Source: Myxococcota bacterium (GTDB taxonomy: Bacteria > Myxococcota_A > Polyangia > Polyangiales > Sandaracinaceae). Taken from it: DNA of 64,000 nt. The stretch lies in the NCBI GenBank assembly GCA_036149055.1, contig JAYZQJ010000178.1, positions 1-64,000 of the forward strand. Reading direction: 5' to 3'. This document shows positions 1 to 64,000 of the stretch, in pieces. Made by a program: the position numbers and the translations under genes. The notes beneath the pieces were generated by a model. The model searched no databases. It had not been told where the DNA came from and saw only the letters and a program-made list of their open reading frames with translations. Every line of letters begins with the position of its first letter. Positions within the stretch are counted from its first letter, which is position 1.

Positions 1-36
1 GCGCTCGAGGGCGAGGTCCCCACCTACGTCGAGGCG

Positions 37-1890
37 GTGCCCCCGCAGGCCCAGCCCCCGGGCGCCCGCCCGGGCGGGCGCCCGGCCGCGGAGCGGCCCG
101 CGGTCCCGCCCCCGCTCCGGGCCCGTCACCCCGCGCTGACCGCCATCGAGTGGGTGCCGCGCGTCGACGCGGACGGCCGGGAGGCCTTCGAGGCCGATCT
201 CGCGCGGCGCTATCCGGGGTACGGGCCCATCGTCGAGCGCGTCGACGGCCGCGCGGTGCCGGCGGCCGCGCGCGCGCGTCACTACCCCGTGGCCCTCATC
301 CATCCCCTCGAGGGCAACGAGTCCGCGCTCGGCTTCGACCTCGCGAGCAACCCCGATCGGCGACGGGCGGTGGAGCGCGCCGTGCGGACCGGCGAGCCTA
401 CCCTCACCGCGCCGATCACGCTGGTGCAGGAGACCGGGCAGAGCCGCGCGGTGCTCCTGCTCGCCCCGGCCGGCGACGCCGGGCTGGTGGCCGCGGTGCT
501 CCGGATGGACGACGTCGTCGGTGGCGTGGTGCGAGAGCGCGAGGCCGGCGCGCGGGTCGATCTGGTCGACGCCGAGGCGGAGCGCGCCCTCTTCGGGGAG
601 GGCAGCGCGGGCGAGGGGCTCCCGCTCCGGGCCGAGGTCCGGGTGCGCGCGGCCGACCGGACCTGGCACCTCACCCTCTCCACCGCCGTCGCGCCGGTGC
701 TGGTCACGTGGGAGCCCTGGGCGGTGCTCGTCGCCGGCGGGCTGCTGACCTGGCTGCTCGCGATCCTGCTGATGATCGTCACCGGCCAGACCGCCCGCGT
801 CGCCCGGCTGGTGGACGCCCGCACCGCGGCCCTCGCGGCGAGCGAGGCCCGGGTGCAGACCATCGTCGACCACGTCTTCGACGGCATCCTGAGCGTGAAC
901 GACGCGGGGCGGGTGGTGGCGATGAACCCGGCCGCGGTGCGCATGTTCGGGGCCCGCGTGGGCGACCCCTTCGAGGACCTCTTCACCACCGCGCCGGTGC
1001 GGACCGACGACGAGCGCGCGCTCCTCGAGCTCGAGGGCTACCGCGCGGACGGGACGACGTTCCCCCTCGAGCTCGCCCTCCCGGTGAAGCCCGCCCAGGC
1101 CGACGCTCACGCGACCGCCACCGTGCACGACCTGACCGAGCGCAAGCGGGTCGACCGGCTCAAGGACGAGTTCCTCTCGACGGTGAGCCACGAGCTGCGC
1201 ACGCCCCTGACCTCGATCCGCGGCGCGCTGGGCCTGGTGACCGGGATGATGGGCGCGACGCTGCCGCCCAAGGTGCTGGAGCTCGTCGGGCTCGCCGACC
1301 GCAACGCCCGGCGCCTCGGCGCCCTGGTCGACGACCTGCTCGACCTCGGGCGCGCCTCGGCTGGCAACCTCGAGCTGGTCGCCAGCCCGGTCCCGGTCGC
1401 CGATCTCCTGCTCGAGGCGGCGGACGGGGTGCGCACCTACGCCGGCGAGCGCGAGGTGAGCGTGGTGATCCGCGACGAGGCGAGCGGCGAGGTGCACGTC
1501 GACGCGCAGCGGGTGGTGCAGGTGCTCGCCAACCTCCTGTCGAACGCGCTCAAGTTCTCCCCCGAGCGCGCCCGGGTGGAGCTGGTGGCGAGCGATCGGG
1601 GCGACGACGCGGTGCGCTTCGAGGTGCGCGACCGCGGGCCGGGCGTCGCCCCCGAGCACCGCGCCCGCATCTTCGATCGCTTCCAGCAGGCCGACGGATC
1701 GGACACCCGGGCGGTCGGCGGCAGCGGCCTCGGGCTCGCCATCGCGCGCGAGATCGTCCGGCGCTCCGGCGGCGAGATCGGCGTCTCCGACCGGGACGGA
1801 GGCGGCGCGGTGTTCTGGGTCGAGCTCCCGCGCGACGCTCAGCGCGAGAGCAGCCCGGCGATCGAGTCCAGCAGCTCCGTCGGCCGGTAG
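37..1890 (+). CDS. CHASE-domain / PAS sensor histidine kinase (5' end probably outside the window or corrupted)
   Basis: CHASE-like segment (IEWVPRV...HYPVALIHPLEGNESALGFDL...APITLVQE), TM helix, PAS-like region, H-box FLSTVSHELRTPLTSI, N-box QVLANLLSNALKF, G-boxes DRGPG and GGSGLGLAI. Confidence 0.85.
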   Translation: MPPQAQPPGARPGGRPAAERPAVPPPLRARHPALTAIEWVPRVDADGREAFEADLARRYPGYGPIVERVDGRAVPAAARARHYPVALIHPLEGNESALGFDLASNPDRRRAVERAVRTGEPTLTAPITLVQETGQSRAVLLLAPAGDAGLVAAVLRMDDVVGGVVREREAGARVDLVDAEAERALFGEGSAGEGLPLRAEVRVRAADRTWHLTLSTAVAPVLVTWEPWAVLVAGGLLTWLLAILLMIVTGQTARVARLVDARTAALAASEARVQTIVDHVFDGILSVNDAGRVVAMNPAAVRMFGARVGDPFEDLFTTAPVRTDDERALLELEGYRADGTTFPLELALPVKPAQADAHATATVHDLTERKRVDRLKDEFLSTVSHELRTPLTSIRGALGLVTGMMGATLPPKVLELVGLADRNARRLGALVDDLLDLGRASAGNLELVASPVPVADLLLEAADGVRTYAGEREVSVVIRDEASGEVHVDAQRVVQVLANLLSNALKFSPERARVELVASDRGDDAVRFEVRDRGPGVAPEHRARIFDRFQQADGSDTRAVGGSGLGLAIAREIVRRSGGEIGVSDRDGGGAVFWVELPRDAQRESSPAIESSSSVGR

Positions 1891-3758
1891 GGCTTGGGGA
1901 GGAAGCCGGTGTCGTCGCCGAGCGGCTCGTCGAGCGCGCGCGCCGCGTAGCCCGAGACGAAGAGGATGGGCAGCGGGCCGACGCGCTCCCGGATCGCGCT
2001 GGCCAGCGCCGCGCCTCGGATGCCGGGCATCACCACGTCCGAGACCACAACGTCCGGGCGGAGCCCCTCGTCGAGCAGCCGCAGCGCCGCGTCTCCATGC
2101 TCGGCGGCCCGGACCCGGTAGCCCGACGCGGTGAGGATGCGCTCGGTCGCGTCGCGGATCTGTGGGTGGTCCTCGATCACCAGGACGAGCTCCCCGCGGG
2201 GGCCCGGGCGCGCGGGCCGGGGCGGGGGCGGGCGGCTGCTCCGTGGTCTCGGCGTGGCGAGCGGGAGCCACGCGTCGAAGCGCGCCCCGCGGCCCTCGTC
2301 GGAGTCGACCACCACCGTGCCGCCGGCCGCCGTGACCACCGCGTAGACCGTCGCCAGCCCCACGCCGTGGCCCTCGGCCTTCGTGGTGTAGAAGGGCTCG
2401 AAGATCCGGTCGCGGGCCGCCTCGGGCACGCCGTGGCCCTCGTCGCGCACCGAGAGGCGCACGTGCGGCCCCGGCTCGAGGGGAGGGTGGCGCCGCGCGT
2501 AGGCCGGGTCGACCTCTTCGATCCGGGTCTCGATCTCCACGCGGCCCCCATCGGGCATCGCCTCCTTGGCGTTGAGCACCAGGTTCACCAGCACCTGCTC
2601 GGCCCGCGACGGCTCGACGAGCACGGTGGCCGGTGACTCGTCGCGCGCGTAGACGAGCTCGACCTCGCCGTCGGTGATCCGGGCGAGCATGCGCTTGCTC
2701 CCCTCCACCACCGCGTGCAGATCGATCGGCGCCTCCGGCGCGCGGCTGCGCAGATCGAAGCCGCGCAGCTGCCGGGCGAGGGCCGCGGCGCGCTCGGCCA
2801 TGCTCACGACCACGTCGATGTCCCCCTTGCGCGGGTCGTCGCCGTCGAGCTCCATCGAGATGAACTGCGCGTGGTTCAGGATCACGGTGAGCAGGTTGTT
2901 GAAGTCGTGCCGGATCGTCGCCGCGAAGCGACCCAGCATCTCCATGCGCCGGCGCTGCTCGAGGCGTCGCTCGAGCGCGCGTCGGGCGGAGCGAGACGCC
3001 TCGAGCTCGAGCAGCTTCTCCTGCAGCAGCTGGTTGGTCTCGACCAGCTCGGTGTAGAGCCCGCGCAGCTCGTCCGCGCCGCGACGGCTCACCAGCCGCG
3101 ACAGCCACCTCCCGACGCCCGCGCGCCGTCGCTCGGCGAGCCGCACGTGGAGCACCACCCGCGCGGGGCCGTCCTCGAGCAGCTCCGCCTCGGCCGGCGC
3201 CGCGCCGACCAGCCGTGGGAGCTCGCGGGTCACGCCCTGCATCGCCAGCGCGAAGCCGCGCGAGAAGGTCACGTGGCCGCGCCCGCGCCAGGTCACGCGG
3301 AGCGCGCGCCGCCCCAGCGGGTCGAGCCGGGCGTCGACCCCGCGGAAGTAGAGGCCGTCCTCGCGCCAGACCACCCGGTTCACCCACGTCATCAGCGCGT
3401 GCTCGGAGACGAAGGCGCCCGCGGCCAGCCCCAGCGCTCGGAAGAGCGGCGACTCCAGCGCGAGCTGGCCGAGGCGGACCACCGCGTCGTCCCCCGCGAG
3501 CTCACGGACGCGCTCCAGGATCGCGTTGAACGCGGCCCAGGAGATCCAGACGTTCGGCCGGCGCGCCCGCGCGAGGTCCAGCTCGAGCCCCTCCTGCAGC
3601 TGGGCCGCGTCGATGCCGATCCGGCGCACCAGCTCGACGATCGCGTCGACGTTGCGGCCCGAGACGCCGGTCTCCTCCTCGAGCGAGGGCTCGCCGAGCC
3701 GTCGCCGCAGCGCCTCGATCTCGGCGACGAGCGCCTCCCGTGACCGCGCCTCGCTCAC
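1839..3758 (-). CDS. Hybrid sensor histidine kinase/response regulator with N-terminal AraC-ligand-binding/H-NOX-like domain
   Basis: GTG start overlaps the upstream stop (GTGA); H-box HDFNNLLTVI, NLVLNAKEAMP, IFEPFYTTK, GVGLA; C-terminal receiver (LVIEDHP...DVVVSDVVMPG...FLPKPY). Confidence 0.85.
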   Translation of the reverse strand: MSEARSREALVAEIEALRRRLGEPSLEEETGVSGRNVDAIVELVRRIGIDAAQLQEGLELDLARARRPNVWISWAAFNAILERVRELAGDDAVVRLGQLALESPLFRALGLAAGAFVSEHALMTWVNRVVWREDGLYFRGVDARLDPLGRRALRVTWRGRGHVTFSRGFALAMQGVTRELPRLVGAAPAEAELLEDGPARVVLHVRLAERRRAGVGRWLSRLVSRRGADELRGLYTELVETNQLLQEKLLELEASRSARRALERRLEQRRRMEMLGRFAATIRHDFNNLLTVILNHAQFISMELDGDDPRKGDIDVVVSMAERAAALARQLRGFDLRSRAPEAPIDLHAVVEGSKRMLARITDGEVELVYARDESPATVLVEPSRAEQVLVNLVLNAKEAMPDGGRVEIETRIEEVDPAYARRHPPLEPGPHVRLSVRDEGHGVPEAARDRIFEPFYTTKAEGHGVGLATVYAVVTAAGGTVVVDSDEGRGARFDAWLPLATPRPRSSRPPPPRPARPGPRGELVLVIEDHPQIRDATERILTASGYRVRAAEHGDAALRLLDEGLRPDVVVSDVVMPGIRGAALASAIRERVGPLPILFVSGYAARALDEPLGDDTGFLPKPYRPTELLDSIAGLLSR

Positions 3759-5296
3759 GCCGGCTCCGCCTGCGGCAACAGGATGCGGACCTCGGTGCCC
3801 TCCCCCGGCGCCGAGCGCAGCCAGAGCGCGCCGCCGAGCTGCCGGACCACGCCGAACGCGCTCGACAGGCCGAGCCCGCGGGCGCCTCGATCGCGGTGGG
3901 TGGTGACGACGGGCTCGAGCGCCCGGGCGCGCACCTCCGGCTCCATGCCGTGTCCCTCGTCGCGCACCGTCAACATGGCGTACGATCCCGAGTCTGCGCC
4001 GGGGTAGCTCGTCGCCTCCTCGTCGCCCACCTCGACCCGGCCGGCCCGCACCTCCAGCGCGCCGCCCTCGGGCAGCGCGGCCCGCGCGTTGTCGATGAGG
4101 TCGAGGATGACGCGCTCCAGGCTCGCGCCGTCGGCCTTCACCCGCCCGGTCTCCTCGAGCGCGAAGCGGAGCGCCACCGGCTCGCCCGCCGCCGCGTCGA
4201 AGAGCTCGCGTCGCTCCTCCACGAGGGCCTTCAGGTCGACCAGCTCGATCTCCATCGGCTGCTGACGGCCCACCGCGAGGAGCTGCCGGCAGAGGGACGC
4301 GGCGCGGCGGCTCGCCTCCTCGACCATGCCGAGGTCCGCCTTCATCGACGCCTCGAGGCGAGGCTCGAGCAGCGCGACCTGCGAGAGGACCACGGTCAGG
4401 AGGTTGTTGAAGTCGTGGGCCACGCCGCCCGCGAAGCGGCCCACCGCCTCCATGCGCTCCTGCTCCACCAGCTCGGCCTGCAGCGCCGCCCGCGCCCGCT
4501 CCGACGCCTCGAGCTCGAGGATGCGCTGCCGCAGCTCCTCGTTGCGCCCGCTCAGCTCCTGCTCCGCGTCGCGCACCGCGCGCGCCTCGATCCGGGGGAG
4601 CAGCTGCCCGATCAGCGCCCGGGCCCGGGCGGCGCCGGAGGGCTGCGCGTAGCGCACGGCGAAGGTCACCGCGCGCCCGTCGCGCCGCACGGAGATCTCT
4701 CTCGCGCCCGCGTCGGTGGTGCCCGGCAGCCCCTCGAGGAAGCTCCGGGTGGCCTCGACGAAGAGCGCGGGCAGCTCGGGGCCGGGCGGCGGCTCGAACC
4801 GCGCCTCCACCCGGGTCGGCCCCGCCCGGCGCACCTCGAGGGTGAAGCCACGCAGCAGCACCCCGCCCGGGCCGGCGACGAGGCGACCCATGCCCTGCAG
4901 CACGAGCGCGAGCGGGGCGAACGGGGTGATGGCGACCCGCAAGAACTGGAGCGCCGGCGAGCCGAGCAGCCCGCGCATGCCCTCCCGCACGGCGCCGCCG
5001 TCGACCAGCGGCTCCAGCGCGTCCGCCACCTCGCAGTAGCCCGGCCACGTCCACCAGGTGCGCCGCCCTCGGACCGTCGACGGCGCGAGGCCCGCCGCGC
5101 GGAGCCGACGGTCGACCTCGTCCGGCCCCGCGTGGGCGTCGAGCATCTCGAGCACCGCGCGCGTGACCCGCCAGGACACCTCCTCGGGCGCCTCCTCGCG
5201 ATGATCGAGGTCGCGGGCCGCCTCCACCTCACGGAGGCGGCGGAGCTCGGCCTCGAGCTCCTCCAGCGACCACTCCTCGACGCCTCCGTACGCCAC
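3755..5296 (-). CDS. Sensor histidine kinase, paralogue of the downstream hybrid kinase, no receiver domain
   Basis: VGRFAGGVAHDFNNLLTVV H-box, DLIDNARAALP, DEGHGM, GLGLSSAFG; start inferred at a GTG 7 nt after TATCCT. Confidence 0.8.
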   Translation of the reverse strand: MAYGGVEEWSLEELEAELRRLREVEAARDLDHREEAPEEVSWRVTRAVLEMLDAHAGPDEVDRRLRAAGLAPSTVRGRRTWWTWPGYCEVADALEPLVDGGAVREGMRGLLGSPALQFLRVAITPFAPLALVLQGMGRLVAGPGGVLLRGFTLEVRRAGPTRVEARFEPPPGPELPALFVEATRSFLEGLPGTTDAGAREISVRRDGRAVTFAVRYAQPSGAARARALIGQLLPRIEARAVRDAEQELSGRNEELRQRILELEASERARAALQAELVEQERMEAVGRFAGGVAHDFNNLLTVVLSQVALLEPRLEASMKADLGMVEEASRRAASLCRQLLAVGRQQPMEIELVDLKALVEERRELFDAAAGEPVALRFALEETGRVKADGASLERVILDLIDNARAALPEGGALEVRAGRVEVGDEEATSYPGADSGSYAMLTVRDEGHGMEPEVRARALEPVVTTHRDRGARGLGLSSAFGVVRQLGGALWLRSAPGEGTEVRILLPQAEPA

Positions 5297-5363
5297 CGAC
5301 GCCAGGATACTCGCGATCACCCGCCGCCGTGGACCACCGGACCGGACAGACTTAAGCTGCGGC

Positions 5364-6209
5364 GTGCGAGACGTCACCGAAGCGCTCCTCGCGCTGCTGG
5401 ACGAGGGTGGTCGCGGCGCGCTCGCGACCGTGATCCGATCGAGCGGCTCGACCCCGCAGCAGCCGGGCGCGCGCCTCTTGCTCCTGCCCGACGGCCGCGC
5501 GGTCGGCACCATCGGCGGCGGCGCGATCGAGCACCACGTCATGAGCGAGCTCGAGGCGTGCGTGCGCGACGGCCGCCCGCGCGTCGTGCAGAAGGATCTG
5601 ATCCGCGACCTCGGCATGTGCTGCGGCGGTCGCATGGAGGTCTTCGTGGAGCCCATCGAAGGACGCCCACGCCTGGTCGTCTTCGGCGCCGGTCACGTCG
5701 GCAAGGCGGTGTGCGACGTCGCGCGCGGCCTCGGCTTCCGGCTGGTCGTGGTCGACGACCGGGCGGAGCTGAACGACGAGGCGCGCTTCCCCGGCTGCGA
5801 GCGGGTGGTCGCCGAGCCCGCCGAGTCCGCCGAGCGCGTCGCGCCGACCTCGAGAGACTGGCTGCTCGTGGTCACGCACGATCACCGCCTGGACGAGGAG
5901 GCGGTCGACACCTTCGCGCGCCTCCCCCACGCCTACCTCGGCGTCATCGGCAGCCGGCGCAAGATCTACCGCATCCTCCAGCGCATCCACGCCCGCCGCG
6001 GCCTCCCCTCGCTCGAGCGGGTCTACGCGCCGGTCGGTCTCGACCTCGGCGCGGTCACGCCCGAGGAGATCGCGATCAGCATCGCGGCCGAGCTGGTCGC
6101 GCTGCGGCACGGCGTGGCCGGCGCGCACATGCGCGCGATGGACGACCCGGCGCTCCAGCGGGTGCTCGGCGGCGAGCTCACCCCCGACGCGGCGGCCCGG
6201 ATCGAATAG
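5364..6209 (+). CDS. xdhC: Xanthine dehydrogenase accessory protein XdhC (XdhC/CoxI family)
   Basis: GSTPQQPGARLL, GTIGGGAIE, LGMCCGG, VFGAGHVG, VTHDHRLD, YLGVIGSRRK, APVGLDLGAVTPEEIAISIAAEL. Confidence 0.9.
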   Translation: MRDVTEALLALLDEGGRGALATVIRSSGSTPQQPGARLLLLPDGRAVGTIGGGAIEHHVMSELEACVRDGRPRVVQKDLIRDLGMCCGGRMEVFVEPIEGRPRLVVFGAGHVGKAVCDVARGLGFRLVVVDDRAELNDEARFPGCERVVAEPAESAERVAPTSRDWLLVVTHDHRLDEEAVDTFARLPHAYLGVIGSRRKIYRILQRIHARRGLPSLERVYAPVGLDLGAVTPEEIAISIAAELVALRHGVAGAHMRAMDDPALQRVLGGELTPDAAARIE

Positions 6210-8925
6210 GCTGCACCGCGTGCCCGCACGCCGGGCAGCGCACGTGCACCGGCGGCTCGTGCGTCGGCGCGAAGACCGTCGCGTCGCAGTGCGGGCACCA
6301 CGCGGGCTCGGTCTCACGCACCGGACCGGTCGTCACGCCCACGAGGCCGAGGCTCCGACACAGCCCGCACCGCGTCGTCCGCAGCGGCGTTCCGTCCGGC
6401 AGCGAGTACCGCGCCCCGCACCGCGCGCACCCCGCGTCGGTCGCCCCCTCCGCTGCCTCGCTCTGCGCCCGAGCGATCTGCGCCGCCTCCACCACCATCG
6501 CGAGCGCCGAGGTCCACGCGGGCATCGGCACGCTGGCTTCGAGGACCTCGGTCTCCGGGAGGCGGTCGAGGCGGGCCGTCCGGGGGCGTCGCTCGGGGAG
6601 CCTCAAGCCTTCGCCGTGCCGGTAGTCGGGCTCCTCCTGGAGGGCGCGCGACAGGGCCCGGGCGACCGCCTGATCGGTCCCGAGGGCGTCGAGCCGCTCC
6701 CGCGCGCCCGCGGCATAGTGAAAGTTGCGCCGCCGCAGGGTCCCGTTGATCGGATCGTCCGCCTCGGCGAGCAGCATCGAGAGGTCGCCGCGCAGGGCGC
6801 GCTCGGCGAGCGCGAGCACCGCCTCGGGCGACTCGGTCTCCGGCTGTCGCCACGCGGCGAGCACCTCCACCTCGTCGATCCACCCCGCGGCCCTCACGCC
6901 GGCGAGCGCCATCTCGGCGCGGAAGATCACGTCGGGGCCGAGCGTCAGCGCGGGCTGCGCGTCGAGGTCTCCGAGCGCGGGCGGCGTGGCGAGCGCCGAC
7001 TCCAGCCGCTCGGTAGCGGTGGAGCGGCCCCGCTCGAGCGCGGAGCCCGGGGCTTCGTCCCCCCACGTCACGAGGGCCCCACAGCGCGGCAGCTCGTCGC
7101 TCCTCTCGTCGAACGCGCGCACGAAGCAGAAGGCGGCTCGCTCGGTCGGCGCGCGGACCAGGAGCGCGATCCGGGCGGTCACCCCCGCGGGGACCGCGAT
7201 CGGCCAGACCTCTGCGCCGATCGGCGCGGCGAGCGCGAGCACGGTCTCGATGAGCTGCCTCCCGGAGACCCGGTGGCCGAGCTTCCACGCGCCCCCACGT
7301 GTCCTCGGGATCTCGCCACCGCCCCCGGACAGCCCTGGGGCCGCGATCGGGGCGAGCGGATCCACGTCGTCGTGAGCCCCCGAGAGCGTGATCCTCGGAG
7401 CGGGATCGGCGAGCCCAGATCGTCGGTCGAAGACGGGGCGGTCGATGAGCGCCGCCGCGATCGCCGTCCAGCCGCCGAGGTCCCTCTCCAGCTCGGCGAG
7501 CGCCTCGCTGCCTTCGCCCGTGAACGTGAACTCGCCGGCGGCGACGGCGGCCATCGGGTCGTCGCCGTGCACCACCACGACGTCCCGGATCCCGCGGAGG
7601 GCTCTCGCGACGCCCCGCAGGGTGGCGTCGACCCGGTCGGGCGGCGCCCAGGCGATGAAGCGGCCCTCGGAGCCCGGGAGCCACCCGGCCGAGTAGGCTC
7701 CCGCGGCGGCCAGCTCGACCCGCAGTCGCGTGGTCGGGGCGTTGCCGAGCGGCGCGAGCTGCCGGGTGATCCCGAACAGCCGCCGCTCGATGGCCGGAGC
7801 CTCCTGCCCGCGCGCCAGCCGCGTCACGAGGTGCTCGCGCGCGCCCCGCTCCTTCTCCCACGCCACGTGCGCCGCCAGGCCGCGCAGACCGCGCTTTCGG
7901 CCGTCGATCGCGCGAGCGAGCGCGACCGCCGAACGCCTCCACCGCGTGAGCACGTAGACGTGCATCGTGTACTCCGCGGTCGGCTCCCCCACGAGCGGCA
8001 CGGCCCAGGCCTGCGAGCCCGTCTCCCGGAGCGTCGCGAGGAGCTCCTGAAGCCCCGCTCGCGCGCCGAGACCCCGCCCCTCCCGCTCGACGGTCGGCGC
8101 CCGCCTCCCGGTCCCCACCCGCAGCCCTGGGCGCACCGACTCCGCTGCGGTCTCGGTCTCGGCTGCGGACTCGGTCTCGGCTTCGGTCTCGGTCTCGGCT
8201 TCGGTCTCGGCTTGGGTCTCGGCCTCGGCGACCGAGAGCGCCTCCAGATCGACCGAGAGCGCCTCCCGGCACGCCGCCTCCAGCGCCTCCCTGGCCCTCT
8301 GGATGGCGTCCTCGTCCTCGCTCCCCTCCGAGAGCAGCGCCCGGGCGCGGCTCAGCCGCTCGAGCGCGCCGCCGAGGCGGGTCACGTCGTCCTCCGCGAG
8401 CGCCGCGGCGGCCTCGTGCGCGAACGCCGCCGCCCGCGCCTCCGCCCACCGCCGGATCGCGCCGGCTCGCTCGCCCTCGGCCCGGGCCTTCGCGAGGGCG
8501 TCGGCCCGACCCTGCTCGAGCACCCACTCCGCGTCGCGCACCCTCTCGTCCGCGTCGATCGCTCGCGCCCTCGCGTCCCCGGCCCGCGCCCGGTGCGCCC
8601 GCGCGTCCTCGAGCGTCGGCGCCTCGTGCGCCTCGGTGAGCGCGCTCCGGACCCACCGCGCGATCCGCGGCCGCAGGGCGTCCTTCGCGTCGAACGCCCG
8701 CACCACCTCGCGCGCCGTCCCGGCGAGCTGCTCCGCGTCCTCCACCACCGTGCCGCCGATCCGCACCAGACACAGCGGCCCGCCGCGCGCGTGGGCCAGC
8801 GCGCCGATCAGCCCGGTCGCCGCGTGCAGCCCGGAGCGTCCGACCACCGGCTCGCCCCCGACCCGCTCGATCGCCCCGGGCTCGACCGCGCCGCGCGCGA
8901 ACCACCAACCGTAGCGCGCCCCCAC
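6178..8925 (-). CDS. Large hypothetical protein with helical region, internal domain duplication and C-terminal double zinc ribbon
   Basis: Long ORF in the coding-like frame; ETETEA low-complexity linker; four CxxC pairs at the C-terminus (CARC, CGLC, CPHC, CPAC); start is an estimate. Confidence 0.6.
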   Translation of the reverse strand: MGARYGWWFARGAVEPGAIERVGGEPVVGRSGLHAATGLIGALAHARGGPLCLVRIGGTVVEDAEQLAGTAREVVRAFDAKDALRPRIARWVRSALTEAHEAPTLEDARAHRARAGDARARAIDADERVRDAEWVLEQGRADALAKARAEGERAGAIRRWAEARAAAFAHEAAAALAEDDVTRLGGALERLSRARALLSEGSEDEDAIQRAREALEAACREALSVDLEALSVAEAETQAETEAETETEAETESAAETETAAESVRPGLRVGTGRRAPTVEREGRGLGARAGLQELLATLRETGSQAWAVPLVGEPTAEYTMHVYVLTRWRRSAVALARAIDGRKRGLRGLAAHVAWEKERGAREHLVTRLARGQEAPAIERRLFGITRQLAPLGNAPTTRLRVELAAAGAYSAGWLPGSEGRFIAWAPPDRVDATLRGVARALRGIRDVVVVHGDDPMAAVAAGEFTFTGEGSEALAELERDLGGWTAIAAALIDRPVFDRRSGLADPAPRITLSGAHDDVDPLAPIAAPGLSGGGGEIPRTRGGAWKLGHRVSGRQLIETVLALAAPIGAEVWPIAVPAGVTARIALLVRAPTERAAFCFVRAFDERSDELPRCGALVTWGDEAPGSALERGRSTATERLESALATPPALGDLDAQPALTLGPDVIFRAEMALAGVRAAGWIDEVEVLAAWRQPETESPEAVLALAERALRGDLSMLLAEADDPINGTLRRRNFHYAAGARERLDALGTDQAVARALSRALQEEPDYRHGEGLRLPERRPRTARLDRLPETEVLEASVPMPAWTSALAMVVEAAQIARAQSEAAEGATDAGCARCGARYSLPDGTPLRTTRCGLCRSLGLVGVTTGPVRETEPAWCPHCDATVFAPTHEPPVHVRCPACGHAVQPIRSGPPRRG
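8143..8230. repeat. Hexanucleotide tandem repeat (GGTCTC/GGCTTC) encoding an (E-T/E-A)n linker
   Basis: Sequence ...ggtctcggcttcggtctcggtctcggcttcggtctcggcttgggtctc... Confidence 0.8.
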
Positions 8926-9106
8926 CCGAGGAATATGCGTGGGTGAGATCGAGGGTGTCAACGAGGCTCGCCCTTCCCGCGTCTCCGCTAGAGAGAGTGT
9001 GTCCCGGGCAGGAGGCCTTTCCATCTGCGGGCGCATCGACCATCCTCTCGGGGTGAGCGGGTGTCGCGGCTGCGAGGACGGTGAGGAGGGCTGCACGCTC
9101 ACTCCG

Positions 9107-10447
9107 ATGTCCGAGCGAGGTGGGAAGTACAGCCCGCTCAACCTCGGCGTGATCAGCCTGCTCTGCGATCCGCTGCTCATCCCCTCCATCATCGCGCTGA
9201 GCCGGGGCTTCTCGGAGCTGCGCGAGGTCGACCGCCGCGAGGCCGGAGGGCACTGGTCGCCGGAGCATCGCGAGATCCGCACCGGCGCGGTCTGGGGCAT
9301 CGCCCTCGGCGGGGCGCGCCCGGCGGTCGCCGTGCTGCTGTTCGCCATGGTGATGACCGACGTGGCGTTCTCCGATCCCGACGCGGTGGTCGAGCGGCCG
9401 CTGCGCTTCCCGGACGAGACCGTCGAGGTGGTCGACGACGTCACCGGCGCCGACGAGGCGCGCCGCGACGTCGCCCTCGCGCAGGTCGGGGAGATCGGCT
9501 GGCAGCTCGATCTGGAGCAGCGTCGACGGCTGCTCGACTGGAGCGCGAGCGCGTCGATCGAGCCGGAGCGGAGGACGCGGCTCGTCACCCAGGTCATCGA
9601 GACCGACGCGCGCCGCGAGCTCATGCCGGACGACCTCGGGCCGGTGTCTCAGCTCGGCCCCGCCGCCCGCGCCGCGGTCTTCACCCACCTCCTGTCGCCG
9701 TCGCTCCCCTCGCCTCGCTTCGCCGGCGCGCTCCGGGTCCTCGGGGACATGCTCGCGCGGCCCGACGCGTTCGTCCCGGGCGCGCACGCCCTGGCCGCCT
9801 CCCCGCTGGCGCCGGAGCTCTTCGCCGCGCTCGTCGAGCGTCGGGACCCGAACGCCGTGTCGCTCGGCGCGGAGCTCTGCCGGCGCTGGGAGGAGATCGA
9901 CGCCTCCGACCTGCGCGAGGCGGTGCTCGCGGGGCTCGGCGACCCGGAGCGCGCCTCCGCCGATCACGTCGACCTCGCGCGCTGCCTGGACGGCGCGGAC
10001 GTCGACCGCGCGCTCGTCGCGCTCGCCGGTCGCGGCGGCTCGCTCGGGGTCCACGCCCTGTCGCTCGCCCTCGACCGCCACGTCCGGGTCTCGCGCTCGG
10101 TGGTCTCGCGGCTCGCGCTCGACCCGATGACCTTCGAGCAGGTCCGCGACGCGCTCGACGCGCGGGACCGCGGCGAGCTCCTCGAGGCGCGCTTCCGCAC
10201 GCGCGACCATCGGGTGGACATGATCGCGCGCCGCCGCTTTCGGGGCACCCACCGGGTGGAGCGCCGGGAGCACGGCCCCGGGCAGCGCTGCTACGTGTAC
10301 GCCGCGGCCGACGGAGAAGCGGGCGCCCTCTGCGATCACGAGGAGGTCGACGCCGACCCGCTCGTGGCGGCCGCGCTGCTCGATGAGGACCGCGACGCGC
10401 TGTGCGCCCGGGTCTGCGGCGACGCCGCGGGGGGAGCGGCCCGGTGA
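9107..10447 (+). CDS. Hypothetical membrane-anchored protein with helical-repeat-like soluble part
   Basis: ATG at 9107, two N-terminal hydrophobic segments, Leu/Ala-rich helical remainder; stop overlaps the next GTG start. Confidence 0.6.
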   Translation: MSERGGKYSPLNLGVISLLCDPLLIPSIIALSRGFSELREVDRREAGGHWSPEHREIRTGAVWGIALGGARPAVAVLLFAMVMTDVAFSDPDAVVERPLRFPDETVEVVDDVTGADEARRDVALAQVGEIGWQLDLEQRRRLLDWSASASIEPERRTRLVTQVIETDARRELMPDDLGPVSQLGPAARAAVFTHLLSPSLPSPRFAGALRVLGDMLARPDAFVPGAHALAASPLAPELFAALVERRDPNAVSLGAELCRRWEEIDASDLREAVLAGLGDPERASADHVDLARCLDGADVDRALVALAGRGGSLGVHALSLALDRHVRVSRSVVSRLALDPMTFEQVRDALDARDRGELLEARFRTRDHRVDMIARRRFRGTHRVERREHGPGQRCYVYAAADGEAGALCDHEEVDADPLVAAALLDEDRDALCARVCGDAAGGAAR

Positions 10448-11016
10448 CTCCGCTCGGCTACCGGCTCGCGATGGCGCTCGCCTCGGCGATCGGGATCCTC
10501 GGCGTGGCCCTGGCGACCCCGAGCGCGGCGGAGATCGGCTTCCTCGACGAGCGCGACTGCGAGGCCTTCCTCGCGCGGCCGGAGGCGATCGAGGGCGTGC
10601 GCCTCACGGAGTGCTCGGTCGACCCGACTCGCGGGTACGACGGCAGCGTGCTCGTCGTCTCGTCCGATCCCGACGCGGCGCCGCTCTTCGCCACCCCGAG
10701 CGATCCCACCCTCCGGATGCTCGTGGACGAGCGCTACGACGACGAGCAGGCGGTGCAGCGCTACCTCGCGCGTCACCCGGAGGTCGGGGCGCGCACCTAC
10801 GACTTCGAGGGCGACACCATCCCGCGCGGTCCGTACGCCACGGGCGCCGAGCTCGGCTTCTTCCTCCAGCCTCACGTGACCCGGGGCGGCGGCACCGCCG
10901 GCGTGGTGCTCGCGATCTTCGGGCTCGGGCTCGCGCTGCTCCTGTTCGGCCGACAGCGCGCGTGGCGGCGCCGGGAGCGGACGCTCCGGGGCGAGACGCC
11001 ACCTCTGTCGTTCTGA
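10444..11016 (+). CDS. Hypothetical membrane protein (two TM helices flanking a periplasmic domain)
   Basis: GTGA coupling to the upstream gene; hydrophobic N- and C-terminal segments. Confidence 0.6.
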   Translation: MTPLGYRLAMALASAIGILGVALATPSAAEIGFLDERDCEAFLARPEAIEGVRLTECSVDPTRGYDGSVLVVSSDPDAAPLFATPSDPTLRMLVDERYDDEQAVQRYLARHPEVGARTYDFEGDTIPRGPYATGAELGFFLQPHVTRGGGTAGVVLAIFGLGLALLLFGRQRAWRRRERTLRGETPPLSF

Positions 11017-11068
11017 CGACGGTCCTTCGGACACCGCGTTGCCGCCCGACGACCTGGCCTTAGATGCC

Positions 11069-11815
11069 ATGGGCGTCGTGCCTGCACCGTTCGCGAAACG
11101 CTTCCTCGACTGGCTCCGCGCTCGTGACCTCGAGCTGATGGGCCTCGGGACCCTCTTCTTCGCCCTCGTGCTCGGGTTCATCCGGATCGCCGACCGCGTG
11201 CGACAGGGCCCGCTCTCGATCGACGAGCGCATCCTGCTCTCGCTCCGCGAGCCCTCGGATCTCGCGGCGGGCATCGGCGGAGAGCACTTCCAGGGCATGG
11301 TGCGCGACGTCACGTCCCTCGGCTCGGGCACGCTGACCGTGCTCTTCACCGTCGGGCTGCTCGGCTACCTGCTGCTGACCAAGCGCCCCGCGGCCGCGCT
11401 CTACGTGGTGATCGCGGTGATCGGCTGCTGGCTGCTCAACGATCTGCTGAAGGACTTCTTCGCCCGGGAGCGGCCCACCATCGTGCCGCACCTCATGGGC
11501 GCCAGCGACCCGAGCTTCCCGAGCGGGCACACGATGATCTCGGCGACCTTCTACCCGACGATCGCCGAGCTCTTCGGCCGGCTCGTGCAGCGGCGACGGC
11601 TCCGCTTCTATCTGCTCGGGCTCGGCGTCTTCGTCGCCGCGCTCGTCGGCTTCACCCGCATCTATCTCGGCGTGCACTACCCGACCGACGTCGTCGCCGG
11701 CCTCTGCCTCGGCTTCAGCTGGGCGCTCCTGATCGGCATCGTCGGCCGCCTGCTCCAGCGGCGCGGCGTGGTCGAGAGCCGCGAGGAGGGCGAGCCGCTC
11801 GAGCAGCCCGTCTGA
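11069..11815 (+). CDS. PAP2 family membrane phosphatase (undecaprenyl-diphosphatase-like)
   Basis: Motifs KxxxxRxRP (LKDFFARERP), PSFPSGH and TRIYLGVHYPTDVVAG. Confidence 0.9.
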   Translation: MGVVPAPFAKRFLDWLRARDLELMGLGTLFFALVLGFIRIADRVRQGPLSIDERILLSLREPSDLAAGIGGEHFQGMVRDVTSLGSGTLTVLFTVGLLGYLLLTKRPAAALYVVIAVIGCWLLNDLLKDFFARERPTIVPHLMGASDPSFPSGHTMISATFYPTIAELFGRLVQRRRLRFYLLGLGVFVAALVGFTRIYLGVHYPTDVVAGLCLGFSWALLIGIVGRLLQRRGVVESREEGEPLEQPV

Positions 11816-11824
11816 CGGAACGAG

Positions 11825-11858
11825 ACGAGCCGCGCACCCCGAGAGGCGCGCGGCTCGT
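11825..11858. terminator. Hairpin between convergent genes (possible bidirectional terminator)
   Basis: 11-bp perfect stem ACGAGCCGCGC / GCGCGGCTCGT; no clear U-tract. Confidence 0.45.
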
Positions 11859-11875
11859 GGGAGAGACCCGAGGCT

Positions 11876-13939
11876 TCAGCGGCGCCGACGCCAGAGCGCC
11901 AGGCCGAAGAGCGCGAGGCCGAAGGCGGCCGAGCCGGGGAAGCCGCGGCGCGCGCCGGCGGCCGAGCAGCTGCAGCCCTCGTCGCCGCCGCCGTCCACGC
12001 CGCCGTCGACGCCGCCGTCCGCGGTCACGCTGGCGTCGTCGCCCATGACGCCCGCGTCGTCGTCCATGACGCCCGCGTCGCCCATGACGCCGCCGTCCGG
12101 GAGGACCTCCATGCCGCAGGTCTCGTCGCAGCCGTCGCCGGACGTGGTGTTGCCGTCGTCGCACTCCTCCCCGTCGTCCGTGTCGACGTTGCCGTCGCCG
12201 CAGACCGCGCCGGTGAGGGAGAGCTCCATCGAGCAGTCGGCCGCGCACTCGGTGCAGGTGGCCATGCCGTAGACGCACTCGGTCTCGTCGACCGTGTTGC
12301 CGTCGTCGCAGGTCTCCTCACCCGCGTCGACGTTGCCGTCGCCGCAGACGCCGCCGGTCAGGGAGAGGGTGGTGGCGCAGTCGTCCGAGCAGGCCATGCA
12401 GGACGCCATGCCGTAGGGACAGGCGGTCTCGGTGGTGGTGTTGCCGTCGTCGCAGGTCTCCTCGCCCGCGTCGACGGTTCCGTCGCCGCAGACGCCGCCG
12501 GTGAGGGAGAGGGTGGTGGCGCAGTCGTCCGAGCAGGCCATGCAGGACGCCATGCCGTAGGGGCAGGCGGTCTCGGTGGTGGTGTTGCCGTCGTCGCAGG
12601 TCTCCTCGCCCGCGTCGACGGTGCCGTCGCCGCAGACGCCGCCGGTCAGGGAGAGCGCCATCGAGCAGTCGGCGGAGCAGGCCATGCAGGACGCCATGCC
12701 GTAGGGGCAGGCGGTCTCGGTCATGGTGTTTCCGTCGTCGCAGGCCTCGTCGCCGACGTCGGTCGTGCCGTCGCCGCAGACCGGCCCGGTCAGGTTGAGC
12801 ACCATGCCGCAGTCCGCGCTGCAGGCCATGCAGGTCGCGATGCCGTAGATGCACTCGGTCTCGGTGGTGGTGTTGCCGTCGTCGCAGGTCTCGCCCGCGT
12901 CGACCATGCCGTCGCCGCAGACGCCGCCGCCGAGCATGATCTCCGCGGTGCAGTCCGCGTTGCAGACGGTGCAGCTCGAGGCGCCGCCCGGGCACATCGT
13001 CTCGGTGGTGGTGTTGCCGTCGTCGCAGGCCTCTTCGCCGGCGTCGGTCGTGCCGTCACCGCAGACGCCGCCGGTGAGCGCGAGCGTCATCGAGCAGTCG
13101 CCCGAGCAGGCCATGCAGGAGGCGGTGCCGTACGCGCACTCGGTCTCGGTGGTGGTGTTGCCGTCGTCGCAGGTCTCGCCCGCGTCGAGCGTGCCGTCGC
13201 CGCACATGCCGCTCGCGGCCGGCACCGAGACGCTGAGGTCGTCGATCGCGATCTCGTCGCGGCCTCCCGACCCGCTCGCGTCGTCGCTCAGGAAGCGCAC
13301 GATCACGTTCTCGCCCGCGGCGACCGGCGTGGCCGAGAGATCGACCGTCGCCGAGTACATCGTGCCCACCCAGACCGGGCCGGCGTCGGCCGCCTCGGGG
13401 GTCGCCGTGGCCAGGCTCGGCACCGCGATCGGGCCGCCGCCGGTCTCGCGCTCCACCTCGACGGTGAAGGTGTTGGAGCGACCCTGGTCGTTCAGCACGT
13501 AGAGGGTGTAGGCGAGGTCGAGCGAGGTGAGCGCCGCGCCGGTCCCGTTCTGGACCCGGAGCTCGAGGGTGCCGGGGGTGAAGTCGCTTCCGCCCAGCTG
13601 CACGCCGAGCGCCGGGTTGCCCGCGCCGCCGGCCTCGAACGCGTAGAGACCGCCCGTGGTGACGCCGCCGGCCGAGGCGCCGCGCCCGTGGTCGCCGCCC
13701 GTCGCGCTGCCGCCGAAGGTGGTGTCCCCGTCCGACATCCCGGTGACGCGCCACTCGTCCGAGTCGAGCTCGCCGGCCGAGGGCATCGGCACGAGGCCGG
13801 TGCCGGTGTAGGCAGAGAAGTCCTCGGTCACCGGGGAGCCGGCGCTCACCGCGCGCTGCGCGGCGGCCGATGTCGCGAACGACACCGTCGAGAGGCCGAG
13901 GAGAAGACAAGGTAGGATGAAACGATGTTGCGTGTGCAT
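11876..13939 (-). CDS. Cell-surface protein with Myxococcus Cys-rich repeats and MYXO-CTERM anchor
   Basis: Signal peptide, beta-rich N-domain, repeated CGDG..D.GE.CDDGN units, C-terminal GCSCSAAG...LALFGLALWRRRR. Confidence 0.85.
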   Translation of the reverse strand: MHTQHRFILPCLLLGLSTVSFATSAAAQRAVSAGSPVTEDFSAYTGTGLVPMPSAGELDSDEWRVTGMSDGDTTFGGSATGGDHGRGASAGGVTTGGLYAFEAGGAGNPALGVQLGGSDFTPGTLELRVQNGTGAALTSLDLAYTLYVLNDQGRSNTFTVEVERETGGGPIAVPSLATATPEAADAGPVWVGTMYSATVDLSATPVAAGENVIVRFLSDDASGSGGRDEIAIDDLSVSVPAASGMCGDGTLDAGETCDDGNTTTETECAYGTASCMACSGDCSMTLALTGGVCGDGTTDAGEEACDDGNTTTETMCPGGASSCTVCNADCTAEIMLGGGVCGDGMVDAGETCDDGNTTTETECIYGIATCMACSADCGMVLNLTGPVCGDGTTDVGDEACDDGNTMTETACPYGMASCMACSADCSMALSLTGGVCGDGTVDAGEETCDDGNTTTETACPYGMASCMACSDDCATTLSLTGGVCGDGTVDAGEETCDDGNTTTETACPYGMASCMACSDDCATTLSLTGGVCGDGNVDAGEETCDDGNTVDETECVYGMATCTECAADCSMELSLTGAVCGDGNVDTDDGEECDDGNTTSGDGCDETCGMEVLPDGGVMGDAGVMDDDAGVMGDDASVTADGGVDGGVDGGGDEGCSCSAAGARRGFPGSAAFGLALFGLALWRRRR
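12108..13207 (-). repeat. Coding tandem repeats of ~141-144 bp: seven 47-48 aa six-Cys units plus one short canonical unit
   Basis: tcgtcgcaggtctcctc recurs at a 144-bp period (e.g. 12447 and 12591); two units are identical in protein sequence. Confidence 0.85.
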
Positions 13940-13993
13940 GTCGGCGCAGGCTGTAGACGGACTGCGTCAGCCACGCAACATCGATGACGCGAT

Positions 13994-14983
13994 TCAACGA
14001 CAGCCGAGCACGAAGATCCCGCCGGTGTCGTCGATCGCCACGGCGTGATCTCGGCCCGGCTGGGCGCGCACGTCGACGAGCCCCTCGACCGCCACCGAGG
14101 CGAGCTCGGCTCCGTCGAGCCCTCGCGCCACCACCCGGCCAGGCTCGGCGACCAGGACCGCGTCGCCCCCCGGCGCGAACGCCACCCCGCGCGAGGGCTC
14201 CGTCCCGAGCACGCGCGTTCCCTCACTGTCGTGGATCGCCACGCCGCCGTCCCCCGCCGCGAGCAGGCGCCCCTCTTCGACCGCCAGGGCGACGAGCGCG
14301 CCCTCGAGGGCGACCGTCTCGGGCGTCCCCCCGATCCGGGCGAGCGCGGCCTGCCCGCCGTGCGCGCCCACGACCCAGGCCCCCGAGTCGTCCAGCGCGA
14401 CGGCCCGCGGCGCGTCGATCGGCGCGCTCACCTCGGCGCCGTCGACGCTCAGCCCGTCCGCCAGCGCGGCCCAGCGCTCGCCCCTCGCGTCCAGGGACCG
14501 CACCGCTCCGGTCACCGTCGCCTCGAAGGCGGGCTCGAGGTCGGCGGTGCGGTAGCGCACGACCCGGCCCGTCTCGTCCCCCGCCCAGAGCGCGCCCGGC
14601 GCGTACGCGAGCGCCCCGACCACCGGGCTGCCCGCGCCGAACGCCGCGTCGTAGACCGGCGCCCCCGCCCGGAGCCCGCCCGACGACGTGCCCTCCACCG
14701 TCCAGAGCTTGATCGCCCCGTCGGTGGAGGCGACCGCGATCTGCCCGCTCGTCCCCCAGTCCAGGGTGATCAGCCCGCCGTGGTCGGTGACGACGTTGTT
14801 GTCCAGGGTCCGCAGGACCTCCAGCGCGCCGCCCCGCGCGAGGCAGCTCCCGGACGTCCCGGCGTCGGTCGCGGCGTCGCGGATGACGGGGACCCCGGCG
14901 TCGGGGCGGAGGACCTCGGGGGGCGCGCCGTCGCAGCCGGCGACCAGGAGGAGCGGGAGAAGCGGCAGGGCCATGGCTCGCAT
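13994..14983 (-). CDS. Lipoprotein with WD40/YVTN-like beta-propeller
   Basis: Lipobox LVAGC; WD40-like IAVASTDGAIKLW, GDETGRVVRY, GVAFAPGGDAV. Confidence 0.65.
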   Translation of the reverse strand: MRAMALPLLPLLLVAGCDGAPPEVLRPDAGVPVIRDAATDAGTSGSCLARGGALEVLRTLDNNVVTDHGGLITLDWGTSGQIAVASTDGAIKLWTVEGTSSGGLRAGAPVYDAAFGAGSPVVGALAYAPGALWAGDETGRVVRYRTADLEPAFEATVTGAVRSLDARGERWAALADGLSVDGAEVSAPIDAPRAVALDDSGAWVVGAHGGQAALARIGGTPETVALEGALVALAVEEGRLLAAGDGGVAIHDSEGTRVLGTEPSRGVAFAPGGDAVLVAEPGRVVARGLDGAELASVAVEGLVDVRAQPGRDHAVAIDDTGGIFVLGCR

Positions 14984-15113
14984 GCCCTCCAGCCTGCGGG
15001 ATCGCGCCCATGCGCAGAACTACCGGTTCACGATGGCAGCCATAGCGTGAGGTTATCCACTCCCGACGTGAGGGGTTGTGGGCTCCCCCGGAGCGCGCGC
15101 TAAGCTGCCTGGA

Positions 15114-16505
15114 ATGCTCACGTTCCGACTCAACGGACGCGAGGTCGACGCGAGCGGCGCCGACCCGAACACCACCCTGCTCGGCTGGCTCCGCGAGCGC
15201 GGGCTCACCGGCTCGAAGGAGGGCTGCGCCGAGGGAGAGTGCGGCGCCTGCGCGGTGGTCGTGGTCACCGAGGGCCCGGGCGGCGAGACCCGCTACCAGC
15301 CGGTCAACAGCTGCCTCTACCTGCTCGGCTCGGCCATCGGCCGCGAGATCCTGACCGTCGAGGGCGTGGCCAACGGCCAGCTCCACCCGGTGCAGCAGGC
15401 CATGGTCGAGCTCGGCGGGAGTCAGTGCGGCTACTGCACGCCGGGCTTCATCATGAGCCTCTTCGCCGAGTACTACCGGGACGGCCGCGCCGAGGGCGAG
15501 CTCGACCCGGAGTCGATCGCCGGCAACCTCTGCCGCTGCACCGGCTACCGCCCCATCCGCGACGCCGGCCGGCGCCTGCCGGTGGTGAGCGACGGAGACG
15601 CCCACGGCGCGCGCCTGAGGTCGCCCGCGCCGGCGCCCGTCGACGTGAGCCTGACCCGCGGCGACCGCGCCTACCTGCGCCCGACCCGCCTCGCCGGCGT
15701 GTTCGAGGCGCTCGAGGCGCACCCGGACGCCAAGCTCGTCACCGGTGGCACCGACGCGGTGGTCGAGATGAACCAGCGCCTCACCCGCTACGACGCGATC
15801 GTCTCGCTCGAGGCGGTGGAGGAGCTGCGGACCTGGGACGACGCCGACGACGCGCTGACCATCGGCGCCGCGGTGCCGCTCGCCGAGATCGAGGAGCGCC
15901 TCGACGGCGCGCTGCCGATGATGGAGGCGCTGCTGCCGCTCTTCTCGTCGCGCCTCATCCGCAACCGCGCGACCCTCGGCGGCAACCTCGCGACCGCCAG
16001 CCCCATCGGGGACTCCCCGCCGGTCCTGCTCGCGCTCGGCGCCGAGGTGATCCTCGCCAGCAAGGGCGGCGAGCGCTCGGTCCCGGTGAGCGAGCTCTTC
16101 ACCGGCTACCGGCAGACCGCGCTCCAGCCCGGCGAGGTCATCGCCAAGGTGCGCATCCCTCGGCCGTTCCCGACCATCGGCCGCTTCTACAAGGTCAGCA
16201 AGCGCATCCACGACGACATCTCCACCGTCGCGGCCGGCTTCGCGATCGAGCTCGACGAGGGCGGCGTGGTGAAGTCGGCGCGCCTCGCCTACGGCGGCGT
16301 GGCGGCGACCCCGGCCCGGGCGAGCGACGCGGAGGAGGCGCTCGTCGGCAAGAAGTGGAGCGCCGAGGCGGTGGCCGACGCGAAGACCCGGCTGGCCAGG
16401 ACCTTCACCCCCATGACCGATCAACGCGGCAGCGCGGACTATCGCGCGGCCATGGTCACGCGGCTGCTCGACAAGCTGTGGGCCGAGACGGGAGCGAGCG
16501 CATGA
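15114..16505 (+). CDS. xdhA: Xanthine dehydrogenase small subunit (2Fe-2S + FAD)
   Basis: GSKEGCAEGECGAC, NSCL, QCGYCTPGF, GNLCRCTGYRPI, RNRATLGGN, YKVSKRIHDDIS. Confidence 0.93.
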   Translation: MLTFRLNGREVDASGADPNTTLLGWLRERGLTGSKEGCAEGECGACAVVVVTEGPGGETRYQPVNSCLYLLGSAIGREILTVEGVANGQLHPVQQAMVELGGSQCGYCTPGFIMSLFAEYYRDGRAEGELDPESIAGNLCRCTGYRPIRDAGRRLPVVSDGDAHGARLRSPAPAPVDVSLTRGDRAYLRPTRLAGVFEALEAHPDAKLVTGGTDAVVEMNQRLTRYDAIVSLEAVEELRTWDDADDALTIGAAVPLAEIEERLDGALPMMEALLPLFSSRLIRNRATLGGNLATASPIGDSPPVLLALGAEVILASKGGERSVPVSELFTGYRQTALQPGEVIAKVRIPRPFPTIGRFYKVSKRIHDDISTVAAGFAIELDEGGVVKSARLAYGGVAATPARASDAEEALVGKKWSAEAVADAKTRLARTFTPMTDQRGSADYRAAMVTRLLDKLWAETGASA

Positions 16506-18868
16506 GCGTCGGCAAGTCCATCTCGCACGAGAGCGCCGAGGGCCACGTCACCGGCGCGGCCCTCTACACCGACGATCTCGTCCCCCGCTACCCCGGCTGC
16601 CTGCACGCCTGGCCCGTCCAGGTGATGGCGGCGCGCGCGCGCATCGACGCGCTGCACCTCGACGAGGCGCGGCGTCACCCCGGCGTGGTCGCGGTGCTCA
16701 CCGCCGACGACGTGCCGGGCGAGAACGACACCGGCGCCGCGAGGCGCGACGAGCCGCTCTTCCCGACGGAGGAGATCGTCTACTGGGGCCAGGCGGTCGC
16801 CTGGGTGCTCGCCGAGACCGAGGAGGCGGCGAAGATGGCCTCGCTGAAGGCGAAGGTCGACTTCACGCCGCTCGACGCGATCACCAGCATCGAGCAGGCC
16901 ATCGAGGCGGAGAGCTTCCACACCGAGCCGGGCGAGATCGCCCGCGGGGACCTCGACGCCGCGTTCCGGAGCGCGCCGCACACCGCCGAGGGCGAGCTCT
17001 TCGTCGGCGGCCAGGAGCACTTCTACCTCGAGACCCAGGCGGCGATCGCCGACGTCGACGAGGCGGGCAGCGTGCTCGTGCAGTCCAGCACCCAGCACCC
17101 GACCGAGACCCAGGAGATCGTCGCTCGCGTGCTCGGCATCCCGCGCAACGAGGTCGTCGTGCAGTCGCTGCGCATGGGCGGCGCGTTCGGCGGCAAGGAG
17201 GTCCAGGCCAACCCGTGGGCCGCGGTCGCCGCGATCGGCTGCAAGCTGACCGGGCGCCCGGTGCGCGTGCGCCTCGACCGGATGCGCGACTTCACGCTCA
17301 CCGGCAAGCGTCACCCCTTCCTCGGCCGCTACCGCGTCGCCTTCGACGACGAGGGCACGCTCCTCGGCTTCGATCTCGACCTCTACTCCGACGGCGGCTG
17401 GTCGCTGGATCTGAGCGCCCCGGTCTTCCACCGCGCGCTCTTCCACGCCGACAACGCGTATTACGTGCCGAACCTCCGGGTCCGCGGCCGGGTCTGCAAG
17501 ACCAACGTCTGCTCGCACACCGCCTTCCGCGGCTTCGGCGGCCCGCAGGGCATGCTGATGATCGAGGACGCGATCGACCGCGTGGCCCGCGCGGTGAAGC
17601 TGCCGCCCCACGCGGTGCGGGAGCGCAACTTCTACCGCCCCGGGCACACCACGCACTACGAGCAGCCGGTCGAGCAGGCCGACCGCATCGAGCGCATCTG
17701 GACCGAGCTCCGCGGCAGCAGCCAGTTCGACGAGCGCTTCATGGAGATCGAGGCTTTCAACGCCCGGAGCGCGCACGTCAAGCGCGGGGTCGCGATCACG
17801 CCGGTGAAGTTCGGCATCTCGTTCACCGCCAAGTGGTACAACCAGGCCGGCGCGCTCGTGCTCGTCTACCGCGACGGCTCGGTGCAGGTGAACCACGGCG
17901 GCACCGAGATGGGCCAGGGCCTGCACACCAAGATGCTGCAGATCGCCGCCCACACCCTCGGCGTGCCCCTCGAGATGGTCCGCATCATGCCGACCCGGAC
18001 CGACAAGGTCCCGAACACCAGCGCGACCGCCGCCTCGAGCGGCACCGACCTGAACGGCGCGGCGGTGAAGGACGCCTGCGAGCAGCTGATCGAGCGGCTC
18101 CGGCCGATCGCGGCGAAGATGCTCGAGGTCGACCCCGACGAGGTCGAATTCGTGGACGGCGTCGCCCGACGCGCGCATCTCTGGAACCGCTCCATCCCCT
18201 TCGCCGACGTGGTCGAGAAGGCCTACATGGACCGGGTGCAGCTCAGCGCGACCGGCTTCTACAAGACGCCGCGCATCCACTTCGACGCCAAGGCCGGCCG
18301 CGGCAAGCCCTTCCACTACTTCGCGTACGGCGCGGCGGTGACCGAGGTCGAGGTCGACGGCTTCACCGGCATGTACACGATCGAGCGCGTGGACATCCTG
18401 CACGACTGCGGGACGAGCCTCTCGCCGCTGGTCGATCGCGGGCAGGTCGAGGGCGGGTTCATGCAGGGCCTCGGTTGGCTCACCCAGGAGGAGCTGTGGT
18501 GGGCCGACGACGGGCGGCTCGGCACCTCGAACGCCTCGACCTACAAGCTCCCGACGCTCGGCGAGGCGCCCGAGGAGATGCACGTCTCGCTCCTGCCCAA
18601 GGCCGAGGAGCCAGGCGTGGTGTACGGCAGCAAGGCGGTGGGAGAGCCGCCGTTCATGCTCGCGATCAGCGCGCGCGAGGCCATCCGGCACGCGGTCAGC
18701 GCCTTCGCCAGCGCCGGCCAGCCGGTGGAGCTCGCCAGCCCCGCCACCGCCGAGAAGACCTACTGGGCGATCGAGCGGCTGATGGCGCGCGAAGCCGAGG
18801 CGGCGATGGACGCGATCCGACAGGCGAGCCAGCCGGCCAGCGGCGCCGCCTCCGGAGCGGCGGAGTGA
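16502..18868 (+). CDS. xdhB: Xanthine dehydrogenase molybdopterin-binding subunit
   Basis: HESAEGHVTG, GGQEHFYLE, MGGAFGGKE, AFRGFGGPQG, GGTEMGQGLHTK, SKAVGEPP; ATGA overlap with xdhA. Confidence 0.95.
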   Translation: MSVGKSISHESAEGHVTGAALYTDDLVPRYPGCLHAWPVQVMAARARIDALHLDEARRHPGVVAVLTADDVPGENDTGAARRDEPLFPTEEIVYWGQAVAWVLAETEEAAKMASLKAKVDFTPLDAITSIEQAIEAESFHTEPGEIARGDLDAAFRSAPHTAEGELFVGGQEHFYLETQAAIADVDEAGSVLVQSSTQHPTETQEIVARVLGIPRNEVVVQSLRMGGAFGGKEVQANPWAAVAAIGCKLTGRPVRVRLDRMRDFTLTGKRHPFLGRYRVAFDDEGTLLGFDLDLYSDGGWSLDLSAPVFHRALFHADNAYYVPNLRVRGRVCKTNVCSHTAFRGFGGPQGMLMIEDAIDRVARAVKLPPHAVRERNFYRPGHTTHYEQPVEQADRIERIWTELRGSSQFDERFMEIEAFNARSAHVKRGVAITPVKFGISFTAKWYNQAGALVLVYRDGSVQVNHGGTEMGQGLHTKMLQIAAHTLGVPLEMVRIMPTRTDKVPNTSATAASSGTDLNGAAVKDACEQLIERLRPIAAKMLEVDPDEVEFVDGVARRAHLWNRSIPFADVVEKAYMDRVQLSATGFYKTPRIHFDAKAGRGKPFHYFAYGAAVTEVEVDGFTGMYTIERVDILHDCGTSLSPLVDRGQVEGGFMQGLGWLTQEELWWADDGRLGTSNASTYKLPTLGEAPEEMHVSLLPKAEEPGVVYGSKAVGEPPFMLAISAREAIRHAVSAFASAGQPVELASPATAEKTYWAIERLMAREAEAAMDAIRQASQPASGAASGAAE

Positions 18869-19311
18869 AGATCGAGTCGCTGTCGGACGAGGCCCGTCAG
18901 GCAGCGTTCGAGGCGATGGTGGCGATGGCCTGGGCCGACGCGCACCTGACCCGCGAGGAGGTCTTCGCCGTGCGGGCCGCCGGCGAGCTGCTCACCCTCG
19001 ACGCCGACGTGCTCGACGCCCTCGACGCCGGCCCCCCGGACCTCTCGAGCCTGCCCATCGAGGGCCTGAACTGGGCCGACCGCCGCCTCGTGTACCTGTG
19101 CGCCGCGTGGATGGCGGTGGTGGACGGACGCGAAGACGACGTGGAGGGCGCGCTCCTGGCCGAGCTCCGCGAGCGCCTCGACATCCCCCACGACGAGGCG
19201 GTGACCCTGCGCGAAGACGCGCGCATGATGCACGTGACCGCCCCGTCCTCGATGCCCTGGTATGAAGAGCTGGCCGCCGTCATCTCCGCCGCGGCTTCTC
19301 GCCGTCCCTGA
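18865..19311 (+). CDS. TerB-like (tellurite resistance B family) protein
   Basis: Two TerB-type half motifs (AMAWADAHLTREE; WMAVVDGREDDVE..LLAELRERLDI); GTGA-coupled to xdhB. Confidence 0.65.
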   Translation: MKIESLSDEARQAAFEAMVAMAWADAHLTREEVFAVRAAGELLTLDADVLDALDAGPPDLSSLPIEGLNWADRRLVYLCAAWMAVVDGREDDVEGALLAELRERLDIPHDEAVTLREDARMMHVTAPSSMPWYEELAAVISAAASRRP

Positions 19312-19463
19312 TGCTCGAGAGGCGCCGGGCCACCCCCGCCCGCTTCCACGACACTGACCCGAGACGACGGCAGGCGACGAGCGCAGCGAGGTCGCCGCAC
19401 GGACAACCACCACCTGTGTTCGATCCCGCGGCAGCGGGCGGCCAGCCGCTTCGCCAATGGGGG

Positions 19464-19486
19464 GGAGGGTTTGCACCAAACCCTCC
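19464..19486. terminator. Perfect 10-bp hairpin between convergent genes
   Basis: GGAGGGTTTG-cac-CAAACCCTCC. Confidence 0.45.
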
Positions 19487-19492
19487 AAGAGC

Positions 19493-20161
19493 TCAGGTCC
19501 CGTCGGGCGCGCACACGCCTTGCCCACCGCCCGGGCGCGGCTGGTTCTGATGACAGTGGCAGGCCCCGAGCGCGTAGCAGTCCTCCTCGCGCGTGCAGTT
19601 CCCCGTGCAGTCGGCGCTCCCGTCACCCCCAGCGCCGAACACGCCGACCCGGATCGAGACGAGGCGCTCCTCGCGCCAGTAGTCGTAGTCCCGCTGCGCG
19701 GCGTCGACGATCCACTCGAGGTCCGCCTGCGTCGCGGCCATCACGCAAGCCGTCGCCGCGCCGTCGGTCTCGTCGTCTTCGACCTGCAGCACGCAGCCCA
19801 CGCCGATCTCGCACTCGGCGACCATCATGATCGCGCCGAAGGGCCCGCACGCCGAGCTCGGGGGCGCGTCGCGGTAGCAGGACACGAGGTCGGGGCCGGC
19901 CCGCTGCGCCAACTCCGTCGCGATGTGCTCGCCTCCCTCCGCCGCGGTGCCAGCGCCCGGGGTCGAGGTGAGCGCGCGCCCCACGGAGCCGAACACGTCG
20001 GAAGCCGAGCCGGCCAGGAGCGTCGGCTCCGCGAAGTCCTCGGCGTGCTCGATCGGCCCGCGCAGGGCGGGGTCGATCAGCGCCTCGTGCCCCGCGCCGA
20101 CATGCGCCGCGCACGCCGTCCCGACGATCATCAGGGTCAGTCCAGTCATCCAGTTCTTCAT
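19493..20161 (-). CDS. Hypothetical secreted Cys-containing protein
   Basis: Signal-like MKNWMTGLTLMIVGTAC; GGAG upstream; Cys-rich C-terminus. Confidence 0.55.
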   Translation of the reverse strand: MKNWMTGLTLMIVGTACAAHVGAGHEALIDPALRGPIEHAEDFAEPTLLAGSASDVFGSVGRALTSTPGAGTAAEGGEHIATELAQRAGPDLVSCYRDAPPSSACGPFGAIMMVAECEIGVGCVLQVEDDETDGAATACVMAATQADLEWIVDAAQRDYDYWREERLVSIRVGVFGAGGDGSADCTGNCTREEDCYALGACHCHQNQPRPGGGQGVCAPDGT

Positions 20162-20285
20162 CGTGAGCTCCTCTCGGTGAGACGCGACGAGGAGCAAGAC
20201 CCGGGCCCGGCGTGCGGCGGGGCCCCGAGCGCGGCGAAGGTCTCGCGTGGCGACGCTGCCCGTCGTCCGTGACGTCGCCGCGACG

Positions 20286-21401
20286 TCAGGTGCTCGCCGC
20301 GCGCAGCGAGAAGCGGCTCTCGGCCAGCACGACGCCGTTCACCTGTACGTCCACCACGTGCTCCCCGGGGTAGAGCGGGCGGATCGTCGTCACGCGCATC
20401 GGCTGCTTCTTGGTCAGCGACGCCGTCTCGCCCGCGCGCATCGACAGGGTCTTCCACTTGAAGACCTTGGGCCGCGCCTCCCCGTTCGACTTGCGATAGT
20501 GCACCCGGTAGTCGACGAGCAGCTCGCACCGGACCGCGCTCTCGATCGTCAGCGAGAGCGTCACGTGCTCGCCGATCGCCACCCGCTCCGGCGAGACCGA
20601 CAGCGACGCCGTCAGCCCCTTCGGCGGCCCGAAGCCGAGCACCTCGAGCGCGCGCGGATCCCCCGCCTTCACCAGCGTGCGGAGCGCGTGCTTCACCACC
20701 CAGGCGCGCTCCTCGCTCGCGCCCTCCATCCAGCGCGCCGCGATCGCCAGCACCGCCTCGGGGTGATCCTTGGCGACGTCGTTCAGGCAGTTCGCCACCG
20801 ACTTGCGCACGTAGAGCGAGGGATCGTCCTTCAGCGCCTCGAGCACCGGGAAGATCGGCGACGGGTCGGCGACCAGCGCGTCGAGGCGCTTGCCCCAGGG
20901 CAGCCGCGGCCGGATCCCCTCCGAGCACCAGCGCCGCACGTGCGCGCTCTCGTGACCCGTCAGCGCCTGCAGGCGCGCGAACACCTCGTCGGGATAGCGC
21001 TCGACGAACGGCCGGATCGCGAACTCGCTGGTCAGCCGCTGGGTCAGCGCGATCATCGCCTCCCAGGACGCGTCGAGGTGCTCCACCCCGTGGTCGGCGA
21101 TCAGCTGCCCGATCGGCCACTGGAGGTAGCCGTGGGTGACGCTGTCGGTCCCGTCGAGGATCGGCGGCAGGCTCTCGGTGACGATCCGGAGGCCGTCCTC
21201 CATGTCGTCCGGCAGCTCCGCCCGGAGCGCGCTCGAGAAGCGCCGCACCCGGTCCATCATCTCCAGGTCGTCGATGCCCTCGGTCGCGCGCGCGTAGAAG
21301 CGCGCCTCGTCGAAGCGCGGCGACACCGCGCGCAGCTGGGCCCCGAGCGCCCGGGCCGCGTCGCGATCGAACCAGTCCTTGAACGCCTTGTTCTCACCCA
21401 T
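20286..21401 (-). CDS. DNA alkylation repair protein (AlkD-like HEAT-repeat, COG4335-type)
   Basis: TSEFAIRPF, HVRRWCSEGIRPRLPW, LKDDPSLYVRKSVANCLND, KVFKW, TTIRPLYPGEH. Confidence 0.85.
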   Translation of the reverse strand: MGENKAFKDWFDRDAARALGAQLRAVSPRFDEARFYARATEGIDDLEMMDRVRRFSSALRAELPDDMEDGLRIVTESLPPILDGTDSVTHGYLQWPIGQLIADHGVEHLDASWEAMIALTQRLTSEFAIRPFVERYPDEVFARLQALTGHESAHVRRWCSEGIRPRLPWGKRLDALVADPSPIFPVLEALKDDPSLYVRKSVANCLNDVAKDHPEAVLAIAARWMEGASEERAWVVKHALRTLVKAGDPRALEVLGFGPPKGLTASLSVSPERVAIGEHVTLSLTIESAVRCELLVDYRVHYRKSNGEARPKVFKWKTLSMRAGETASLTKKQPMRVTTIRPLYPGEHVVDVQVNGVVLAESRFSLRAAST

Positions 21402-21477
21402 GGCGCGCATGGTCGGGCGCGCCCCCCCGGGCGGCAACCCGCTTGATGCGGTGACTGCGCGGGAGTATCGAGACCGG

Positions 21478-22716
21478 GTGCGCGCTTTCCTCACCTTCGC
21501 CCTCACCTCGAGCCTCGTCGCCTGCGGCGGGGATCCCGCCCCCACCGACGGTGGCGTCACCCCGCCCGACGCGGCCGCCGACAGCGGCGCCACGCTCCCG
21601 CCCGGCCCGCGCCCCACCAAGCGCAGCGACGTGCAGGGCGCGTGGGATCCGGCCACGTCGTCGTTCGTCATCTTCGGCGGCGACGACGGCCCGATCGTCA
21701 ACCAGCGCCCGATGGCCGCCTTCCGGGACGACACCTGGCTCTTCGTCGCGGGCGAGGGCTGGGTCGAGATCGAGGGCGCCGGGCCCAGCCCCCGCGCGCG
21801 CTACGCCACCGCCTACGGCGACGGTCAGCTCTTCCTCTTCGGCGGGCGCTACCGCGACACCGGCGCGATGGGCGACTACACGCTCTACGCCGATCTCTGG
21901 GCCTTCGACTTCGAGACCCGCGAGTGGAGCCAGCTCGACGACGGCACCGGCCCGGCCGCGCGCTACTTCGCCACCGCGGCCTACGACGAGGGCAGCGGCA
22001 CCCTCTACGTCGCCGGCGGCGGCACGAACGCGAACGCGCTCCGCCCCGAGGCCCCGCAGGACCTCTGGGCGTGGGACGGCGCGACATGGCGCGAGATCCC
22101 GACCAGCGGCGCCGCGCCCTCGTCTCGGCTCTTCGAGGCCTGGGCCCACGACACGAGCCGCGGCCAGCTCGTCGCCTTCGGCGGTCAGGTCGGCGACTTC
22201 TTCTCGCCCGCGTTCGACGAGCTCTTCGCGCTCGACCTCGAGACCGGCGCCTGGACCCAGCTCGACGCGGGCGGCGCCGGCGGACCCTCCGGCCGCTTCA
22301 ACGCGATGATGGCCTACGACCCCGAGGGCGACCGCTACCTGATGTTCGGCGGCCACGCCGACCCGGGCGTGACCAACGATCTCTGGGCCTTCGACCCGAA
22401 CGGCGGGGGCTGGAGCGTGCTCTCGGCCGGCGACGCCTTCACCGGCGAGCCCCTCGGGTGCCTCGGCAACTCCGCGGAGATCCCGCAGAACTACGTCACC
22501 CAGGATCTCGAGGCGCCCGAGCGCCGCCAGGGCGGCTTCTTCGACCTCCACGATGGCCAGATCTGGCTCTTCGCCGGCGAGTCGGACTGCAGCGACCACC
22601 TCGACGACATCTGGACCTACGACCTCGCGACCGACACCTGGCGCGAGGTCCTCGAGGCGCGCTCCGGCGAGACCTGCGACCGCCGCGGCGACGACTGCAT
22701 GTGCCTGTGCCTCTGA
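21478..22716 (+). CDS. Kelch-repeat lipoprotein
   Basis: Lipobox SLVAC; repeated LFGG...DLW.FD...W blades. Confidence 0.8.
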   Translation: MRAFLTFALTSSLVACGGDPAPTDGGVTPPDAAADSGATLPPGPRPTKRSDVQGAWDPATSSFVIFGGDDGPIVNQRPMAAFRDDTWLFVAGEGWVEIEGAGPSPRARYATAYGDGQLFLFGGRYRDTGAMGDYTLYADLWAFDFETREWSQLDDGTGPAARYFATAAYDEGSGTLYVAGGGTNANALRPEAPQDLWAWDGATWREIPTSGAAPSSRLFEAWAHDTSRGQLVAFGGQVGDFFSPAFDELFALDLETGAWTQLDAGGAGGPSGRFNAMMAYDPEGDRYLMFGGHADPGVTNDLWAFDPNGGGWSVLSAGDAFTGEPLGCLGNSAEIPQNYVTQDLEAPERRQGGFFDLHDGQIWLFAGESDCSDHLDDIWTYDLATDTWREVLEARSGETCDRRGDDCMCLCL

Positions 22717-23225
22717 GAGCGCTGGCCGCCCTGCTGCTGCTCGGCTGCGGCGGCGCGGAGCCCGAGGACGCGTCGATCCCGCCGGTCGACGCCGGCCCCC
22801 CGGCGGTGGAGCTGGGCACCGGTCACCCCGACTTCGAGCCCATCGAGGACGGCGGCGAGCTGGAGTTCATCCTCGGGCCTCAGGGCGGCTTCCACTTCCT
22901 CGCGTCGGCGCGGGCGAGCGGCGTGGTCCCCGGCAACCCGGACGACCGCTTCGACGCGTCCAACCCGACCACCACCTTCCGCGCGTTCGTCGGTGACCGG
23001 CGCGTCGACCTGATGGCCTCGAGCTACACCCAGGGCCTCGACCCGAGCCTCGAGCCCGGCGTCTACGAGATGGTCGGCCGCCTCCTCCTCCTCGACATCG
23101 AGCGCTGCTCGGACCTCACCGGCATGACGGTGCGGGTCGAGGTGGAGATCGAAGACGCCGCCGGCGCGCGCGTGCGGGACGAGCGCACCGTCACCGCGGT
23201 GCCTCACCCGCTCAACGGCTGCTGA
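22701..23225 (+). CDS. Hypothetical myxobacterial lipoprotein
   Basis: Lipobox LLLGC; VELGTG...GPQGGFH segment; overlaps the Kelch gene stop. Confidence 0.65.
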   Translation: MPVPLRALAALLLLGCGGAEPEDASIPPVDAGPPAVELGTGHPDFEPIEDGGELEFILGPQGGFHFLASARASGVVPGNPDDRFDASNPTTTFRAFVGDRRVDLMASSYTQGLDPSLEPGVYEMVGRLLLLDIERCSDLTGMTVRVEVEIEDAAGARVRDERTVTAVPHPLNGC

Positions 23226-23723
23226 TCACACCTCGCCGAGCGGCGGCACCGCGACGACGCCGGTGCTCGCGGGGGGCGCACCGCGGAAGATCATGATCCA
23301 GCTCCGCGTCCCCAGCGGCACCCCGTCGCTGACCGTGTGGATCGGCCCGAGGCGAGTGGCCGGGACGTCGCGCGCCGGCGCGATCTCCACGATGGTGCCG
23401 TCCGGCATCAGGAAGCGCCGCGTCTCCTCGTCGGCGTGCTCGGCCATCGCCGCGTAGTACGCCATCGCGTCGGCGACCGAGAGCGCGCTGCTGAGGTAGA
23501 CGGCGGTGAACGACGTCTCGTCGTCGATCGTCATCTCCTCGCCGTGGAGGCGCCGCGTGCCGTCCGGGACGCTGACCCCGAGCGCCGACTCGACCGGCTC
23601 GCCGGGGCGGGCGATCCACCAGGCGCACGCCGCCGTCCAGGAGCCGAGCGCGAGCGCGAGCGCGGAGAGCATCAGCCGCCTCGCCGGACGGCGGAGGTCT
23701 CGGGTCGGCCTCAGCACGCGCAT
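23226..23723 (-). CDS. Hypothetical membrane-anchored protein
   Basis: N-terminal hydrophobic helix; fills the gap in a coding-like frame. Confidence 0.5.
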   Translation of the reverse strand: MRVLRPTRDLRRPARRLMLSALALALGSWTAACAWWIARPGEPVESALGVSVPDGTRRLHGEEMTIDDETSFTAVYLSSALSVADAMAYYAAMAEHADEETRRFLMPDGTIVEIAPARDVPATRLGPIHTVSDGVPLGTRSWIMIFRGAPPASTGVVAVPPLGEV

Positions 23724-23849
23724 TCGTTCGTTCGCTCCTGGATGGCAGAGATCAGTACGGCGGGAGGGGCCGTGCGTTGCAGGTCCCTCTCTGAGGGATC
23801 CATAAGTTCATTCGGAGATCTGGCAACGGGGCGCTGCTATCGTCTCCGG

Positions 23850-24740
23850 GTGAGCGACGGCTGGATCGAGCTGGACGGGGTGGCCGAGGACGCGCTGCCT
23901 TCGTGGGCGAAGGACGGACGGACCGGCGATCGCGTCGCCTTCCTCGAGGCCGGGCTGCTCGTCGTCGAAGGCGGGCTCGCGACGGTCGCGCGCTGGAGCG
24001 ACGTCGTCTCGGTCGTCTCCCACGCCGGGTGCGTCTACGTGCTCGTCCCGCGCCGCCCGCCGCACCCGCCGTGGATCGCGGTCGACGGCGCCCTCGTCCC
24101 GGACGGCGTGGACGCCTTCCTCCGGCGCCTCGAGGAGCGCCGCCGGAGCGGCGGCTACCGCGACGCGATCCGGGCGCAGCGGCAGGACCTCTCTCTCGAC
24201 GAGCTGCGGCGACGGGTCAGCGCGCGGGAGGCGGTGCCCGGCGCGCTCGAGGTCCCCTCGACGATCGTGCTCGGCCGCTCCTACCCCGGGCTCGGGCTCG
24301 CCCAGTTCGGCTCCATCGCCGGCGCCTCCATGGCCGGCCTCTTCGCCAGCGTCGCCCTCGCCGTGGTCGCCGACGCGCCGGAGCTCGCCGGGCTCTGCAC
24401 CTACGCGGGGCTCTTCCTCGGCATCTTCGGCGGCGCGCTCCTCGCGCGCTACGTCGGTCAGCGTTGGCGCGCGGCGAAGGACGCCACGCTGCCTCGCCAG
24501 CGGGTGCTCGTGCTCGCCCCCGACGGCTGCATCATCGGCTTCCGCACCGGCGTCCAGACCCTGCGCTGGGCCGACGTCGGCCGCTTCGAGGCGGCGCGCG
24601 CGCAGTCGAGCCTCGAGCTCGGGCTCGTGGTGCGCGGGCCGGAGGGGGGCGTGCTCGGCGAGATCGACGCGGCGTGGCTCGACGCGCCCCTCCTCCTGGT
24701 GGTCGCCGTCGCGGAGGCCTACCGAGACGCCGCCCGGTAA
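23850..24740 (+). CDS. Hypothetical membrane protein (two TM helices; GGYR motif)
   Basis: GTG 6 nt after TATCGT; central TM hairpin. Confidence 0.6.
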   Translation: MSDGWIELDGVAEDALPSWAKDGRTGDRVAFLEAGLLVVEGGLATVARWSDVVSVVSHAGCVYVLVPRRPPHPPWIAVDGALVPDGVDAFLRRLEERRRSGGYRDAIRAQRQDLSLDELRRRVSAREAVPGALEVPSTIVLGRSYPGLGLAQFGSIAGASMAGLFASVALAVVADAPELAGLCTYAGLFLGIFGGALLARYVGQRWRAAKDATLPRQRVLVLAPDGCIIGFRTGVQTLRWADVGRFEAARAQSSLELGLVVRGPEGGVLGEIDAAWLDAPLLLVVAVAEAYRDAAR

Positions 24741-24750
24741 GCGCGACGAC

Positions 24751-25413
24751 CTATCTCGCGACGCAGGTGTGCTCGCCCTCGGTCGGTGACGGCTCGGTGT
24801 CGCCGGGGCACTGCACCATGCACGTGGCGGTGTCACGGCACAGCACGGTGCAGTCCGCCTCGCAGGTCACGGTGCAGGTGGCGCCCATCGCGCACTCCAC
24901 GTCGCCCTCGTCGGCGACGGTCACGGTGCAGGTCGCGTCGCTGCAGAGCACGTCGGCGTCGCGTCCGCTGGTGACGGTGCAGGAGGCCTCCATGTCGCAG
25001 CGGATCTCGTTGTCGGCTCCGGTCGCCTCGAACGTGCACATGGAGCCCGTGCACCCGAGGTCGGCGTTGTCTCCGGCGGTGGTCACGTCGCAGCTGGAGC
25101 CGGCGGCGCAGGACACGTCGGTGTCGCCGAGCGCGTCGACCACGCAGTCGGCCATCGCGTCACAGTCGACGTCGCACGCCTCCGCGCCGCAGTCGGTCGT
25201 GCACGTGGTGCCCTCCCCGCAGGCGAGCTGGCAGCCGGAGCCCTCGAGGGCGTCGCAGGTGAGCCCGCAGTCGTAGCCGAGCGGGCAGAGGCAGCTGACC
25301 CCGGTGCAAGCGCACTCGGGGCCGGGACACGCGACGCGGTCACCGGGCGAACTCTCGCCGGCGCAAGCGACGAGAAGGAAGGAGAGAGTGAAAGCAGAGA
25401 TCGTGGTCTTCAT
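24751..25413 (-). CDS. Cys-rich lipoprotein with C-x5-C-x3-C type repeats
   Basis: MKTTISAFTLSFLLVAC lipoprotein signal; regular Cys spacing. Confidence 0.7.
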   Translation of the reverse strand: MKTTISAFTLSFLLVACAGESSPGDRVACPGPECACTGVSCLCPLGYDCGLTCDALEGSGCQLACGEGTTCTTDCGAEACDVDCDAMADCVVDALGDTDVSCAAGSSCDVTTAGDNADLGCTGSMCTFEATGADNEIRCDMEASCTVTSGRDADVLCSDATCTVTVADEGDVECAMGATCTVTCEADCTVLCRDTATCMVQCPGDTEPSPTEGEHTCVAR

Positions 25414-25445
25414 GCCCCGTGGGTCACGCCACGCCGCTGGTTTGA

Positions 25446-25991
25446 TTAACAAGAATCGCCGTCGACGCAGATCAGGTCGGACGGGCGCGTCGGGTAGGTG
25501 CAGCAGGCGCGCGCGCACGCGCCGCAGTCCGAGGCGGGCACGAACGGGGTGCAGGTCCCGCCGACGCAGATCTGGTTCGCGCCGCAGGGTCGCCCGCACT
25601 CCCCGCAGTGCAGCGGGTGGGTGCGCACGTCGACGCAGCCGTCGAGGCACGCCGTCCCGGCCGCGCAGGCGTCGACGCAGACGCCCGCCTCACAGACGGC
25701 GGGGCAGTCGACGTCTCCGGCGCCGCAGTGGCGCCCGTCCGCCTGGGGGTCGACGCACTCCGAGCCGATCCGGACGAGCCCCTCGCGGCAGACGCACGCG
25801 CCGTCGACGCAGTACTCGTCGTCTTCGCAGTGCCTCGCCGTCGCGCCGCAGGACTCCGGGTCTCGCAGCGCCACCGGCGTGATCGCGCCCGCGTCCATCG
25901 TCGGCGCGCAGCCGTCGCAGCCCTCGAAGAGCTCCACCGGCTGCTGCCCGCACCCGAGGAGCAGGGCCCCGATCACCATCGCCCGCCTCAT
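25446..25991 (-). CDS. Cys-rich lipoprotein (Stigma1/MXAN_6577-like HCG.CG..C repeats)
   Basis: Lipobox LLLGC; DPESCGA, DGRHCGA, HPLHCGECGRPC repeats; ATGA overlap with the FecR gene. Confidence 0.7.
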   Translation of the reverse strand: MRRAMVIGALLLGCGQQPVELFEGCDGCAPTMDAGAITPVALRDPESCGATARHCEDDEYCVDGACVCREGLVRIGSECVDPQADGRHCGAGDVDCPAVCEAGVCVDACAAGTACLDGCVDVRTHPLHCGECGRPCGANQICVGGTCTPFVPASDCGACARACCTYPTRPSDLICVDGDSC

Positions 25992-27205
25992 CGATCGCCC
26001 CGCGCCGCGGCTCTCGCCTGCGGGGAGTCGGGGTGGTCTCGGCGCAGCCGCTCGAGCGCGGCCTCCATGGCCTGCGTCCTGCCCCGGCGCCGCTCGGCGT
26101 CCGCCTCGAGCCAGAGCGCCTCGGCGCCGAATCGACTCCTCGGGAAGCGGCGGCGCTGCGCGCGCACCGCCCGCACCGCGCGCTCGGGATCGCCGCCGCT
26201 CAGCTCCAGCCGCGCGAGGCGTATCCAGGCCGCCTCGGCCAGGGTCCCGCGCCCCGACCCCACCCGGCGGAAGAGCGCGCGGGCCCGATCGCGCTCCCCG
26301 GCGCGCCACCGCGCCTCGGCCGCGATGAGCAGCTCGCGCGCCTCGCTCGCGCGCGGAGGCGCCGACCGCTCCGCGGCGGGCTCCGCGACGGGAGCGTCGC
26401 CGGGCACGTCGATCTCCTCGACGGCCTCCTCGACGGTCGAGGCCGCCGGCTCCGGCTCGGGGGGCTCGGCTCCGGCGGCGGCGAGCTCCTGTCCGCGCGC
26501 CCAGCGCTCACCGCCGTGGAGGTGGATCTCCCGGGCCTCCGGCGCGCGCACCACGACGTGGCCCTCGTCCACCTGCACGGCCACGTGATCGCCGTCTCGC
26601 AGGACCGAGAAGCGCGTGCCGCGCACCTCCACCGTCACCTCGCCGGCGCGAACCCGGAGCGTGCCGCCTCCGAGCTCTCGGGCGTGCACCGACACGCGGC
26701 CCGCCCCCAGCGCCAGCTCGGTCGTGCATCCGTCGGGCGCCCGCATCGACAGCTCGCCGTCGATCGTCGCCGCGCCGCGCCGACCCAGCGACAGGCGGCC
26801 GTCGACCGGCGCGCCCTCGGCGGGGTCCCACGACGCGCAGCTCGCTCGAGGCGTCTCCGGCTGGCGGGGCGTCGCCACCCACAGCAGCAGCGCGGCGGCG
26901 GCGGCCATCAGGGGGATCGCCACGAGCGCGTAGCGAGCCCGCCTCGGGCGCGCCAACGCGGGGCCCTCCCGCTCCACCCGGTCGAGGATCCGCCCGCGCG
27001 CCGCCTCGTCGAGCTCCGGGGCGCCCTCCTCCGCCAGATCCTGAAGGCGGTCGCGGACCGCCTCGGCCCCGATCCCGCTCGCGACGAGCTCGGGGCCTCT
27101 CTCCAGGACCGCGTCGAGGACCCGCTCGCGGCCCGCGTCGTCCAGCCTCGGCTCCCCCGCCTCCGCGAGGGCGCCGAGCCGCGCCCGCAGCTCGTCGTCG
27201 GTCAC
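25988..27205 (-). CDS. FecR-domain anti-sigma factor with C-terminal TPR region
   Basis: Single TM; FecR motif VEVRGTRFSV...VQVDEGHVVV; TPR-like C-terminus ending HPDSPQA. Confidence 0.8.
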   Translation of the reverse strand: MTDDELRARLGALAEAGEPRLDDAGRERVLDAVLERGPELVASGIGAEAVRDRLQDLAEEGAPELDEAARGRILDRVEREGPALARPRRARYALVAIPLMAAAAALLLWVATPRQPETPRASCASWDPAEGAPVDGRLSLGRRGAATIDGELSMRAPDGCTTELALGAGRVSVHARELGGGTLRVRAGEVTVEVRGTRFSVLRDGDHVAVQVDEGHVVVRAPEAREIHLHGGERWARGQELAAAGAEPPEPEPAASTVEEAVEEIDVPGDAPVAEPAAERSAPPRASEARELLIAAEARWRAGERDRARALFRRVGSGRGTLAEAAWIRLARLELSGGDPERAVRAVRAQRRRFPRSRFGAEALWLEADAERRRGRTQAMEAALERLRRDHPDSPQARAAARGDR

Positions 27206-27786
27206 GGATCCCCCAGGAGCGAGCGGACCAGCGGGTTCGCGATCAGCTCGTGCCGGGCGTGATAGATGCGCGAGCGGACCGTGTGGGGCTTGCTCCCGGT
27301 GAGCTCCGCGATCTCCTCGGGGCTCATGCCGTCGAGCGCCCAGAGCGTGAACGCGATGCGCTTCTTCGCGGTGAGCGCGTCCAGGGCGCGGTGCAGCTGC
27401 GCCAGCCGCTCGCGAGCGGAGGCCGCGCTCTCCGGGGTCCTCTCGGGGCCCACCATCTCCGGGGGCATCGGCGCGCGGCGACTCTCGAACGCGCTCGGTC
27501 GCAGGGCCCGCCGCGCCACCCGCACGGTGATGCCGCCGACGAAGGTCGAGAGCCGACTCTCCTCGCGAAAGGTGGGCAGCGCGCGACAGAGCTCCAGGAA
27601 GACCGTCTGGACCAGGTCCTCGAAGTCGGGCCGCGGCCCCAGGATGCGTCCGAGCAGCCGCTCGACCCGGGGGAGCTCGCGCTCGGCGAGCGTCCTCAGG
27701 GCCGCTCCGTCCCCCTGCTTGGCCCGGCGCACGAGGTCGCGCTCGGAGCCGGCGAGGGCGAGCGGGCGGTGGGAGGACGCGGTCAC
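27202..27786 (-). CDS. ECF RNA polymerase sigma-70 factor
   Basis: Region 2 EDLVQTVFL..FREESRLSTF; region 4 GMSPEEIAELTG..TVRSRIYHAR. Confidence 0.88.
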   Translation of the reverse strand: MTASSHRPLALAGSERDLVRRAKQGDGAALRTLAERELPRVERLLGRILGPRPDFEDLVQTVFLELCRALPTFREESRLSTFVGGITVRVARRALRPSAFESRRAPMPPEMVGPERTPESAASARERLAQLHRALDALTAKKRIAFTLWALDGMSPEEIAELTGSKPHTVRSRIYHARHELIANPLVRSLLGDP

Positions 27787-27839
27787 ACCCGTGAGTCGCG
27801 CCGCGCCCTGGAACTGATTAATCGGCTCGTCGGGCGCGC

Positions 27840-28868
27840 TCACGCGAACCGCCAGGCGAGGCCGAGCCGACCCGCCAGCCGGAGCGTCGACTCGACGAGC
27901 AGGGGCTCTCCGAAGGCGGAGTAGACGACCGGCGCCGGGAGCACGTCGAGGCCGAGCTCCAGCGTCACCTCGAGCCCCTCTACCAGCGGCTGGCGGGCCT
28001 CGCCGGAGATCCCGAGCGACCACCCGCCGCGGAGGGCCTCGGCGCGCTCGCCCGACGGCTCCCGGGTGCCGCGCCCGACCACGACCGCCCCGCCGCCGCG
28101 GAGGTGGGCCATCAGGCGGGTCCGGACCGGGCCGACGTCGCCGCCGAAGCTCAGCCGGAGCCCCACGTCGTAGCGCTGGTAGCGACCCACCACCGTCGCC
28201 GCCTGGTCTTGCGTGTCGAACGCGCCGAGGCCGGACGCGAAGACGCCGCCGCCGATCACCCAGCGCTCGCCGGGCGGGGTGGCGACGAGCTCCAGGAAGA
28301 GCGCCGGCTGCACGAGCCACGGTGAGCCCGCGTCGCTCGAGAGCCAGGCCTCGACGCCCGCGCCCACCGTCAGCGCGAAGGCGAGCGCTCGGGGCGCCGA
28401 CCCCTCTGTCGACTCGGGCGCGGGCTCGGCCGGCGCTTCGTCCGCCGCTCGGACGGCCGCGGCATCCCGGGCTTCGGGCGTCGACGTGGTGATCGTCGCG
28501 CCCACCGTCTCCGGGTCCGCCCCGGATCGCGCCACCTCGAGCAGCTCGGTGGCTACCAGCGCGAGCGCGTAGCCGTCGTCCTCCGCCACCTCGAACCGCC
28601 GCTCGAGGACGGCGTCGTCGCGCCGCCGCCACACCCGGACGAGGGGGGTATCGGTGTCGATCGTGACCAGCAGCGTGACGCCCTCGGGCGTCGGATCGGG
28701 GGCCTCCGTGTAGCGGCGCTCGCTCGGGAGACCGACGAAGCTCGCGAACGCGTCGGCCGCCGCCGCGCCGCCCTGGCCCGAGGCCACCAGGGCCACGTCG
28801 CCCTCCTGCGCCTCCGCCACGCCGCCGCCGAGGAGGATCAGCAGGGTTACGAGACCGAGGCGCGCCAT
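27840..28868 (-). CDS. Secreted protein with probable C-terminal outer-membrane beta-barrel
   Basis: Signal peptide; amphipathic beta strands; ends GLAWRFA. Confidence 0.55.
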   Translation of the reverse strand: MARLGLVTLLILLGGGVAEAQEGDVALVASGQGGAAAADAFASFVGLPSERRYTEAPDPTPEGVTLLVTIDTDTPLVRVWRRRDDAVLERRFEVAEDDGYALALVATELLEVARSGADPETVGATITTSTPEARDAAAVRAADEAPAEPAPESTEGSAPRALAFALTVGAGVEAWLSSDAGSPWLVQPALFLELVATPPGERWVIGGGVFASGLGAFDTQDQAATVVGRYQRYDVGLRLSFGGDVGPVRTRLMAHLRGGGAVVVGRGTREPSGERAEALRGGWSLGISGEARQPLVEGLEVTLELGLDVLPAPVVYSAFGEPLLVESTLRLAGRLGLAWRFA

Positions 28869-28880
28869 CTCCGGAGCTCG

Positions 28881-30335
28881 TCAGGCGTGGCCGCGGTAGC
28901 CGTCGGGGTCGCCCTGCCGGAGCGCCTCGGCCAGCTCGGGCCCGCCCTCGCCGAGGAGGCGCGCGGTCTTGCCGGCGAGGTGCTGCAGGCGATCGATGAA
29001 CCGGTGGTCGTGCTCGGCGGTCTCGAGGTGCGCGATCTCGTGGAGCACCACCCCGAGCGTCTGGGCGTCCAGGATGTCGTCGAAGCGGAGCGGGCCGCGC
29101 ACGTTGAAGGAGATCTCGCGCTTGTCGACGTCGGTCACCGCGTCCTCGAGCAGCCCGGCGTCGCTGGGATCGCGCGCGAAGAAGCGCACCTTCACCACCC
29201 GCCCGGCCACCGCGCGGGCCAGCCACCGCACCGCGTCGGCGAAGCGCAGCTGCGCCTCGTCCGGCTCGACGTCCTCGCCCCCGAACTCGCTCGAGCGGCG
29301 CCGCACGTAGTCGTCGGACGTCTCGAGCACGCGGCTGAGCGACATGTAGGCGCCGTGCGAGATCACCGACGCGTCGACGATGTGCGCGCCGAGCTGCCGG
29401 GCTCGGTCGTTGGCCCGCCGGGTCCCCCCGAGCACCGAGCCGCGCGGGAACACGCGCGAGACGTAGGCGTCGAGCAGCGCCGGGGTCAGCGGCCAGCCGG
29501 CGATGACCTCGTGGACCCAGTCCGAGCGCAGATCGTTCCGGTCCAGGTAGCTGTGGATCATCGCCTCGAGCAGCGCCGCCTTCACCGCGAGCTTGTAGCG
29601 GTCGGGCACCGCGTCGCGGCCCTCGCCGAGGGGCACGCGCTGCGCGACGTCGACGTGCCAGGGGAGGTTCCAGGCCTCGACCGGCAGCCCCATCTCGAAC
29701 AGGTGCGCCTGCTCGCCTCGCCGGGGCGTGTAGATCGACAGGGTCGTGTTGCCCATCGCCGCGCGCTCCACGCCGTCCTTGATGATCACCGTCTCGAGGT
29801 GACAGGAGCTCAGCGTCAGCACCGAGCGCGGCCGGCGGACCTGACGCCCGGCCACCCGCAGCGTGGTGCCCTTCGGCGGGATGCAGAGGCGCAGCATGCG
29901 CTTGGCCTCGGCCAGCTCCTCGTCGGTGAAGCGCCGCCCGAGCACCAGCCGGGTGCCTCGCGCGCGATCGTTGTCGCGCGAGACGCGGCCCTCCTCGGTG
30001 AACGCGACGGTGGTGCCGACCGTCTCGACCAGCGCCCGCTCCATGCCGGCGAGCAGCTCCTTGAGCCCGCGCCCCATGCGCCCGCGCCGCGTGGGGTCGT
30101 CGGGCTTGTCGCTCAGGAAGATCGTGTAGACGAGGCGCTCGTCGCCGATCCCGCCCTCGGCGTCGTCCTCGACTACCACCTCGTCCGCGCCGAGCTCCAC
30201 CGCGACCTGGCTGGCGCGCTCGTCGAACGCGTTCTGCAGCGCCTCGAGCATCAGCCGCCCGAGGGGCCGGGAGGCGCTGAGCCGGCGCCAGCCCTCGTCG
30301 GCGACCTCGAACCAGCGCTTTCTGCCGTCGGGCAC
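28881..30335 (-). CDS. GHKL (Hsp90/MutL-like) ATPase fused to a C-terminal HExxH zincin-like domain
   Basis: LEALQNAFD (motif I), VEDDAEGG (II), RRGRMGRGLK (III), GT (IV); C-terminal VLHEIAHLETAEHDHRF. Confidence 0.7.
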   Translation of the reverse strand: MPDGRKRWFEVADEGWRRLSASRPLGRLMLEALQNAFDERASQVAVELGADEVVVEDDAEGGIGDERLVYTIFLSDKPDDPTRRGRMGRGLKELLAGMERALVETVGTTVAFTEEGRVSRDNDRARGTRLVLGRRFTDEELAEAKRMLRLCIPPKGTTLRVAGRQVRRPRSVLTLSSCHLETVIIKDGVERAAMGNTTLSIYTPRRGEQAHLFEMGLPVEAWNLPWHVDVAQRVPLGEGRDAVPDRYKLAVKAALLEAMIHSYLDRNDLRSDWVHEVIAGWPLTPALLDAYVSRVFPRGSVLGGTRRANDRARQLGAHIVDASVISHGAYMSLSRVLETSDDYVRRRSSEFGGEDVEPDEAQLRFADAVRWLARAVAGRVVKVRFFARDPSDAGLLEDAVTDVDKREISFNVRGPLRFDDILDAQTLGVVLHEIAHLETAEHDHRFIDRLQHLAGKTARLLGEGGPELAEALRQGDPDGYRGHA

Positions 30336-30521
30336 GGACCCGGGAGTATAGGGCAGGGGGTGCGGCTCTGCTCGGCTGAAGGACCGGGCCGGATTGCCGT
30401 ATGGTTGCGTTCGGGACGTCGCCAGGGCGACAATGGGTACGAGCTTGCTGAAGATGGGCGAGACGTGGGGCATCGAGCGACCGGGTGGGGGTCGTGCGCC
30501 GAGCGTCCGCCGAGAGGGAGA

Positions 30522-31070
30522 ATGATGGCCGCGTCGAGTGACCAGGTGATCTGCCACGTCTGCGGATTCAAGAATCCGGCGAACGCCGAGCGCTGCGTCT
30601 CGTGCGGCGCGAAGCTCGAGGAGCTCTCCGGCGCCTACAGCGCAGAGGAAGCTGCCCGGAAGAAGAACCAGCAAGAGGGCTTCGAGATCAAGTGGGCGCT
30701 CGTCGCCTTCGTCGTCTACCTCGTGCTGCAGGCCGTCGTCCTCGTGCTCCTGCCGATGGTGATCGACGCCTACGACCCGCAGGGCTTCTCGGCCCTGATG
30801 GTCTCGGTCGCGGTGTGGTGCGTCGGCGGCGTCATCGTCGGCTTCGTCTCGCCGGGCAAGACCTTCCTCGAGCCCGCCGTCGGCGCCCTCGTCGCCGTCG
30901 TCCCGACCGTCTGGTGGCTCGTCGACACCACCCCGAGCGCCCCCGAGCACCTCGGCGGAGGCTTCCAGCTCACCATGCCCGCCTACGTCATCGGCGGCCT
31001 GCTCGGCGGCATGATCTCCCTCTTCGGCGCCTTCATCGGCGAGAAGATCCAGGACGCCAAGAACCGCTGA
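30522..31070 (+). CDS. Zinc-ribbon membrane protein (four TM helices)
   Basis: CHVCG...CVSCGAKL followed by hydrophobic helices; GGAG upstream. Confidence 0.75.
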   Translation: MMAASSDQVICHVCGFKNPANAERCVSCGAKLEELSGAYSAEEAARKKNQQEGFEIKWALVAFVVYLVLQAVVLVLLPMVIDAYDPQGFSALMVSVAVWCVGGVIVGFVSPGKTFLEPAVGALVAVVPTVWWLVDTTPSAPEHLGGGFQLTMPAYVIGGLLGGMISLFGAFIGEKIQDAKNR

Positions 31071-31089
31071 CGTCCCCGAATAGGGCCCC

Positions 31090-31160
31090 GGGGACGGAGT
31101 TCACTTGTGAACTTACGTAGGAGATACGCCTACATGAGTTCACAAGTTCACTCCGTCCCC
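31090..31160. repeat. Palindromic REP/MITE-like element, type B (GGGGACGGAGTTCACTTGTGAAC)
   Basis: 24-bp inverted arms with 2 mismatches and an inner GTAGG/CCTAC stem; between convergent genes; similar copy at 47083. Confidence 0.8.
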
Positions 31161-31166
31161 TAGTCT

Positions 31167-31952
31167 TCATTCGCGGATAGCCGTGAAGCCGGTGGTGAAC
31201 TTCACGCTCGCGCCGAGCACGAGGGCCTCGAGCTCGTCGTCGCCGTCGGGGTCACCGGCCCAGAGGCAGCCGCCGCCGTAAGCCGCGACGACCCGGCCCT
31301 CGCGCATCTCCTCCGCGGTCCAGTCCTCGGTCTCGGCCGAGCCGCTGCTGAGCAGGTCGGCGTGGGCGCTCGAGACGCCGAGCAGCACGCAGTTGACCCC
31401 GTTGGTGGCGATGCCGCCCCCGAGCAGGAGGTCGAAGCTCTCCCCCGGCACGTCGATCAGGCCGAAGGTGTCCCGCTCGACCGTGGTGACCTCGCCGTCG
31501 CACACCCGGTCGCACTCCGGGTTCAGCGTGTTCGCGCCGCACTCGCTCGGGTCGGGATCACGCATGGTGCCCATGCACTCCTGCTTCGGGATCGTGACCC
31601 ACATGCGATGCGGATACTCCGGCTCGCGCTGCGACACGGTCACCCGCTCCGGCCAGGCCTCGCTCGGGCAGACGATCTCCGGGCGGCTGCAGTCGAGCGT
31701 GAACGGGATCGCGTAGCCCCCGTGCTCCACCATCACCGTGCCGCCCTCCTCGGGCAGCGTCGCGTCGTAGGTCGCGCCGCCCAGGGTGATCTCCACCTCG
31801 AGCGCGTCGTCGTACGTGACCGCCCACGCCCCCTCCACGTCGGGCGCCGGGCTCATCGACGTCAGAGGCCCACCGCAGCCCCCACGCGCGCCCATCATCA
31901 TCGGCATCAGCGCCGCCACGCCGATCCAGCCCAGGGTTCCCTTCATGCTCAT
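31167..31952 (-). CDS. Hypothetical Cys-containing lipoprotein
   Basis: Signal ending ARGGC; GGAGG RBS upstream. Confidence 0.65.
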   Translation of the reverse strand: MSMKGTLGWIGVAALMPMMMGARGGCGGPLTSMSPAPDVEGAWAVTYDDALEVEITLGGATYDATLPEEGGTVMVEHGGYAIPFTLDCSRPEIVCPSEAWPERVTVSQREPEYPHRMWVTIPKQECMGTMRDPDPSECGANTLNPECDRVCDGEVTTVERDTFGLIDVPGESFDLLLGGGIATNGVNCVLLGVSSAHADLLSSGSAETEDWTAEEMREGRVVAAYGGGCLWAGDPDGDDELEALVLGASVKFTTGFTAIRE

Positions 31953-31981
31953 CTCACACCTCCAAGTTCGCCTCCGTTCTC

Positions 31982-31997
31982 CGCACGGGGCGTGCCG
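31982..31997 (-). promoter_or_regulatory. Putative sigma-54 (-24/-12) promoter
   Basis: Minus strand CGGCACGCCCCGTGCG: GG-N10-GC spacing, 30 nt upstream of the 31952 start. Confidence 0.5.
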
Positions 31998-32072
31998 AGG
32001 AGATCAGATAGAGATATCGCCATCTGGTTTCCGGGCGAGGTGTGAAGCGTGGGCTCCACCCGTGCTACGGGT

Positions 32073-32780
32073 TCACAGGCGCAGGCGCACGGCGAACGCC
32101 GGCGTGAGCACCAGGCCGTTCGCGCCGATGCTGATATCACCGAGCGACCCGGTCCACAGCTCATGGTCCACGCCGAGCTCCATCATCACGTGGAAGCGCC
32201 GGAAGCCGACCGCGAGCCCGACGACCCCGCCGGTCCGCAGCCCGGTGAGGCTCACCGACGAAGGGCCGAGGTCCCCCGCGATGTGCTCGACGGTGATACG
32301 GGCTCCGATCCACGCCTCGTAGAGGCTGAACAGGTCGAGCGCGATCACCAGCGGTACGGTTCCGCCGACGCGCACCGCGCTCGTCTCGTCGTGGGCCACG
32401 CCCACGTGCGGCGCGATGCCGTAGAGGAAGCTGACGGTGCCGAGCGGGAGGCGACCCCGGAGGTGCCCGCGGGCGCTCGAGGCGGTCGCCTCCACGCCGA
32501 GGTCGGCGCGCGGGCCCAGGCCGTGGCGCACGAAGGCCACCGGGGTCGCGCCGCCGGGCGCCCCGAACGAGAGCGCCTGGTCCAGCTCCGCGCCCATCGC
32601 CTCGGGGCTCAGGTCTCCCACCGGGATCCGGTAGGCCGCCCCGGCCGCGAGGTCGCTGCGTCCGGTGGGCACGGTGCTCCCGCCGGCGAAGCTGGGCAGC
32701 GCCGGAGCGCACCCCGCCAGCGACAGCAGGGCCAAAATGAAAACGGAGCGACCCGGCTGGATCGCCCCGCGCGCGCCCAT
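32073..32780 (-). CDS. Hypothetical lipoprotein / outer-membrane beta-strand protein
   Basis: Lipobox SLAGC; amphipathic strands; ends AVRLRL. Confidence 0.6.
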   Translation of the reverse strand: MGARGAIQPGRSVFILALLSLAGCAPALPSFAGGSTVPTGRSDLAAGAAYRIPVGDLSPEAMGAELDQALSFGAPGGATPVAFVRHGLGPRADLGVEATASSARGHLRGRLPLGTVSFLYGIAPHVGVAHDETSAVRVGGTVPLVIALDLFSLYEAWIGARITVEHIAGDLGPSSVSLTGLRTGGVVGLAVGFRRFHVMMELGVDHELWTGSLGDISIGANGLVLTPAFAVRLRL

Positions 32781-32790
32781 CAGCCGCCGC

Positions 32791-33096
32791 TCACTTGCGG
32801 AAGCGGGAGGGGTAGTCACCCGACGCGATCCGACCCTTGAGGTCGCCGTCGTCCGGGTGCAGCTTGAGCGCCTTCTCGGCGAGATCCGCCTCCTGCTCCT
32901 CGTGCTCCGGGTTGGGCAGGCAGCACTCGACCGGACACACCGCCTGACAGGCCTCGTGGTCGTAGAACCCGACACACTCGGTGCAGAGGTCGGGGTCGAT
33001 CACGTAGATCTCCTCGCCCTCGCTGATCGCCTGGTTCGGGCACTCCGGCTCGCAGGCGCCGCAGTTGATGCATTCGTCGGTGATGTAAGTCGACAT
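32791..33096 (-). CDS. YfhL-family 2[4Fe-4S] ferredoxin
   Basis: ITDECINCGACEPECPNQAI...YVIDPDLCTECVGFYDHEACQAVCPVEC. Confidence 0.92.
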   Translation of the reverse strand: MSTYITDECINCGACEPECPNQAISEGEEIYVIDPDLCTECVGFYDHEACQAVCPVECCLPNPEHEEQEADLAEKALKLHPDDGDLKGRIASGDYPSRFRK

Positions 33097-33232
33097 GTCC
33101 GCGTCCTTCAGAAAGCGCGGCCAAACTATATAGCTCTCGCCCCCGCGACGCCAGCCGCGAGGGCGAGGAAAATGCGAGGATTTCCGGTGGAAAGCGACTA
33201 TGTCGAGCCATCCGCCCGGAAAACCGATCAAA

Positions 33233-33919
33233 TCAGCGGTGGCTGTCCCGGAGGAAGCCCCCGCCGAGCACGTCGTCGTCGTCACCGAGGTCGAGCTGGC
33301 TGGCCAGGTCGTTCGGTCGCTCGGCGCGCGGGCGCGGCTGACGCGGCTGACGCGGGCGAGGCCGGGGGGCGGCAGCCACGGCCGGGGCCTCCTCCACCGG
33401 GGCGGCCTCGGGCTCGGGCTCGGCGACCACCTCGGGCGCCGGGGCGACCGGCTCGGCCTCGACCACCGCCGCCGGGGCCGGCTCCGGGTGGCTCACCACC
33501 GGCGCGGGCGCGGGCTGCGGCCAGGCGACGACCACCGCGAGCGCGGCCGCGACCAGGCTCGCCGCCGCCATGCCCATCGCCAACCCGCTCTTGCTCGAGG
33601 GCGCCGGCGCGGGGGGAGCGGTCGCGATCTGGAGCCGCATCTCCTCGCGCTGCGCCCGGACCTCGGCCAGCTCCGCCTTCATGCGCTGGATGCGCGCGTC
33701 GAGCTCGGCGTCCCTCGCCTCCCGCTCCGCCTCGGCCCGCTCGCGCTCCGCGTCACGGACCGCCGCCAGCTCCGCCTCCCGGGCGCGCTTCAGCTCGGCC
33801 TCCCGCGCCGCCTCCTCGCGCTCCGCTCGCTCGCGCTCGACCGCCTCGGACACGCGGCGGTCGGCCTCCATGTCGAAGAGCTCCTTCAGGTTCATCAGCG
33901 TGCTGCTCTCGGTCGTCAT
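33233..33919 (-). CDS. Hypothetical coiled-coil, single-TM, Pro-rich protein
   Basis: E/R/A-rich coiled coil, TM helix, Pro-rich tail; AGGAGG RBS. Confidence 0.7.
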   Translation of the reverse strand: MTTESSTLMNLKELFDMEADRRVSEAVERERAEREEAAREAELKRAREAELAAVRDAERERAEAEREARDAELDARIQRMKAELAEVRAQREEMRLQIATAPPAPAPSSKSGLAMGMAAASLVAAALAVVVAWPQPAPAPVVSHPEPAPAAVVEAEPVAPAPEVVAEPEPEAAPVEEAPAVAAAPRPRPRQPRQPRPRAERPNDLASQLDLGDDDDVLGGGFLRDSHR

Positions 33920-33943
33920 CCTCGCCTCCTGGGTGGATGAGAG

Positions 33944-33959
33944 AGCAGCCCCCGTGCCA
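33944..33959 (-). promoter_or_regulatory. Putative sigma-54 promoter
   Basis: Minus strand TGGCACGGGGGCTGCT matches TGGCACG-N4-(T/C)TGCT, 25 nt upstream of the 33919 start. Confidence 0.65.
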
Positions 33960-34049
33960 CGACGAGAGCCACCGAGATCATTCGGGAAATCCCGACTGAA
34001 CCCGATACGGAGATGCTCCGAGTAGGAGCGCCGTCTACTTCGAGTAGAG

Positions 34050-35453
34050 CTAGACGGTCGGGAGCCGGACCCGCTTGGGGCGCGGATCGGCGCCGGGCGG
34101 CGGCTCGGGCAGGGTGCCGTCGGCTTCGTAGAGATCGGCCACCAGGTCGTAGGCGGCGGCCTTGGTCACGAACGCCTTGCGCACGTCGCCCGGGCGGGCG
34201 GTGCCGTTGGCGAGGTAGACCTTGCCGTCGATCTCGGGGGCCTGTCCCCACCAGCGGCCCTCGAGGAGCAGCTCGGACTCGTCGCTGATCCCCTCGACCA
34301 GGACCTCGACGTCGCGCCCGACCATCGCCTCCATCTTGCGCTTGGAGATCGGCCGCTGGGCGGCCATCAGCTTTCGGTGGCGCGAGGCCGCGACCTTGGC
34401 CGGGACCTGCGCGTCCATCTCGCCGGCCGCGGTGCCCTCCTCGACCGAGTAACGGAACACGCCGACCCGATCGAACTCGGCCCACCGCACGAAGTCGAGC
34501 AGCTCCTCGAAGTCCGCGTCGGTCTCGCCGGGGTGACCGACGATGAAGGCGGTGCGGAAGACCAGGTCGTCGATCTGGGTGCGCATCCGATCCACCACCC
34601 GCCGCAGCCGCTCGCCGCCGTGCCCGCGCTTCATGCGGCGCAGCATCGCGTCGGACGCGTGCTGGAGCGGCATGTCGACGTAAGGCAGCACCTTCGGGTG
34701 CTCGGCGAGCAGGGTGATCAGCGAGTCCTTGATGGTCTCGGGGTAGAGGTAGAAGAGCCGCACCCAGCGCAGCCCGGGCACCTCGGCCACCGCCTCGGCG
34801 AGCTTCGCGAGATCCGTCCCGTCCTTGAGGTCGCGGCCGTAGGCGATGGTGTCCTGGCTGATCAGGTTGATCTCGACCGTGCCGAGCTCCACCAGGCGCC
34901 GGACCTCCTCGACCACGTCGTCGATCGCGCGGCTGCGCTGCTTCCCGCGGAAGCTGGGGATCGTGCAGAAGGCGCACTGGCGGTTGCAGCCCTCGGCGAT
35001 CTTCACGTAGGCGCTGTGGTGGCCCTGCGAGAGCCGACGCGGATCGGTCGCGCGGAGCGTGTAGTCGGCCGGGTTGCCGACCATCATGCGGGGGGCGCCG
35101 CCCTGGTCGAGGATCGTCCCCAGCTTCAGCATGTCGCTCGAGCCGAGGAAGTGATCGACCTCGGGCATCTCCGAGGCGAGCTCCTCCGGGTAGCGCTGCG
35201 AGAGGCACCCGGCGACGACGAGCTTCTGGCACGAGCCCGTCTGCCGCAGCTCGCCCATCTCGAGGATGGTGTTGACCGACTCCTCCTTCGCCTCGTCGAT
35301 GAACCCGCAGGTGTTCACCACGATGACCTCGGCGTCTTCGGCGCGGTCGACGACGCGGTAGGCCCGCGTGTCCGACACCCCGAGCATCACCTCGGTGTCG
35401 ACCCGGTTCTTGGGGCACCCGAGGCTGATGAAGTGGATGGTCTTCTCGCTCAT
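34050..35453 (-). CDS. rimO: Ribosomal protein S12 methylthiotransferase RimO
   Basis: SLGCPKNRVDTE, NTCGFIDEAKEES, AGCLSQRY, YVKIAEGCNRQCAFCTIP, TRAM domain APEIDG. Confidence 0.95.
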   Translation of the reverse strand: MSEKTIHFISLGCPKNRVDTEVMLGVSDTRAYRVVDRAEDAEVIVVNTCGFIDEAKEESVNTILEMGELRQTGSCQKLVVAGCLSQRYPEELASEMPEVDHFLGSSDMLKLGTILDQGGAPRMMVGNPADYTLRATDPRRLSQGHHSAYVKIAEGCNRQCAFCTIPSFRGKQRSRAIDDVVEEVRRLVELGTVEINLISQDTIAYGRDLKDGTDLAKLAEAVAEVPGLRWVRLFYLYPETIKDSLITLLAEHPKVLPYVDMPLQHASDAMLRRMKRGHGGERLRRVVDRMRTQIDDLVFRTAFIVGHPGETDADFEELLDFVRWAEFDRVGVFRYSVEEGTAAGEMDAQVPAKVAASRHRKLMAAQRPISKRKMEAMVGRDVEVLVEGISDESELLLEGRWWGQAPEIDGKVYLANGTARPGDVRKAFVTKAAAYDLVADLYEADGTLPEPPPGADPRPKRVRLPTV

Positions 35454-35539
35454 GTCCAGCGGCGGAACCTGACGCTCGCCGGGCCCGGGCGCAAACCGGG
35501 GGGTGAGCGTCCGAGCCCGCAGGTGTAGGCTGGGCGCCG

Positions 35540-36610
35540 ATGGGGAGCCGACCGAAGAAGTACGCGCTGGCGATCGAGCTGACGAGCTACTGCAATCAGA
35601 AGTGCGGCTACTGCTACAACGGCTGGCGCGACGACGGAGGCAAGTCGGTGGGCTCCTTGCCGTCGGATCGGCTCCTCGAGCTGGTCGACCGCGCGCTCAC
35701 CGAGGTGGACTTCGACCATGTCACCCTCACCGGCGGCGAGCCCTTCGCGCGGAAGGACGTCTTCGACGTGCTCGACGTCGTGAAGCGCCACAGCAAGCGC
35801 GCCAAGATCATCTCGAACGGCGGCCTCATCACCGACGCGCTCGCGGCGCGGCTCGCGCCGTATCGGCCGTACTTCGTTCAGATCACGCTCAACGGCGTCG
35901 AGAAGGCGACGCACGAGGCGCACGTCGGCGAGGGCCACTGGGAGGTCACGCTCGACGGCATCGAGGCGTGCCGCCGCGCCGGGGTCGCGGTCAGCGGGTG
36001 CGTGGTCGTGACCCGGAAGAACGCCGACCAGGTCGGCGCGATCCTCGATCTCTGGCGCTCCTTCGGCGTGAACGACATCGCGTTGAGCCGGTTCTCTCCC
36101 GCGGGCTACGCCTCGGCGCAGGTCGCGGAGCTGCTCTGCTCGCGCTCGGAGCTGATCGAGGCGCTGCGACAGGCCGACGCGCGCGGGCGCGAGCACGGCA
36201 CGCGCATCCAGGTGACGATGCCGACGCCGCAGTGCGTGATCGAGCACGCGGACTACCCGCACGTCACGTTCGGTGGCTGCCCCATCGGCACCGAGGCCCA
36301 GGAGCTCGCGCTCGGGCCGGACGGGGGCCTGCGCAACTGCACGCTGCACGAGGAGGTCATCGGGAACGCGGTCGACCACTCGTTCGCCGAGCTGGTCACC
36401 CGGCCCGCGGTCACCGCGTATCGCGACGTGACCGACGAGTTCTGCGCGCCGTGCCCGCTCAAGTCGAGCTGCCTCGGGGGCTGCGGCGCGGCCGCGCACT
36501 GGACGCTCGGCGAGGGGCGCCGCCTCGATCCCTTCGTCGCCCAGCACGTCGACGAGGGGTTCCGCCAGCGCCTCGCGAAGCAGCGCGCGCAGCTCCCCGT
36601 GCTGCCATGA
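35540..36610 (+). CDS. Radical SAM/SPASM-domain protein (PqqE/AlbA-like clade)
   Basis: ELTSYCNQKCGYC, TGGEPF, ISNG; SPASM Cys pattern GCPIG...NC...CAPCPLKSSCLGGC. Confidence 0.88.
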   Translation: MGSRPKKYALAIELTSYCNQKCGYCYNGWRDDGGKSVGSLPSDRLLELVDRALTEVDFDHVTLTGGEPFARKDVFDVLDVVKRHSKRAKIISNGGLITDALAARLAPYRPYFVQITLNGVEKATHEAHVGEGHWEVTLDGIEACRRAGVAVSGCVVVTRKNADQVGAILDLWRSFGVNDIALSRFSPAGYASAQVAELLCSRSELIEALRQADARGREHGTRIQVTMPTPQCVIEHADYPHVTFGGCPIGTEAQELALGPDGGLRNCTLHEEVIGNAVDHSFAELVTRPAVTAYRDVTDEFCAPCPLKSSCLGGCGAAAHWTLGEGRRLDPFVAQHVDEGFRQRLAKQRAQLPVLP

Positions 36611-38787
36611 CCCGGGTGCTCCTGCTCTGGCCGGGCTGCGAGGGGCCGGCGAGCGGCAACTTCGGGGTGCCGCAGCTCGTCCTGATGGCGACCCACGCCC
36701 GCGCGAAGACCGGCGCGCACATCGAGATCGTCGACCTCGCGGCGGAGCGATGCTTCGGGCCGGTCGACGTGGCGAAGCTCTTCGACGGCTGGGACGTCAT
36801 CGCCTTCAGCGTCTACTCGAGCTTCGACTTCCTGAAGTGCATGGCCCTCGCGGAGCTCGCCCGGGAGCTGAACCCGGACGCGCTCATCGCCGCCGGCGGC
36901 TACCACGCGAGCGCGCGCCCCACCGAGCACGTCTTCGACGGATCGCCGTTCGACGTGTGCGTGGTCGGGGAGGGCGAGAACGCGCTCGTGAAGATGATCG
37001 AGTCGGTCGAGGGCGGCGCGCCGCTCCGCGAGACGATCCTCGCCAGCGATCCGATCCTCGACCTCGACACGCTCCCGCCGAGCGACTGGACCTTCCTCGA
37101 TCGCTACAAGCCGATCGCGCGCAAGATGGCGTCGCAGGCCCAGGTGTATCTCTCCCGCGGCTGCCCGTTCGACTGCGCCTTCTGCATGGAGCGCGCGAAG
37201 AGGGAGGTGAGCTGGCGCAGCCTGTCGGTCGAGCGCGCGGTGCAAGAGATCGTGTCGCTCCACGCCTACCTCGATCTTCGAGGCTGGACCCTCTACGTCG
37301 CCGACGCGCTCTTCGGCATGAAGAAGAGCTGGCGGCGGGAGCTCCTCGCGGCGCTCGCGCGGGAGCGGGTGCCCGTCGACAAGCTCTGGCTGCTCATCCG
37401 GGTGGACCTCGTCGAGGACGAGGACCTGCGGCTCTTCGCGGAGGCGAACTGCGGGCTCGGCTTCGGCCTCGAGTCGGGCGACCCGCAGCTGCTCGCGACC
37501 ATTCGCAAGGCGGGCCGGCTCGACACCTACCTCGAGCGCATGAAGGAGGTCAGCGCCTGGGCGCGCGAGCACGACGTGCCGTGGGGCGCGAACATCATCT
37601 GCGGCCACCCGGGCGAGACGCCGGGCACGATGGAGCGGAGCGCGGCCTACATGCGCGAGCTCTTCCTCGACCCGAAGGGAGTCACCGGCTTCCTGAGCGT
37701 CGACCCCTTCCGGCTCTACCCGGGCTCGCCGATCGACGCCGAGCGGGGGCAGTGGGAGCAGCGCTTCGGGACCCGCTTCCATCGGCCCTCGTGGTGGGAC
37801 GACGGCGATCAGGCGTTCCTCGCGGAGTGGGTCGACCCGAGCGCCGACCTCGACTGGCGGGAGCGCACCCGGCTGCAGCACGCGCTCTACGGGCCCGTGC
37901 TCGCGCGCGTCGGAGAGAACTTCGTCTACCGCGGTCCGGCGCGTGACTACTTCCTGCGCGCGGTGCGGGACCAGGTGCAGCAGAGCGAGCCGCGAACCCG
38001 CGCGCACTACCTCGGCCGCTACTACGCGTGGCTCCGCTACCTGGGCTTCCGGGAGAAGGCGGAGCGGGTGCGCCGCGAGGACGCCGAGCTGCGGGACGTC
38101 GCGCGTCGGCGCCGCAAGGCGTGGCGCCCGATCGTGGCCGAGCGCGCGAAGCTCCCCGTCGACGACGCGTGGCTCGACCTCGTGGAGCGCGTCCCGCGCG
38201 AGCTCTTCGTGCCCGTCGACCAGGTGGCGGAGTCGACCCGCGACGAGGCCGTCCCTCTCGACGCCAGCGGTGCGGCCACCGTCAGCGCCATGCACGCCTA
38301 CGCCCGCTCCTTCTCCCTGCTGGGCGTGGAGCCGGGCATGACCGTGCTCGACCTGGGAGGCGGCAGCGGCTACGGCGCCGCGATCCTCGCCGAGCGCGTC
38401 GGCGCGGAGGGCCGCGTCGTCACCGTCGAGATCGACCCCGCCCTCACCGCGCGCGCCGCCGAGCTCTGCCCCGCCCAGGTCACCTGCGTCACCGGCGACG
38501 CCCTCGACGTCGACGCGTGGGGCGTCGACCCAGAGACGATCGACGCCGTCACCGTAGGCTTCGCCCTCCCCGAGCTCCCGCCCGCCTGGCTCGCCCGCCT
38601 CCGCCCCGGCGTCCGCATCCTCGCCCCGATCGGCGAAGGCGACACCCAGACCCTCCAACGCGTCACCGTCGGCGCCGGCGAAGAGACCTTCGAGCCCGTC
38701 CGCTACGTCCCCCTCCGCCGCGAAGCGCCCCCCGCGCCCAAGCCCCCGAGATCACGCGCCAAACGCCGCCTGCCCCTTCAAGACTGA
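36607..38787 (+). CDS. B12-binding radical SAM protein fused to a C-terminal protein-L-isoaspartate O-methyltransferase (PIMT/PCMT)-like domain
   Basis: B12 domain (AGGYHAS, VVGEGE), SRGCPFDCAFC, GLESG, GHPGET, YPGSP; then VPRELFVP, VLDLGGGSGYGAAILA, VTVEID, LRPG..LAPIG, VRYVPL; ATGA overlap with the SPASM gene. Confidence 0.88.
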   Translation: MTRVLLLWPGCEGPASGNFGVPQLVLMATHARAKTGAHIEIVDLAAERCFGPVDVAKLFDGWDVIAFSVYSSFDFLKCMALAELARELNPDALIAAGGYHASARPTEHVFDGSPFDVCVVGEGENALVKMIESVEGGAPLRETILASDPILDLDTLPPSDWTFLDRYKPIARKMASQAQVYLSRGCPFDCAFCMERAKREVSWRSLSVERAVQEIVSLHAYLDLRGWTLYVADALFGMKKSWRRELLAALARERVPVDKLWLLIRVDLVEDEDLRLFAEANCGLGFGLESGDPQLLATIRKAGRLDTYLERMKEVSAWAREHDVPWGANIICGHPGETPGTMERSAAYMRELFLDPKGVTGFLSVDPFRLYPGSPIDAERGQWEQRFGTRFHRPSWWDDGDQAFLAEWVDPSADLDWRERTRLQHALYGPVLARVGENFVYRGPARDYFLRAVRDQVQQSEPRTRAHYLGRYYAWLRYLGFREKAERVRREDAELRDVARRRRKAWRPIVAERAKLPVDDAWLDLVERVPRELFVPVDQVAESTRDEAVPLDASGAATVSAMHAYARSFSLLGVEPGMTVLDLGGGSGYGAAILAERVGAEGRVVTVEIDPALTARAAELCPAQVTCVTGDALDVDAWGVDPETIDAVTVGFALPELPPAWLARLRPGVRILAPIGEGDTQTLQRVTVGAGEETFEPVRYVPLRREAPPAPKPPRSRAKRRLPLQD

Positions 38788-38806
38788 GTCCCCGACCCGG
38801 GACTTT

Positions 38807-39068
38807 GGGACGGAGTTTCCTTGTTGCCGTCCCGCTGGCCTCTCCTCGAACCGGTCCCCATTGACGGACACCGGGACGGAGTTTCCTTGTTGCCTCCCGC
38901 GCGTCCCTCGGTTGAGACCCCTCGAATCCGTGCAGGACTGCGTCGAAGTCCCAACGAGTTCCCGGGCGTAGGCAAGGTGGGCAACAAGGAAACTCCGTCC
39001 CATGTACCTAGATCTTGGAGGGGGCTCGGGCTCGCGCCGCCGACTCGGCAACAAGGAAACTCCGTCCC
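38807..39068. repeat. Cluster of four identical 22-bp repeats GGGACGGAGTTTCCTTGTTGCC (two direct then two inverted), type A
   Basis: Copies at 38807-38828 and 38873-38894 (+), 38980-39001 and 39047-39068 (-); between convergent genes. Confidence 0.9.
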
Positions 39069-39074
39069 CGGGTT

Positions 39075-39938
39075 CTAGATTCTGGACGCGCGTGCGAGGA
39101 GGGTGGGGCGCTCGGCGGGGCGCTCGACGAGGGCGCGTCGGGTGGTCTCGTCGCAGAGGCCGAGCTCGGTGGCGGGGGCGAGCACGCTCGTGAGGTCGAG
39201 GGCGGCGAGCCAGGTCGCGTGGGCGTCGCGCAGCTTCGTCGAGGCGCGCTCGAGGGTCGTGGCGACCCGGGTGAGCGCCGCCCACTCGGCTCGGACGTAG
39301 CGGTGATCCTCCGCGGCGCGGCTCGCCTCGCGCACTTCGGCTTCGTGCATCGCGAGCACCGCGGGGCGCTCGGCGGCCAGCGCGCCCCAGTCGTCGGGCA
39401 CGCCCACCAGGATGCGGCGCGCGAAGGCCCGGCCGCGCGAGCCCAGGGCCCAGACGATCTCGACGTCCGCGTCGCGCAGCGCGCTCGAGAGGCGGCGCGC
39501 CTCTTCGAGCGGCTCGCGCAGGCGCTCCAGCCGGGCGGCGCACTCCGCGAGGAGCTCTCCGTGCCAGCACCCCGCGTACGCCGGCGCGGCGAGGGACACA
39601 CACGCCCGGAAGAGCTCGACCGGCTCGGAGCTCCGGACGCGCGCGAGCAGGCTCGGCGCCGAGACGTCACCCTCGCCCAGCTCGGTCATCGCCAGCGCCG
39701 CCGTGGCCCGCAGCTGGGCGATGTCACCGTAGAGCTCGGGCGTCGACTGCAAGATCAGCTCGCCCATCGACGCGATCACCGCCGCGTCTCGAGCGAGCGG
39801 CGCCCGCGCCGCCTCGGGCAAGCTCCGCTCGCTCCACGCCAGGTAGCGCGGGTCGTCCAGACGCTCCGGGCCCGGCAGCGGGAGATGCGCGAGCGCGTGG
39901 AGACAGAGCTGGGTGTAGTCGTTGGCGACGCGGAGCAA
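39075..39938 (-). CDS. Hypothetical protein, possibly a degenerate zincin-like fold
   Basis: Starts immediately after the peptide gene stop (TTG inferred); GRAF...ILVG...VLAMHEAEV...RAEWAAL. Confidence 0.55.
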   Translation of the reverse strand: MLRVANDYTQLCLHALAHLPLPGPERLDDPRYLAWSERSLPEAARAPLARDAAVIASMGELILQSTPELYGDIAQLRATAALAMTELGEGDVSAPSLLARVRSSEPVELFRACVSLAAPAYAGCWHGELLAECAARLERLREPLEEARRLSSALRDADVEIVWALGSRGRAFARRILVGVPDDWGALAAERPAVLAMHEAEVREASRAAEDHRYVRAEWAALTRVATTLERASTKLRDAHATWLAALDLTSVLAPATELGLCDETTRRALVERPAERPTLLARASRI

Positions 39939-39940
39939 GG

Positions 39941-40186
39941 TCAGGGCGCTTCGGGGTCTTCGGGTTCCGCGGGTGGCGTCTCGGGCTCCTCGGGTGAAAC
40001 GGGCGAGAGGCACGGCATCGGCGCTGGCCCGGGATCGCTCTCCTGGATCGGAGCGCTCAGGCAGGGGCCCGGCGGCGGGTCACGATCGTCGCAACCCGCA
40101 GCGACGGCGATGCCCGAGAGCGCCAGGCCGATCAGCCGGCTCCGGCGCGCCAGGATGGCGGCGCGATCTTCGTCGTCCGAGGCCAC
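39941..40186 (-). CDS. Small Asp/Pro-rich (lipo)peptide with two PCLS motifs; candidate precursor/substrate
   Basis: 81 aa; ARRSR + hydrophobic stretch + AAGC lipobox; GPCLSAP and MPCLSPV; TAGCGT 6 nt before the GTG. Confidence 0.7.
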   Translation of the reverse strand: MASDDEDRAAILARRSRLIGLALSGIAVAAGCDDRDPPPGPCLSAPIQESDPGPAPMPCLSPVSPEEPETPPAEPEDPEAP

Positions 40187-40218
40187 CCGCCGACGCTACG
40201 CGCACCGGCCCGCTCGGG

Positions 40219-41712
40219 TCAAAGCTCCGGCCACGCGTCGACGCTCGCGCGGGCCTCCGCGTACCAGCGCCGCCACGCCTCGCGCACGCGACGATCGTCC
40301 GGGGGCAGCGTGGCCATCCACCGCCGCTCGCCTTCCTCGACCGCCCGCCGCATCGTCTCGCGATCGTCCTCGGCCATCACCCGCGCCGCCGCGCCGAAGA
40401 CCGCCGCCACCCGCCGCATCTCGCGCCCGCTCACTCGATCGAAGCGGTCTCGCGTGGTGTGGTAGGCGTCGTCGGTGAAGTGCCACCCGAGCACCGCGGG
40501 CAGCTGGCGGTCGAGGAACGGCACGTGGTCGCTCCCGCCCTCGAACGGGTTGGTGCGCCACCGCCACGGCCCGTCGAGCGCCTCCACCGCGCGCGCGCTC
40601 TCGAAGAGCAAGTCGTTGAGGAAGTGACCGCGGAGGTCGGCCTCGTCGACCTCGCCCGCGCCCCACTCGGTGTGCGCGTCGGGTGGACGGAGCCAGATCG
40701 CGCCCGGGTCCGGCATGCGCTCGATGAGGAACGGCGCGCCGGTCTCAGCAGGATCCTCGCCGACCATGTCGAGCACCAGGCCCGCGGCCACCGGCGCGTC
40801 GGTCTCCGCGAGCCACGCGCGCGAGACCTCGATCTCCTGGCCCCAGAGGAAGATCAGCGTGCGCCGGGCTGGCCGCCCCTGGAGCGCGACCGCGAGCTCG
40901 GCCAGCGCCGCGACCCCGCTCGCGTTGTCGTTGGCGCCGGGCTCGTCCGCGTGGGCCACGAACACGATCGCGCCCGCCGCCGGATCGGTCCCGGGGACGC
41001 GCGCCTCGACCGCCGTCGCTCGCGACTCGCCGACCGCCACGTCGATCTCGACCTCGACCCGCGCGTCCGTCACCGCGGCGAGCGCGCGGTAGTCCGCGTC
41101 GGAGAGCGAGAAGCCGATCCCTCCCGGCACGTAGCCGAACTGCGCGCTCTCCGGGTACCGCTCCGGCTGATGATAGGGCTCGAGGTTCCGCACCAGCAGC
41201 CCCGCCGCCCCGTTCGGCTCGACCAGCTCGGCGTACAGGGCGCGCGGCGATCCCACGCCGAGGATGAGCTTGCCCCGCGCGTCGGCCCCGCGTCGGACCG
41301 CGTCGGCGTGTACGACGTCGAGCTCACCGCGAAAGGACTCCGAGCCCACGAGCAGCGCCGCGCGATCCACCCCGGTCTCGTCCTCGAACGCGATCAGCGC
41401 GCGGCCGTCCAGCGCGAGCCGCGCCGACCGGGGCGTCCACGTGGGGCGGGCCGGTCCGAGCTGGATCCGGCGCACCGCCTCGAGCCCACCGCGCCGCAGC
41501 TCGGTCTCCACGCGCTCGAGGGTCTTCTGGTAGCCCTCGTTGCCGCGCACGCGGAAGAAGCGATCGACGTAGCGCACGGTGTCGAGCGCGGCCTCGGCGC
41601 GAAAGGCGGCGTGGACGTCGCGCGCGTGCCCCGCGACGCGATCGGAGGGAGCGGCCGAGGGGGCTCCCGGGCCGGCGCACGCGAGCAAGAGGAGCGGCCA
41701 GATCCATCGCAC
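40219..41712 (-). CDS. M28 family metallo-aminopeptidase (lipoprotein, PA-like insert)
   Basis: AHADEPGANDNASG, WGQEIE, LDMVG, SDHVPF, YHTTRD; signal LLLAC. Confidence 0.85.
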   Translation of the reverse strand: MRWIWPLLLLACAGPGAPSAAPSDRVAGHARDVHAAFRAEAALDTVRYVDRFFRVRGNEGYQKTLERVETELRRGGLEAVRRIQLGPARPTWTPRSARLALDGRALIAFEDETGVDRAALLVGSESFRGELDVVHADAVRRGADARGKLILGVGSPRALYAELVEPNGAAGLLVRNLEPYHQPERYPESAQFGYVPGGIGFSLSDADYRALAAVTDARVEVEIDVAVGESRATAVEARVPGTDPAAGAIVFVAHADEPGANDNASGVAALAELAVALQGRPARRTLIFLWGQEIEVSRAWLAETDAPVAAGLVLDMVGEDPAETGAPFLIERMPDPGAIWLRPPDAHTEWGAGEVDEADLRGHFLNDLLFESARAVEALDGPWRWRTNPFEGGSDHVPFLDRQLPAVLGWHFTDDAYHTTRDRFDRVSGREMRRVAAVFGAAARVMAEDDRETMRRAVEEGERRWMATLPPDDRRVREAWRRWYAEARASVDAWPEL

Positions 41713-41776
41713 GCCGCGAGCTTGCCACGCTTTGTCGCTTCCCGCGGGGGCCCGCGTCTGCTAACTCCGCCGCGCG

Positions 41777-42631
41777 ATGGCCAAGAAGAAGCGCAAGAAG
41801 GACAAGAAGCGGAAGAAGAAGATCGCTTCGACCGCCGACCGTCACGACCTGTATCAGCGCAGCGTCCAGAACCCCGACTTCGAGGTCGAGCTCGCCGACA
41901 GCTACTTCCGGCGCCGCGTGGGTCGGAAGCCGCTGACGCTGCTCGAGGACTTCTGCGGCACCGCGCTCCTCTGCGCCGAGTGGGTCAAGTCGGACCCGAA
42001 CCGCGAGGCCACCGGGGTCGACATCTCCGGCGAGGTGCTCGGGTGGGGCCGCGAGCACAACATCGTGCCGCTGGGCGACGACGCGGCGCGGGTGAACCTG
42101 GTCGAGGGCGACGTGCGCACCGTGCACGACCAGAAGTTCGACGTGCTGATGGCGCTCAACTACTCGTACTTCTGCTTCCAGGATCGCCCGACGCTCCGCG
42201 GCTACTTCGAGGCGGCGCGCCAGAACCTCGCCGAGGACGGGCTCCTCTTCCTCGATCTCTTCGGCGGCTGGGAGTCGGTGCAGGAGCTCGAGGAGGAGCG
42301 GGACTGCGAGGACTTCTGGTACATCTGGCACCAGGCCAAGTACGACCCGATCCAGAGCCACTTCCTCGGCCACATCCACTTCCGGTTCAAAGACGGAAGC
42401 AAGCTGAAGAAGGCCTTCACCTACGACTGGCGCCTCTGGAACATCCGCGAGCTGCGCGAGCTGCTCGAGGAGGCCGGCTTCTCGCACACCGAGGTGCTGT
42501 GGGAAGACGAGGACGAGGACGGCGAGGGCAACGGCGTCTACCGCCCGCGCGAGAAGGTCGGCAACGACCCCGGCTGGAACGCCTACATCCTCGCCAGCGT
42601 CGACACGCCGAAGAAGCTCAAGAAGGGATAG
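41777..42631 (+). CDS. Class I SAM-dependent methyltransferase
   Basis: EDFCGTA motif I, GVDIS, EGDV, FDVLMALNYS, GLLFLD, LLEEAGF. Confidence 0.8.
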   Translation: MAKKKRKKDKKRKKKIASTADRHDLYQRSVQNPDFEVELADSYFRRRVGRKPLTLLEDFCGTALLCAEWVKSDPNREATGVDISGEVLGWGREHNIVPLGDDAARVNLVEGDVRTVHDQKFDVLMALNYSYFCFQDRPTLRGYFEAARQNLAEDGLLFLDLFGGWESVQELEEERDCEDFWYIWHQAKYDPIQSHFLGHIHFRFKDGSKLKKAFTYDWRLWNIRELRELLEEAGFSHTEVLWEDEDEDGEGNGVYRPREKVGNDPGWNAYILASVDTPKKLKKG

Positions 42632-43154
42632 CGTCCCGGGCTCGCACGACGCGCGCGTCGTGAGAGAGGCGCATCAGGCGCAGCGCGGTCTCGTGTCGCT
42701 CGTCGTCGAGCGCCTCGCAGGCGTCCTCCACCACCGTGACCGGCATGTCCCGCATGCGCGCGTCGCTGACGGTGGCCAGCACGCACATGTCGGTGGTGAG
42801 GCCGGCGACGATCAGCTCCCGGCAGTCGAGCTCGGCGAGGAGCAGCTCGAGCGGCGTGCAGTAGAAGCCCGAGCGGTGCGGCTTGAGCACGAAGAGGTCG
42901 CCGTCCGCCGGGTGGAGCGCGCGGACCATCTCGGCGCCGGGCCCCTCCTCGCACTTGTCGACCAGCTCCTCGAACGACGAGCGCCAGCGACCGAAGTTGT
43001 CGTTGACGTAGATCACCGGGAGCCCGCGCGCGCGGGCGCGGTCGGCGAGGCTCGCGGCCGGCCCGAGGATGCGTCGCGCGCGAGCCTCGAGCGCCTCGGC
43101 GCCGTCGAAGTCGAAGGGGTGGATCACGTCGATCAGCAGCAGCGCGCAGCTCAC
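42618..43154 (-). CDS. Cysteine hydrolase (isochorismatase family)
   Basis: ALLLIDVI, PVIYVND, KPHRSGFY, GLTTDMCVLAT catalytic D/K/C triad pattern. Confidence 0.88.
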   Translation of the reverse strand: MSCALLLIDVIHPFDFDGAEALEARARRILGPAASLADRARARGLPVIYVNDNFGRWRSSFEELVDKCEEGPGAEMVRALHPADGDLFVLKPHRSGFYCTPLELLLAELDCRELIVAGLTTDMCVLATVSDARMRDMPVTVVEDACEALDDERHETALRLMRLSHDARVVRARDAIPS

Positions 43155-43289
43155 GATCGGAAGGGATAGGTCCGCTCCGGTCGCCCCCAATGCGCGCGGG
43201 TGCGCCACGGTCGTGGCGTGCTTGCCGGCGAGAGACGCGGCTCGGGGCGGGCGAAGGCGTCGGTCCGGCGGTTGCACTGACCCACCCTC

Positions 43290-43880
43290 GTGAGTGAATC
43301 GATTTTCGAGCGCGCCGCGCGTTGGTACGTGCGGCGCAAGGTCGACGGTGAGCAGGGCGCCAAGGCGCGCGTGGAGAGCGTGGCCGGGCCCTGGCGCGAC
43401 GCGGACGCGGTGATGGACGCGCTCGTGAAGAAGGAGGCGAAGAAGGCGGCGATCCGTGGCTTCGTCACCGGCCTCGCGGGCAGCCCCTGGACCGCCATCC
43501 CGCTCGCGCTCGCGAACCTGGACGGCGCCACGTCGCAGCAGGCGAAGCTCGCGGCGACGCTGGGCTACCTGAAGAACCCTCGGTACTTCGACCAGCCGGA
43601 CTGGGAGCTCGAGGTGTTGAAGGCGGTCACCGGCGTCGACGCGCGCGAGCTCGACGGCAAGGACCTCGCGAAGGTCCTCGGCAAGCGCTTCGCGATCGGC
43701 CGCGCCAAGAAGACCGGCGTGCGCCTCGCGGCCAACCTCGTCCCGGTGCTCGGCGGCGTCGCCGGCGCGGCCCTCGAGTACGCGAGCCTGAAGCGCACCG
43801 CCGAGCGCCTCCGCACCCAGCCGATGAGCCCGTCGATCGCGGCGCTGGAGCACGCCGCGCGCGACGTCATCGCCGCCTGA
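43290..43880 (+). CDS. EcsC-like hypothetical protein
   Basis: GFVTGLAG..IP..., NLVPVLGGVAGAA resemble the EcsC family. Confidence 0.55.
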   Translation: MSESIFERAARWYVRRKVDGEQGAKARVESVAGPWRDADAVMDALVKKEAKKAAIRGFVTGLAGSPWTAIPLALANLDGATSQQAKLAATLGYLKNPRYFDQPDWELEVLKAVTGVDARELDGKDLAKVLGKRFAIGRAKKTGVRLAANLVPVLGGVAGAALEYASLKRTAERLRTQPMSPSIAALEHAARDVIAA

Positions 43881-43891
43881 GCGGCGCCGCT

Positions 43892-43930
43892 AGAAAGGCA
43901 GAACCCCGCCGGTGGCGGCCGGCGGGGTTC
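43892..43930 (-). terminator. Rho-independent terminator for the 43974-45584 gene
   Basis: 12-bp stem GAACCCCGCCGG/CCGGCGGGGTTC followed on the minus strand by TGCCTTTCT. Confidence 0.65.
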
Positions 43931-43973
43931 CAGATTTAAGTCAAGCGTTACGTGGTCGGAGATCGGATTGTGC

Positions 43974-45584
43974 TCAAAGCGGTCGTCCAGAGAGCGAGAA
44001 CTCGCTCTCCGAGTAACCGCGCACCATGACGTGCACTGGAGCGTCCGAGGCGAGCGTGACCTCACAGGTCTCGTTCGCGTCGGAGCGGTAGGGCCGACAG
44101 TCGTAGGCGCGCGTGGTGGGCGCGCTGCCGATCCGCACGTAGAGATCGGCGTCTCCGCTGCCGGAGAGCTGGAAGTTGTAAGTCCCTGCGGACAAGGTGG
44201 GGGTCTCGTAGCGGACTTCCTGCCCGCGGTCCAGGGCACCGCCCTCGGTGAGACCCGCCCAGCCGGGCGTCGGGTCGCCGCCGCCGCCGGGGGTGTAGGT
44301 GTTGTCCTGCTCGCCGCTGACGATGACGACCTGCGAGCTGTCCACGTCAGCGAAGATCTGCTCGTAGGTCCGCGGCTCGTCGTAGCTGAGGAGGCCGTTC
44401 ACCAGCGCCATGGTAGCGCGGGGCATCGAGCGGAAGTAGCTCGGCAGCGCGTTCATCACGATGTCGAGGTACTTCGTCCCCGTCTCGTCATCCGGGTTCA
44501 CCTCGGCGTGGGCGTCCCAGAGCGCGCTGTCGACGTAGGCGTAGGTGTCACAGCCGTTCATGAAGACGATGGCGTACTGGCCCTGGACCCAGCGGCCCTT
44601 CTGGGCGAGGGCGCGGATGTTGGCGCCGAGGCCGGCGTGGCCGTTGTAGATGATGAGGTCGGCGTCGCTGCTCAGCTCGGCGTAGCGCGCGTCGAAGTCG
44701 CGGCCGGCGGTGCGCACGTTGTCGACCAGGATGGCCACCACCTCGACGGTCCGGCCGTCGGCCAGCGTCGCGCGGTAGGTCACCTCGGGCAGCTCGATGC
44801 CGGGGTTCGACGGAACCTCGGCCGGCGTCGTCTCGAGCTCGTGCGCGCCGAGGGTGCGACCGATCTCCTGGAGGAAGCGGTTGTAGGCGGCGATGCCCGC
44901 GTCGCTCGAGGTCGTGGCGCCGTCCTCGTACTTGCCGAAGACCGCGACCACCTGGAGGGCGTCGTCCTCCCAGACCCGGTCGTACTCGGGGAAGCGGCCG
45001 GTGGTGTTGATCTCGCTCAGCGCCACGTCGGCGACGGCCGGCGCGATGTCGCCCGCCGCGAGCTCGCAGCTCGAGCGGTCGGGCCGGTAGTAGTACCACA
45101 TCGATCCGCTGGTCACGTCGTGGGCGCCCCAGTCGACGCAGTCGTGCCCGTAGCGCTCGGCGAAGCGGTTCAGCCCCTCGTAGCTCACGTCGCGCGGGAG
45201 CTGGAAGGTGAACTCGGTGGGCACCGCGCTCCGGCGGCCCCAGGCCACCGGGATCGTCGCCGTGTAGCGGACCCGGGTCATCTCCCCGTCGCGCGAGGTC
45301 TCGACGTCGCTCAGCGCCACCCGGTCGAGGCGGCTGACGCCGCGCACGCCGTTGAGCTGCCCGATCGTGTACAGCAGCTGATCCTCGATCTGGCCCTCGA
45401 CGTTCCAGCTGCGGTCGGTGACCAGCTCGCCGTCGAAGGTGAAGTCCAGGAACACCGCCTCGGCGCTCGAGTCGGCCTTGCCCGGGTCGACCTTGGTGAA
45501 GGGGAGGTCCTCGGCGGCGGGCATGGCGGGGGAGGCGCAGCCGGCGAGGCCGAGCAGGAGGGAGGCGGTGAGGAGGCGTCGCAT
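43974..45584 (-). CDS. Lipoprotein with putative His-Cys (clan CD-like) peptidase domain and C-terminal PPC domain
   Basis: Lipobox LAGC; PGKADS; YNGHAGLG...FMNGCDTY; PPC motif GSGDADLYVRIGSAPT...YDCRPY...NETC. Confidence 0.7.
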   Translation of the reverse strand: MRRLLTASLLLGLAGCASPAMPAAEDLPFTKVDPGKADSSAEAVFLDFTFDGELVTDRSWNVEGQIEDQLLYTIGQLNGVRGVSRLDRVALSDVETSRDGEMTRVRYTATIPVAWGRRSAVPTEFTFQLPRDVSYEGLNRFAERYGHDCVDWGAHDVTSGSMWYYYRPDRSSCELAAGDIAPAVADVALSEINTTGRFPEYDRVWEDDALQVVAVFGKYEDGATTSSDAGIAAYNRFLQEIGRTLGAHELETTPAEVPSNPGIELPEVTYRATLADGRTVEVVAILVDNVRTAGRDFDARYAELSSDADLIIYNGHAGLGANIRALAQKGRWVQGQYAIVFMNGCDTYAYVDSALWDAHAEVNPDDETGTKYLDIVMNALPSYFRSMPRATMALVNGLLSYDEPRTYEQIFADVDSSQVVIVSGEQDNTYTPGGGGDPTPGWAGLTEGGALDRGQEVRYETPTLSAGTYNFQLSGSGDADLYVRIGSAPTTRAYDCRPYRSDANETCEVTLASDAPVHVMVRGYSESEFSLSGRPL

Positions 45585-45597
45585 GAAGGGGCTGCAT

Positions 45598-45613
45598 CGC
45601 ATCGGCCGTGCCA
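45598..45613 (-). promoter_or_regulatory. Putative sigma-54 promoter
   Basis: Minus strand TGGCACGGCCGATGCG (GG-N10-GC), 14 nt upstream of the 45584 ATG. Confidence 0.55.
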
Positions 45614-45731
45614 GACGCGTCGGGAGCGCGATCGGGCGAGCCTGCGCCGAGATCGACCACCGGAGGCGCCGCTCACGCGGGACGAGCGGCAAGCCGGCTG
45701 GCCACCGCGAAATGCGTATACTCGCCGGTTC

Positions 45732-46466
45732 ATGCGCGCCCTCGCGTCGATCCTGATCCTCTCGCTCTGGGCGTCGGGCGCCTTCGCGCAGCTGCCCGAG
45801 CCGCCGGCGAGCCCGAGCGAGACCGAGGTCTCCGGCGGTCGCGCCGCGTTCCTCGAGGGGATCGGTCACGCTCGCGCCGAGCGCTGGGAGGCGGCGAGGG
45901 AGGCCTTCGAGCGCTCCTACACGCTGAGCGGCAGCCCGATCGCCCTCTTCAACCTCGCCAGCACCGACGCCGAGCTCGGCCGCCACCGGCGCGCGCTCGA
46001 GGCCTTCGACCGATTGCTGACCGATCCCGAGCTCGACGCCGAGACCCGCGCCCGGGCCGAGACCCTGCGCCGGAGATCGGCGGCCCGGGTCGGCGCCATC
46101 ACCATCCGCGGAGTCCCCGCTGGAGACGCGCGAGTCACCGAAGACGGCCGGCTCCGCGCGATCACCGACGAGCGACCGATCGAGCTCATCCTCGATCCGG
46201 GGCCCCACGTGCTCGCGGTGGGGTTGCCGGACGTCGAGCCCTGGACCTGGAGCGGCGACGTCGCGCCGGGCGCGCTGTTGGACCTGGACGCGACCCTCGA
46301 GAATCCGTCCCCGCCGACCCCGGTGGTCGAGCCTGGCGACGACCCGCTCCCCTGGATCCTGATCGGCGTCGGCGCCGCCGTGCTCACCGGCGCCGTCGTC
46401 ACCGGTCTCATCCTCGATCAGGAGGCCCAGCTCTCCCCCCGCACCGACCTGGTGATCGACCTGTGA
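45732..46466 (+). CDS. TPR + PEGA-like membrane-anchored protein
   Basis: Signal peptide, TPR (AREAFERSY...ALFNLA), beta domain LDPGPHVL, C-terminal TM. Confidence 0.75.
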   Translation: MRALASILILSLWASGAFAQLPEPPASPSETEVSGGRAAFLEGIGHARAERWEAAREAFERSYTLSGSPIALFNLASTDAELGRHRRALEAFDRLLTDPELDAETRARAETLRRRSAARVGAITIRGVPAGDARVTEDGRLRAITDERPIELILDPGPHVLAVGLPDVEPWTWSGDVAPGALLDLDATLENPSPPTPVVEPGDDPLPWILIGVGAAVLTGAVVTGLILDQEAQLSPRTDLVIDL

Positions 46467-47077
46467 TGGGACGGAGTTTCCTTGTTTCCGAGCGCGCGTG
46501 GTTTCCGCTCGGCGGTCGAGGCCCCGGCGCCCCGGGACGGAGTTTCTTCGTTTCCCAGTGCGCGCTCCTGGCCGCCCTCGCGCTCAGCGGCTGCGCGCGC
46601 AACGCCATCTTCGAGCTGGAGCTCGACCTCCCCGCGCAGCCCGCCGGCCCCGCGCTCTACGCCGTCGTCCAGGCGCGCCCGGTCGGCGGCGCGGACTGGG
46701 ACACCCTCGACGCGCTCCCGGGCGTGCCCCTCTGCGCGCGCGCCAGCGAGGGCCCCTGCGACGACCGGGTGCTCGACCCCGCCTGCGCGGCCGTCCTCAG
46801 CGTCGTAGCCGACGAGTCGGAGCTCGACGTCCCCCTCGAGGTCCGCGTCCGCTACTGCGAAGACCCGAGCTGCGCCACGGACCCCGCCGCGCCCGAGCAT
46901 CTGATCGACGTAGAGCGCCCCTTCTATCGAGGCCGATACACCCAGGCCCGCGTCTGCCTCGACGACGTCGCCCCCGGCCGGGAGACCCTCGAGCGCTGCG
47001 AAGTCCGCTGCCGCGAAGGCACCGTCTCCAGCTACTGCCGCCTCGACGGCACCCACTTCTGCGAGCCCCCGAACTAG
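46466..47077 (+). CDS. Cys-containing lipoprotein whose signal peptide carries two in-frame repeat copies
   Basis: TGATG coupling to the upstream gene; MGRSFLVS...PGRSFFVSQCALLAALALSGC. Confidence 0.7.
   Translation: MGRSFLVSERAWFPLGGRGPGAPGRSFFVSQCALLAALALSGCARNAIFELELDLPAQPAGPALYAVVQARPVGGADWDTLDALPGVPLCARASEGPCDDRVLDPACAAVLSVVADESELDVPLEVRVRYCEDPSCATDPAAPEHLIDVERPFYRGRYTQARVCLDDVAPGRETLERCEVRCREGTVSSYCRLDGTHFCEPPN
46468..46555 (+). repeat. Two degenerate type-A repeats (GGGACGGAGTTTCYTYGTTTCC), 66 bp apart, inside a CDS
   Basis: 46468-46489 gggacggagtttccttgtttcc; 46534-46555 gggacggagtttcttcgtttcc. Confidence 0.8.
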
Positions 47078-47082
47078 GACGG

Positions 47083-47172
47083 GGGGACGGAGTTCACTTG
47101 TGAACCTACGTACGACAAACGCCTACGCGTAGGGCTTTGACCTACCTAAGGTAACAAGTTCACTCCGTCCCC
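47083..47172. repeat. Palindromic REP/MITE-like element, type B
   Basis: Left arm GGGGACGGAGTTCACTTGTGAAC identical to 31090; right arm ACAAGTTCACTCCGTCCCC; between convergent genes. Confidence 0.8.
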
Positions 47173-47188
47173 GGGTCCCCGAACGGGG

Positions 47189-48907
47189 TTACGGGGCGTG
47201 GCGGTCGAAGGCGTCGACGCCCATGAGCTCGGGGCCGGACGGCGGCTCTTGGCGCGGCGCCCTGCGGGGTCTCGGGCGGCGTCGCCGAGGCGGGGCGGGC
47301 GCTTCGGTCTCCTCCTCCACCTCCGGCTCCGGCGGCTCGATGATCTCGACCCGCGGAGGCGTCTCGGGCTCGAGCCGCTCGGGGGCGACGGGCTCGGGGG
47401 CGTCGTGGGGCTCGAGGGGGAGCGGGACCCGGGCGGGCTCCTCCGGCCAGAACACCCAGACGGCGATCGTGCCGCTCACCAGGGCCACCCCCGCGAGCAC
47501 GCCGATCACCATCCACGTCCACGCGGCGCTCGCGCTCACCACCACCGGCGCCGGGGCCGCGGGCGGCTGCTTCTCGACCTTCTCGTACGGTCGCGTCGGC
47601 TCACCCGGCGGCGGCAGCTTCCGCACCTTGTCGTTCACCGTCGGCGGGCCGTCCTCCATGCGCGCTCGCGTCGGCGGCGGCGCCTTGGGCGGCCTCCTCC
47701 GCAGGTCCCGCGTCGGCGGCGCGAATTCGCCCTCCTGCATGAGCAGCACGTCGGTCGGGACCTCGCCGTCGAGCGCGCCGGCCTGCGTGTCGTCCTCCGG
47801 CGGCAGGGTCACGGTCGGCACCTTGGGCAGCTCCTCCTCGAGCCGCTCGGTCGGTCGCCGGATCTGCGCGACCCCCGAGGCTGCGATCCCGGACACCTGG
47901 GTGACCCCCGGGCGCACCTTCTCGATCGCCTCCGGGTCCGCGCCCTCGGTGCCCAGCCGGATCAGCCGCTGCAGCCGCTCCAGCTCCTCGCCGCCCGCCT
48001 GCCGCACGAACGCGCCGATCGCCTTCCGGTCCGGCAGCCGCCCGTAGGCCTCGCGCCCCACGCGCCGCAGGTCCTCGGCGAGCTCGGCCGCGCTCTGGTA
48101 GCGGTGGTCGCGGTGCCGATCGAGCGCCTTGAGCACCACGTCGCTCACCGCCTCGGGCACCCCCTCCGGCGGCGGCACGACCTTGTTCCGCACGTTCCGG
48201 ATGATCTGCGTCGGGTCGCGGTCGGCGAAGAGCCGCCGCCCCATCAGCTCCTCCCACACCACGATGCCGAGCGAGAAGACGTCCGACCTCCGATCGAGCG
48301 GAAGCAGCCGCGTCTGCTCTGGAGACATGTACGCGAACTTGCCCTTGAGCTCCTTCACGTTGGTCTCGGCCCGCGGCCGGTGCACCGCCCGCGCGATCCC
48401 GAAGTCGGTCACCCGGGCCCGGCCGTCCAGCCCGACCAGGATGTTGTGCGGCGACACGTCGCGGTGGATGAGCCCCAGCGGATCTCCGGCCGGGGTGGTC
48501 GCCTCGTGCGCGTCGTCCACGCCCTGCGCCGCCTGCGCCATCAGCTCCAGCGCGATCGGCGGCGGCAGCGGCCCCCCGAGCAGCTCCTCCAGCTGCGCGA
48601 GCGAGACCCCCACCACCAGCTCCATCACGATGTAGAGCGCGCCGTCCTCGCTCCGGCCGAGGTCGAGGGTCTGCACCACGTAGGGCGACGCGATGTTGGC
48701 CGCGAGCCGCGCCTCGTTGAGGAACATGTCCACGAAGCCCGCGTCCGAGGCCATGTGCGGGTGCATGCGCTTGACCGCGACGAGCTTCTGGAACCCCGCC
48801 TCGCCCCGGATGCGCGCCGCGTACACCTCGGCCATGCCGCCGGAGGCGATGCGGAAGAGCGGCTCGTAGCGGCCGAACGACAGGACTTCGCGGAGGGAGA
48901 CCGCCAT
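47189..48907 (-). CDS. Membrane-anchored Ser/Thr protein kinase (Hanks type)
   Basis: ASGGMAEVY, VAVKR, IHRDVSPHNIL, TDFGIA, GKFAYMSPEQ, SDVFSLG; TM near the C-terminus. Confidence 0.93.
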   Translation of the reverse strand: MAVSLREVLSFGRYEPLFRIASGGMAEVYAARIRGEAGFQKLVAVKRMHPHMASDAGFVDMFLNEARLAANIASPYVVQTLDLGRSEDGALYIVMELVVGVSLAQLEELLGGPLPPPIALELMAQAAQGVDDAHEATTPAGDPLGLIHRDVSPHNILVGLDGRARVTDFGIARAVHRPRAETNVKELKGKFAYMSPEQTRLLPLDRRSDVFSLGIVVWEELMGRRLFADRDPTQIIRNVRNKVVPPPEGVPEAVSDVVLKALDRHRDHRYQSAAELAEDLRRVGREAYGRLPDRKAIGAFVRQAGGEELERLQRLIRLGTEGADPEAIEKVRPGVTQVSGIAASGVAQIRRPTERLEEELPKVPTVTLPPEDDTQAGALDGEVPTDVLLMQEGEFAPPTRDLRRRPPKAPPPTRARMEDGPPTVNDKVRKLPPPGEPTRPYEKVEKQPPAAPAPVVVSASAAWTWMVIGVLAGVALVSGTIAVWVFWPEEPARVPLPLEPHDAPEPVAPERLEPETPPRVEIIEPPEPEVEEETEAPAPPRRRRPRPRRAPRQEPPSGPELMGVDAFDRHAP

Positions 48908-48926
48908 CGATCTCCCCGAACATAGC

Positions 48927-50135
48927 TCACCAGACCATCGGGACCGGAAGCTCGCTGTAGGGCCCCGGGTTCGCGAAGGGGCTCGCCAGCGCCCCGAGCA
49001 GCCCGTCGCGGTTGTCGCCCCAGCAGCACACGTTGCCTTCGGTCAGCAGCGCGCACGCCGCGTCCCGCTCGGCCGTCATCACCTGGCTGGCCGGCGCCAT
49101 GTACCCGCGGAGCCGGGGCTCGCTCAGCTCCCGCGCCATCCCCTCGTGGCTGCCCCAGCACCAGGCGCCGCCCTGGGCGTCGGCCGCGCAGGCGACGGTG
49201 TCGTTGAGCGACAGGCTGGTCGCCGGCGGCAGCCCCGCCACCTGGACCGGCGTCTCCACGTAGCCGAGCCCCTCCGGTCCGAGCGTGCCCATGCTCCCGT
49301 CGCCCCAGCACCAGACGCTCCCGTCCGCCAGGCGCGCGCAGGCGGCGGCGCGCCCGACCTCCACCGTGACCGCCGGACCGGGCAGGCCGTCCACGTGCAC
49401 CGGTCGCTCGGACCGCACGAGCGCGCCCCAGCAGCTCACCCCGCCGTCCATGCGGACCGCGCAGGTGCTGTCGTGCCCGGCGCCGACCCAGCTCGCGCGC
49501 AGGCCGCGGACCCTCGCGGGCGTGCGCGCCGTGTCTCGCCGCCCGTTGCCCACCTGCCCGGCCCCATTCGCACCCCAGCACCAGACTTGCCCGCGGTCGC
49601 TCACCGCGCAGTTGTGCTGACTCCCGACGCCGAGCTGAGCGACGCGACGAAGGTCGCCGACCTCGATCGGGGCCCGCGTCATGGTGCCCTGGGTCCGAGC
49701 GCCGATCTGCCCGATGGTGTTCCCGCCCCAGCAGACCACTCGCCCACTCCGGAGCAGCGCGCAGGAGTGCGAGCCGCCTGCGCCGACGGTCTCGGCGTCC
49801 GTGACATCCCGCACCTGCACCGGGGTGGCTCGCCGCGCGATGGTCCCGTCGCCGAGTTGAGAGGCGTAGTTCGATCCCCAGCAGCGCACCGTCCCGTTCC
49901 CGAGCACGACGCACGCGTGCGCGTAGCCCATCGTCAAGCTGCTCGTCGGCTGTCCGTCGGGCCCGGGCCCCTCGCACCGCGGCTCGGCCGGCGCCGGCTC
50001 GGGCGCTGGCGCCGGGGCGAGATCGTCCCGCACCCGCACCCGCATCACCACCTCGTCCGACGGCCGCTGCACGATCTCCGTCCGCGTCCCGCAGGCGGAC
50101 AGCAGCGCCACGACCCCGATCATCGCTCTCTTCAT
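48927..50135 (-). CDS. RCC1-repeat lipoprotein
   Basis: Lipobox LLSAC; repeated H.CA...G.V.CWG.N..GQ.G. Confidence 0.88.
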   Translation of the reverse strand: MKRAMIGVVALLSACGTRTEIVQRPSDEVVMRVRVRDDLAPAPAPEPAPAEPRCEGPGPDGQPTSSLTMGYAHACVVLGNGTVRCWGSNYASQLGDGTIARRATPVQVRDVTDAETVGAGGSHSCALLRSGRVVCWGGNTIGQIGARTQGTMTRAPIEVGDLRRVAQLGVGSQHNCAVSDRGQVWCWGANGAGQVGNGRRDTARTPARVRGLRASWVGAGHDSTCAVRMDGGVSCWGALVRSERPVHVDGLPGPAVTVEVGRAAACARLADGSVWCWGDGSMGTLGPEGLGYVETPVQVAGLPPATSLSLNDTVACAADAQGGAWCWGSHEGMARELSEPRLRGYMAPASQVMTAERDAACALLTEGNVCCWGDNRDGLLGALASPFANPGPYSELPVPMVW

Positions 50136-50146
50136 CACGCTCTCCA

Positions 50147-51331
50147 TCACCAGGGAAGCTGGTAGGGCTCGGGGACCTCGCGGGGCCGCTCGAGGCCGAC
50201 CTGGCCGTCGGTGTTGCTGCCCCAGCACCAGACGCGCTCGTCGTCGCGTGCGCACACGTGATGTTGCCCGACGGCGATCTCCCGGATCCCGGCGAGCGGC
50301 AGGAAGGTCGGGGTGGTCCGCGCGGCGCGCGTGCCGTCTCCGAGCTCGCCGGCGAGGTTGCTGCCCCAACACGCCACCGTCCCCTCCGCGGTGCGCGCGC
50401 AGTAGACGTTGCTGCCGGCCTGCACCTGCGCGGGATCTTCGATCCCGTCGACGCGGCGCAGGGCGAGCACCGGGTGCCTCGACTGCATGCGGCGCTGCCG
50501 GCCGTTCTCGCTCACGAACACCCGCCCCCGCCGGTCCACGATCAGGACCTCGTCCTGGTTCTCCGTCTTCATGGCCAGCATCGCCGCGTTCTCGATGCCG
50601 GGCAGGCGAAAGGTCGGGCTCTCGGCGCGCTCGGTGCGGTAGTAGTTGTGGGGCAGGCCCCAGCACCGCAGCTCACCCCCCTGCAGGAGCGCGCAGCCGC
50701 GCTGCATGTTCCAGACGATCTCGACCGGCGCGTCGACCGGAACGCGCTGCGGCGTCCGCCAGCGGGGTCCGTAGGGGTGGCGGATGTCGCCCCAGCAGAA
50801 GGTGCGGCCTCCGTCGTCGACGAGGCAACCGCGCCGGAAGTTGAGCGCCATCTGGCGAACGTCGGCGTACGCGAGCTGCCGCGGGCCCTCGGTGCCGTCC
50901 TCGGGCAGGCCGGTGTCGCCCCAGCACCAGACCCGGCCGTCCTCGGCGGCCCGCGCGCAGGTCTGGTCGGCGCCCGCCCAGACCGCGTCCATGCGGGGCA
51001 GCCCGGGGACCCGGCCGGGGACCCAGGTGCGCTCGTCGCCCACGTCGCCGAGCTGCCCGCGCGAATTCGAGCCCCAGCAGTAGACGCCGCCGTCTTCGGT
51101 GAGCGCGCAGCTGTGGTGCCAGCCGGCGGCGAGCATGCGCGGCGGAGGGATCTGCGGCGGCGGGGGAGGCGGCGCGGCGGGCGGCGGTCCGCACCGCGCC
51201 CCCTGGCAAGGCACGTGGATGACGACGTCGGCCTCGGTCGGCGGCGCCTGGACGTACGCCGTCCGCGAGCCGCAGCCGACCGAGGCCACCCAGATCAGAG
51301 CGCGTAGTAGTCTTTGCACGGTCCGCCTCAT
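50147..51331 (-). CDS. RCC1-repeat lipoprotein
   Basis: Lipobox SVGC; AGWHHSCAL..GGVYCWGSNSRGQLG repeats. Confidence 0.85.
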   Translation of the reverse strand: MRRTVQRLLRALIWVASVGCGSRTAYVQAPPTEADVVIHVPCQGARCGPPPAAPPPPPPQIPPPRMLAAGWHHSCALTEDGGVYCWGSNSRGQLGDVGDERTWVPGRVPGLPRMDAVWAGADQTCARAAEDGRVWCWGDTGLPEDGTEGPRQLAYADVRQMALNFRRGCLVDDGGRTFCWGDIRHPYGPRWRTPQRVPVDAPVEIVWNMQRGCALLQGGELRCWGLPHNYYRTERAESPTFRLPGIENAAMLAMKTENQDEVLIVDRRGRVFVSENGRQRRMQSRHPVLALRRVDGIEDPAQVQAGSNVYCARTAEGTVACWGSNLAGELGDGTRAARTTPTFLPLAGIREIAVGQHHVCARDDERVWCWGSNTDGQVGLERPREVPEPYQLPW

Positions 51332-51354
51332 CGTAGCGAGCCGGCGACGGTTTC

Positions 51355-52041
51355 CTACGAATCCCAGATCGCGCGGCGATAGCCCCTGGGCGCGATGCGC
51401 GGGCGGGCGTCGCCGAGGCGCAGGCGCTCGCGGTAGGTGATGGCCAGGTTGACCACCGCCTTGGACTCGGCCCGCAGCGTCGCCTCCCAGGCCTCGATCC
51501 GGCTCCGGAACACGAGCACGCAGGTGAGGGCGGCCGCGGCGACGAAGAGCCCGAACCAGGTGCAGGTGAGGCCCTCGCTGATCTGCTTCGCGAGGATCAC
51601 CGCCCTCGAGCGCGCGTCGACCGGGACGCAGCCGAACGGGACGAACACGGAGGTCACCGTGCCGAGCAGGCCGAACAGGGTGGCCAGGTTGGCGAGCACC
51701 GCGAACCCGCCGGCCCGGGCCCAGAGCCTCGGGACCTCGACGAGGAGCGCCACCTCCCGCGCCGCCTCCAGCCGCGCGGGCGTCGTCAGCGCCTCGAGCA
51801 GGATGCGCTGCGCCGCCCGCGCCACCGCCCCGGGCGCCGCCCCCGAGAGCGCGATCGCGCCGCCGAGATCGCCGTCTCGGAGGTGGGCCTCCAGCGCCGA
51901 CACCAGCTTGGTCGCCGGCCCCCGCGCCCGCGCCAGCGCGATCGCCCGATCGATCGCGATCGCCGCCACCCCGAAGAGGCACGCGGCGATCACCCCCATG
52001 ATCCAGCCGCCCTCCTCGAGGTGATACCGCAGGGTCTCCAC
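51355..52041 (-). CDS. MotA/TolQ/ExbB proton-channel family protein (divergent)
   Basis: GGWIMGVI TM1, ANLATLFGLLGTV, ISEGLTCTWFGL. Confidence 0.8.
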   Translation of the reverse strand: METLRYHLEEGGWIMGVIAACLFGVAAIAIDRAIALARARGPATKLVSALEAHLRDGDLGGAIALSGAAPGAVARAAQRILLEALTTPARLEAAREVALLVEVPRLWARAGGFAVLANLATLFGLLGTVTSVFVPFGCVPVDARSRAVILAKQISEGLTCTWFGLFVAAAALTCVLVFRSRIEAWEATLRAESKAVVNLAITYRERLRLGDARPRIAPRGYRRAIWDS

Positions 52042-52269
52042 GCGGGAGCGACGTCCCCCGCTCGGAGAAGTTCCGCGCTCCTCGCAACCGGGCTCGGCTC
52101 GCGGCGATGTCGGCCTCCGAGGAGGTGCTCGAGTGAGCCGCAGCGAGCTCTCCCGGGCCGGCACGTCCGCCGAGTGGATGACGGACGGATCGGCCGGCGA
52201 GCTCCGCAACCGCTACAATCGCATGATCGACCCGTACAACCGTCGATGACCGTCAGCCCGCGACGTCCC

Positions 52270-53700
52270 ATGCCCGCTCGCCGCCTGGTCCGCCTCTCGG
52301 TCTCGCTTCTCGCGCTGGCGGTGGGGTGCGGCACGCCGCCGCCCCCGCCGGCGTCTCCGCGCCCCGTGGTCGCCGCTCCGTCACCGCGCGCGCCTCGGCC
52401 CGCGTGCCCCGCGGTCGCGTCCCCGGAGGGGCCGCCCGAGGCGCGCTCGCTCGCCCGGGTCGCCGAGCGTGCGTTCGAGGCGCTCCGCGCGGGCCGCTCG
52501 GTCGCCGGCCTCGGCCACCTCTCCATGCGCCAGCCCGGCCCCTCCGACCTCGTCTCCGTGCGCGCGCTCCGGCCCTGCCTCACGCGGGTCGAGCTGCGAG
52601 AGGGGCGCGCTCACCTCGAGGTTCGCGGGGCGGACGGGCCGCTCGGGGCGCTGGAGCTCACCGTGCTCCCCCGGCACGACGGGGGGTGGACGCTCCCGGA
52701 GGACCTGCCGCTCCGGGTGTTCGACCTCGACCGCCTGCGACGCGCTCGGGAGTGGCCGCGCGACCTCTCGATCGAGACCCGCCTTGCGTCCCGGGTGTCC
52801 TGGGTGGGCGCCCACGCGGATCGCCTGCTGTGCCTCCACTATCCGCCCGAGACCCGCTGCCTCTCCGGGCCGTTCGCGGACGTGGCGTCGGCGTCGACCT
52901 GGTTCGTGGACGACGGCCACGCCTGCCTGCAGACCTCGGCGGGCGACCAGTGGATCCTGCGCTGGTCCGACGGCCCCTTCCACCGCGGCCGCTGCGGCAG
53001 CCCGCCGACGCTCCTCGGGCCCGCCCCCGAGCTGCGCCCCGCGCGCCCGCCCTTCGACGCGGCGCTCCTGGCGGACCTCGGCGTGTCCCGGCACCCGGCG
53101 GGTCCCGTCCTCCTCGAGACCGAGACCGCCCGCCGCCTCTGCGTGGAGGACGGCTGCGTCGACGTCCCCGCGCCCGAAGAGGTGGCCGTCCGGACCGAGC
53201 TCGCCTTCGGCGGCGTCGGCCGTGACGAGGAGGGGGCGCGCTGGATCCTGCTCCGGCGGGTGCGGTCGGAGGGCGGCGCCGAGGTGTCGACCGGGCTCGA
53301 GACGCTGCTCGTGTACGAGCGGGGGGAGGGGCTCCGGCTCCGCGCCGCGCTCCGCCTCTCGCGGTGGCACTCCGAGCGCATCGATCACCTCGGTGGGGAA
53401 CGGTCGGTGTGGGACTCGCGGGTGGTCACTCACCCCGAGGTCTCGATCGACGCGACGGGCTGCCTGACGATCTCGGCCCAGCAGGCCAGCCGCCGCGTGA
53501 CCGACCGCTTCGACGCGGACGCGGCGCGGGAGCTCTCCGCGGACCCCACCGAGGCGGCGGGCGACCGGCTCGACGGGCGCGACGATCACGGTCTCCACGG
53601 CCCGTGGCCGCTGGATCTCTCGGGCACCTGGCGCGTCGCGCCCGAAGGGGGCCTCCGCCGGGTCGCGCGCTGCGACGAAGGCGCGGGTCAGCCGTCGTAG
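52270..53700 (+). CDS. Hypothetical lipoprotein
   Basis: Lipobox LAVGC followed by a Pro-rich linker; long ORF. Confidence 0.55.
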   Translation: MPARRLVRLSVSLLALAVGCGTPPPPPASPRPVVAAPSPRAPRPACPAVASPEGPPEARSLARVAERAFEALRAGRSVAGLGHLSMRQPGPSDLVSVRALRPCLTRVELREGRAHLEVRGADGPLGALELTVLPRHDGGWTLPEDLPLRVFDLDRLRRAREWPRDLSIETRLASRVSWVGAHADRLLCLHYPPETRCLSGPFADVASASTWFVDDGHACLQTSAGDQWILRWSDGPFHRGRCGSPPTLLGPAPELRPARPPFDAALLADLGVSRHPAGPVLLETETARRLCVEDGCVDVPAPEEVAVRTELAFGGVGRDEEGARWILLRRVRSEGGAEVSTGLETLLVYERGEGLRLRAALRLSRWHSERIDHLGGERSVWDSRVVTHPEVSIDATGCLTISAQQASRRVTDRFDADAARELSADPTEAAGDRLDGRDDHGLHGPWPLDLSGTWRVAPEGGLRRVARCDEGAGQPS

Positions 53701-55661
53701 TCGAAGGTCCGGCTCGCGGCGCCTCCGCCGGGGGCGTCGCGGAGGTGCCAGGTGATGCCCCGGAGCACCCCGACGGTGTCGACCCCGTCGCCGTCCCAGT
53801 CGCCGAAGACGTGCACGTCGCTCGCCGACCCGAACGCGTAGCTCACGTCGGCGGGCCCCGAGGCGTTCGCGTTGCGGAGCAGCACCATGTTGCCGCGCAC
53901 CACGCCGATCGTGTCGACGCCGTCGCCGTCCCAGTCGCCCGCCACGTGGCGATCGCCCGCGCTGCCGTAGCGGAAGCGCGTCTCTCCGCCGCGGTCGTCC
54001 CGGAGGTGCACCTCGCCGCCGCGCACGTAGCCCGCGGTGTCGACGCCGTCGCCGTCCCAGTCGCCGAGGAGGAACTGGTCGCCCGCCGCGCCGAAGCCGA
54101 AGCTGCCGCCGCCCCGGACGAACCAGGTCCCGCCGCGGACCGCCACCGCCTCGTCGACGCCGTCCCCGTCGAGGTCGCCGGCGAGGTGCACGTCGCTCGC
54201 GCTCGCCCACTCGAAGACCCGGTCGTACCCGCCCGCGCTCGCGTCGTCTCGCAGGTACCAGGAATTGCCCGTCATCGCGCCGAGGCCATCGGCGCCGTCG
54301 CCGTCCCAGTCTCCGACCACCGCGCCGTCCAGGGGCGCCCAGCGCCCGTAGGCCTCGGCCGCGCCGCTCGGGCGGAAGCCTTCGCACGTGTCGGTCCGGT
54401 CGAAGCCGGGGCTCACCGGGAAGCGCTGGTCGCGTCGGGTCGGCCGGGTGAAGCTGCGCCCCGCGGGCACCACGCAGCTCGGGGAGCCGGCCGGCTCGTA
54501 GTAGGAGTCGAACACGTCCGCGCCGCCCCCGAGGTTCTCGAGCAGCGCGTTGCCCGTCCCGTAGAGGCAGTAGCCCTGCACGTTCTGGGTCCCGCTCGGC
54601 CACGCCCGCGTCGCGCGCGAGAAGAGGTTGCGGCGGAGCACGATCGACGCGCTGCCGTCCACGAGGCGGACGTTGTAGCGCGCGTCGTGGAAGGTGTTGA
54701 AGCGCATCGTCACGTCGTTCGGGTCGGGGTGCGACGGGTTGCCGGCGCCGACCTTCACGTTGGTCCCGTTCGGAGCGCCCCACACGACGTTGCGCTCGAA
54801 GAAGCCGTCGCGGCCGCGGTCGCCGAAGTTCATGTAGACGTCGTGGTCCTGGTCGGCCCCGTGCACCGAGCCGTTGTCGTGCACGCAGTTGCCGAGGAAG
54901 CGCCAGTCCGAGGGCTCGCCGTCGTAGGCGCGCCCGCCGCCGATCGTCACCGCCGCGTAGCCGCGCGCGTCCCAGATCTCCGCGTCGCGGTACACCCACC
55001 CGCGCCCGTCGCGGAGCTGCAGCAGATCGCCGTCCCCGCTCGTCGCCGGATCGCGGGTCACGTTCACCCCGGCGAAGCGCCAGTGGAAAGGCCGCCGCAG
55101 CACCAGCCGCCCGCGCACCACCGGGCGCTCGCCGTCGTAGGCCGCCACCGTGATCGGGTCCTCCTCGGTCCCCCGGGTGAGCGGCACGTCGACCACCTCC
55201 CGATAGTCGCCGCCGCGCACCCAGAGCCGATCTCCGGCCGTCAGCACCGAGAGCGCGTGGGCCAGCGTGCCGAACGGCCGGTCGCGCGTCCCGAGGTCCC
55301 CGTCGTCGCCGCCCGGCGCCACGAAGTACACGCCGTCCGGCGCGCAGCCGCCGCCGTCGCAGCGCTCCCCGTCCAGGCAGACGCCGCAGGACCCGCCGCA
55401 GCCGTCGTCCCCGCAGCTCCGCGCCGCGCAGCGGGGGTCGCATCGCCCCGCGTCCACCGTGCCGCCGTCGCTCCTGCCGCCGTCCGGCGAGCGCCCCGCG
55501 TCGTCCACCGCGAAGGCCGCGTCGATCGGGCCGCCGTCCACGCGCGCTGCGTCGACTCGACCTCCGTCGGTCCGCTCGACGCGCGGTCCACCGTCGGGCG
55601 CGAGAGCTCGGCCGTCGCAGGCACACAGGGTCAGGGCGAGGAGCAGCGGACGGGCGGGCAC
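53688..55661 (-). CDS. Lipoprotein with right-handed beta-helix domain and five GD(W/L)DGDG (FG-GAP-like) repeats
   Basis: YFVAPGGDDGDLGTRDRPFGT...VRGGDYRE beta-helix entry; C-terminal GDWDGDGVDT repeats. Confidence 0.75.
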   Translation of the reverse strand: MPARPLLLALTLCACDGRALAPDGGPRVERTDGGRVDAARVDGGPIDAAFAVDDAGRSPDGGRSDGGTVDAGRCDPRCAARSCGDDGCGGSCGVCLDGERCDGGGCAPDGVYFVAPGGDDGDLGTRDRPFGTLAHALSVLTAGDRLWVRGGDYREVVDVPLTRGTEEDPITVAAYDGERPVVRGRLVLRRPFHWRFAGVNVTRDPATSGDGDLLQLRDGRGWVYRDAEIWDARGYAAVTIGGGRAYDGEPSDWRFLGNCVHDNGSVHGADQDHDVYMNFGDRGRDGFFERNVVWGAPNGTNVKVGAGNPSHPDPNDVTMRFNTFHDARYNVRLVDGSASIVLRRNLFSRATRAWPSGTQNVQGYCLYGTGNALLENLGGGADVFDSYYEPAGSPSCVVPAGRSFTRPTRRDQRFPVSPGFDRTDTCEGFRPSGAAEAYGRWAPLDGAVVGDWDGDGADGLGAMTGNSWYLRDDASAGGYDRVFEWASASDVHLAGDLDGDGVDEAVAVRGGTWFVRGGGSFGFGAAGDQFLLGDWDGDGVDTAGYVRGGEVHLRDDRGGETRFRYGSAGDRHVAGDWDGDGVDTIGVVRGNMVLLRNANASGPADVSYAFGSASDVHVFGDWDGDGVDTVGVLRGITWHLRDAPGGGAASRTFDYDG

Positions 55662-55677
55662 GCCCCATCATGCCAGA

Positions 55678-57297
55678 TCACGGCGCCCGCAGCGGGACGC
55701 GGTGGAGCACACGCGTGCCGTCCCGGACCAGCAGCCAGCGCCCGGCGAGGCGCTCGTGTCCGCCGGCGTTCACCTGAAAGCGAATGGCTCCGTCGCGCCA
55801 GCGCAGCGGGAGCTGATGGGCGAGCTCGTCCGCGTCGCGAGGGTCCGCCGCGTCCGAGAGCACGAGGTGCAGCGCGCTCGTCCGATCGAAGTAGAGCTCC
55901 CCGAGATCAGCGTAGACCTCGCCGTGCTCGTTGCCGGAGACGTCGACCCCGAGCCGCCCGATCGTGAAGCCGCCGCGGAACGGCACCCCGCTCTCCTCGA
56001 CCGCGCCGCCCCGGCGGGCGGGCTCGGTCTCGGTGATCCGGAAGGCGGCGGCTATGTCGTCGAGCGGCCGACCCTCGTAGCGCGGGGCGCCGTGGAGAAA
56101 GGTTTGGATCATCGACGGCTCGCTCCGGTCCACCATCATCTCGTAGCGGCGCCAGACCTCGCGCGGGATGCGCTCCTCCACGTGCCTGGCGTGCCGTACG
56201 ACGTGCTCACCAGACCCGCTCACGCCGAACACCGCGATCCGGTCGATCTCGCCGGCCCCGTCGTGGTCGTGGCCGTTCAAGATCACCTGCAGGTGCATGC
56301 CGTTCGTCCAGGTGATGGCCACGCCCGGCTCCGGCTGGCCGGTGGTCGGAATGCGCGGGTGATGCGTGCGGAAGAGCTTGTGGGACGTCGAGCCGAACTC
56401 GACTCGCTCCACGACGCCTTCGACGCCGCTCTCCTGCAGGACGAAGCGCTCGCCCACCGCGGCGCCGCCGAAGATGACCTGGGAGTCGTCGTCGAACACG
56501 AAGCTGAGCACGCGCGCCCCCGGGTCGACCCGGAGGAGCCGGCCGGTCGGGTTCCGCTGTCCGTACGCCTCGGTGTCCGGAAAGTGGATCGCCTCGCCCA
56601 GCGGCCGCGGCCACTCGCCCGAGGGCACCGCCGCGCTCAGCTCGCCGGTGGTGACGCGCACGACGTAGCGTCGATAGGCGGTCGGGTCGTGGGTCCACCG
56701 CGCCCACCAGGCGAGCACGCCCCGGTCGAGCGGCGCGGCGTGACCGACGAGCGGCACCGGGCCTCCGATCGCGCCGCCGAGCGTGTGGCGGGAGCCGTCG
56801 CGGGGAGGCTCGAGGTGCAGGTGACCCTCGACCCGCGGGTGCCTGGGCTCCGATCGGTCCATCGTCACGCCGGCGGTGGAGGCCCACGGCGAGTCGGGAT
56901 CGTCGCAGGGGTTCGACGGCGACGCGTGGCAGCTCAGCGGCGCGCCGTCTTCGTGACGAACGAAGTGGTCGCTTGGGACGCCGTTGAAGCGCAGGTCGTC
57001 GCCCATCATCCAGATCGACGGGACGGCGTCGTCGATGGCGCCGGCCGGCACCTCGGGGTTGATCTTCTCACCGAGGCCACCGACCTCGAGGGTGACGATC
57101 TCGCCGTGCGCGAGGCACCCCGAGACGCCGTCGGCGACGACCGGGCACCCCTCGACGGCGGCGTCGGGCGGCGCCGCGTCCTCCTGCTGCGCGTCCCGTT
57201 CGGGGCGTGCAGCGTCGACGTGGCCCGCGTCGGTCGGGACCGGCGAGCTGCAAGCCGTGAGCACGATCGGCGCGAGGAGCGCGAGCTGTCGAATCAT
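55678..57297 (-). CDS. Hypothetical lipoprotein
   Basis: Lipobox VLTAC, DAG/DAA linker; TACGCT 6 nt upstream. Confidence 0.6.
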   Translation of the reverse strand: MIRQLALLAPIVLTACSSPVPTDAGHVDAARPERDAQQEDAAPPDAAVEGCPVVADGVSGCLAHGEIVTLEVGGLGEKINPEVPAGAIDDAVPSIWMMGDDLRFNGVPSDHFVRHEDGAPLSCHASPSNPCDDPDSPWASTAGVTMDRSEPRHPRVEGHLHLEPPRDGSRHTLGGAIGGPVPLVGHAAPLDRGVLAWWARWTHDPTAYRRYVVRVTTGELSAAVPSGEWPRPLGEAIHFPDTEAYGQRNPTGRLLRVDPGARVLSFVFDDDSQVIFGGAAVGERFVLQESGVEGVVERVEFGSTSHKLFRTHHPRIPTTGQPEPGVAITWTNGMHLQVILNGHDHDGAGEIDRIAVFGVSGSGEHVVRHARHVEERIPREVWRRYEMMVDRSEPSMIQTFLHGAPRYEGRPLDDIAAAFRITETEPARRGGAVEESGVPFRGGFTIGRLGVDVSGNEHGEVYADLGELYFDRTSALHLVLSDAADPRDADELAHQLPLRWRDGAIRFQVNAGGHERLAGRWLLVRDGTRVLHRVPLRAP

Positions 57298-57342
57298 CCC
57301 GCGAGCGTAGCGCTCGAGCTCGACGCGTCGCCGAGCTTCGGC

Positions 57343-57936
57343 TTACTCCGGCTTTCCGCGCAGCCCGAGGATCCCGACCACGCCGGCCAGCGCGAAGAGC
57401 GCGAGGTGGGTGAGCTCGCCCGCCGGTCGAAAGAGCGCGTCCGTCAGCGCGAGCGCCTGGGTCGCGACGGCGAGGAACGCGACCCCGCTCGTCACGAGCG
57501 CGAGGTGGCGGCGACCCGCGCGCGCCGCAACCTCGTAGGCGCACGCCCCAACCGCGAGCGCGAGCGGGAGCAGCACCATCGGCCGCGTCGTGTCCCAGAG
57601 ATCGGCCACCTCGGTCAGCCGTCCGAGCGCCACCGCGCCGAAGACCAGCAGCGTCGATCCGATCGCGCCCATCGTCGGCCCGGTGCGCCGGTCCCTCGCG
57701 AGCCCCACCGCGGCCGCGAGGAGCAGCGCGGTCACCGCGAGCAGCGCCGCCTCGGAGGCCTGCGTCCAGCTCGCGTAGCGCGCCATCACCTCGGTCGGCG
57801 ACACCGCCCCCGCGTCGCGCAGCTCCGCGGCCCGCACCGCCGCGTCGACGCGCCGCCGCCACACCTCCAGCGCGACGCTCGACCCGATCCGCGCCACCGC
57901 GGCCGCGATCAAGAGTCCAGGGACGATCCTATTCAT
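57343..57936 (-). CDS. Hypothetical multi-pass membrane protein
   Basis: About six hydrophobic segments. Confidence 0.55.
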   Translation of the reverse strand: MNRIVPGLLIAAAVARIGSSVALEVWRRRVDAAVRAAELRDAGAVSPTEVMARYASWTQASEAALLAVTALLLAAAVGLARDRRTGPTMGAIGSTLLVFGAVALGRLTEVADLWDTTRPMVLLPLALAVGACAYEVAARAGRRHLALVTSGVAFLAVATQALALTDALFRPAGELTHLALFALAGVVGILGLRGKPE

Positions 57937-58022
57937 TCATCGATCTCGACCCGAGCGCTATCCCGGCGTCGACCCGATGTCGACCGCCCTCGACGAGCCA
58001 GGTCGTCAGCCGCCCGCTCGGA

Positions 58023-58790
58023 TCACGGTGCGGCCCTCGTGACGTGCTCCTCCGGGCGAATGCGGAAGCCCTCACACCGGAGCTCGCCGTGCGCCGCGGG
58101 GCGGCAACGGCCGTGGAACGCCTCCTCGATGTCGGCGCGCGTCGTGTAGTGGGCGATCGTGAAGTCACGGAAGCAGACGCCGCCCTGGCTCAGATGCCCC
58201 CTGTCGAAGTCACGCGCGTCCGCGAAGCCCTCGCAGCGCGGTGTGCGGTCGGCATACGAGTTGCCCGCCCGGACGTGCAGCTGCCGCGGGGAGGTCGACA
58301 GGTGCACTCCCGGGCGACAGGCGACCGTCACGTGGAGCCCGTCGCGGCTCTCCTCGCCCAAGGGCCCGTGCGGGTAGCGTCTCGGGTGGGTGCAGCGACC
58401 CGGGCTCAGAGCTTGGCCGATCTCGGCCAGCGCCAGCCACGCGCCACGGTGACGCGGGAACTCCATCGTCAGTCCCTCTCGCGTCACCCGCGCCAGCTCG
58501 GCGTCACCGAAGAAGGCGCGCGGCGTCTCGGTGCCCCAGCCCGTGAGCCTGGGCGGTGCGTCGCAGCGCTCGCTCGCGGTGCTCGCGGAGAGTCGCTCGC
58601 CCGCGAGCTGATAGCTGCACGCCTCGACCCGGTCGGCGCGTCGAGTGACGTGGACCACGATCAGGCCGCGGCCGAAGACGACGTGCTCGACGTCGTCGAC
58701 GGTGCCGCGGAAGGCCTCGAATTCTTGGGCGTGGGCGACCCCGGCCGAGCTCGCCAAGGCCAGCGTGAGCAGCGCGCGCGCGATCATCAC
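58023..58790 (-). CDS. Hypothetical secreted protein
   Basis: Signal peptide ending AHA; scattered Cys pairs. Confidence 0.55.
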   Translation of the reverse strand: MMIARALLTLALASSAGVAHAQEFEAFRGTVDDVEHVVFGRGLIVVHVTRRADRVEACSYQLAGERLSASTASERCDAPPRLTGWGTETPRAFFGDAELARVTREGLTMEFPRHRGAWLALAEIGQALSPGRCTHPRRYPHGPLGEESRDGLHVTVACRPGVHLSTSPRQLHVRAGNSYADRTPRCEGFADARDFDRGHLSQGGVCFRDFTIAHYTTRADIEEAFHGRCRPAAHGELRCEGFRIRPEEHVTRAAP

Positions 58791-58875
58791 GGAGGTATAC
58801 GTGGCGCGCCGCCAGAGTCACCCCGCCTCTGCAGGCGCCCGTGGCCCCGCCGGCGCCGACCGATGTCGACCGCGC

Positions 58876-60354
58876 TCAGCGCCGCCGCCGCCAGAGCGCG
58901 AGCGCGAGCGCGGCGAAGAGGATCGCGAGAGGCGAGCCGCCGCGGCCGACCACGCGACAGCCGCAGCCGCTCGTGACCTCGCCCGCGCCGCCGCCGTCCG
59001 CGGAGCCGGAGCCGGAGTCGGAGTCGAGCTCGCCGCCGTCGCCCGGCGCCGAGGGATCCACGCACCCACCGGCCCGGCAGATCTGACCGCTCGGGCAGAC
59101 CGCGCCCTCGCACGGGTCGACGCACGCGCCGTCGCGGCAGATGTTCGGCGCGTCGCAGGTCACGTCCGCGCAGCCCGCGCTCACGCAGGTCCCCGCGCCG
59201 CCGCACTCGGAGCCCGCCCCGCACGGCCGACACTCGCAGGTCTGCACGCAGACGCCGGCCTCGCAGACCCGGCCGTCCTCGCAGATCACGCCCGCGCAGG
59301 CGTCCACGCAGACCCCCGCGCGGCACACCTGCTCGCCCGGGCACACCACGCCCTCGCAGGCGCCGACGCACGCGCCGTCCAGGCAGCGCTCGCCCGGCCC
59401 GCACTCGACGTCGACGCACGCCGTCTCCACGCAGAGCCCGTCGGCGCAGCTCTGGCCTTCGCCGCACCCGCCCTCGAAGCAGCTCGCCACGCACACGCCG
59501 CGATCGCAGGCCTCGGCGGCGCCGCAGAGCGCCTCGCCCTCGTCCACCGCGCCGTCGCAGTCGTTGTCGATGGCGTCGCAGGTCTCGTCGGCGGGGCTCG
59601 TCACCTCGCGGCACGAGAGCCCGCCGCCCGGCTCGCACTCGGTCAGGCCGACCGCGCAGGCGCCCATCGCCTCCGGCACCTCGCAGGCCTCGCCCGCGCC
59701 AGCGCAGCTGAGCCCGGTGAAGAAGAAGACGTCGTCGTTGTAGTCGCCGTCGTTGCTCCAACCGCTGCTGCTGGTGTTTCCGTCCTCGAAGGCGATGTAC
59801 CAGCCGTCGGGGCTGACCGTGGACCGGTAGCTCAGGCTGAGGATCCAGGGCCCGGGGCTGCCCGCGCAGGGTCCACTGTTGCACACCGTGTTCCACTGGG
59901 CCTCGGTGAAGTGGGCCGGGCTGCGCATCAGCGCGAAGCCGACGAGCCCGCCGAGGTACCGCGGGTCGTCGCGGATGCTGGTGCCGCTGATCGTGGTGCC
60001 GAGCGGCGCGCCCGCCGGGATGACCTCGTAGATCTCGGCCGCGGTCGGCGCGGTCGTCGCGCCGGGGACGACGTTGTACCAGCCGACCCCGTACTGGAAC
60101 CTCGCCTCGTTCAGGACGAAGGACGCCGTGAACTCGCAGAGCGGCGAGAAGGTGTTCGGGGTGGCGCTCGCGTCGGCGACGAAGTCGATCGACTCGCCGC
60201 GGTCCGCGAAGAGCTCGTGGAGCTGCGTCTCGACGCGCCCGGAGTCGATGGGCACCACCATCCCGTTGGGCTGCATCACCTGCGCGTGCGCGGACGCGGA
60301 GGCGAGCATCGACGAGACCAGGACGGCGAGCGAGAGGGAGCGGAGGGTCACCAT
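58876..60354 (-). CDS. Cell-surface protein: DUF4114-like N-domain, Cys-rich repeats, MYXO-CTERM
   Basis: IAFEDG...DGDYNDDVF; ETCDAIDNDCDGAVDE; C.GV.C..G..C..G.CVD repeats; SGCGCRV...LALWRRRR. Confidence 0.8.
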   Translation of the reverse strand: MVTLRSLSLAVLVSSMLASASAHAQVMQPNGMVVPIDSGRVETQLHELFADRGESIDFVADASATPNTFSPLCEFTASFVLNEARFQYGVGWYNVVPGATTAPTAAEIYEVIPAGAPLGTTISGTSIRDDPRYLGGLVGFALMRSPAHFTEAQWNTVCNSGPCAGSPGPWILSLSYRSTVSPDGWYIAFEDGNTSSSGWSNDGDYNDDVFFFTGLSCAGAGEACEVPEAMGACAVGLTECEPGGGLSCREVTSPADETCDAIDNDCDGAVDEGEALCGAAEACDRGVCVASCFEGGCGEGQSCADGLCVETACVDVECGPGERCLDGACVGACEGVVCPGEQVCRAGVCVDACAGVICEDGRVCEAGVCVQTCECRPCGAGSECGGAGTCVSAGCADVTCDAPNICRDGACVDPCEGAVCPSGQICRAGGCVDPSAPGDGGELDSDSGSGSADGGGAGEVTSGCGCRVVGRGGSPLAILFAALALALWRRRR

Positions 60355-60495
60355 GTTGGGATGGTACACGCCGTGCGTGACACTGGGGGACGATTCCGTG
60401 TCGAGTCAGCGCTCTCCGTCAGTCGCCCGCGCTCGCGTCCGTCCAGGGGCGCGCTCGCTCCACTTCGGGCGGAGCGCTATCCTGGAGCAGATCCG

Positions 60496-60738
60496 ATGTC
60501 GACCGACGACCTGACCCTCGAAGTCCTGAAGCAGATCCGCGACGAGATCATCGGCACCCGCCGCGATCTCGGCGCTCGCATCGATCAGACGAACGAGCGC
60601 CTCGACCAGACGAACGAGCGCCTCGACTCGACGAACCATCGCCTCTCTGCCGTCGAGACCACGCTGCTCGATCTGGCGGAGCAGCAGCGCTTCGTCGTCC
60701 GCCACCTGGGCACGCTCTCGGCGCGAGATCGCGGCTGA
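60496..60738 (+). CDS. Small coiled-coil protein with DQTNERL heptad repeats
   Basis: GGAG RBS; 21-bp tandem units encoding IDQTNERLDQTNERLDSTNHRL. Confidence 0.65.
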   Translation: MSTDDLTLEVLKQIRDEIIGTRRDLGARIDQTNERLDQTNERLDSTNHRLSAVETTLLDLAEQQRFVVRHLGTLSARDRG

Positions 60739-60741
60739 GCG

Positions 60742-61335
60742 TCAGAAGCTGCCGGCGACGCCGATCGTGGCTCCGCCGGCGGCCGGGGCGAGGAAGGGGA
60801 GCACGGCGGTCTGCCGCTCGCGCGGGCGGTCTTCGTAGAGCAGCACCGCGTAGAGAGGTGTGAGGAAGGCTTGCGTCAGCGCGCCCAGGCCGGCGCCGAT
60901 CATCAGGCCCCACGCGCGCCCGAGGCCCCAGGTGTTGCCGCTCTCGTCGACGGCGATCCCCACCAGCGTGGAGAGGCCGAAGACCGCGAGGTTGCTCGCG
61001 AGGCCGAGACCGTAGACCGGCAGCGCCTCGAGGAAGTCGAGGCCCGCGCCGAGCGCGACGCCGGGGCCCGGGCCGATTACGAAACCGAGCGCGCCGCCGA
61101 CCGCCAGGCCGCCGAGGGCTCCGGCCGCGCAGCCCACGTCGCGCTGCACGCTGCAGCCGACGGCGAGGCCACCGAGCGCGCCGAGCGCGCCGCCCGAGCC
61201 CACCGCGACGCCGGTGGCCGCCCACGTGCCGGCGAGCGCGTCGACGTAGCGGTCGGAGAGGCTCCGCGCCGACTGGGCCGACGCGAGGGAGGGCGCGGCG
61301 AGCAGGAGCGAGGCGACGAGGAGCGCGCGCATCAT
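60742..61335 (-). CDS. Hypothetical Gly-rich membrane/secreted protein
   Basis: Signal peptide; Gly-zipper-like hydrophobic segments; ends GVAGSF; ATGA overlap with the lipase gene. Confidence 0.6.
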   Translation of the reverse strand: MMRALLVASLLLAAPSLASAQSARSLSDRYVDALAGTWAATGVAVGSGGALGALGGLAVGCSVQRDVGCAAGALGGLAVGGALGFVIGPGPGVALGAGLDFLEALPVYGLGLASNLAVFGLSTLVGIAVDESGNTWGLGRAWGLMIGAGLGALTQAFLTPLYAVLLYEDRPRERQTAVLPFLAPAAGGATIGVAGSF

Positions 61336-62999
61336 TCGGCCTCCAGGAGCTCGAGGAACGTCTCGTTCAGCGCGTCGTACGCCTCGACGTCGAAGAAGAG
61401 ATCGCGGCTCGCGTAGTAGTCGCGCACCGCGTCGATCAGGGTCCGGTACTCCGCCGCCGTGCCGGCCCGCGCCGGGTCACGCGCCGGGGCCAGCGCCTCG
61501 GCCTCGCGGTAGGCCCACGCGACCTCGGGGATGCGCGGGTCGCGCAGGGTCTCGAGGATCAGCCGCCGCGCCTCGACCGGCTCGTGCGCCTCGAAGTCGG
61601 CGTGCGAGAGGATCTCGAGGGTGTCCCCCTCCTCGAGATAGACGGTGTGCCCGACGTGCGCGCCGCTCGGGAGCAGGCTGGTCGTGATCGGGTCCGAGGG
61701 CAGCAGCACGCGGTAGGCGACCGGCCGCTCCGGGTCGATCAGCCGCGGCAGGATCGCGAGGTCGGTGACGCCGACCGCGCCGCCGTCGAAGGGAGCGGCC
61801 TGATCCCGGTAGAAGCGCGACTCGAGGCGCTCCTCGGTCAGCGCCCGGGCCCAGGCGGCGTTGCCGACGCGTGGGGCGCCGAAGGTGATCAGCTTGAGGC
61901 GCTCCCACGGCCAGTCGCGCAGCGCCGCGGGCATGCGCGCACCGCCCGGCCCGTACGCGTCGCCGAGCAGGAGCGCGCTCGCGAGCATCTGCGCCTGCCC
62001 GCCGCCGAGGCTGTGCCCGGTCACGTAGACGTTCGTCGGCGCGACCTCGCGATCGCCCACCACCGCGTCCAGGCAGCCGAACAGCTGCGGCAGGCTCGAG
62101 CCGATCGCGGTCGCCATGCCGCGGCTCACGCGGTGACCCTCGGTCGCGCTCACCAGCGGGTGCGCCTCCTCGCGGTAGCCGAGGTCCGTGATCCAGTCGG
62201 GGTTGCCGCCGGCCATCTCGCTCGAGAGCGCCTCGATCGCGGCGCGGTTGGCGGCGCCGCTCCGCGAGCCCCGGAAGGCGATGTGCACGTCGTAGGCGTC
62301 GCCCTCGGTCGCCCGCACCAGCGCGAAGCCGGCCACGCTCTGCGACGCGGGCTGCCCGTCCTCGCCCTTGTCGCCGGTCCCGCCCTCGAACACGAGCAGC
62401 ACGTCGCGCGCGTCGGGGGCGGCGTCGTCACGGCGGGCGGGCAGGGGGAACACCGTGACGTCCCCCGGCGCGCCGCCGATCGTCCGGACGCACACGTGGG
62501 CCTCGTCGATGCGCTCGGTGATCGCGCGCGGCGTCAGGTACTCGGTCCAGCGGCCACCCGACGGGAAGGTGACCGCGTCGCTCCACGGGTGGATGCGGCT
62601 GTACTGGTAGACGATCGGATCGTGCGCGGGGTTGTCCTCGAAGCCGGCCAGCAGCCCGGGCCCGCGGAGATCCTCGGCGCTCCCGCCCGCCGCCCGCTGC
62701 GCCTCCCCGGTCCGCGCCGCCCACTCGCGCACCCGCGCCATCAGCGCCGGCCGCGCCTCGCCCGTCTCCTCGTAGTAGGGGTCGAACGGCCACACGAGCG
62801 TCTGCCCGTAGAGCTGGTAGGCGAAGATCGAGAGGTCGAGGTGGTAGGCGATCGGGTGATAGGGGAGGGCGCCGAGCTCCTGCGCGCGCACCGCCTCCGC
62901 GGCCTCCTCCGAGGTGTCGATGTAGGGCACGTCGCAGGCGGTCGCGGCGGCGACGAGGGCGACGGCGATCGAGGCGCGGGCGGTGATCGAGGCGTGCAT
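61332..62999 (-). CDS. Lipase class 3 family alpha/beta hydrolase (lipoprotein)
   Basis: IAFRGS, DWITD, VYVTGHSLGG nucleophile elbow, ITFGAPRVGN, DPIT, HVG. Confidence 0.85.
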   Translation of the reverse strand: MHASITARASIAVALVAAATACDVPYIDTSEEAAEAVRAQELGALPYHPIAYHLDLSIFAYQLYGQTLVWPFDPYYEETGEARPALMARVREWAARTGEAQRAAGGSAEDLRGPGLLAGFEDNPAHDPIVYQYSRIHPWSDAVTFPSGGRWTEYLTPRAITERIDEAHVCVRTIGGAPGDVTVFPLPARRDDAAPDARDVLLVFEGGTGDKGEDGQPASQSVAGFALVRATEGDAYDVHIAFRGSRSGAANRAAIEALSSEMAGGNPDWITDLGYREEAHPLVSATEGHRVSRGMATAIGSSLPQLFGCLDAVVGDREVAPTNVYVTGHSLGGGQAQMLASALLLGDAYGPGGARMPAALRDWPWERLKLITFGAPRVGNAAWARALTEERLESRFYRDQAAPFDGGAVGVTDLAILPRLIDPERPVAYRVLLPSDPITTSLLPSGAHVGHTVYLEEGDTLEILSHADFEAHEPVEARRLILETLRDPRIPEVAWAYREAEALAPARDPARAGTAAEYRTLIDAVRDYYASRDLFFDVEAYDALNETFLELLEAE

Positions 63000-63044
63000 C
63001 GCTGCGGTCTCCGCAGCTCGATCTACGGGGCGCGCTCGGTGAGG

Positions 63045-63893
63045 TCAAACGCACCGGCCGCGCAGCAGCGCGCCGCCGGTCGCGATCCAGACCTCGTCGC
63101 GGCCGCGCGCGTGCACGCCGTGCACCTGCGGGTCGGGCACGTCGGGGTGGGAGACCGCCCAGCGTCGGCCGTCGTCGGTGGCCACCACCACCGCGCGTCG
63201 CGCGTCCGAGCCCGCGGCGAACGCGCGCCCGCCGGCCGCCGAGGCGCCGGCATAGAAGTAGCCCTTCGTGCCGGTGCGCTTGGTCGAGAAGTCGCGCCCG
63301 CCGACCGACACGAAGGCCGCGCCGCCGCTCGCCGGGGCCACCACCAGCTCGCCGTCGGCGGCGACGCCGTAGATGAATTTCTCGCCCTTCTGTCGCTCCA
63401 CGCGCCAGGCCTCGCCGTCGTCCGAGCGGAGCAGGGTGCCCATCGTGCCGCTCACGAGCAGGTGCCCCTCGGGCGCGCGGCAGATCCCCGAGAGGTGCTG
63501 GCGGCTCCCGCTCGCCTGCGGCGCGAAGCTCCGGCCGCGGTCCGTGGAGCGGAGCACGGTGCCTCCAGCGCCCACGATCCACACGTCGTCGCCGCGCACC
63601 ACGCCGCCCTCGAGCCGCGCGTCGGTCCCGACGTCGACCCGCTCGAAGCTGCGGCCGCCGTCCCACGAGGCGAGCGTCAGGCCCAGGTCGCCCACCACGC
63701 AGGCGAAGCCGCCCGCGTCGCCGAACGCGCCGCGCATCCAGCTCATCCGGGCGACGTGCGGGTGCGTCCAGGCGTCGCCCTCCAGCCGGTGAATCCCCGA
63801 GACCGCGCCGACGAGCAGCGCGCCCGCGCTCTCGGTCACCACCATGAACCCCTCGGCCCCCGGCGGCTCGACCGCCCCCCAGTCGATCTCCAT
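63045..63893 (-). CDS. BNR/YCF48-like beta-propeller protein
   Basis: Asp-box repeats SWDGGRSF, STDRGRSF, SDDGEAW, TDDGRRW. Confidence 0.8.
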   Translation of the reverse strand: MEIDWGAVEPPGAEGFMVVTESAGALLVGAVSGIHRLEGDAWTHPHVARMSWMRGAFGDAGGFACVVGDLGLTLASWDGGRSFERVDVGTDARLEGGVVRGDDVWIVGAGGTVLRSTDRGRSFAPQASGSRQHLSGICRAPEGHLLVSGTMGTLLRSDDGEAWRVERQKGEKFIYGVAADGELVVAPASGGAAFVSVGGRDFSTKRTGTKGYFYAGASAAGGRAFAAGSDARRAVVVATDDGRRWAVSHPDVPDPQVHGVHARGRDEVWIATGGALLRGRCV

Positions 63894-64000
63894 GACCGGA
63901 TCGTACGCGAATGAAGCGGCGCGCTCCCGGGTTCGGCCTCGCGATGACGGACTCGCCTCGACCCTGGGGGAGCCTGCTGTGGCTCGCGCCCGGCCTGCTC

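Follow-up and report, generated by a model that had tools for sequence, protein, structure and literature searches.

A probable modification of a short Cys-Leu motif by two radical-SAM enzymes in exported Myxococcota proteins with a special signal peptide

Genes of the locus and their neighbours

The window analysed here is a 64,000-nucleotide stretch of DNA from a Myxococcota bacterium. The region of interest contains the following features:

35540..36610, + strand: radical SAM/SPASM enzyme, 356 aa, candidate Cys-Leu oxidase or cross-linker
36607..38787, + strand: fusion of B12-binding, radical SAM, helical linker and PIMT-like methyltransferase parts, 726 aa (Pfam)
38806..39073, two per strand: four copies of a REP-like repeat, 21-22 nt each
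39075..39938, - strand: 287-aa protein of no known family, partner of subtype A, TTG start at 39938
39941..40186, - strand: 81-aa precursor with leader/signal peptide, lipobox Cys32 and two PxPCLS motifs in Pro/acidic linkers (sequence)
40118..40168, - strand: residues 7-23, a leader that forms part of the signal peptide (family alignment)
40055..40072, - strand: first target motif PGPCLS, Cys42 (sequence, family logo)
40004..40021, - strand: second target motif PMPCLS, Cys59 (sequence, family logo)
40219..41712, - strand: M28 peptidase lipoprotein, neighbour judged to be outside the system (0/80 loci)
41777..42631, + strand: class I methyltransferase, neighbour judged to be outside the system (0/80 loci)

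The core of the locus is formed by four genes, encoding the SPASM radical SAM (rSAM) enzyme, the B12-rSAM-PIMT fusion, the 81-aa lipoprotein precursor and the 287-aa zincin-like protein. All genes lie where the original prediction had placed them, including the ATGA overlap (36607-36610) that couples the two rSAM genes, and the gap between the convergent genes, given earlier as about 290 bp, measures 287 bp (38788-39074). Its repeat was rejected as a component of the system on account of its genome-wide occurrence (29 exact copies; 63 with at most two mismatches, on 25 contigs). A length of 312 aa for the unknown protein was likewise rejected in favour of 287 aa, to which its database twin P0001 (97% identity) also extends. 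The 81-aa ORF does contain both predicted PCLS motifs, at Cys42 and Cys59. Its start, up to Cys32, is a signal peptide of the lipoprotein type that had been overlooked.

Among 80 homologous loci, 78 have the SPASM gene next to the B12 gene, 55 hold a precursor and 43 encode the 287-aa protein; for the 48 loci flanked by 5 kb or more on each side, the corresponding numbers are 48, 38 and 29. The precursor sits between both rSAM genes in 28/80 loci, and 23/80, many of them short contigs, have neither precursor nor 287-aa protein. All ten tested genomes without a nearby precursor encode 1-9 precursors elsewhere. The neighbourhood comparison proposed for finding co-occurring small ORFs thus gives a clear answer, and together with the 401-genome comparison below it bears out the view that both rSAM enzymes belong to one conserved unit with the PCLS protein and the unknown protein. 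Also put forward as members were the M28 peptidase and the divergently oriented methyltransferase; both are genuine genes, but neither occurs in any of the 80 loci and their synteny is kept only in a same-genus genome. The peptidase was not found with the query used in five of five other genomes, four of them system carriers; the methyltransferase is present in the system-free genome G355 and was not found in the carrier G230. No peptidase, transporter, substrate-supplying gene or other extra neighbour recurs across the 80 loci, and DUF692, the family of the bufferin (MNIO) enzyme, was found neither on the locus proteins nor among recurrent neighbours.

Enzymes, target motif and putative recognition elements

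The SPASM enzyme scores above the Pfam cut-off for PF04055 and weakly for the SPASM domain PF13186 (19 bits vs. 21.5). Its C18/C22/C25 (CxxxCxxC) are conserved across homologues, and the C-terminus has seven Cys that are invariant in 91/91 homologues, plus Asp/Glu at position 330. Sacti- and ranthipeptide synthases have an open site on auxiliary cluster 1 that binds the substrate Cys, as described in the excerpt of PMC10177961; the seven Cys and Asp/Glu330 available here for eight cluster sites fit thioether and non-thioether enzymes equally well. No NCBIfam cut-off is reached among the 25 of 65 families listed (best 97 bits vs. 400), and assignments as an equivalog of PqqE (85.7 vs. 381), SbtM (TIGR04082; 52.5 vs. 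350), MftC or a sacti/ranthipeptide maturase (curated cut-offs of the families listed) were rejected. The nearest solved sequence is PqqE, a peptide maturase. As noted in the original prediction, no RRE/PqqD is evident: the SPASM domain already begins at residue 8, leaving no N-terminal RRE, no locus protein matches PqqD, and none recurs across the 80 loci. The only PqqD of this genome adjoins a different rSAM, on contig C7.

The fusion protein exceeds the Pfam cut-offs for B12-binding PF02310 (39.6 vs. 32.1), PF04055 (54.1 vs. 29.5) and PCMT, and its structure model (pLDDT 94.5, pTM 0.90) matches TsrM/CysS/MgmA/TokK and PIMT in Foldseek. It has the anatomy of a class B B12-rSAM enzyme, with an N-terminal B12-binding domain, an rSAM core and an intact CxxxCxxC. 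TokK-type methylases have a non-coordinating hydrophobic residue below the cobalt; within the loop after strand 3 (YSS[FY]D), Phe/Tyr73 aligns with TokK Trp76 with a one-residue gap, and Ser72 could instead be the lower-face residue. The linker is entirely helical in the model and has no RRE-like element. Two subtypes of the enzyme differ in the PIMT domain. For subtype A, SAM motif I is intact in 83/84 and S560/A561/H563 are present in 84/84, while for subtype B the domain is degenerate in 19/19 loci (SAM motifs 0/19) and, judged from its sequence, is dead. The protein stops just past the PIMT core in the model, without a C-terminal PAMT domain; the RiPP PAMT models match only partially (TIGR04188 over 17-246 of 363, TIGR04364 over 27-181 of 394), and the domain is nearer to housekeeping PIMTs than to RiPP PAMTs. 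Asp reaches at most 17% at each of positions -5 to +6 around the motif, 64/105 precursors have no Asp within three residues of any CL, and DG dipeptides number 101 against 79 expected. The proposed aspartimide/isoAsp chemistry is therefore poorly supported, as neither a position-conserved Asp nor the PAMT C-terminal domain is present, and subtype B has a degenerate PIMT domain.

The 287-aa protein has near-invariant R170, G179, H198, E199 and E218, and P0137 is a fusion of it with the B12 enzyme. H198 and E199 are each present in 160/161 sequences, but position 202 is Val in 155/161; with HExxV, no second His and a Glu placed 20 residues downstream of the first, it lacks the canonical HExxH motif of alpha-KG oxygenases and gluzincins. 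The best structural match is the ChlB HExxH protein 8s5f (Z 5.2, rmsd 5.2, 162 aligned), followed by several zincins, although this Z falls inside the background range and the fold matches are weak (Foldseek E 0.87).

What makes the precursors recognisable as a family? Four additional paralogues, one of them a weak match, lie elsewhere in this genome, and the target motif is P-x-[PVA]-C-L, with 1-9 copies in small repeat proteins. Leu follows 362 of 377 non-lipobox Cys in 105 precursors, far above chance given a genome background of 7.8%; precursors were selected for one CL, and when that one is subtracted 257/272 Cys still precede Leu. The lipobox Cys precedes Leu in just 1/105, and in subtype-B precursors 126/142 Cys precede Leu. 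Subtype A has the leader consensus DRxAILARRxRF[IV]AxAL, whereas the putative recognition element of subtype B is a C-terminal follower, R..IL.R...G.LP.DV..RL, with weak similarity between the two (8 columns, probability 9%). Both are conserved and separate from the core, a RiPP-like trait, and apart from G211 their strong matches are confined to enzyme-bearing genomes. By pattern matching, the lipoprotein signal has a basic n-region, a hydrophobic h-region and a lipobox Cys, which lies mostly 15-21 residues past the RR; 54/59 leader-bearing proteins have a lipobox-like Cys. Tat substrates have an RRxFL-type motif; a TatFind-like pattern fits 38/102 leaders (usual spacing RRxxF), and subtype-B precursors lack the motif. 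The family logo of 105 precursors has no conserved cleavage site beside the motif, and none of nine precursor ORFs reaches the cut-off of an NCBIfam precursor model.

The same leader, together with one internal PxPCL about 195-215 residues downstream, is also found in unrelated OmpA, TPR-PEGA-barrel and helical envelope proteins; such large folded proteins have one or two motifs, located in a linker. The motif is present in 56/59 leader matches from enzyme-bearing genomes (absent from 3/59), compared to 0/3 weak matches elsewhere, and this genome's own homologues lack it (0/24 PEGA ORFs, 0/25 OmpA ORFs). Non-motif Cys are even in number in 15/15 large cargo proteins, representing only about four independent families, which would leave the motif Cys unpaired.

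Distribution across Myxococcota

Of the 401 Myxococcota genomes sampled, 48 have the two-rSAM system, 20 with the subtype-A enzyme and 28 with subtype B. By profile search, the 287-aa protein is present in 20/401 genomes, exactly those with a subtype-A B12 enzyme. Matches to the subtype-A leader at E<=1.2e-6 come from 16 genomes, each of them subtype A, with the other 22 listed genomes reaching only E>=6.5e-4; the model missed four subtype-A genomes, although in one of these, G058, the locus does include a precursor with the leader. Matches to the subtype-B follower at E<1e-4 come from 26 genomes, of which 25 belong to the 28 with subtype B and none to subtype A; the remaining one, G211 (88% complete, 630 contigs), gave no match to the enzyme. 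Profile searches of the same-family genome G355 (100% complete) found no B12 enzyme, 287-aa protein, leader or follower. Presence within families is patchy yet matched, being the same for enzyme and partner (f1 1/2, f2 8/29). Because the models were built from enzyme-adjacent loci and kin are non-independent, the positive matches are partly circular, and it is the absences that carry weight. No family model or paper was found for this system, which is apparently undescribed.

Proposed modification and its alternatives

Two rSAM enzymes thus probably act on exported proteins that have a special signal peptide, altering a short Cys-Leu motif in them. Small exported proteins have 1-9 motifs and large ones 1-2, and the product is therefore best explained as a modified envelope protein. 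We consider it likely that a cytoplasmic system modifies the Cys-Leu motifs of Myxococcota envelope proteins before export, and that the product stays a protein, with no peptide released. An exported (lipo)protein fits the substrate better than a RiPP core to be released, and would also account for the missing transporter. Co-distribution suggests that the substrate would be recognised through a short helix outside the modified site, either a leader in the signal peptide (A) or a C-terminal follower (B). The SPASM enzyme would then radically oxidise each P-x-[PVA]-C-L, a site indicated by conservation. As its product we tentatively prefer a short thioether ring between the Cys sulfur and a Leu carbon; a thiooxazole formed from the Cys, as by SbtM, is our second and more doubtful choice, and the remaining weight goes to some other outcome. 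The B12 enzyme might introduce a C-methyl into the same motif, most simply at Leu, which seems reasonably probable. The least secure step, restricted to subtype A, would have the PIMT domain and the 287-aa protein perform a further reaction or hold the leader; an intact PIMT domain and the 287-aa protein co-vary across subtypes. The signals point to export via the normal signal-peptide route, mostly with lipidation at the lipobox Cys and retention of the modified motifs, which may act as a metal-binding or attachment handle on the envelope protein. It is quite possible, if short of likely, that this amounts to phylum-wide RiPP-like tagging of ordinary lipoproteins, OmpA-domain proteins and outer-membrane barrels, in which a signal-peptide or C-terminal helix serves two rSAMs, a methylated Cys-Leu cross-link or heterocycle is the covalent anchor or metal site, and a new family of zincin fold reads the leader.

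Multi-core precursors with a leader or follower, two rSAM classes that act on RiPPs and the intact subtype-A PIMT domain could also indicate a classical RiPP, with PCLS cores that are cross-linked, C-methylated, converted to aspartimide/isoAsp and then excised (e.g. by the M28 peptidase) and released. HEXXH-type enzymes can cleave precursors, according to the excerpt of PMC12636437, and the 287-aa protein is zincin-like in fold. However, the lack of a recurrent peptidase or transporter, of a conserved cleavage site flanking the motif, and of a conserved Asp and PAMT C-terminal domain makes this improbable. Excision of single linker motifs would moreover split large folded proteins, and 54/59 leader-bearing proteins have a lipobox-like Cys. 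Signal-peptide removal is the only cleavage implied here, although a protease encoded elsewhere might act.

Alternatively, the rSAMs could make a small prosthetic group, from a metabolite or lipid, that the 287-aa protein or PIMT domain attaches to the motif Cys, in which case the motif would be the site of attachment and the radical chemistry would act elsewhere. This would suit an unpaired Cys in folded cargo and the resemblance of single-site cargo to a carrier or anchor site, and the small-molecule enzymes TsrM, CysS and TokK are among the structures that the B12 enzyme matches best. It is nevertheless unlikely, as no substrate-supplying gene recurs, the subtype-B locus comprises only two rSAMs and precursors, the invariant Leu suggests that the peptide itself enters the active site, and the solved sequence nearest to the SPASM enzyme is a peptide maturase. 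A further reading, in which leader and PCL motif have a role in export, sorting or the pairing of disulfides, the rSAM pair acts on another substrate and shared ancestry explains the association, is very unlikely. The leader does belong to a twin-Arg signal peptide (38/102 by the TatFind-like pattern), and 23/80 loci, many on short contigs, lack both precursor and 287-aa protein; against this stand the precursors located between both rSAM genes, the matched patchiness within families, and the fact that each enzyme subtype matches its own recognition helix while the xCL motif is constant.

With the substrate motif and recognition sequence in hand, and subtype B as a natural minimal version, the chemistry of the favoured protein-modification system is directly testable by co-expression. 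Should tagging operate on folded cargo at a distance of 200 residues from the leader, it would bridge RiPP logic and protein modification, hint at an unrecognised myxobacterial envelope feature and offer a portable site-specific protein-modification tool. The system also provides a setting for a family that has about 400 representatives and no known domain.

How does this system relate to known ones? The enzyme anSME acts on a sulfatase motif. The Bacteroidota TIGR04133/TIGR04134 and Haft-type repeat (ACGX) systems reportedly pair a SPASM rSAM with a small lipoprotein or repeat-motif substrate; motif, phylum and partners are different here, and the ACGX rSAM model TIGR04340 gives the SPASM enzyme 84.9 vs. 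a cut-off of 400. The B12 enzyme shares its B12-binding and rSAM architecture with TokK, CysS, TsrM, MgmA, ApyD and the PoyC-type TIGR03975 (Foldseek E ~1e-16 to 1e-18), but differs from class B methylases in its 16-19% identity, in meeting no family cut-off and in the fused PIMT domain. That domain resembles OlvS-type PAMTs (TIGR04188, TIGR04364; excerpt of PMC11285071) in fold (TM 0.82-0.84), intact SAM motif and, in subtype A, TxSAxH; unlike these it has no C-terminal PAMT extension or conserved substrate Asp, and it is degenerate in subtype B. ChlBH and PflC are described in part of PMC12636437 as alpha-KG-dependent HExxH oxygenases, ChlBH being fused to an rSAM. The 287-aa protein has the ChlB protein as best fold match, but its HExxV and missing second His set it apart from such oxygenases and from zincin peptidases. 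SbtM, a thio(seleno)oxazole synthase (TIGR04082) in the excerpt of PMC9204691, is also a SPASM rSAM that works on the Cys of a short motif, and anSME, named there, modifies a motif Cys of whole proteins; the SbtM motif is Gly-Cys instead of Cys-Leu, and SbtM has no B12-rSAM-PIMT partner. Enteropeptin sactipeptides, with a Cys-to-neighbour thioether in a six-membered ring (excerpt of PMC12395415), share Pro-rich flanks and set a precedent for a thioether from Cys to an adjacent residue, although there the acceptor precedes the Cys in a released peptide, whereas here the invariant neighbour follows it in an exported protein. Bufferins and EGKCG oxazolins are MNIO-modified Cys proteins with signal peptides, lipoprotein bufferins included, in which Cys is modified before export (excerpt of PMC12452194). 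They differ in using an MNIO (DUF692) rather than two rSAM enzymes, and in motif, which is xCL here; they also differ from the conserved leader inside the signal peptide, or follower, and the dispersed unrelated cargo found here. The two have in common often-repeated Cys motifs modified before export, some lipoprotein signals or larger-domain fusions, and no need for a dedicated transporter.

Genes that recur with the B12 enzyme

The gene layout originally predicted for this region is confirmed: a SPASM radical SAM (rSAM) gene, an ATGA-coupled fusion gene, a gap, an unknown protein, a PCLS ORF, an M28 peptidase and a methyltransferase. The 81-aa PCLS protein begins with a signal peptide of the lipoprotein type, which runs up to Cys32 and is absent from that prediction.

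Radical SAM/SPASM gene, 356 aa; ATGA overlap with the fusion gene
B12-binding/rSAM/PIMT fusion gene (the B12 enzyme), 726 aa; ATGA-coupled to the SPASM gene
38806-39073 and 46469-46555: REP-like repeat, the former stretch between convergent genes
Start TTG 39938: gene for the unknown protein, 287 aa; converges on the rSAM genes across a 287-bp gap
81-aa ORF, PCLS at Cys42 and Cys59; same converging group as the 287-aa gene and the M28 peptidase gene
Methyltransferase gene; divergent, beyond the M28 peptidase gene

The 80 loci that we fetched around B12-enzyme homologues are labelled as Polyangiaceae, Sandaracinaceae, Nannocystaceae, further Myxococcota or, loosely, (delta)proteobacteria. The SPASM gene lies beside the B12 enzyme in 78 of these, and profile searches place a leader-bearing Cys-Leu precursor in 55 and the 287-aa protein in 43. 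If only the 48 loci with 5 kb or more of flank on each side are counted, SPASM is present in 48, the precursor in 38 and the 287-aa protein in 29. Gene order is variable: 28/80 loci have the precursor between the rSAM genes, and in 22/43 it lies immediately upstream of the gene for the 287-aa protein. All ten genomes searched on account of precursor-less loci (nine of the ten full-flank cases plus locus L106, with L087 left out) have 1-9 precursors elsewhere. The components of the system are co-inherited, and the membership originally proposed holds for the rSAM pair, the PCLS peptide and the unknown protein, which recur together; it fails for the M28 peptidase and the methyltransferase, each present in 0/80 loci and no longer considered members. 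The peptidase query, run without a dedicated positive control, found no match in five other genomes, four of which have the system. The methyltransferase occurs in G355, a genome without the system, and a search of the system-bearing genome G230 did not find it. RimO is also rejected as a member, its true orthologue adjoining the cassette only in L031 and a same-genus genome. In the window, RimO (34050-35453, over cut-off) is divergent from the SPASM gene and has a ferredoxin-like ORF (32791-33069) close by; linkage of these two genes to the cassette is confined to close relatives.

Across the 80 loci, with crude ORF calling that misses ORFs below 100 aa, and apart from what lineage synteny and promiscuous domains account for, we saw no recurrent gene for a transporter, a protease or an RRE. 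In L131, the rSAM pair lies ~25 kb from a 287-aa gene and a precursor that stay together (G230, contig C11, about 1252300-1253600). On contig C7 of the genome that holds the window (about 122400-123200) a PqqD/RRE gene adjoins another rSAM in a separate RiPP-like locus. The REP-like repeat of the gap (21-22 nt) occurs genome-wide, with 63 copies, 31 inverted clusters (most commonly +- and ++--) and 25 contigs at up to two mismatches, and is therefore ruled out as a regulatory element belonging to the system. Contigs from RNA runs span the entire region, bystander genes included; DNA carry-over is possible and nothing in them is specific to the system.

Two subtypes with alternative putative recognition helices

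Of 401 genomes sampled evenly across the phylum, 49 have a match to the B12 enzyme. Twenty of these matches are close (subtype A, the window's type; in one genome the enzyme is divided between two contigs), 28 are more distant (subtype B), and the last is remote and has no PIMT. This division rests on a gap in B12-enzyme match scores and on pairwise identity over residues 1-455, with means of 62% within A and 68% within B, and 40% between them (maximum 45%; 85 and 10 rows). The 287-aa protein occurs in exactly the 20 subtype-A genomes of the 401. Its profile also has weak matches in two subtype-B loci, so that the sequences there may include a divergent partner. Of 84 subtype-A rows, 83 retain an intact PIMT SAM motif; none of 19 subtype-B loci does.

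The DRxAILARR leader, located in the signal peptide of subtype-A precursors, is found at E<=1.2e-6 in 16 genomes, all subtype A, with at most 11 copies each; the remaining 22 genomes among the leader matches listed have only E values of at least 6.5e-4. In all 19 fetched subtype-B loci the rSAM pair adjoins GPCL-repeat lipoproteins that are without the leader and carry a conserved C-terminal helix pair (the follower). The follower is matched at E<1e-4 in 26 genomes, of which 25 are subtype B (19 of them training genomes) and none is subtype A. Positive profile matches of this kind are partly circular and kin are non-independent; the informative part is the absences in other genomes, including the same-family G355. 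Leader (A) and follower (B) are two alternative putative recognition helices, and homology between them is weak.

The best enzyme matches of the follower profile fall on helix 1 of the dead PIMT domain in the B12 enzymes of subtype-B loci L120 and L122-L128 (residues about 500-523, 3-9 bits), where helix mimicry or a shared origin is a possible, if weak, reading. In many subtype-B precursors the signal is doubled: an LTAC-type Cys is followed by a second hydrophobic stretch and a second Cys (L112, L116-L118, L120, L121, L124, L125, L127-L129). The remote B12-rSAM homologue at L138 (genome G007, contig C165) has no PIMT, SPASM partner or precursor within the fetched 10 kb.

The Cys-Leu motif and its carriers

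Downstream of the lipobox, Leu directly follows 362 of 377 Cys in 105 distinct precursors; since these were chosen for one CL each, the count minus that CL is 257/272. The lipobox Cys itself precedes Leu in 1/105, and the Cys-Leu background in this genome's long ORFs is 7.8%. The motif, P(83%)-x-[P68/V15/A13]-C-L-[SKEDR]-[VP]-[AP]-P, is present in 1-9 copies per precursor within Pro/Ala/Asp/Gly linkers. Cys and Leu are its only invariant residues, and none of the 105 precursors' Asp residues around the motif is position-conserved. This conservation marks the Cys-Leu motif as the putative modification site. This genome has five precursors, four away from the locus, one of these being a weak match. 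Sandaracinaceae loci L073 (about 4900-8800), L064, L068, L070, L078 and L082 contain tandem precursor gene arrays, that of L073 with eight or more genes, some identical; the motif in array precursors is frequently right at the lipobox (ACVCLS).

Around leader matches outside the cassette we fetched 60 regions, 20 chosen for long frames or weaker scores and then 40 more. Of 62 leader matches scoring over 15 bits, enzyme-bearing genomes account for 59, with the motif in 56, and the three from other genomes all lack it. Leader-bearing ORFs in L142, L151 and L180 are without the motif; two of these end shortly past the signal and are possibly broken copies. The cargo beyond small repeat proteins comprises helical lipoproteins, helical+OmpA lipoproteins, TPR-PEGA proteins (a probable barrel, with a signal peptide lacking a lipobox) and proteins with a tail that we take to be MYXO-CTERM-like. 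The first three kinds have 1-2 PxPCL motifs about 195-215 residues downstream, and the motif is found in none of this genome's own PEGA (0/24) and OmpA (0/25) homologues. The leader is portable across unrelated proteins. Non-motif Cys are even in number in 15/15 large cargo proteins (about four families), and the motif Cys is therefore the unpaired one.

Enzymes, proposed chemistry and alternatives

The catalytic motifs of the enzymes are intact. The SPASM protein, whose closest solved sequence is PqqE, has no N-terminal RRE and has seven invariant C-terminal Cys plus an Asp/Glu at what we presume, from the SPASM ligand order, to be the usual last ligand position. The B12 enzyme is modelled as one folded unit with an all-helical linker (pLDDT 94.5, pTM 0.90) and matches TsrM, CysS, MgmA, TokK and housekeeping PIMTs. 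The C-terminal domain common to RiPP aspartyl methyltransferases (PMC11285071) is missing from it. This genome encodes a B12-dependent MetH, making cobalamin use plausible. Searches of Pfam, NCBIfam, PDB sequences and ESM Atlas returned nothing usable for the 287-aa protein, and no fold match reached Z>=8; the closest folds, those of the ChlB HExxH oxygenase and of zincins, score at background level. Its family (396 representatives) has near-invariant R170, G179, H198, E199 and E218, with Val in place of the second His of HExxH. In database protein P0137 (899 aa), a B12 enzyme is fused to an eroded PIMT domain and to a 287-aa domain. Complex prediction for SPASM, 287-aa protein and leader gave a median of 0.41, and the control with SPASM replaced was higher (0.58); the prediction carries no weight in our reading.

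No NCBIfam model reaches cut-off on the precursors or the 287-aa partner, nor, among the families listed, on either rSAM protein. Neither the enzyme superfamilies nor the principle of modifying a protein before export is new. We found no published account of the system, with most subscription journals and all supplements outside the scope of the search, and none in the available portions of PMC8939145, PMC12710340 and PMC8436480; genome-mining tables may list the enzymes.

We propose that substrates would be recognised in the cytoplasm, with the SPASM enzyme carrying out a radical oxidation of the Cys-Leu unit. By analogy with enteropeptin (PMC12395415), the leading candidate for the product, at less than even odds, is a short thioether ring; a thiooxazole, with SbtM as precedent (PMC9204691), is somewhat less likely. 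The B12 enzyme would perform C-methylation and is reasonably likely to be a C-methylase; non-methylase B12 enzymes are also known (PMC13331322). In subtype A only, PIMT and the 287-aa protein would add a further step, and export and lipidation would come last, with the modified motif kept. Departing from this scheme, a prosthetic group attached to the motif Cys and a released RiPP both appear unlikely; that the co-inherited rSAM pair and precursors have no functional link is very improbable. Under the proposed scheme of a retained, modified motif, its function may be metal binding, as for bufferins (PMC12452194), or an attachment handle, and the latter fits single-motif cargo better.

Follow-up and report, generated by a model that had tools for sequence, protein, structure and literature searches.

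A conserved B12-binding/radical SAM/PIMT fusion enzyme of Myxococcota and its likely link to Pro-Cys-Leu repeat precursors

Introduction

The window studied here (the whole stretch of DNA that was analysed, 64,000 nucleotides from a Myxococcota bacterium of the Sandaracinaceae, contig JAYZQJ010000178.1) contains a gene that appears to join a B12-binding domain, a radical SAM core and a PIMT-type methyltransferase, which raises the question of whether this fusion is genuine and, if so, what such an enzyme would act upon. Both enzyme families are well studied; a literature search found neither a report of their fusion nor any functional characterisation of the B12/radical SAM/PIMT architecture, and the reservation attached to an earlier, sequence-only reading of this DNA, namely that the architecture might already be functionally characterised, found no such work to rest on. 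We rate the fusion as an uncharacterised form of radical-SAM peptide or protein maturation. In our reading, to which we give a probability of roughly 60%, the conserved fusion and the SPASM enzyme encoded upstream likely mature co-encoded lipoprotein-type precursors with repeated Pro-Cys-Leu motifs.

Coding Evidence and Domain Organization

The fusion gene (P0001) lies at 36607..38787 on the + strand as one uninterrupted ORF of 726 aa, with three Pfam domains that each score over the curated cut-off: a Rossmann-type B12-binding domain (residues 31-128, 36697..36990, + strand; PF02310, 39.6 bits, cut-off 32.1), a radical SAM core (residues 181-346, 37147..37644, + strand; PF04055, 54.1 bits, cut-off 29.5) and a PIMT/PCMT-type methyltransferase domain (residues 519-704, 38161..38718, + strand; PF01135, 95.7 bits, cut-off 20.3). 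The radical SAM core is followed by a linker region (residues 347-518, 37645..38160, + strand), helical in the model. The cluster motif CPFDCAFC (C186-x3-C190-x2-C193, positions 37162-37185, + strand) lies inside the radical SAM core, and the PIMT domain carries VPRELFVP, VLDLGGGSGYGAA, VEID and VRYVPL. The sequence-only reading had described these same three domains and motifs in one frame, and its PIMT start at about 38190 falls within the Pfam match. Third-position GC content (GC3) is 0.95 for the whole ORF and stays at 0.92-1.00 in a single frame along the full length; a GC3 frame scan showed the frame unchanged where the domains meet. The start codon at 36607 shares bases with the stop codon of the upstream gene (ATGA; upstream gene 35540-36610), and homologue alignments begin at residue 2-3. 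The AlphaFold2 model has a mean pLDDT of 91.1 and a pTM of 0.86, and only 22 residues extend past the PIMT domain as a disordered tail (pLDDT < 50 at 715-726).

In an alignment of 59 family members, the segment from S183 to R199 (SRGCPFDCAFCMERAKR), which includes C186, C190 and C193, is invariant in all 59. Also invariant are G97, G98 and Y99 of the B12 domain, as well as W396, W397, G400, D401 and W475 of the linker, the latter set lying within the predicted leader-binding interface described below.

Conservation of the Fusion

PF04055 and PF01135 occur together in 120/120 of the best protein clusters (identity 59-100%), and PF02310 is present too in 119/120. One cluster of 14 member sequences is 100% identical to our protein, and 119 further clusters are fused. 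At the genome level, 80 loci were retained out of 91 confirmed relatives in species genomes; all 80 encode the full-length fusion in one frame at 47-74% identity, most being matched from residues 2-3 to about 700-726, and their titles are all Myxococcota-type or generic MAG. Matches (E<=1e-30) were found in 50/401 sampled Myxococcota genomes, and a genome of the same genus matches residues 1-726 at 83% identity. Public annotations of these relatives read merely "radical SAM protein" or "protein-L-isoaspartate O-methyltransferase".

Two genes joined by stop-codon loss, by a frameshift or by mis-assembly could in principle give such an ORF, and the sequence-only reading had itself pointed to a one-off fusion, with separate genes in relatives, as the outcome that would undo it. 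The relatives keep the fusion. The single frame with its uniform GC3, the identical cluster of 14 members, the other fused clusters, the 80 independent genomes and the same-genus match leave this explanation a vanishingly small chance, and we consider an artefact refuted.

The Radical SAM Half

The N-terminal part matched TsrM, CysS, TokK and MgmA in Foldseek (E 6e-18 to 5e-15). It shares with the class B cobalamin-dependent radical SAM methylases (TsrM, CysS, TokK, MgmA/QCMT; TIGR04013, TIGR04014) an N-terminal Rossmann B12-binding domain followed by a barrel with the CxxxCxxC [4Fe-4S] motif, and these enzymes provide both its best fold matches and its best radical SAM family rows. One has to keep in mind, when reading this assignment, that OxsB and AprD4, which are cobalamin radical SAM enzymes yet not methylases, are also among the fold matches. 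Our protein differs from the class B families in three respects: its NCBIfam scores are all far under the cut-offs (80.2 vs 251 for TIGR04013), its C-terminal PIMT domain is absent from all matched solved class B enzymes, and its predicted substrate is a leader-bearing lipoprotein precursor.

The PIMT Half

The C-terminal part has a full PIMT fold (TM 0.84, rmsd 2.3-2.5 A), as in Pcm/PIMT (PF01135, TIGR00080). Foldseek aligned it to 2yxe_B with a TM by target of 0.84, an rmsd of 2.3 A and 29% identity, and to the E. coli enzyme 3lbf_A with a TM of 0.84 and 32% identity; phmmer against solved PIMTs gave an E of 8e-17. The PIMT motifs VPRE, T-[VI]-S-A-x-H, GxGxGYG, an acidic post-I residue and V-x-Y-V-P are kept and largely invariant, and the PF01135 signature (pre-I T-I-S-A-x-H, motif I GxGxG and the acidic post-I residue) is present. 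Residues R531, E532, D546, S560, A561, H563, A564, Y565, G584, G586, G588, G590 and E608 are invariant in 59/59 members. The sequence-only reading had taken TVSAMHAY as an altered motif suggesting altered specificity, a view that the alignment of the domain to 2yxe, 4o29, 3lbf and 4l7v does not bear out: TVSAMHAY aligns residue for residue with TISAIHM of M. jannaschii (2yxe) and TISAPHM of P. aerophilum (4o29), and five of its residues, from S560 to Y565, are among the invariant positions just listed.

Since the catalytic and SAM-binding motifs are intact and invariant, a second methyl transfer by this half is likely, as judged from sequence. By analogy with PCMTD1, intact SAM motifs alone are no proof of catalysis: the available part of the source (PMC12590147) describes PCMTD1 as binding AdoMet and isoAsp without methylation, a Thr-to-His substitution being reported there as blocking catalysis. 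PCMTD1, a cullin-RING ligase substrate receptor, resembles the fusion in joining a PIMT fold to another machine, and it offers a precedent for a PIMT fold that recognises a protein substrate with its AdoMet motifs retained; it differs, according to the same partial source (PMC12590147), in being eukaryotic, in recognising isoAsp and in being inactive through the Thr-to-His change, which the fusion lacks. The residue at this site, 558 in our numbering, is T in 51, S in 7, A in 1 and His in 0 of the 59 members.

A housekeeping Pcm was considered and rejected. The fusion scores 80.2 bits against equivalog cut-offs of 159-282 (TIGR00080 159.05, NF001453 188), and its own genome has a separate, stand-alone canonical Pcm (214 bits for NF001453, cut-off 188; 198 bits for TIGR00080). 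Unlike in Pcm, the PIMT domain sits behind a radical SAM enzyme, and the predicted substrate has no conserved isoAsp-prone or Asp position.

Another candidate group is the PAMTs (the OlvSA, lasso, graspetide, imiditide and pamtide enzymes), in which a methyltransferase of the PIMT fold likewise came to serve a locus for ribosomal peptide modification. In the available parts of the two sources, PAMTs are stand-alone, have a common C-terminal domain and take a conserved Asp as their target (PMC10787088, PMC11285071), whereas our enzyme is not stand-alone, ends 22 residues past the PIMT domain (the PCMT match ending at 704 of 726) and faces a core motif without Asp. As it also lies under the TIGR04364 and TIGR04188 cut-offs, we rejected a RiPP-associated PAMT on family scores, C-terminal domain and core Asp alike. 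The pamtide paper, in the part available, lists 249 "rSAM + PAMT" clusters for which its authors found no precursor (PMC10787088), one tabulated example being from Streptomyces (PMC10787088, supplementary table). These resemble our locus in that a radical SAM enzyme and a PIMT-type methyltransferase occur together; they differ in being described as two separate genes and in having PAMTs chosen by their C-terminal domain (PMC10787088).

The Upstream SPASM Gene

The partner gene (P0272, 356 aa, 35540..36610, + strand; PF04055 and Fer4_12), whose end forms the ATGA overlap with the fusion, carries CNQKCGYC and CAPCPLKSSCLGGC, thus the CxxxCxxC motif and the C-terminal CxxCxxxxxCxxxC auxiliary-cluster motif of SPASM enzymes. 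It is found directly 5' of the fusion in 78/80 loci, the two misses being contig ends, and in 12/12 further loci, ten of them at a mere 33-37% identity. Many SPASM family rows match it, all under cut-off (best ScmE, 97 bits vs 400). The ranthipeptide enzyme PapB is said to be a SPASM enzyme modifying several Cys-containing repeats of one precursor, and QhpD is reportedly a radical SAM/SPASM maturase whose subunit is modified ahead of export. Our locus recalls both, with its SPASM enzyme and its repeated Cys motifs or exported subunit; it differs from these systems in that its SPASM enzyme has no family-level match, in the lack of a conserved acceptor residue beside Leu and in the extra B12-radical SAM/PIMT enzyme.

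Candidate Pro-Cys-Leu Precursors

The window encodes an 81-aa precursor at 39941..40186 on the - strand, with a D-R-A-A-I-L-A-R-R leader, a hydrophobic stretch, the lipobox AAGC and two P-C-L-S motifs. We collected 51 candidates in 38 related loci and the window, with a common leader and 2-9 Pro-Cys-Leu repeats. The repeat profile shows P at -3 in 90%, P at -1 in 74%, then C and L at +1 in 95% of the 254 post-signal Cys residues, a hydrophobic residue coming next in 243/254; these precursors were picked by motif filters, which account in part for the C-L enrichment and wholly for the "RR" conservation. P-x-P-C-L is the sole conserved core motif (G-P-C-L in distant relatives). The conserved core holds no Asp or Glu, and no Asp position exceeds 15% in the repeat profile. 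In the distant loci, genes with [VI]-G-P-C-L repeats lie directly 5' of the SPASM gene in 6/10, and several loci have the precursor gene between the SPASM and fusion genes.

With a looser filter, a lipoprotein-type precursor ORF is found within 5 kb of the fusion in 60/92 loci, which is about 18 times the background expectation, as the 28 such ORFs in the 9.9 Mb of the own genome give about 0.04 expected per locus. The same filter finds none within 5 kb in 32/92 loci, and among the 63 loci that have 3 kb or more of sequence on either side it misses 18; some of these misses (L034, L036, L038) had precursors under earlier filters. Two precursor genes in the own genome are unlinked to the fusion locus. 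A conserved leader, a repeated and variable core and linkage to maturases are RiPP-like features, to which structure modelling adds a predicted leader binding; the matured product may stay a lipoprotein instead of being released as a peptide. The "PCLS peptide" that the sequence-only reading had in mind thus held in outline, as a peptide- or protein-modification locus with conserved repeats, linkage and predicted binding, and stands as the likely substrate.

Predicted Complex and Proposed Function

Complex prediction of the fusion with the precursor gave ipSAE values of 0.79, 0.75 and 0.17 (median 0.75), the best of 3 controls being 0.00; the same mark is reached by 116/157 solved complexes vs 2/215 mismatched pairs. 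The runs share at least 37% of contacts, with a precursor pLDDT of 44-48 that makes its fold uncertain. The predicted interface involves precursor residues 3-29 and fusion residues 44, 47-48, 52-53, 55, 76-77, 80-81, 398-402, 474, 477-480, 482, 538 and 553, among which E47, L76, G400 and D401 are invariant in 59/59 and L44, D399 and G480 nearly so. The P-C-L-S motifs are placed in neither active site, and the hydrophobic signal segment, as part of the modelled interface, could bind non-specifically.

In the mechanism that we propose, the fusion would grasp the leader (D-R-A-A-I-L-A-R-R and the hydrophobic stretch) through a surface that the model builds from the B12 domain, the helical linker (W396, W397, D399, G400, D401, W475) and the start of the PIMT domain; this is predicted to happen in the cytoplasm, ahead of export and lipidation. 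By analogy with class B enzymes, methylcobalamin and a 5'-deoxyadenosyl radical would serve the N-terminal half in methylating an unactivated carbon that belongs to the P-C-L motif or adjoins it. The C-terminal half, going by its intact SAM-binding and substrate-pocket motifs, may transfer a second methyl group by polar, SAM-dependent chemistry. As the core is without Asp or Glu, carboxyl methylation of the PIMT type has no obvious fixed acceptor; candidate acceptors include an Asp/Glu at a variable position, the thiol of the Cys and any group made by the radical enzymes.

A more specific version seems to us doubtful: an as yet undescribed Myxococcota class of radical-SAM-modified, ribosomally encoded lipoproteins in which the export signal doubles as leader, the SPASM and B12-radical SAM enzymes rebuild each Pro-Cys-Leu repeat, and the PIMT fold methylates something other than (iso)Asp, such as the Cys sulfur or a radical-made carboxylate. 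If true, it would mean a new PIMT-family reaction, and a new way in which proteins of the cell envelope are modified. More generally, the precursor, the SPASM enzyme, the fusion and the accessory protein form a compact, phylum-wide and directly testable cassette. Its precursors make up a new family built on a very simple repeat, the leader is probably recognised with no separate domain for that purpose, and the PIMT domain has intact catalytic motifs and no obvious Asp substrate. The chemistry of the fusion, once worked out, could prove to be a reaction new to cobalamin radical SAM or PIMT enzymology, and could reveal a new covalent modification on myxobacterial envelope lipoproteins.

Alternative Explanations

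The sequence-only reading had named a PIMT fold used as a substrate-binding module as its second option: the PIMT domain could be a non-catalytic docking or recognition module. It would hold on to the Pro-rich precursor, or to its leader, perhaps depending on SAM, and would leave catalysis to the B12-radical SAM half alone. PCMTD1 is described in the available part of its source as just such a pure recognition module with a PIMT fold and intact AdoMet motifs (PMC12590147), the core motif has no conserved carboxylate, and the predicted leader interface touches the PIMT domain near its start (residues 538 and 553), although the high-confidence contacts are mostly outside this domain. Related proteins also speak for it: the B12-radical SAM proteins P0181, P0193 and P0195 have a cyclophilin PPIase, a protein-handling domain, where our protein has its PIMT domain, and the sister clade P0138, which shares the linker region with the fusion up to residue 475, has an unrelated C-terminus instead. 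What makes us hold pure docking for unlikely is that no signature residue of either the catalytic pocket or the SAM site varies in the 59 members, and that the Thr-to-His site of PCMTD1 (PMC12590147) is T or S in 58/59.

The fusion could also act on another protein, a lipid or a small molecule, its linkage to the precursors being incidental or regulatory. CysS, TokK and TsrM, its closest structural relatives, do act on small molecules or carrier-bound substrates, and both the 32/92 loci without a nearby precursor under the filter used and the two unlinked precursor genes agree with such a role. It is quite improbable in view of the enrichment over background, which persists at 33-37% identity, where the repeat flank differs and P-C-L is kept, and of a complex prediction that passes its controls with invariant interface residues. 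The sequence-only reading had suggested, as an example, radical C-methylation plus carboxyl O-methylation on the same Asp; taken as aspartimide/isoAsp-type chemistry as in RiPP-associated PIMT homologues, this we regard as very improbable. In many precursors the spacers commonly contain Asp (P-I-D-A-G or D-V-G-P-C-L, for example), yet none is conserved in register with the repeat, cores of the Nannocystaceae type often have no Asp near the motif, and the Asp residues in the core of the window precursor mostly precede Pro, a position from which Asp cannot form a succinimide. The best NCBIfam rows do include the FxLD-system and ATP-grasp-system peptide methyltransferases, with scores far under the cut-offs (83.5 vs 320 for TIGR04364, 71.4 vs 380 for TIGR04188), and the 22 residues past the PIMT domain leave no room for the C-terminal domain of PAMTs as described in the available parts of PMC10787088 and PMC11285071.

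The Accessory Protein

A conserved accessory protein of about 290 aa (39075..39950, - strand) completes the cassette; as the longest ORF extends into the precursor gene, up to 40013, the true start is probably further downstream. Its model (pLDDT 94) has no Foldseek match at E<=1, and its best VIA Z, 5.4 (8s5f, 163 residues aligned, rmsd 4.4 A), lies under the tool's meaningful level. G173, R174, G183, H202, E203 and V206 are invariant; compared with the HExxH motif of zincin-like proteins, H202-E203 alone is invariant and a second His in register is absent. A tblastn match is found in 37/80 loci, mostly convergent and just 3' of the fusion, and in the relative P0131 the accessory protein is itself fused to the C-terminus of the fusion protein (hhalign probability 98.2%, E 4e-14).

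Reality and distribution of the fusion gene

Because the genome has a G+C content of 74%, long spurious ORFs are common in it. The gene at 36607–38787 (+) is a single open frame of 726 codons with a GC3 of 0.95, which holds at 0.92–1.00 in this one frame over its full length; its start codon and the stop codon of the gene before it share bases in an ATGA (36607–36610). Its product carries three Pfam domains above their curated cut-offs, namely B12-binding (residues 31–128), Radical_SAM (181–346), and PCMT (519–704), the last being that of protein-L-isoaspartate O-methyltransferases (PIMT). The AlphaFold2 model, built with an alignment of 59 family members as input, is confident overall (mean pLDDT 91.1, pTM 0.86). 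Compared with Foldseek, its N-terminal two thirds resemble the cobalamin radical SAM enzymes TsrM, CysS, TokK, and MgmA, and its C-terminal third matches solved PIMTs, such as 2yxe_B (TM 0.84, rmsd 2.3 Å) and the E. coli PIMT 3lbf_A (TM 0.84). The three-domain fusion described in the sequence-only reading is, thus, a real ORF: one frame, three domains above cut-off, and a confident model. It is under purifying selection across all three domains.

A search of 5.8 billion proteins found Radical_SAM together with PCMT in all of the 120 best clusters (59–100% identity to the fusion) and the B12-binding domain as well in 119 of them, the only one without it being a truncated 599-aa entry. At source, these clusters are named only “radical SAM protein”, “B12-binding domain-containing radical SAM protein”, or “protein-L-isoaspartate O-methyltransferase”. 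Among one-genome-per-species contigs, 91 stretches encode a relative; we kept the best 80 (47–74% identity), in most of which the match spans residues 2–3 to about 700–726 in a single frame. The record titles of these 80 point to Nannocystaceae, Polyangiaceae, Sandaracinaceae, Enhygromyxa, Paraliomyxa, or generic Myxococcales/Deltaproteobacteria MAGs. Across 401 genomes sampled evenly from the window’s phylum, the fusion is matched at E ≤ 1e-30 in 50 (45 of the 340 that are of high quality; 37 of the 254 genera), with two grades of match, one at 42–83% identity and one at 33–39%, the latter reaching residue ~676, inside the PIMT domain. The concern that the fusion could be an assembly artefact or a one-off is, thus, settled, as the same domains recur in the best clusters, in the 80 species genomes, and in the phylum sample; it is widespread yet patchy in Myxococcota. 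The window’s genome holds one copy of it and also encodes a separate canonical Pcm that scores above equivalog cut-offs; a putative second PIMT paralogue lies on contig C248.

When representatives at 50% identity were searched exhaustively without a profile, fused forms came up down to 32–35% identity. In a sister clade (relatives P0138 and P0136) of similar length, 42% identity is shared over residues 1–475, and the C-terminal 250 residues match no Pfam family and do not resemble the PIMT domain. In three more distant B12-binding radical SAM proteins (P0181, P0193, and P0195; ~32–35% identical in the radical SAM part), the place of PIMT is taken by a C-terminal peptidyl-prolyl isomerase domain of the cyclophilin type; B12-radical SAM enzymes joined to protein-handling domains may, thus, form a wider group.

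A four-gene cassette and its precursors

The fusion is part of a four-gene cassette. When the window’s neighbour genes were searched by tblastn in the 80 related loci, the upstream radical SAM/SPASM gene (35540–36610, +) was matched in 78, both misses being contig ends; the convergent gene of a 290-aa accessory protein (39075–39950, −) was matched in 37, and an 81-aa “PCLS” precursor ORF (39941–40186, −) in 22. The SPASM gene also adjoins the fusion upstream in all of 12 further loci taken from the phylum-sample genomes, 10 of which encode a fusion only 33–37% identical to ours. Its product has the motif CNQKCGYC and a full SPASM motif, CAPCPLKSSCLGGC, and scores below the cut-off of every NCBIfam family.

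From its N-terminus, the window’s precursor comprises an acidic segment, the sequence D-R-A-A-I-L-A-R-R, a hydrophobic stretch with a terminal lipobox (A-A-G-C), and a Pro-rich tail with two P-C-L-S motifs. Motif scans gave 51 proteins of this type in 38 related loci and the window, often as tandem paralogues, with a common leader and two to nine repeats each. One has to keep in mind that the leader “RR” was demanded by the search expression, and a scan without that demand also gives R-K. Aligned on the Cys (position 0), the repeat has P at −3 (90%) and −1 (74%), L at +1 (95%), a variable residue at +2 (S/K/E/D/R), V/P/I at +3, A/P at +4, and P at both +5 and +6, these statistics being limited by the selection of candidates for at least two Pro-Cys-Leu-type motifs. 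Among the 254 post-signal Cys, 243 precede a hydrophobic residue (the next residue is L in 95% of all 254), and the other 11 are lipobox cysteines. As the repeat of a distant subfamily, whose gene lies on the same strand directly 5′ of the SPASM gene in 6 of 10 loci, reads [VI]-G-P-C-L, P-C-L is the invariant core.

With one looser filter, a precursor-type ORF was found within 5 kb of the enzyme pair in 60 of 92 loci (the 80 and the 12 further ones); of the 63 loci whose flanks both extend to 3 kb or more, 45 have one. Applied to the whole 9.9-Mb genome of the window, this filter returns 28 ORFs, i.e., about 0.04 expected per locus. The precursor gene lies between the two enzyme genes in several close loci and convergently downstream in others, including the window. 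Under a stricter motif plus leader requirement, the window’s genome has two further, unlinked precursors with the same leader (C248:27677–29140, +, and C121:20595–20993, −), one of them with four repeats of the P-C-L-x-A-P-I-D-A-G type. This new family of lipoprotein-type precursors is likely the substrate of the cassette.

Predicted recognition of the leader

Complex prediction, with the fusion entered with its alignment, supports a putative binding of the 81-aa precursor: ipSAE values were 0.79, 0.75, and 0.17 (median 0.75), the best of three controls giving 0.00. In the tool’s calibration, 116 of 157 solved complexes attained that mark, as against 2 of 215 mismatched pairs. The runs have 37% or more of their contacts in common, with a partner pLDDT of at least 44. 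On the precursor side, the confident predicted contacts involve residues 3–29, i.e., the conserved leader and the hydrophobic stretch; on the fusion side, they involve the B12 domain (residues 44–81), the helical linker (398–402 and 474–482), and the start of the PIMT domain (538 and 553). In or next to this predicted interface, all 59 sequences share D43, E47, L76, W396, W397, G400, D401, and W475, and L44, D399, and G480 are nearly invariant. The model would fit a recognition of the leader in which conserved acidic residues of the fusion face the leader’s conserved arginines; it places the P-C-L-S motifs in neither active site of the fusion.

Catalysis or docking by the PIMT domain

The PIMT domain could either transfer a second methyl group or serve purely for docking. 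A precedent for binding alone is PCMTD1, a PIMT-fold protein which, according to PMC12590147, binds AdoMet and isoAsp without methylation and has a His at the position corresponding to the motif Thr. In the fusion, this motif had at first been taken as altered (TVSAMHAY); T-V-S-A-M-H-A aligns residue for residue with T-I-S-A-I-H-M and T-I-S-A-P-H-M in a phmmer comparison with four solved PIMTs, so it lies inside the family’s normal range. R531, E532, D546, S560, A561, H563, A564, Y565, G584, G586, G588, G590, and E608 are invariant, and the Thr preceding the Ser is kept in 51 of 59 sequences, with S in 7 and A in one. Given this normal-range motif, these invariant residues, and this Thr, we favour a second methyl transfer as more probable than docking alone. 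The Cys-aligned profile of the precursor repeat has no conserved Asp or Glu that would point to an acceptor; for this reason, double methylation of one and the same Asp, as initially proposed, is unlikely.

Nor does the fusion qualify as one of the PIMT homologues associated with RiPPs (PAMTs) as defined in print: it scores far below their family cut-offs, has no room for the C-terminal domain that PMC10787088 and PMC11285071 describe as common to PAMTs, and has a likely substrate with no conserved Asp. Our best inference for the chemistry at or near P-C-L is a radical C-methylation combined with a second, polar one.

A full-text literature search gave no paper describing a fusion of B12-radical SAM and PIMT domains, and none on lipoproteins with Pro-Cys-Leu repeats. 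What comes closest is a set of 249 two-gene clusters in the pamtide paper (PMC10787088), each pairing a radical SAM enzyme with a PAMT, whose precursor was not found; there, unlike in the fusion, the two are separate genes, and one row of the supplementary table is from Streptomyces. Term look-ups in the text of a 2026 aspartimide review (PMC13001092), of the imiditide preprint, and of a review of RiPP methyltransferases (PMC11285071) gave no mention of such a fusion.

The accessory protein

The 290-aa accessory protein has a confident model (pLDDT 94.2) and, in a 22-sequence alignment, invariant G173, R174, G183, H202, E203, and V206. It has no Pfam or NCBIfam match and, by Foldseek, no PDB match at E ≤ 1. 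The VIA-wide comparison returned only weak, zincin-like matches (best Z 5.4, below the tool’s meaningful level), the best being the HExxH domain of ChlB (163 residues, rmsd 4.4 Å); the ESM Atlas returned generic helical clusters, its own model of the protein being poor. The relative P0131 (1062 aa), 41% identical to the fusion over residues 18–718, is a four-domain fusion in which B12-binding, radical SAM, and PIMT domains are followed C-terminally by the accessory protein (hhalign probability 98.2%, E 4e-14, 246 columns), which argues that the accessory protein works with the enzyme. The C-terminus of another longer relative, P0139, gave no significant match to the accessory profile (probability 2%). 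The longest ORF of the accessory gene (39075–40013, −) shares 73 bases (39941–40013) with the 3′ end of the precursor gene; since no homologue aligns with its first 20-odd residues, the true start is probably further downstream.

Flanking genes and repeats

The other flanking genes are not members of the system. A bona fide RimO gene (ribosomal protein S12 methylthiotransferase; 34050–35453, −; TIGR01125, 487 bits vs. a cut-off of 357), transcribed divergently from the cassette, is matched in only 1 of the 80 loci; an M28-family peptidase with a signal-like N-terminus (40219–41712, −) and a class I methyltransferase (41777–42631, +), both matched in none, flank the cassette in the window’s genome only, and the remaining flanking ORFs are likewise at 0 of 80. 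In an Rfam scan of the whole window, no family, cobalamin riboswitches included, reaches its gathering score. The intergenic region 3′ of the fusion (38787–39075) contains four copies of a 21–22-base element with the core GGACGGAGTTTCCTTGTTGCC, two of them direct (38808 and 38874) and two inverted (38980 and 39047), and the window has another copy at 46469. With 63 copies on 25 contigs of the genome (up to two mismatches), it looks like a dispersed REP/MITE-like repeat.
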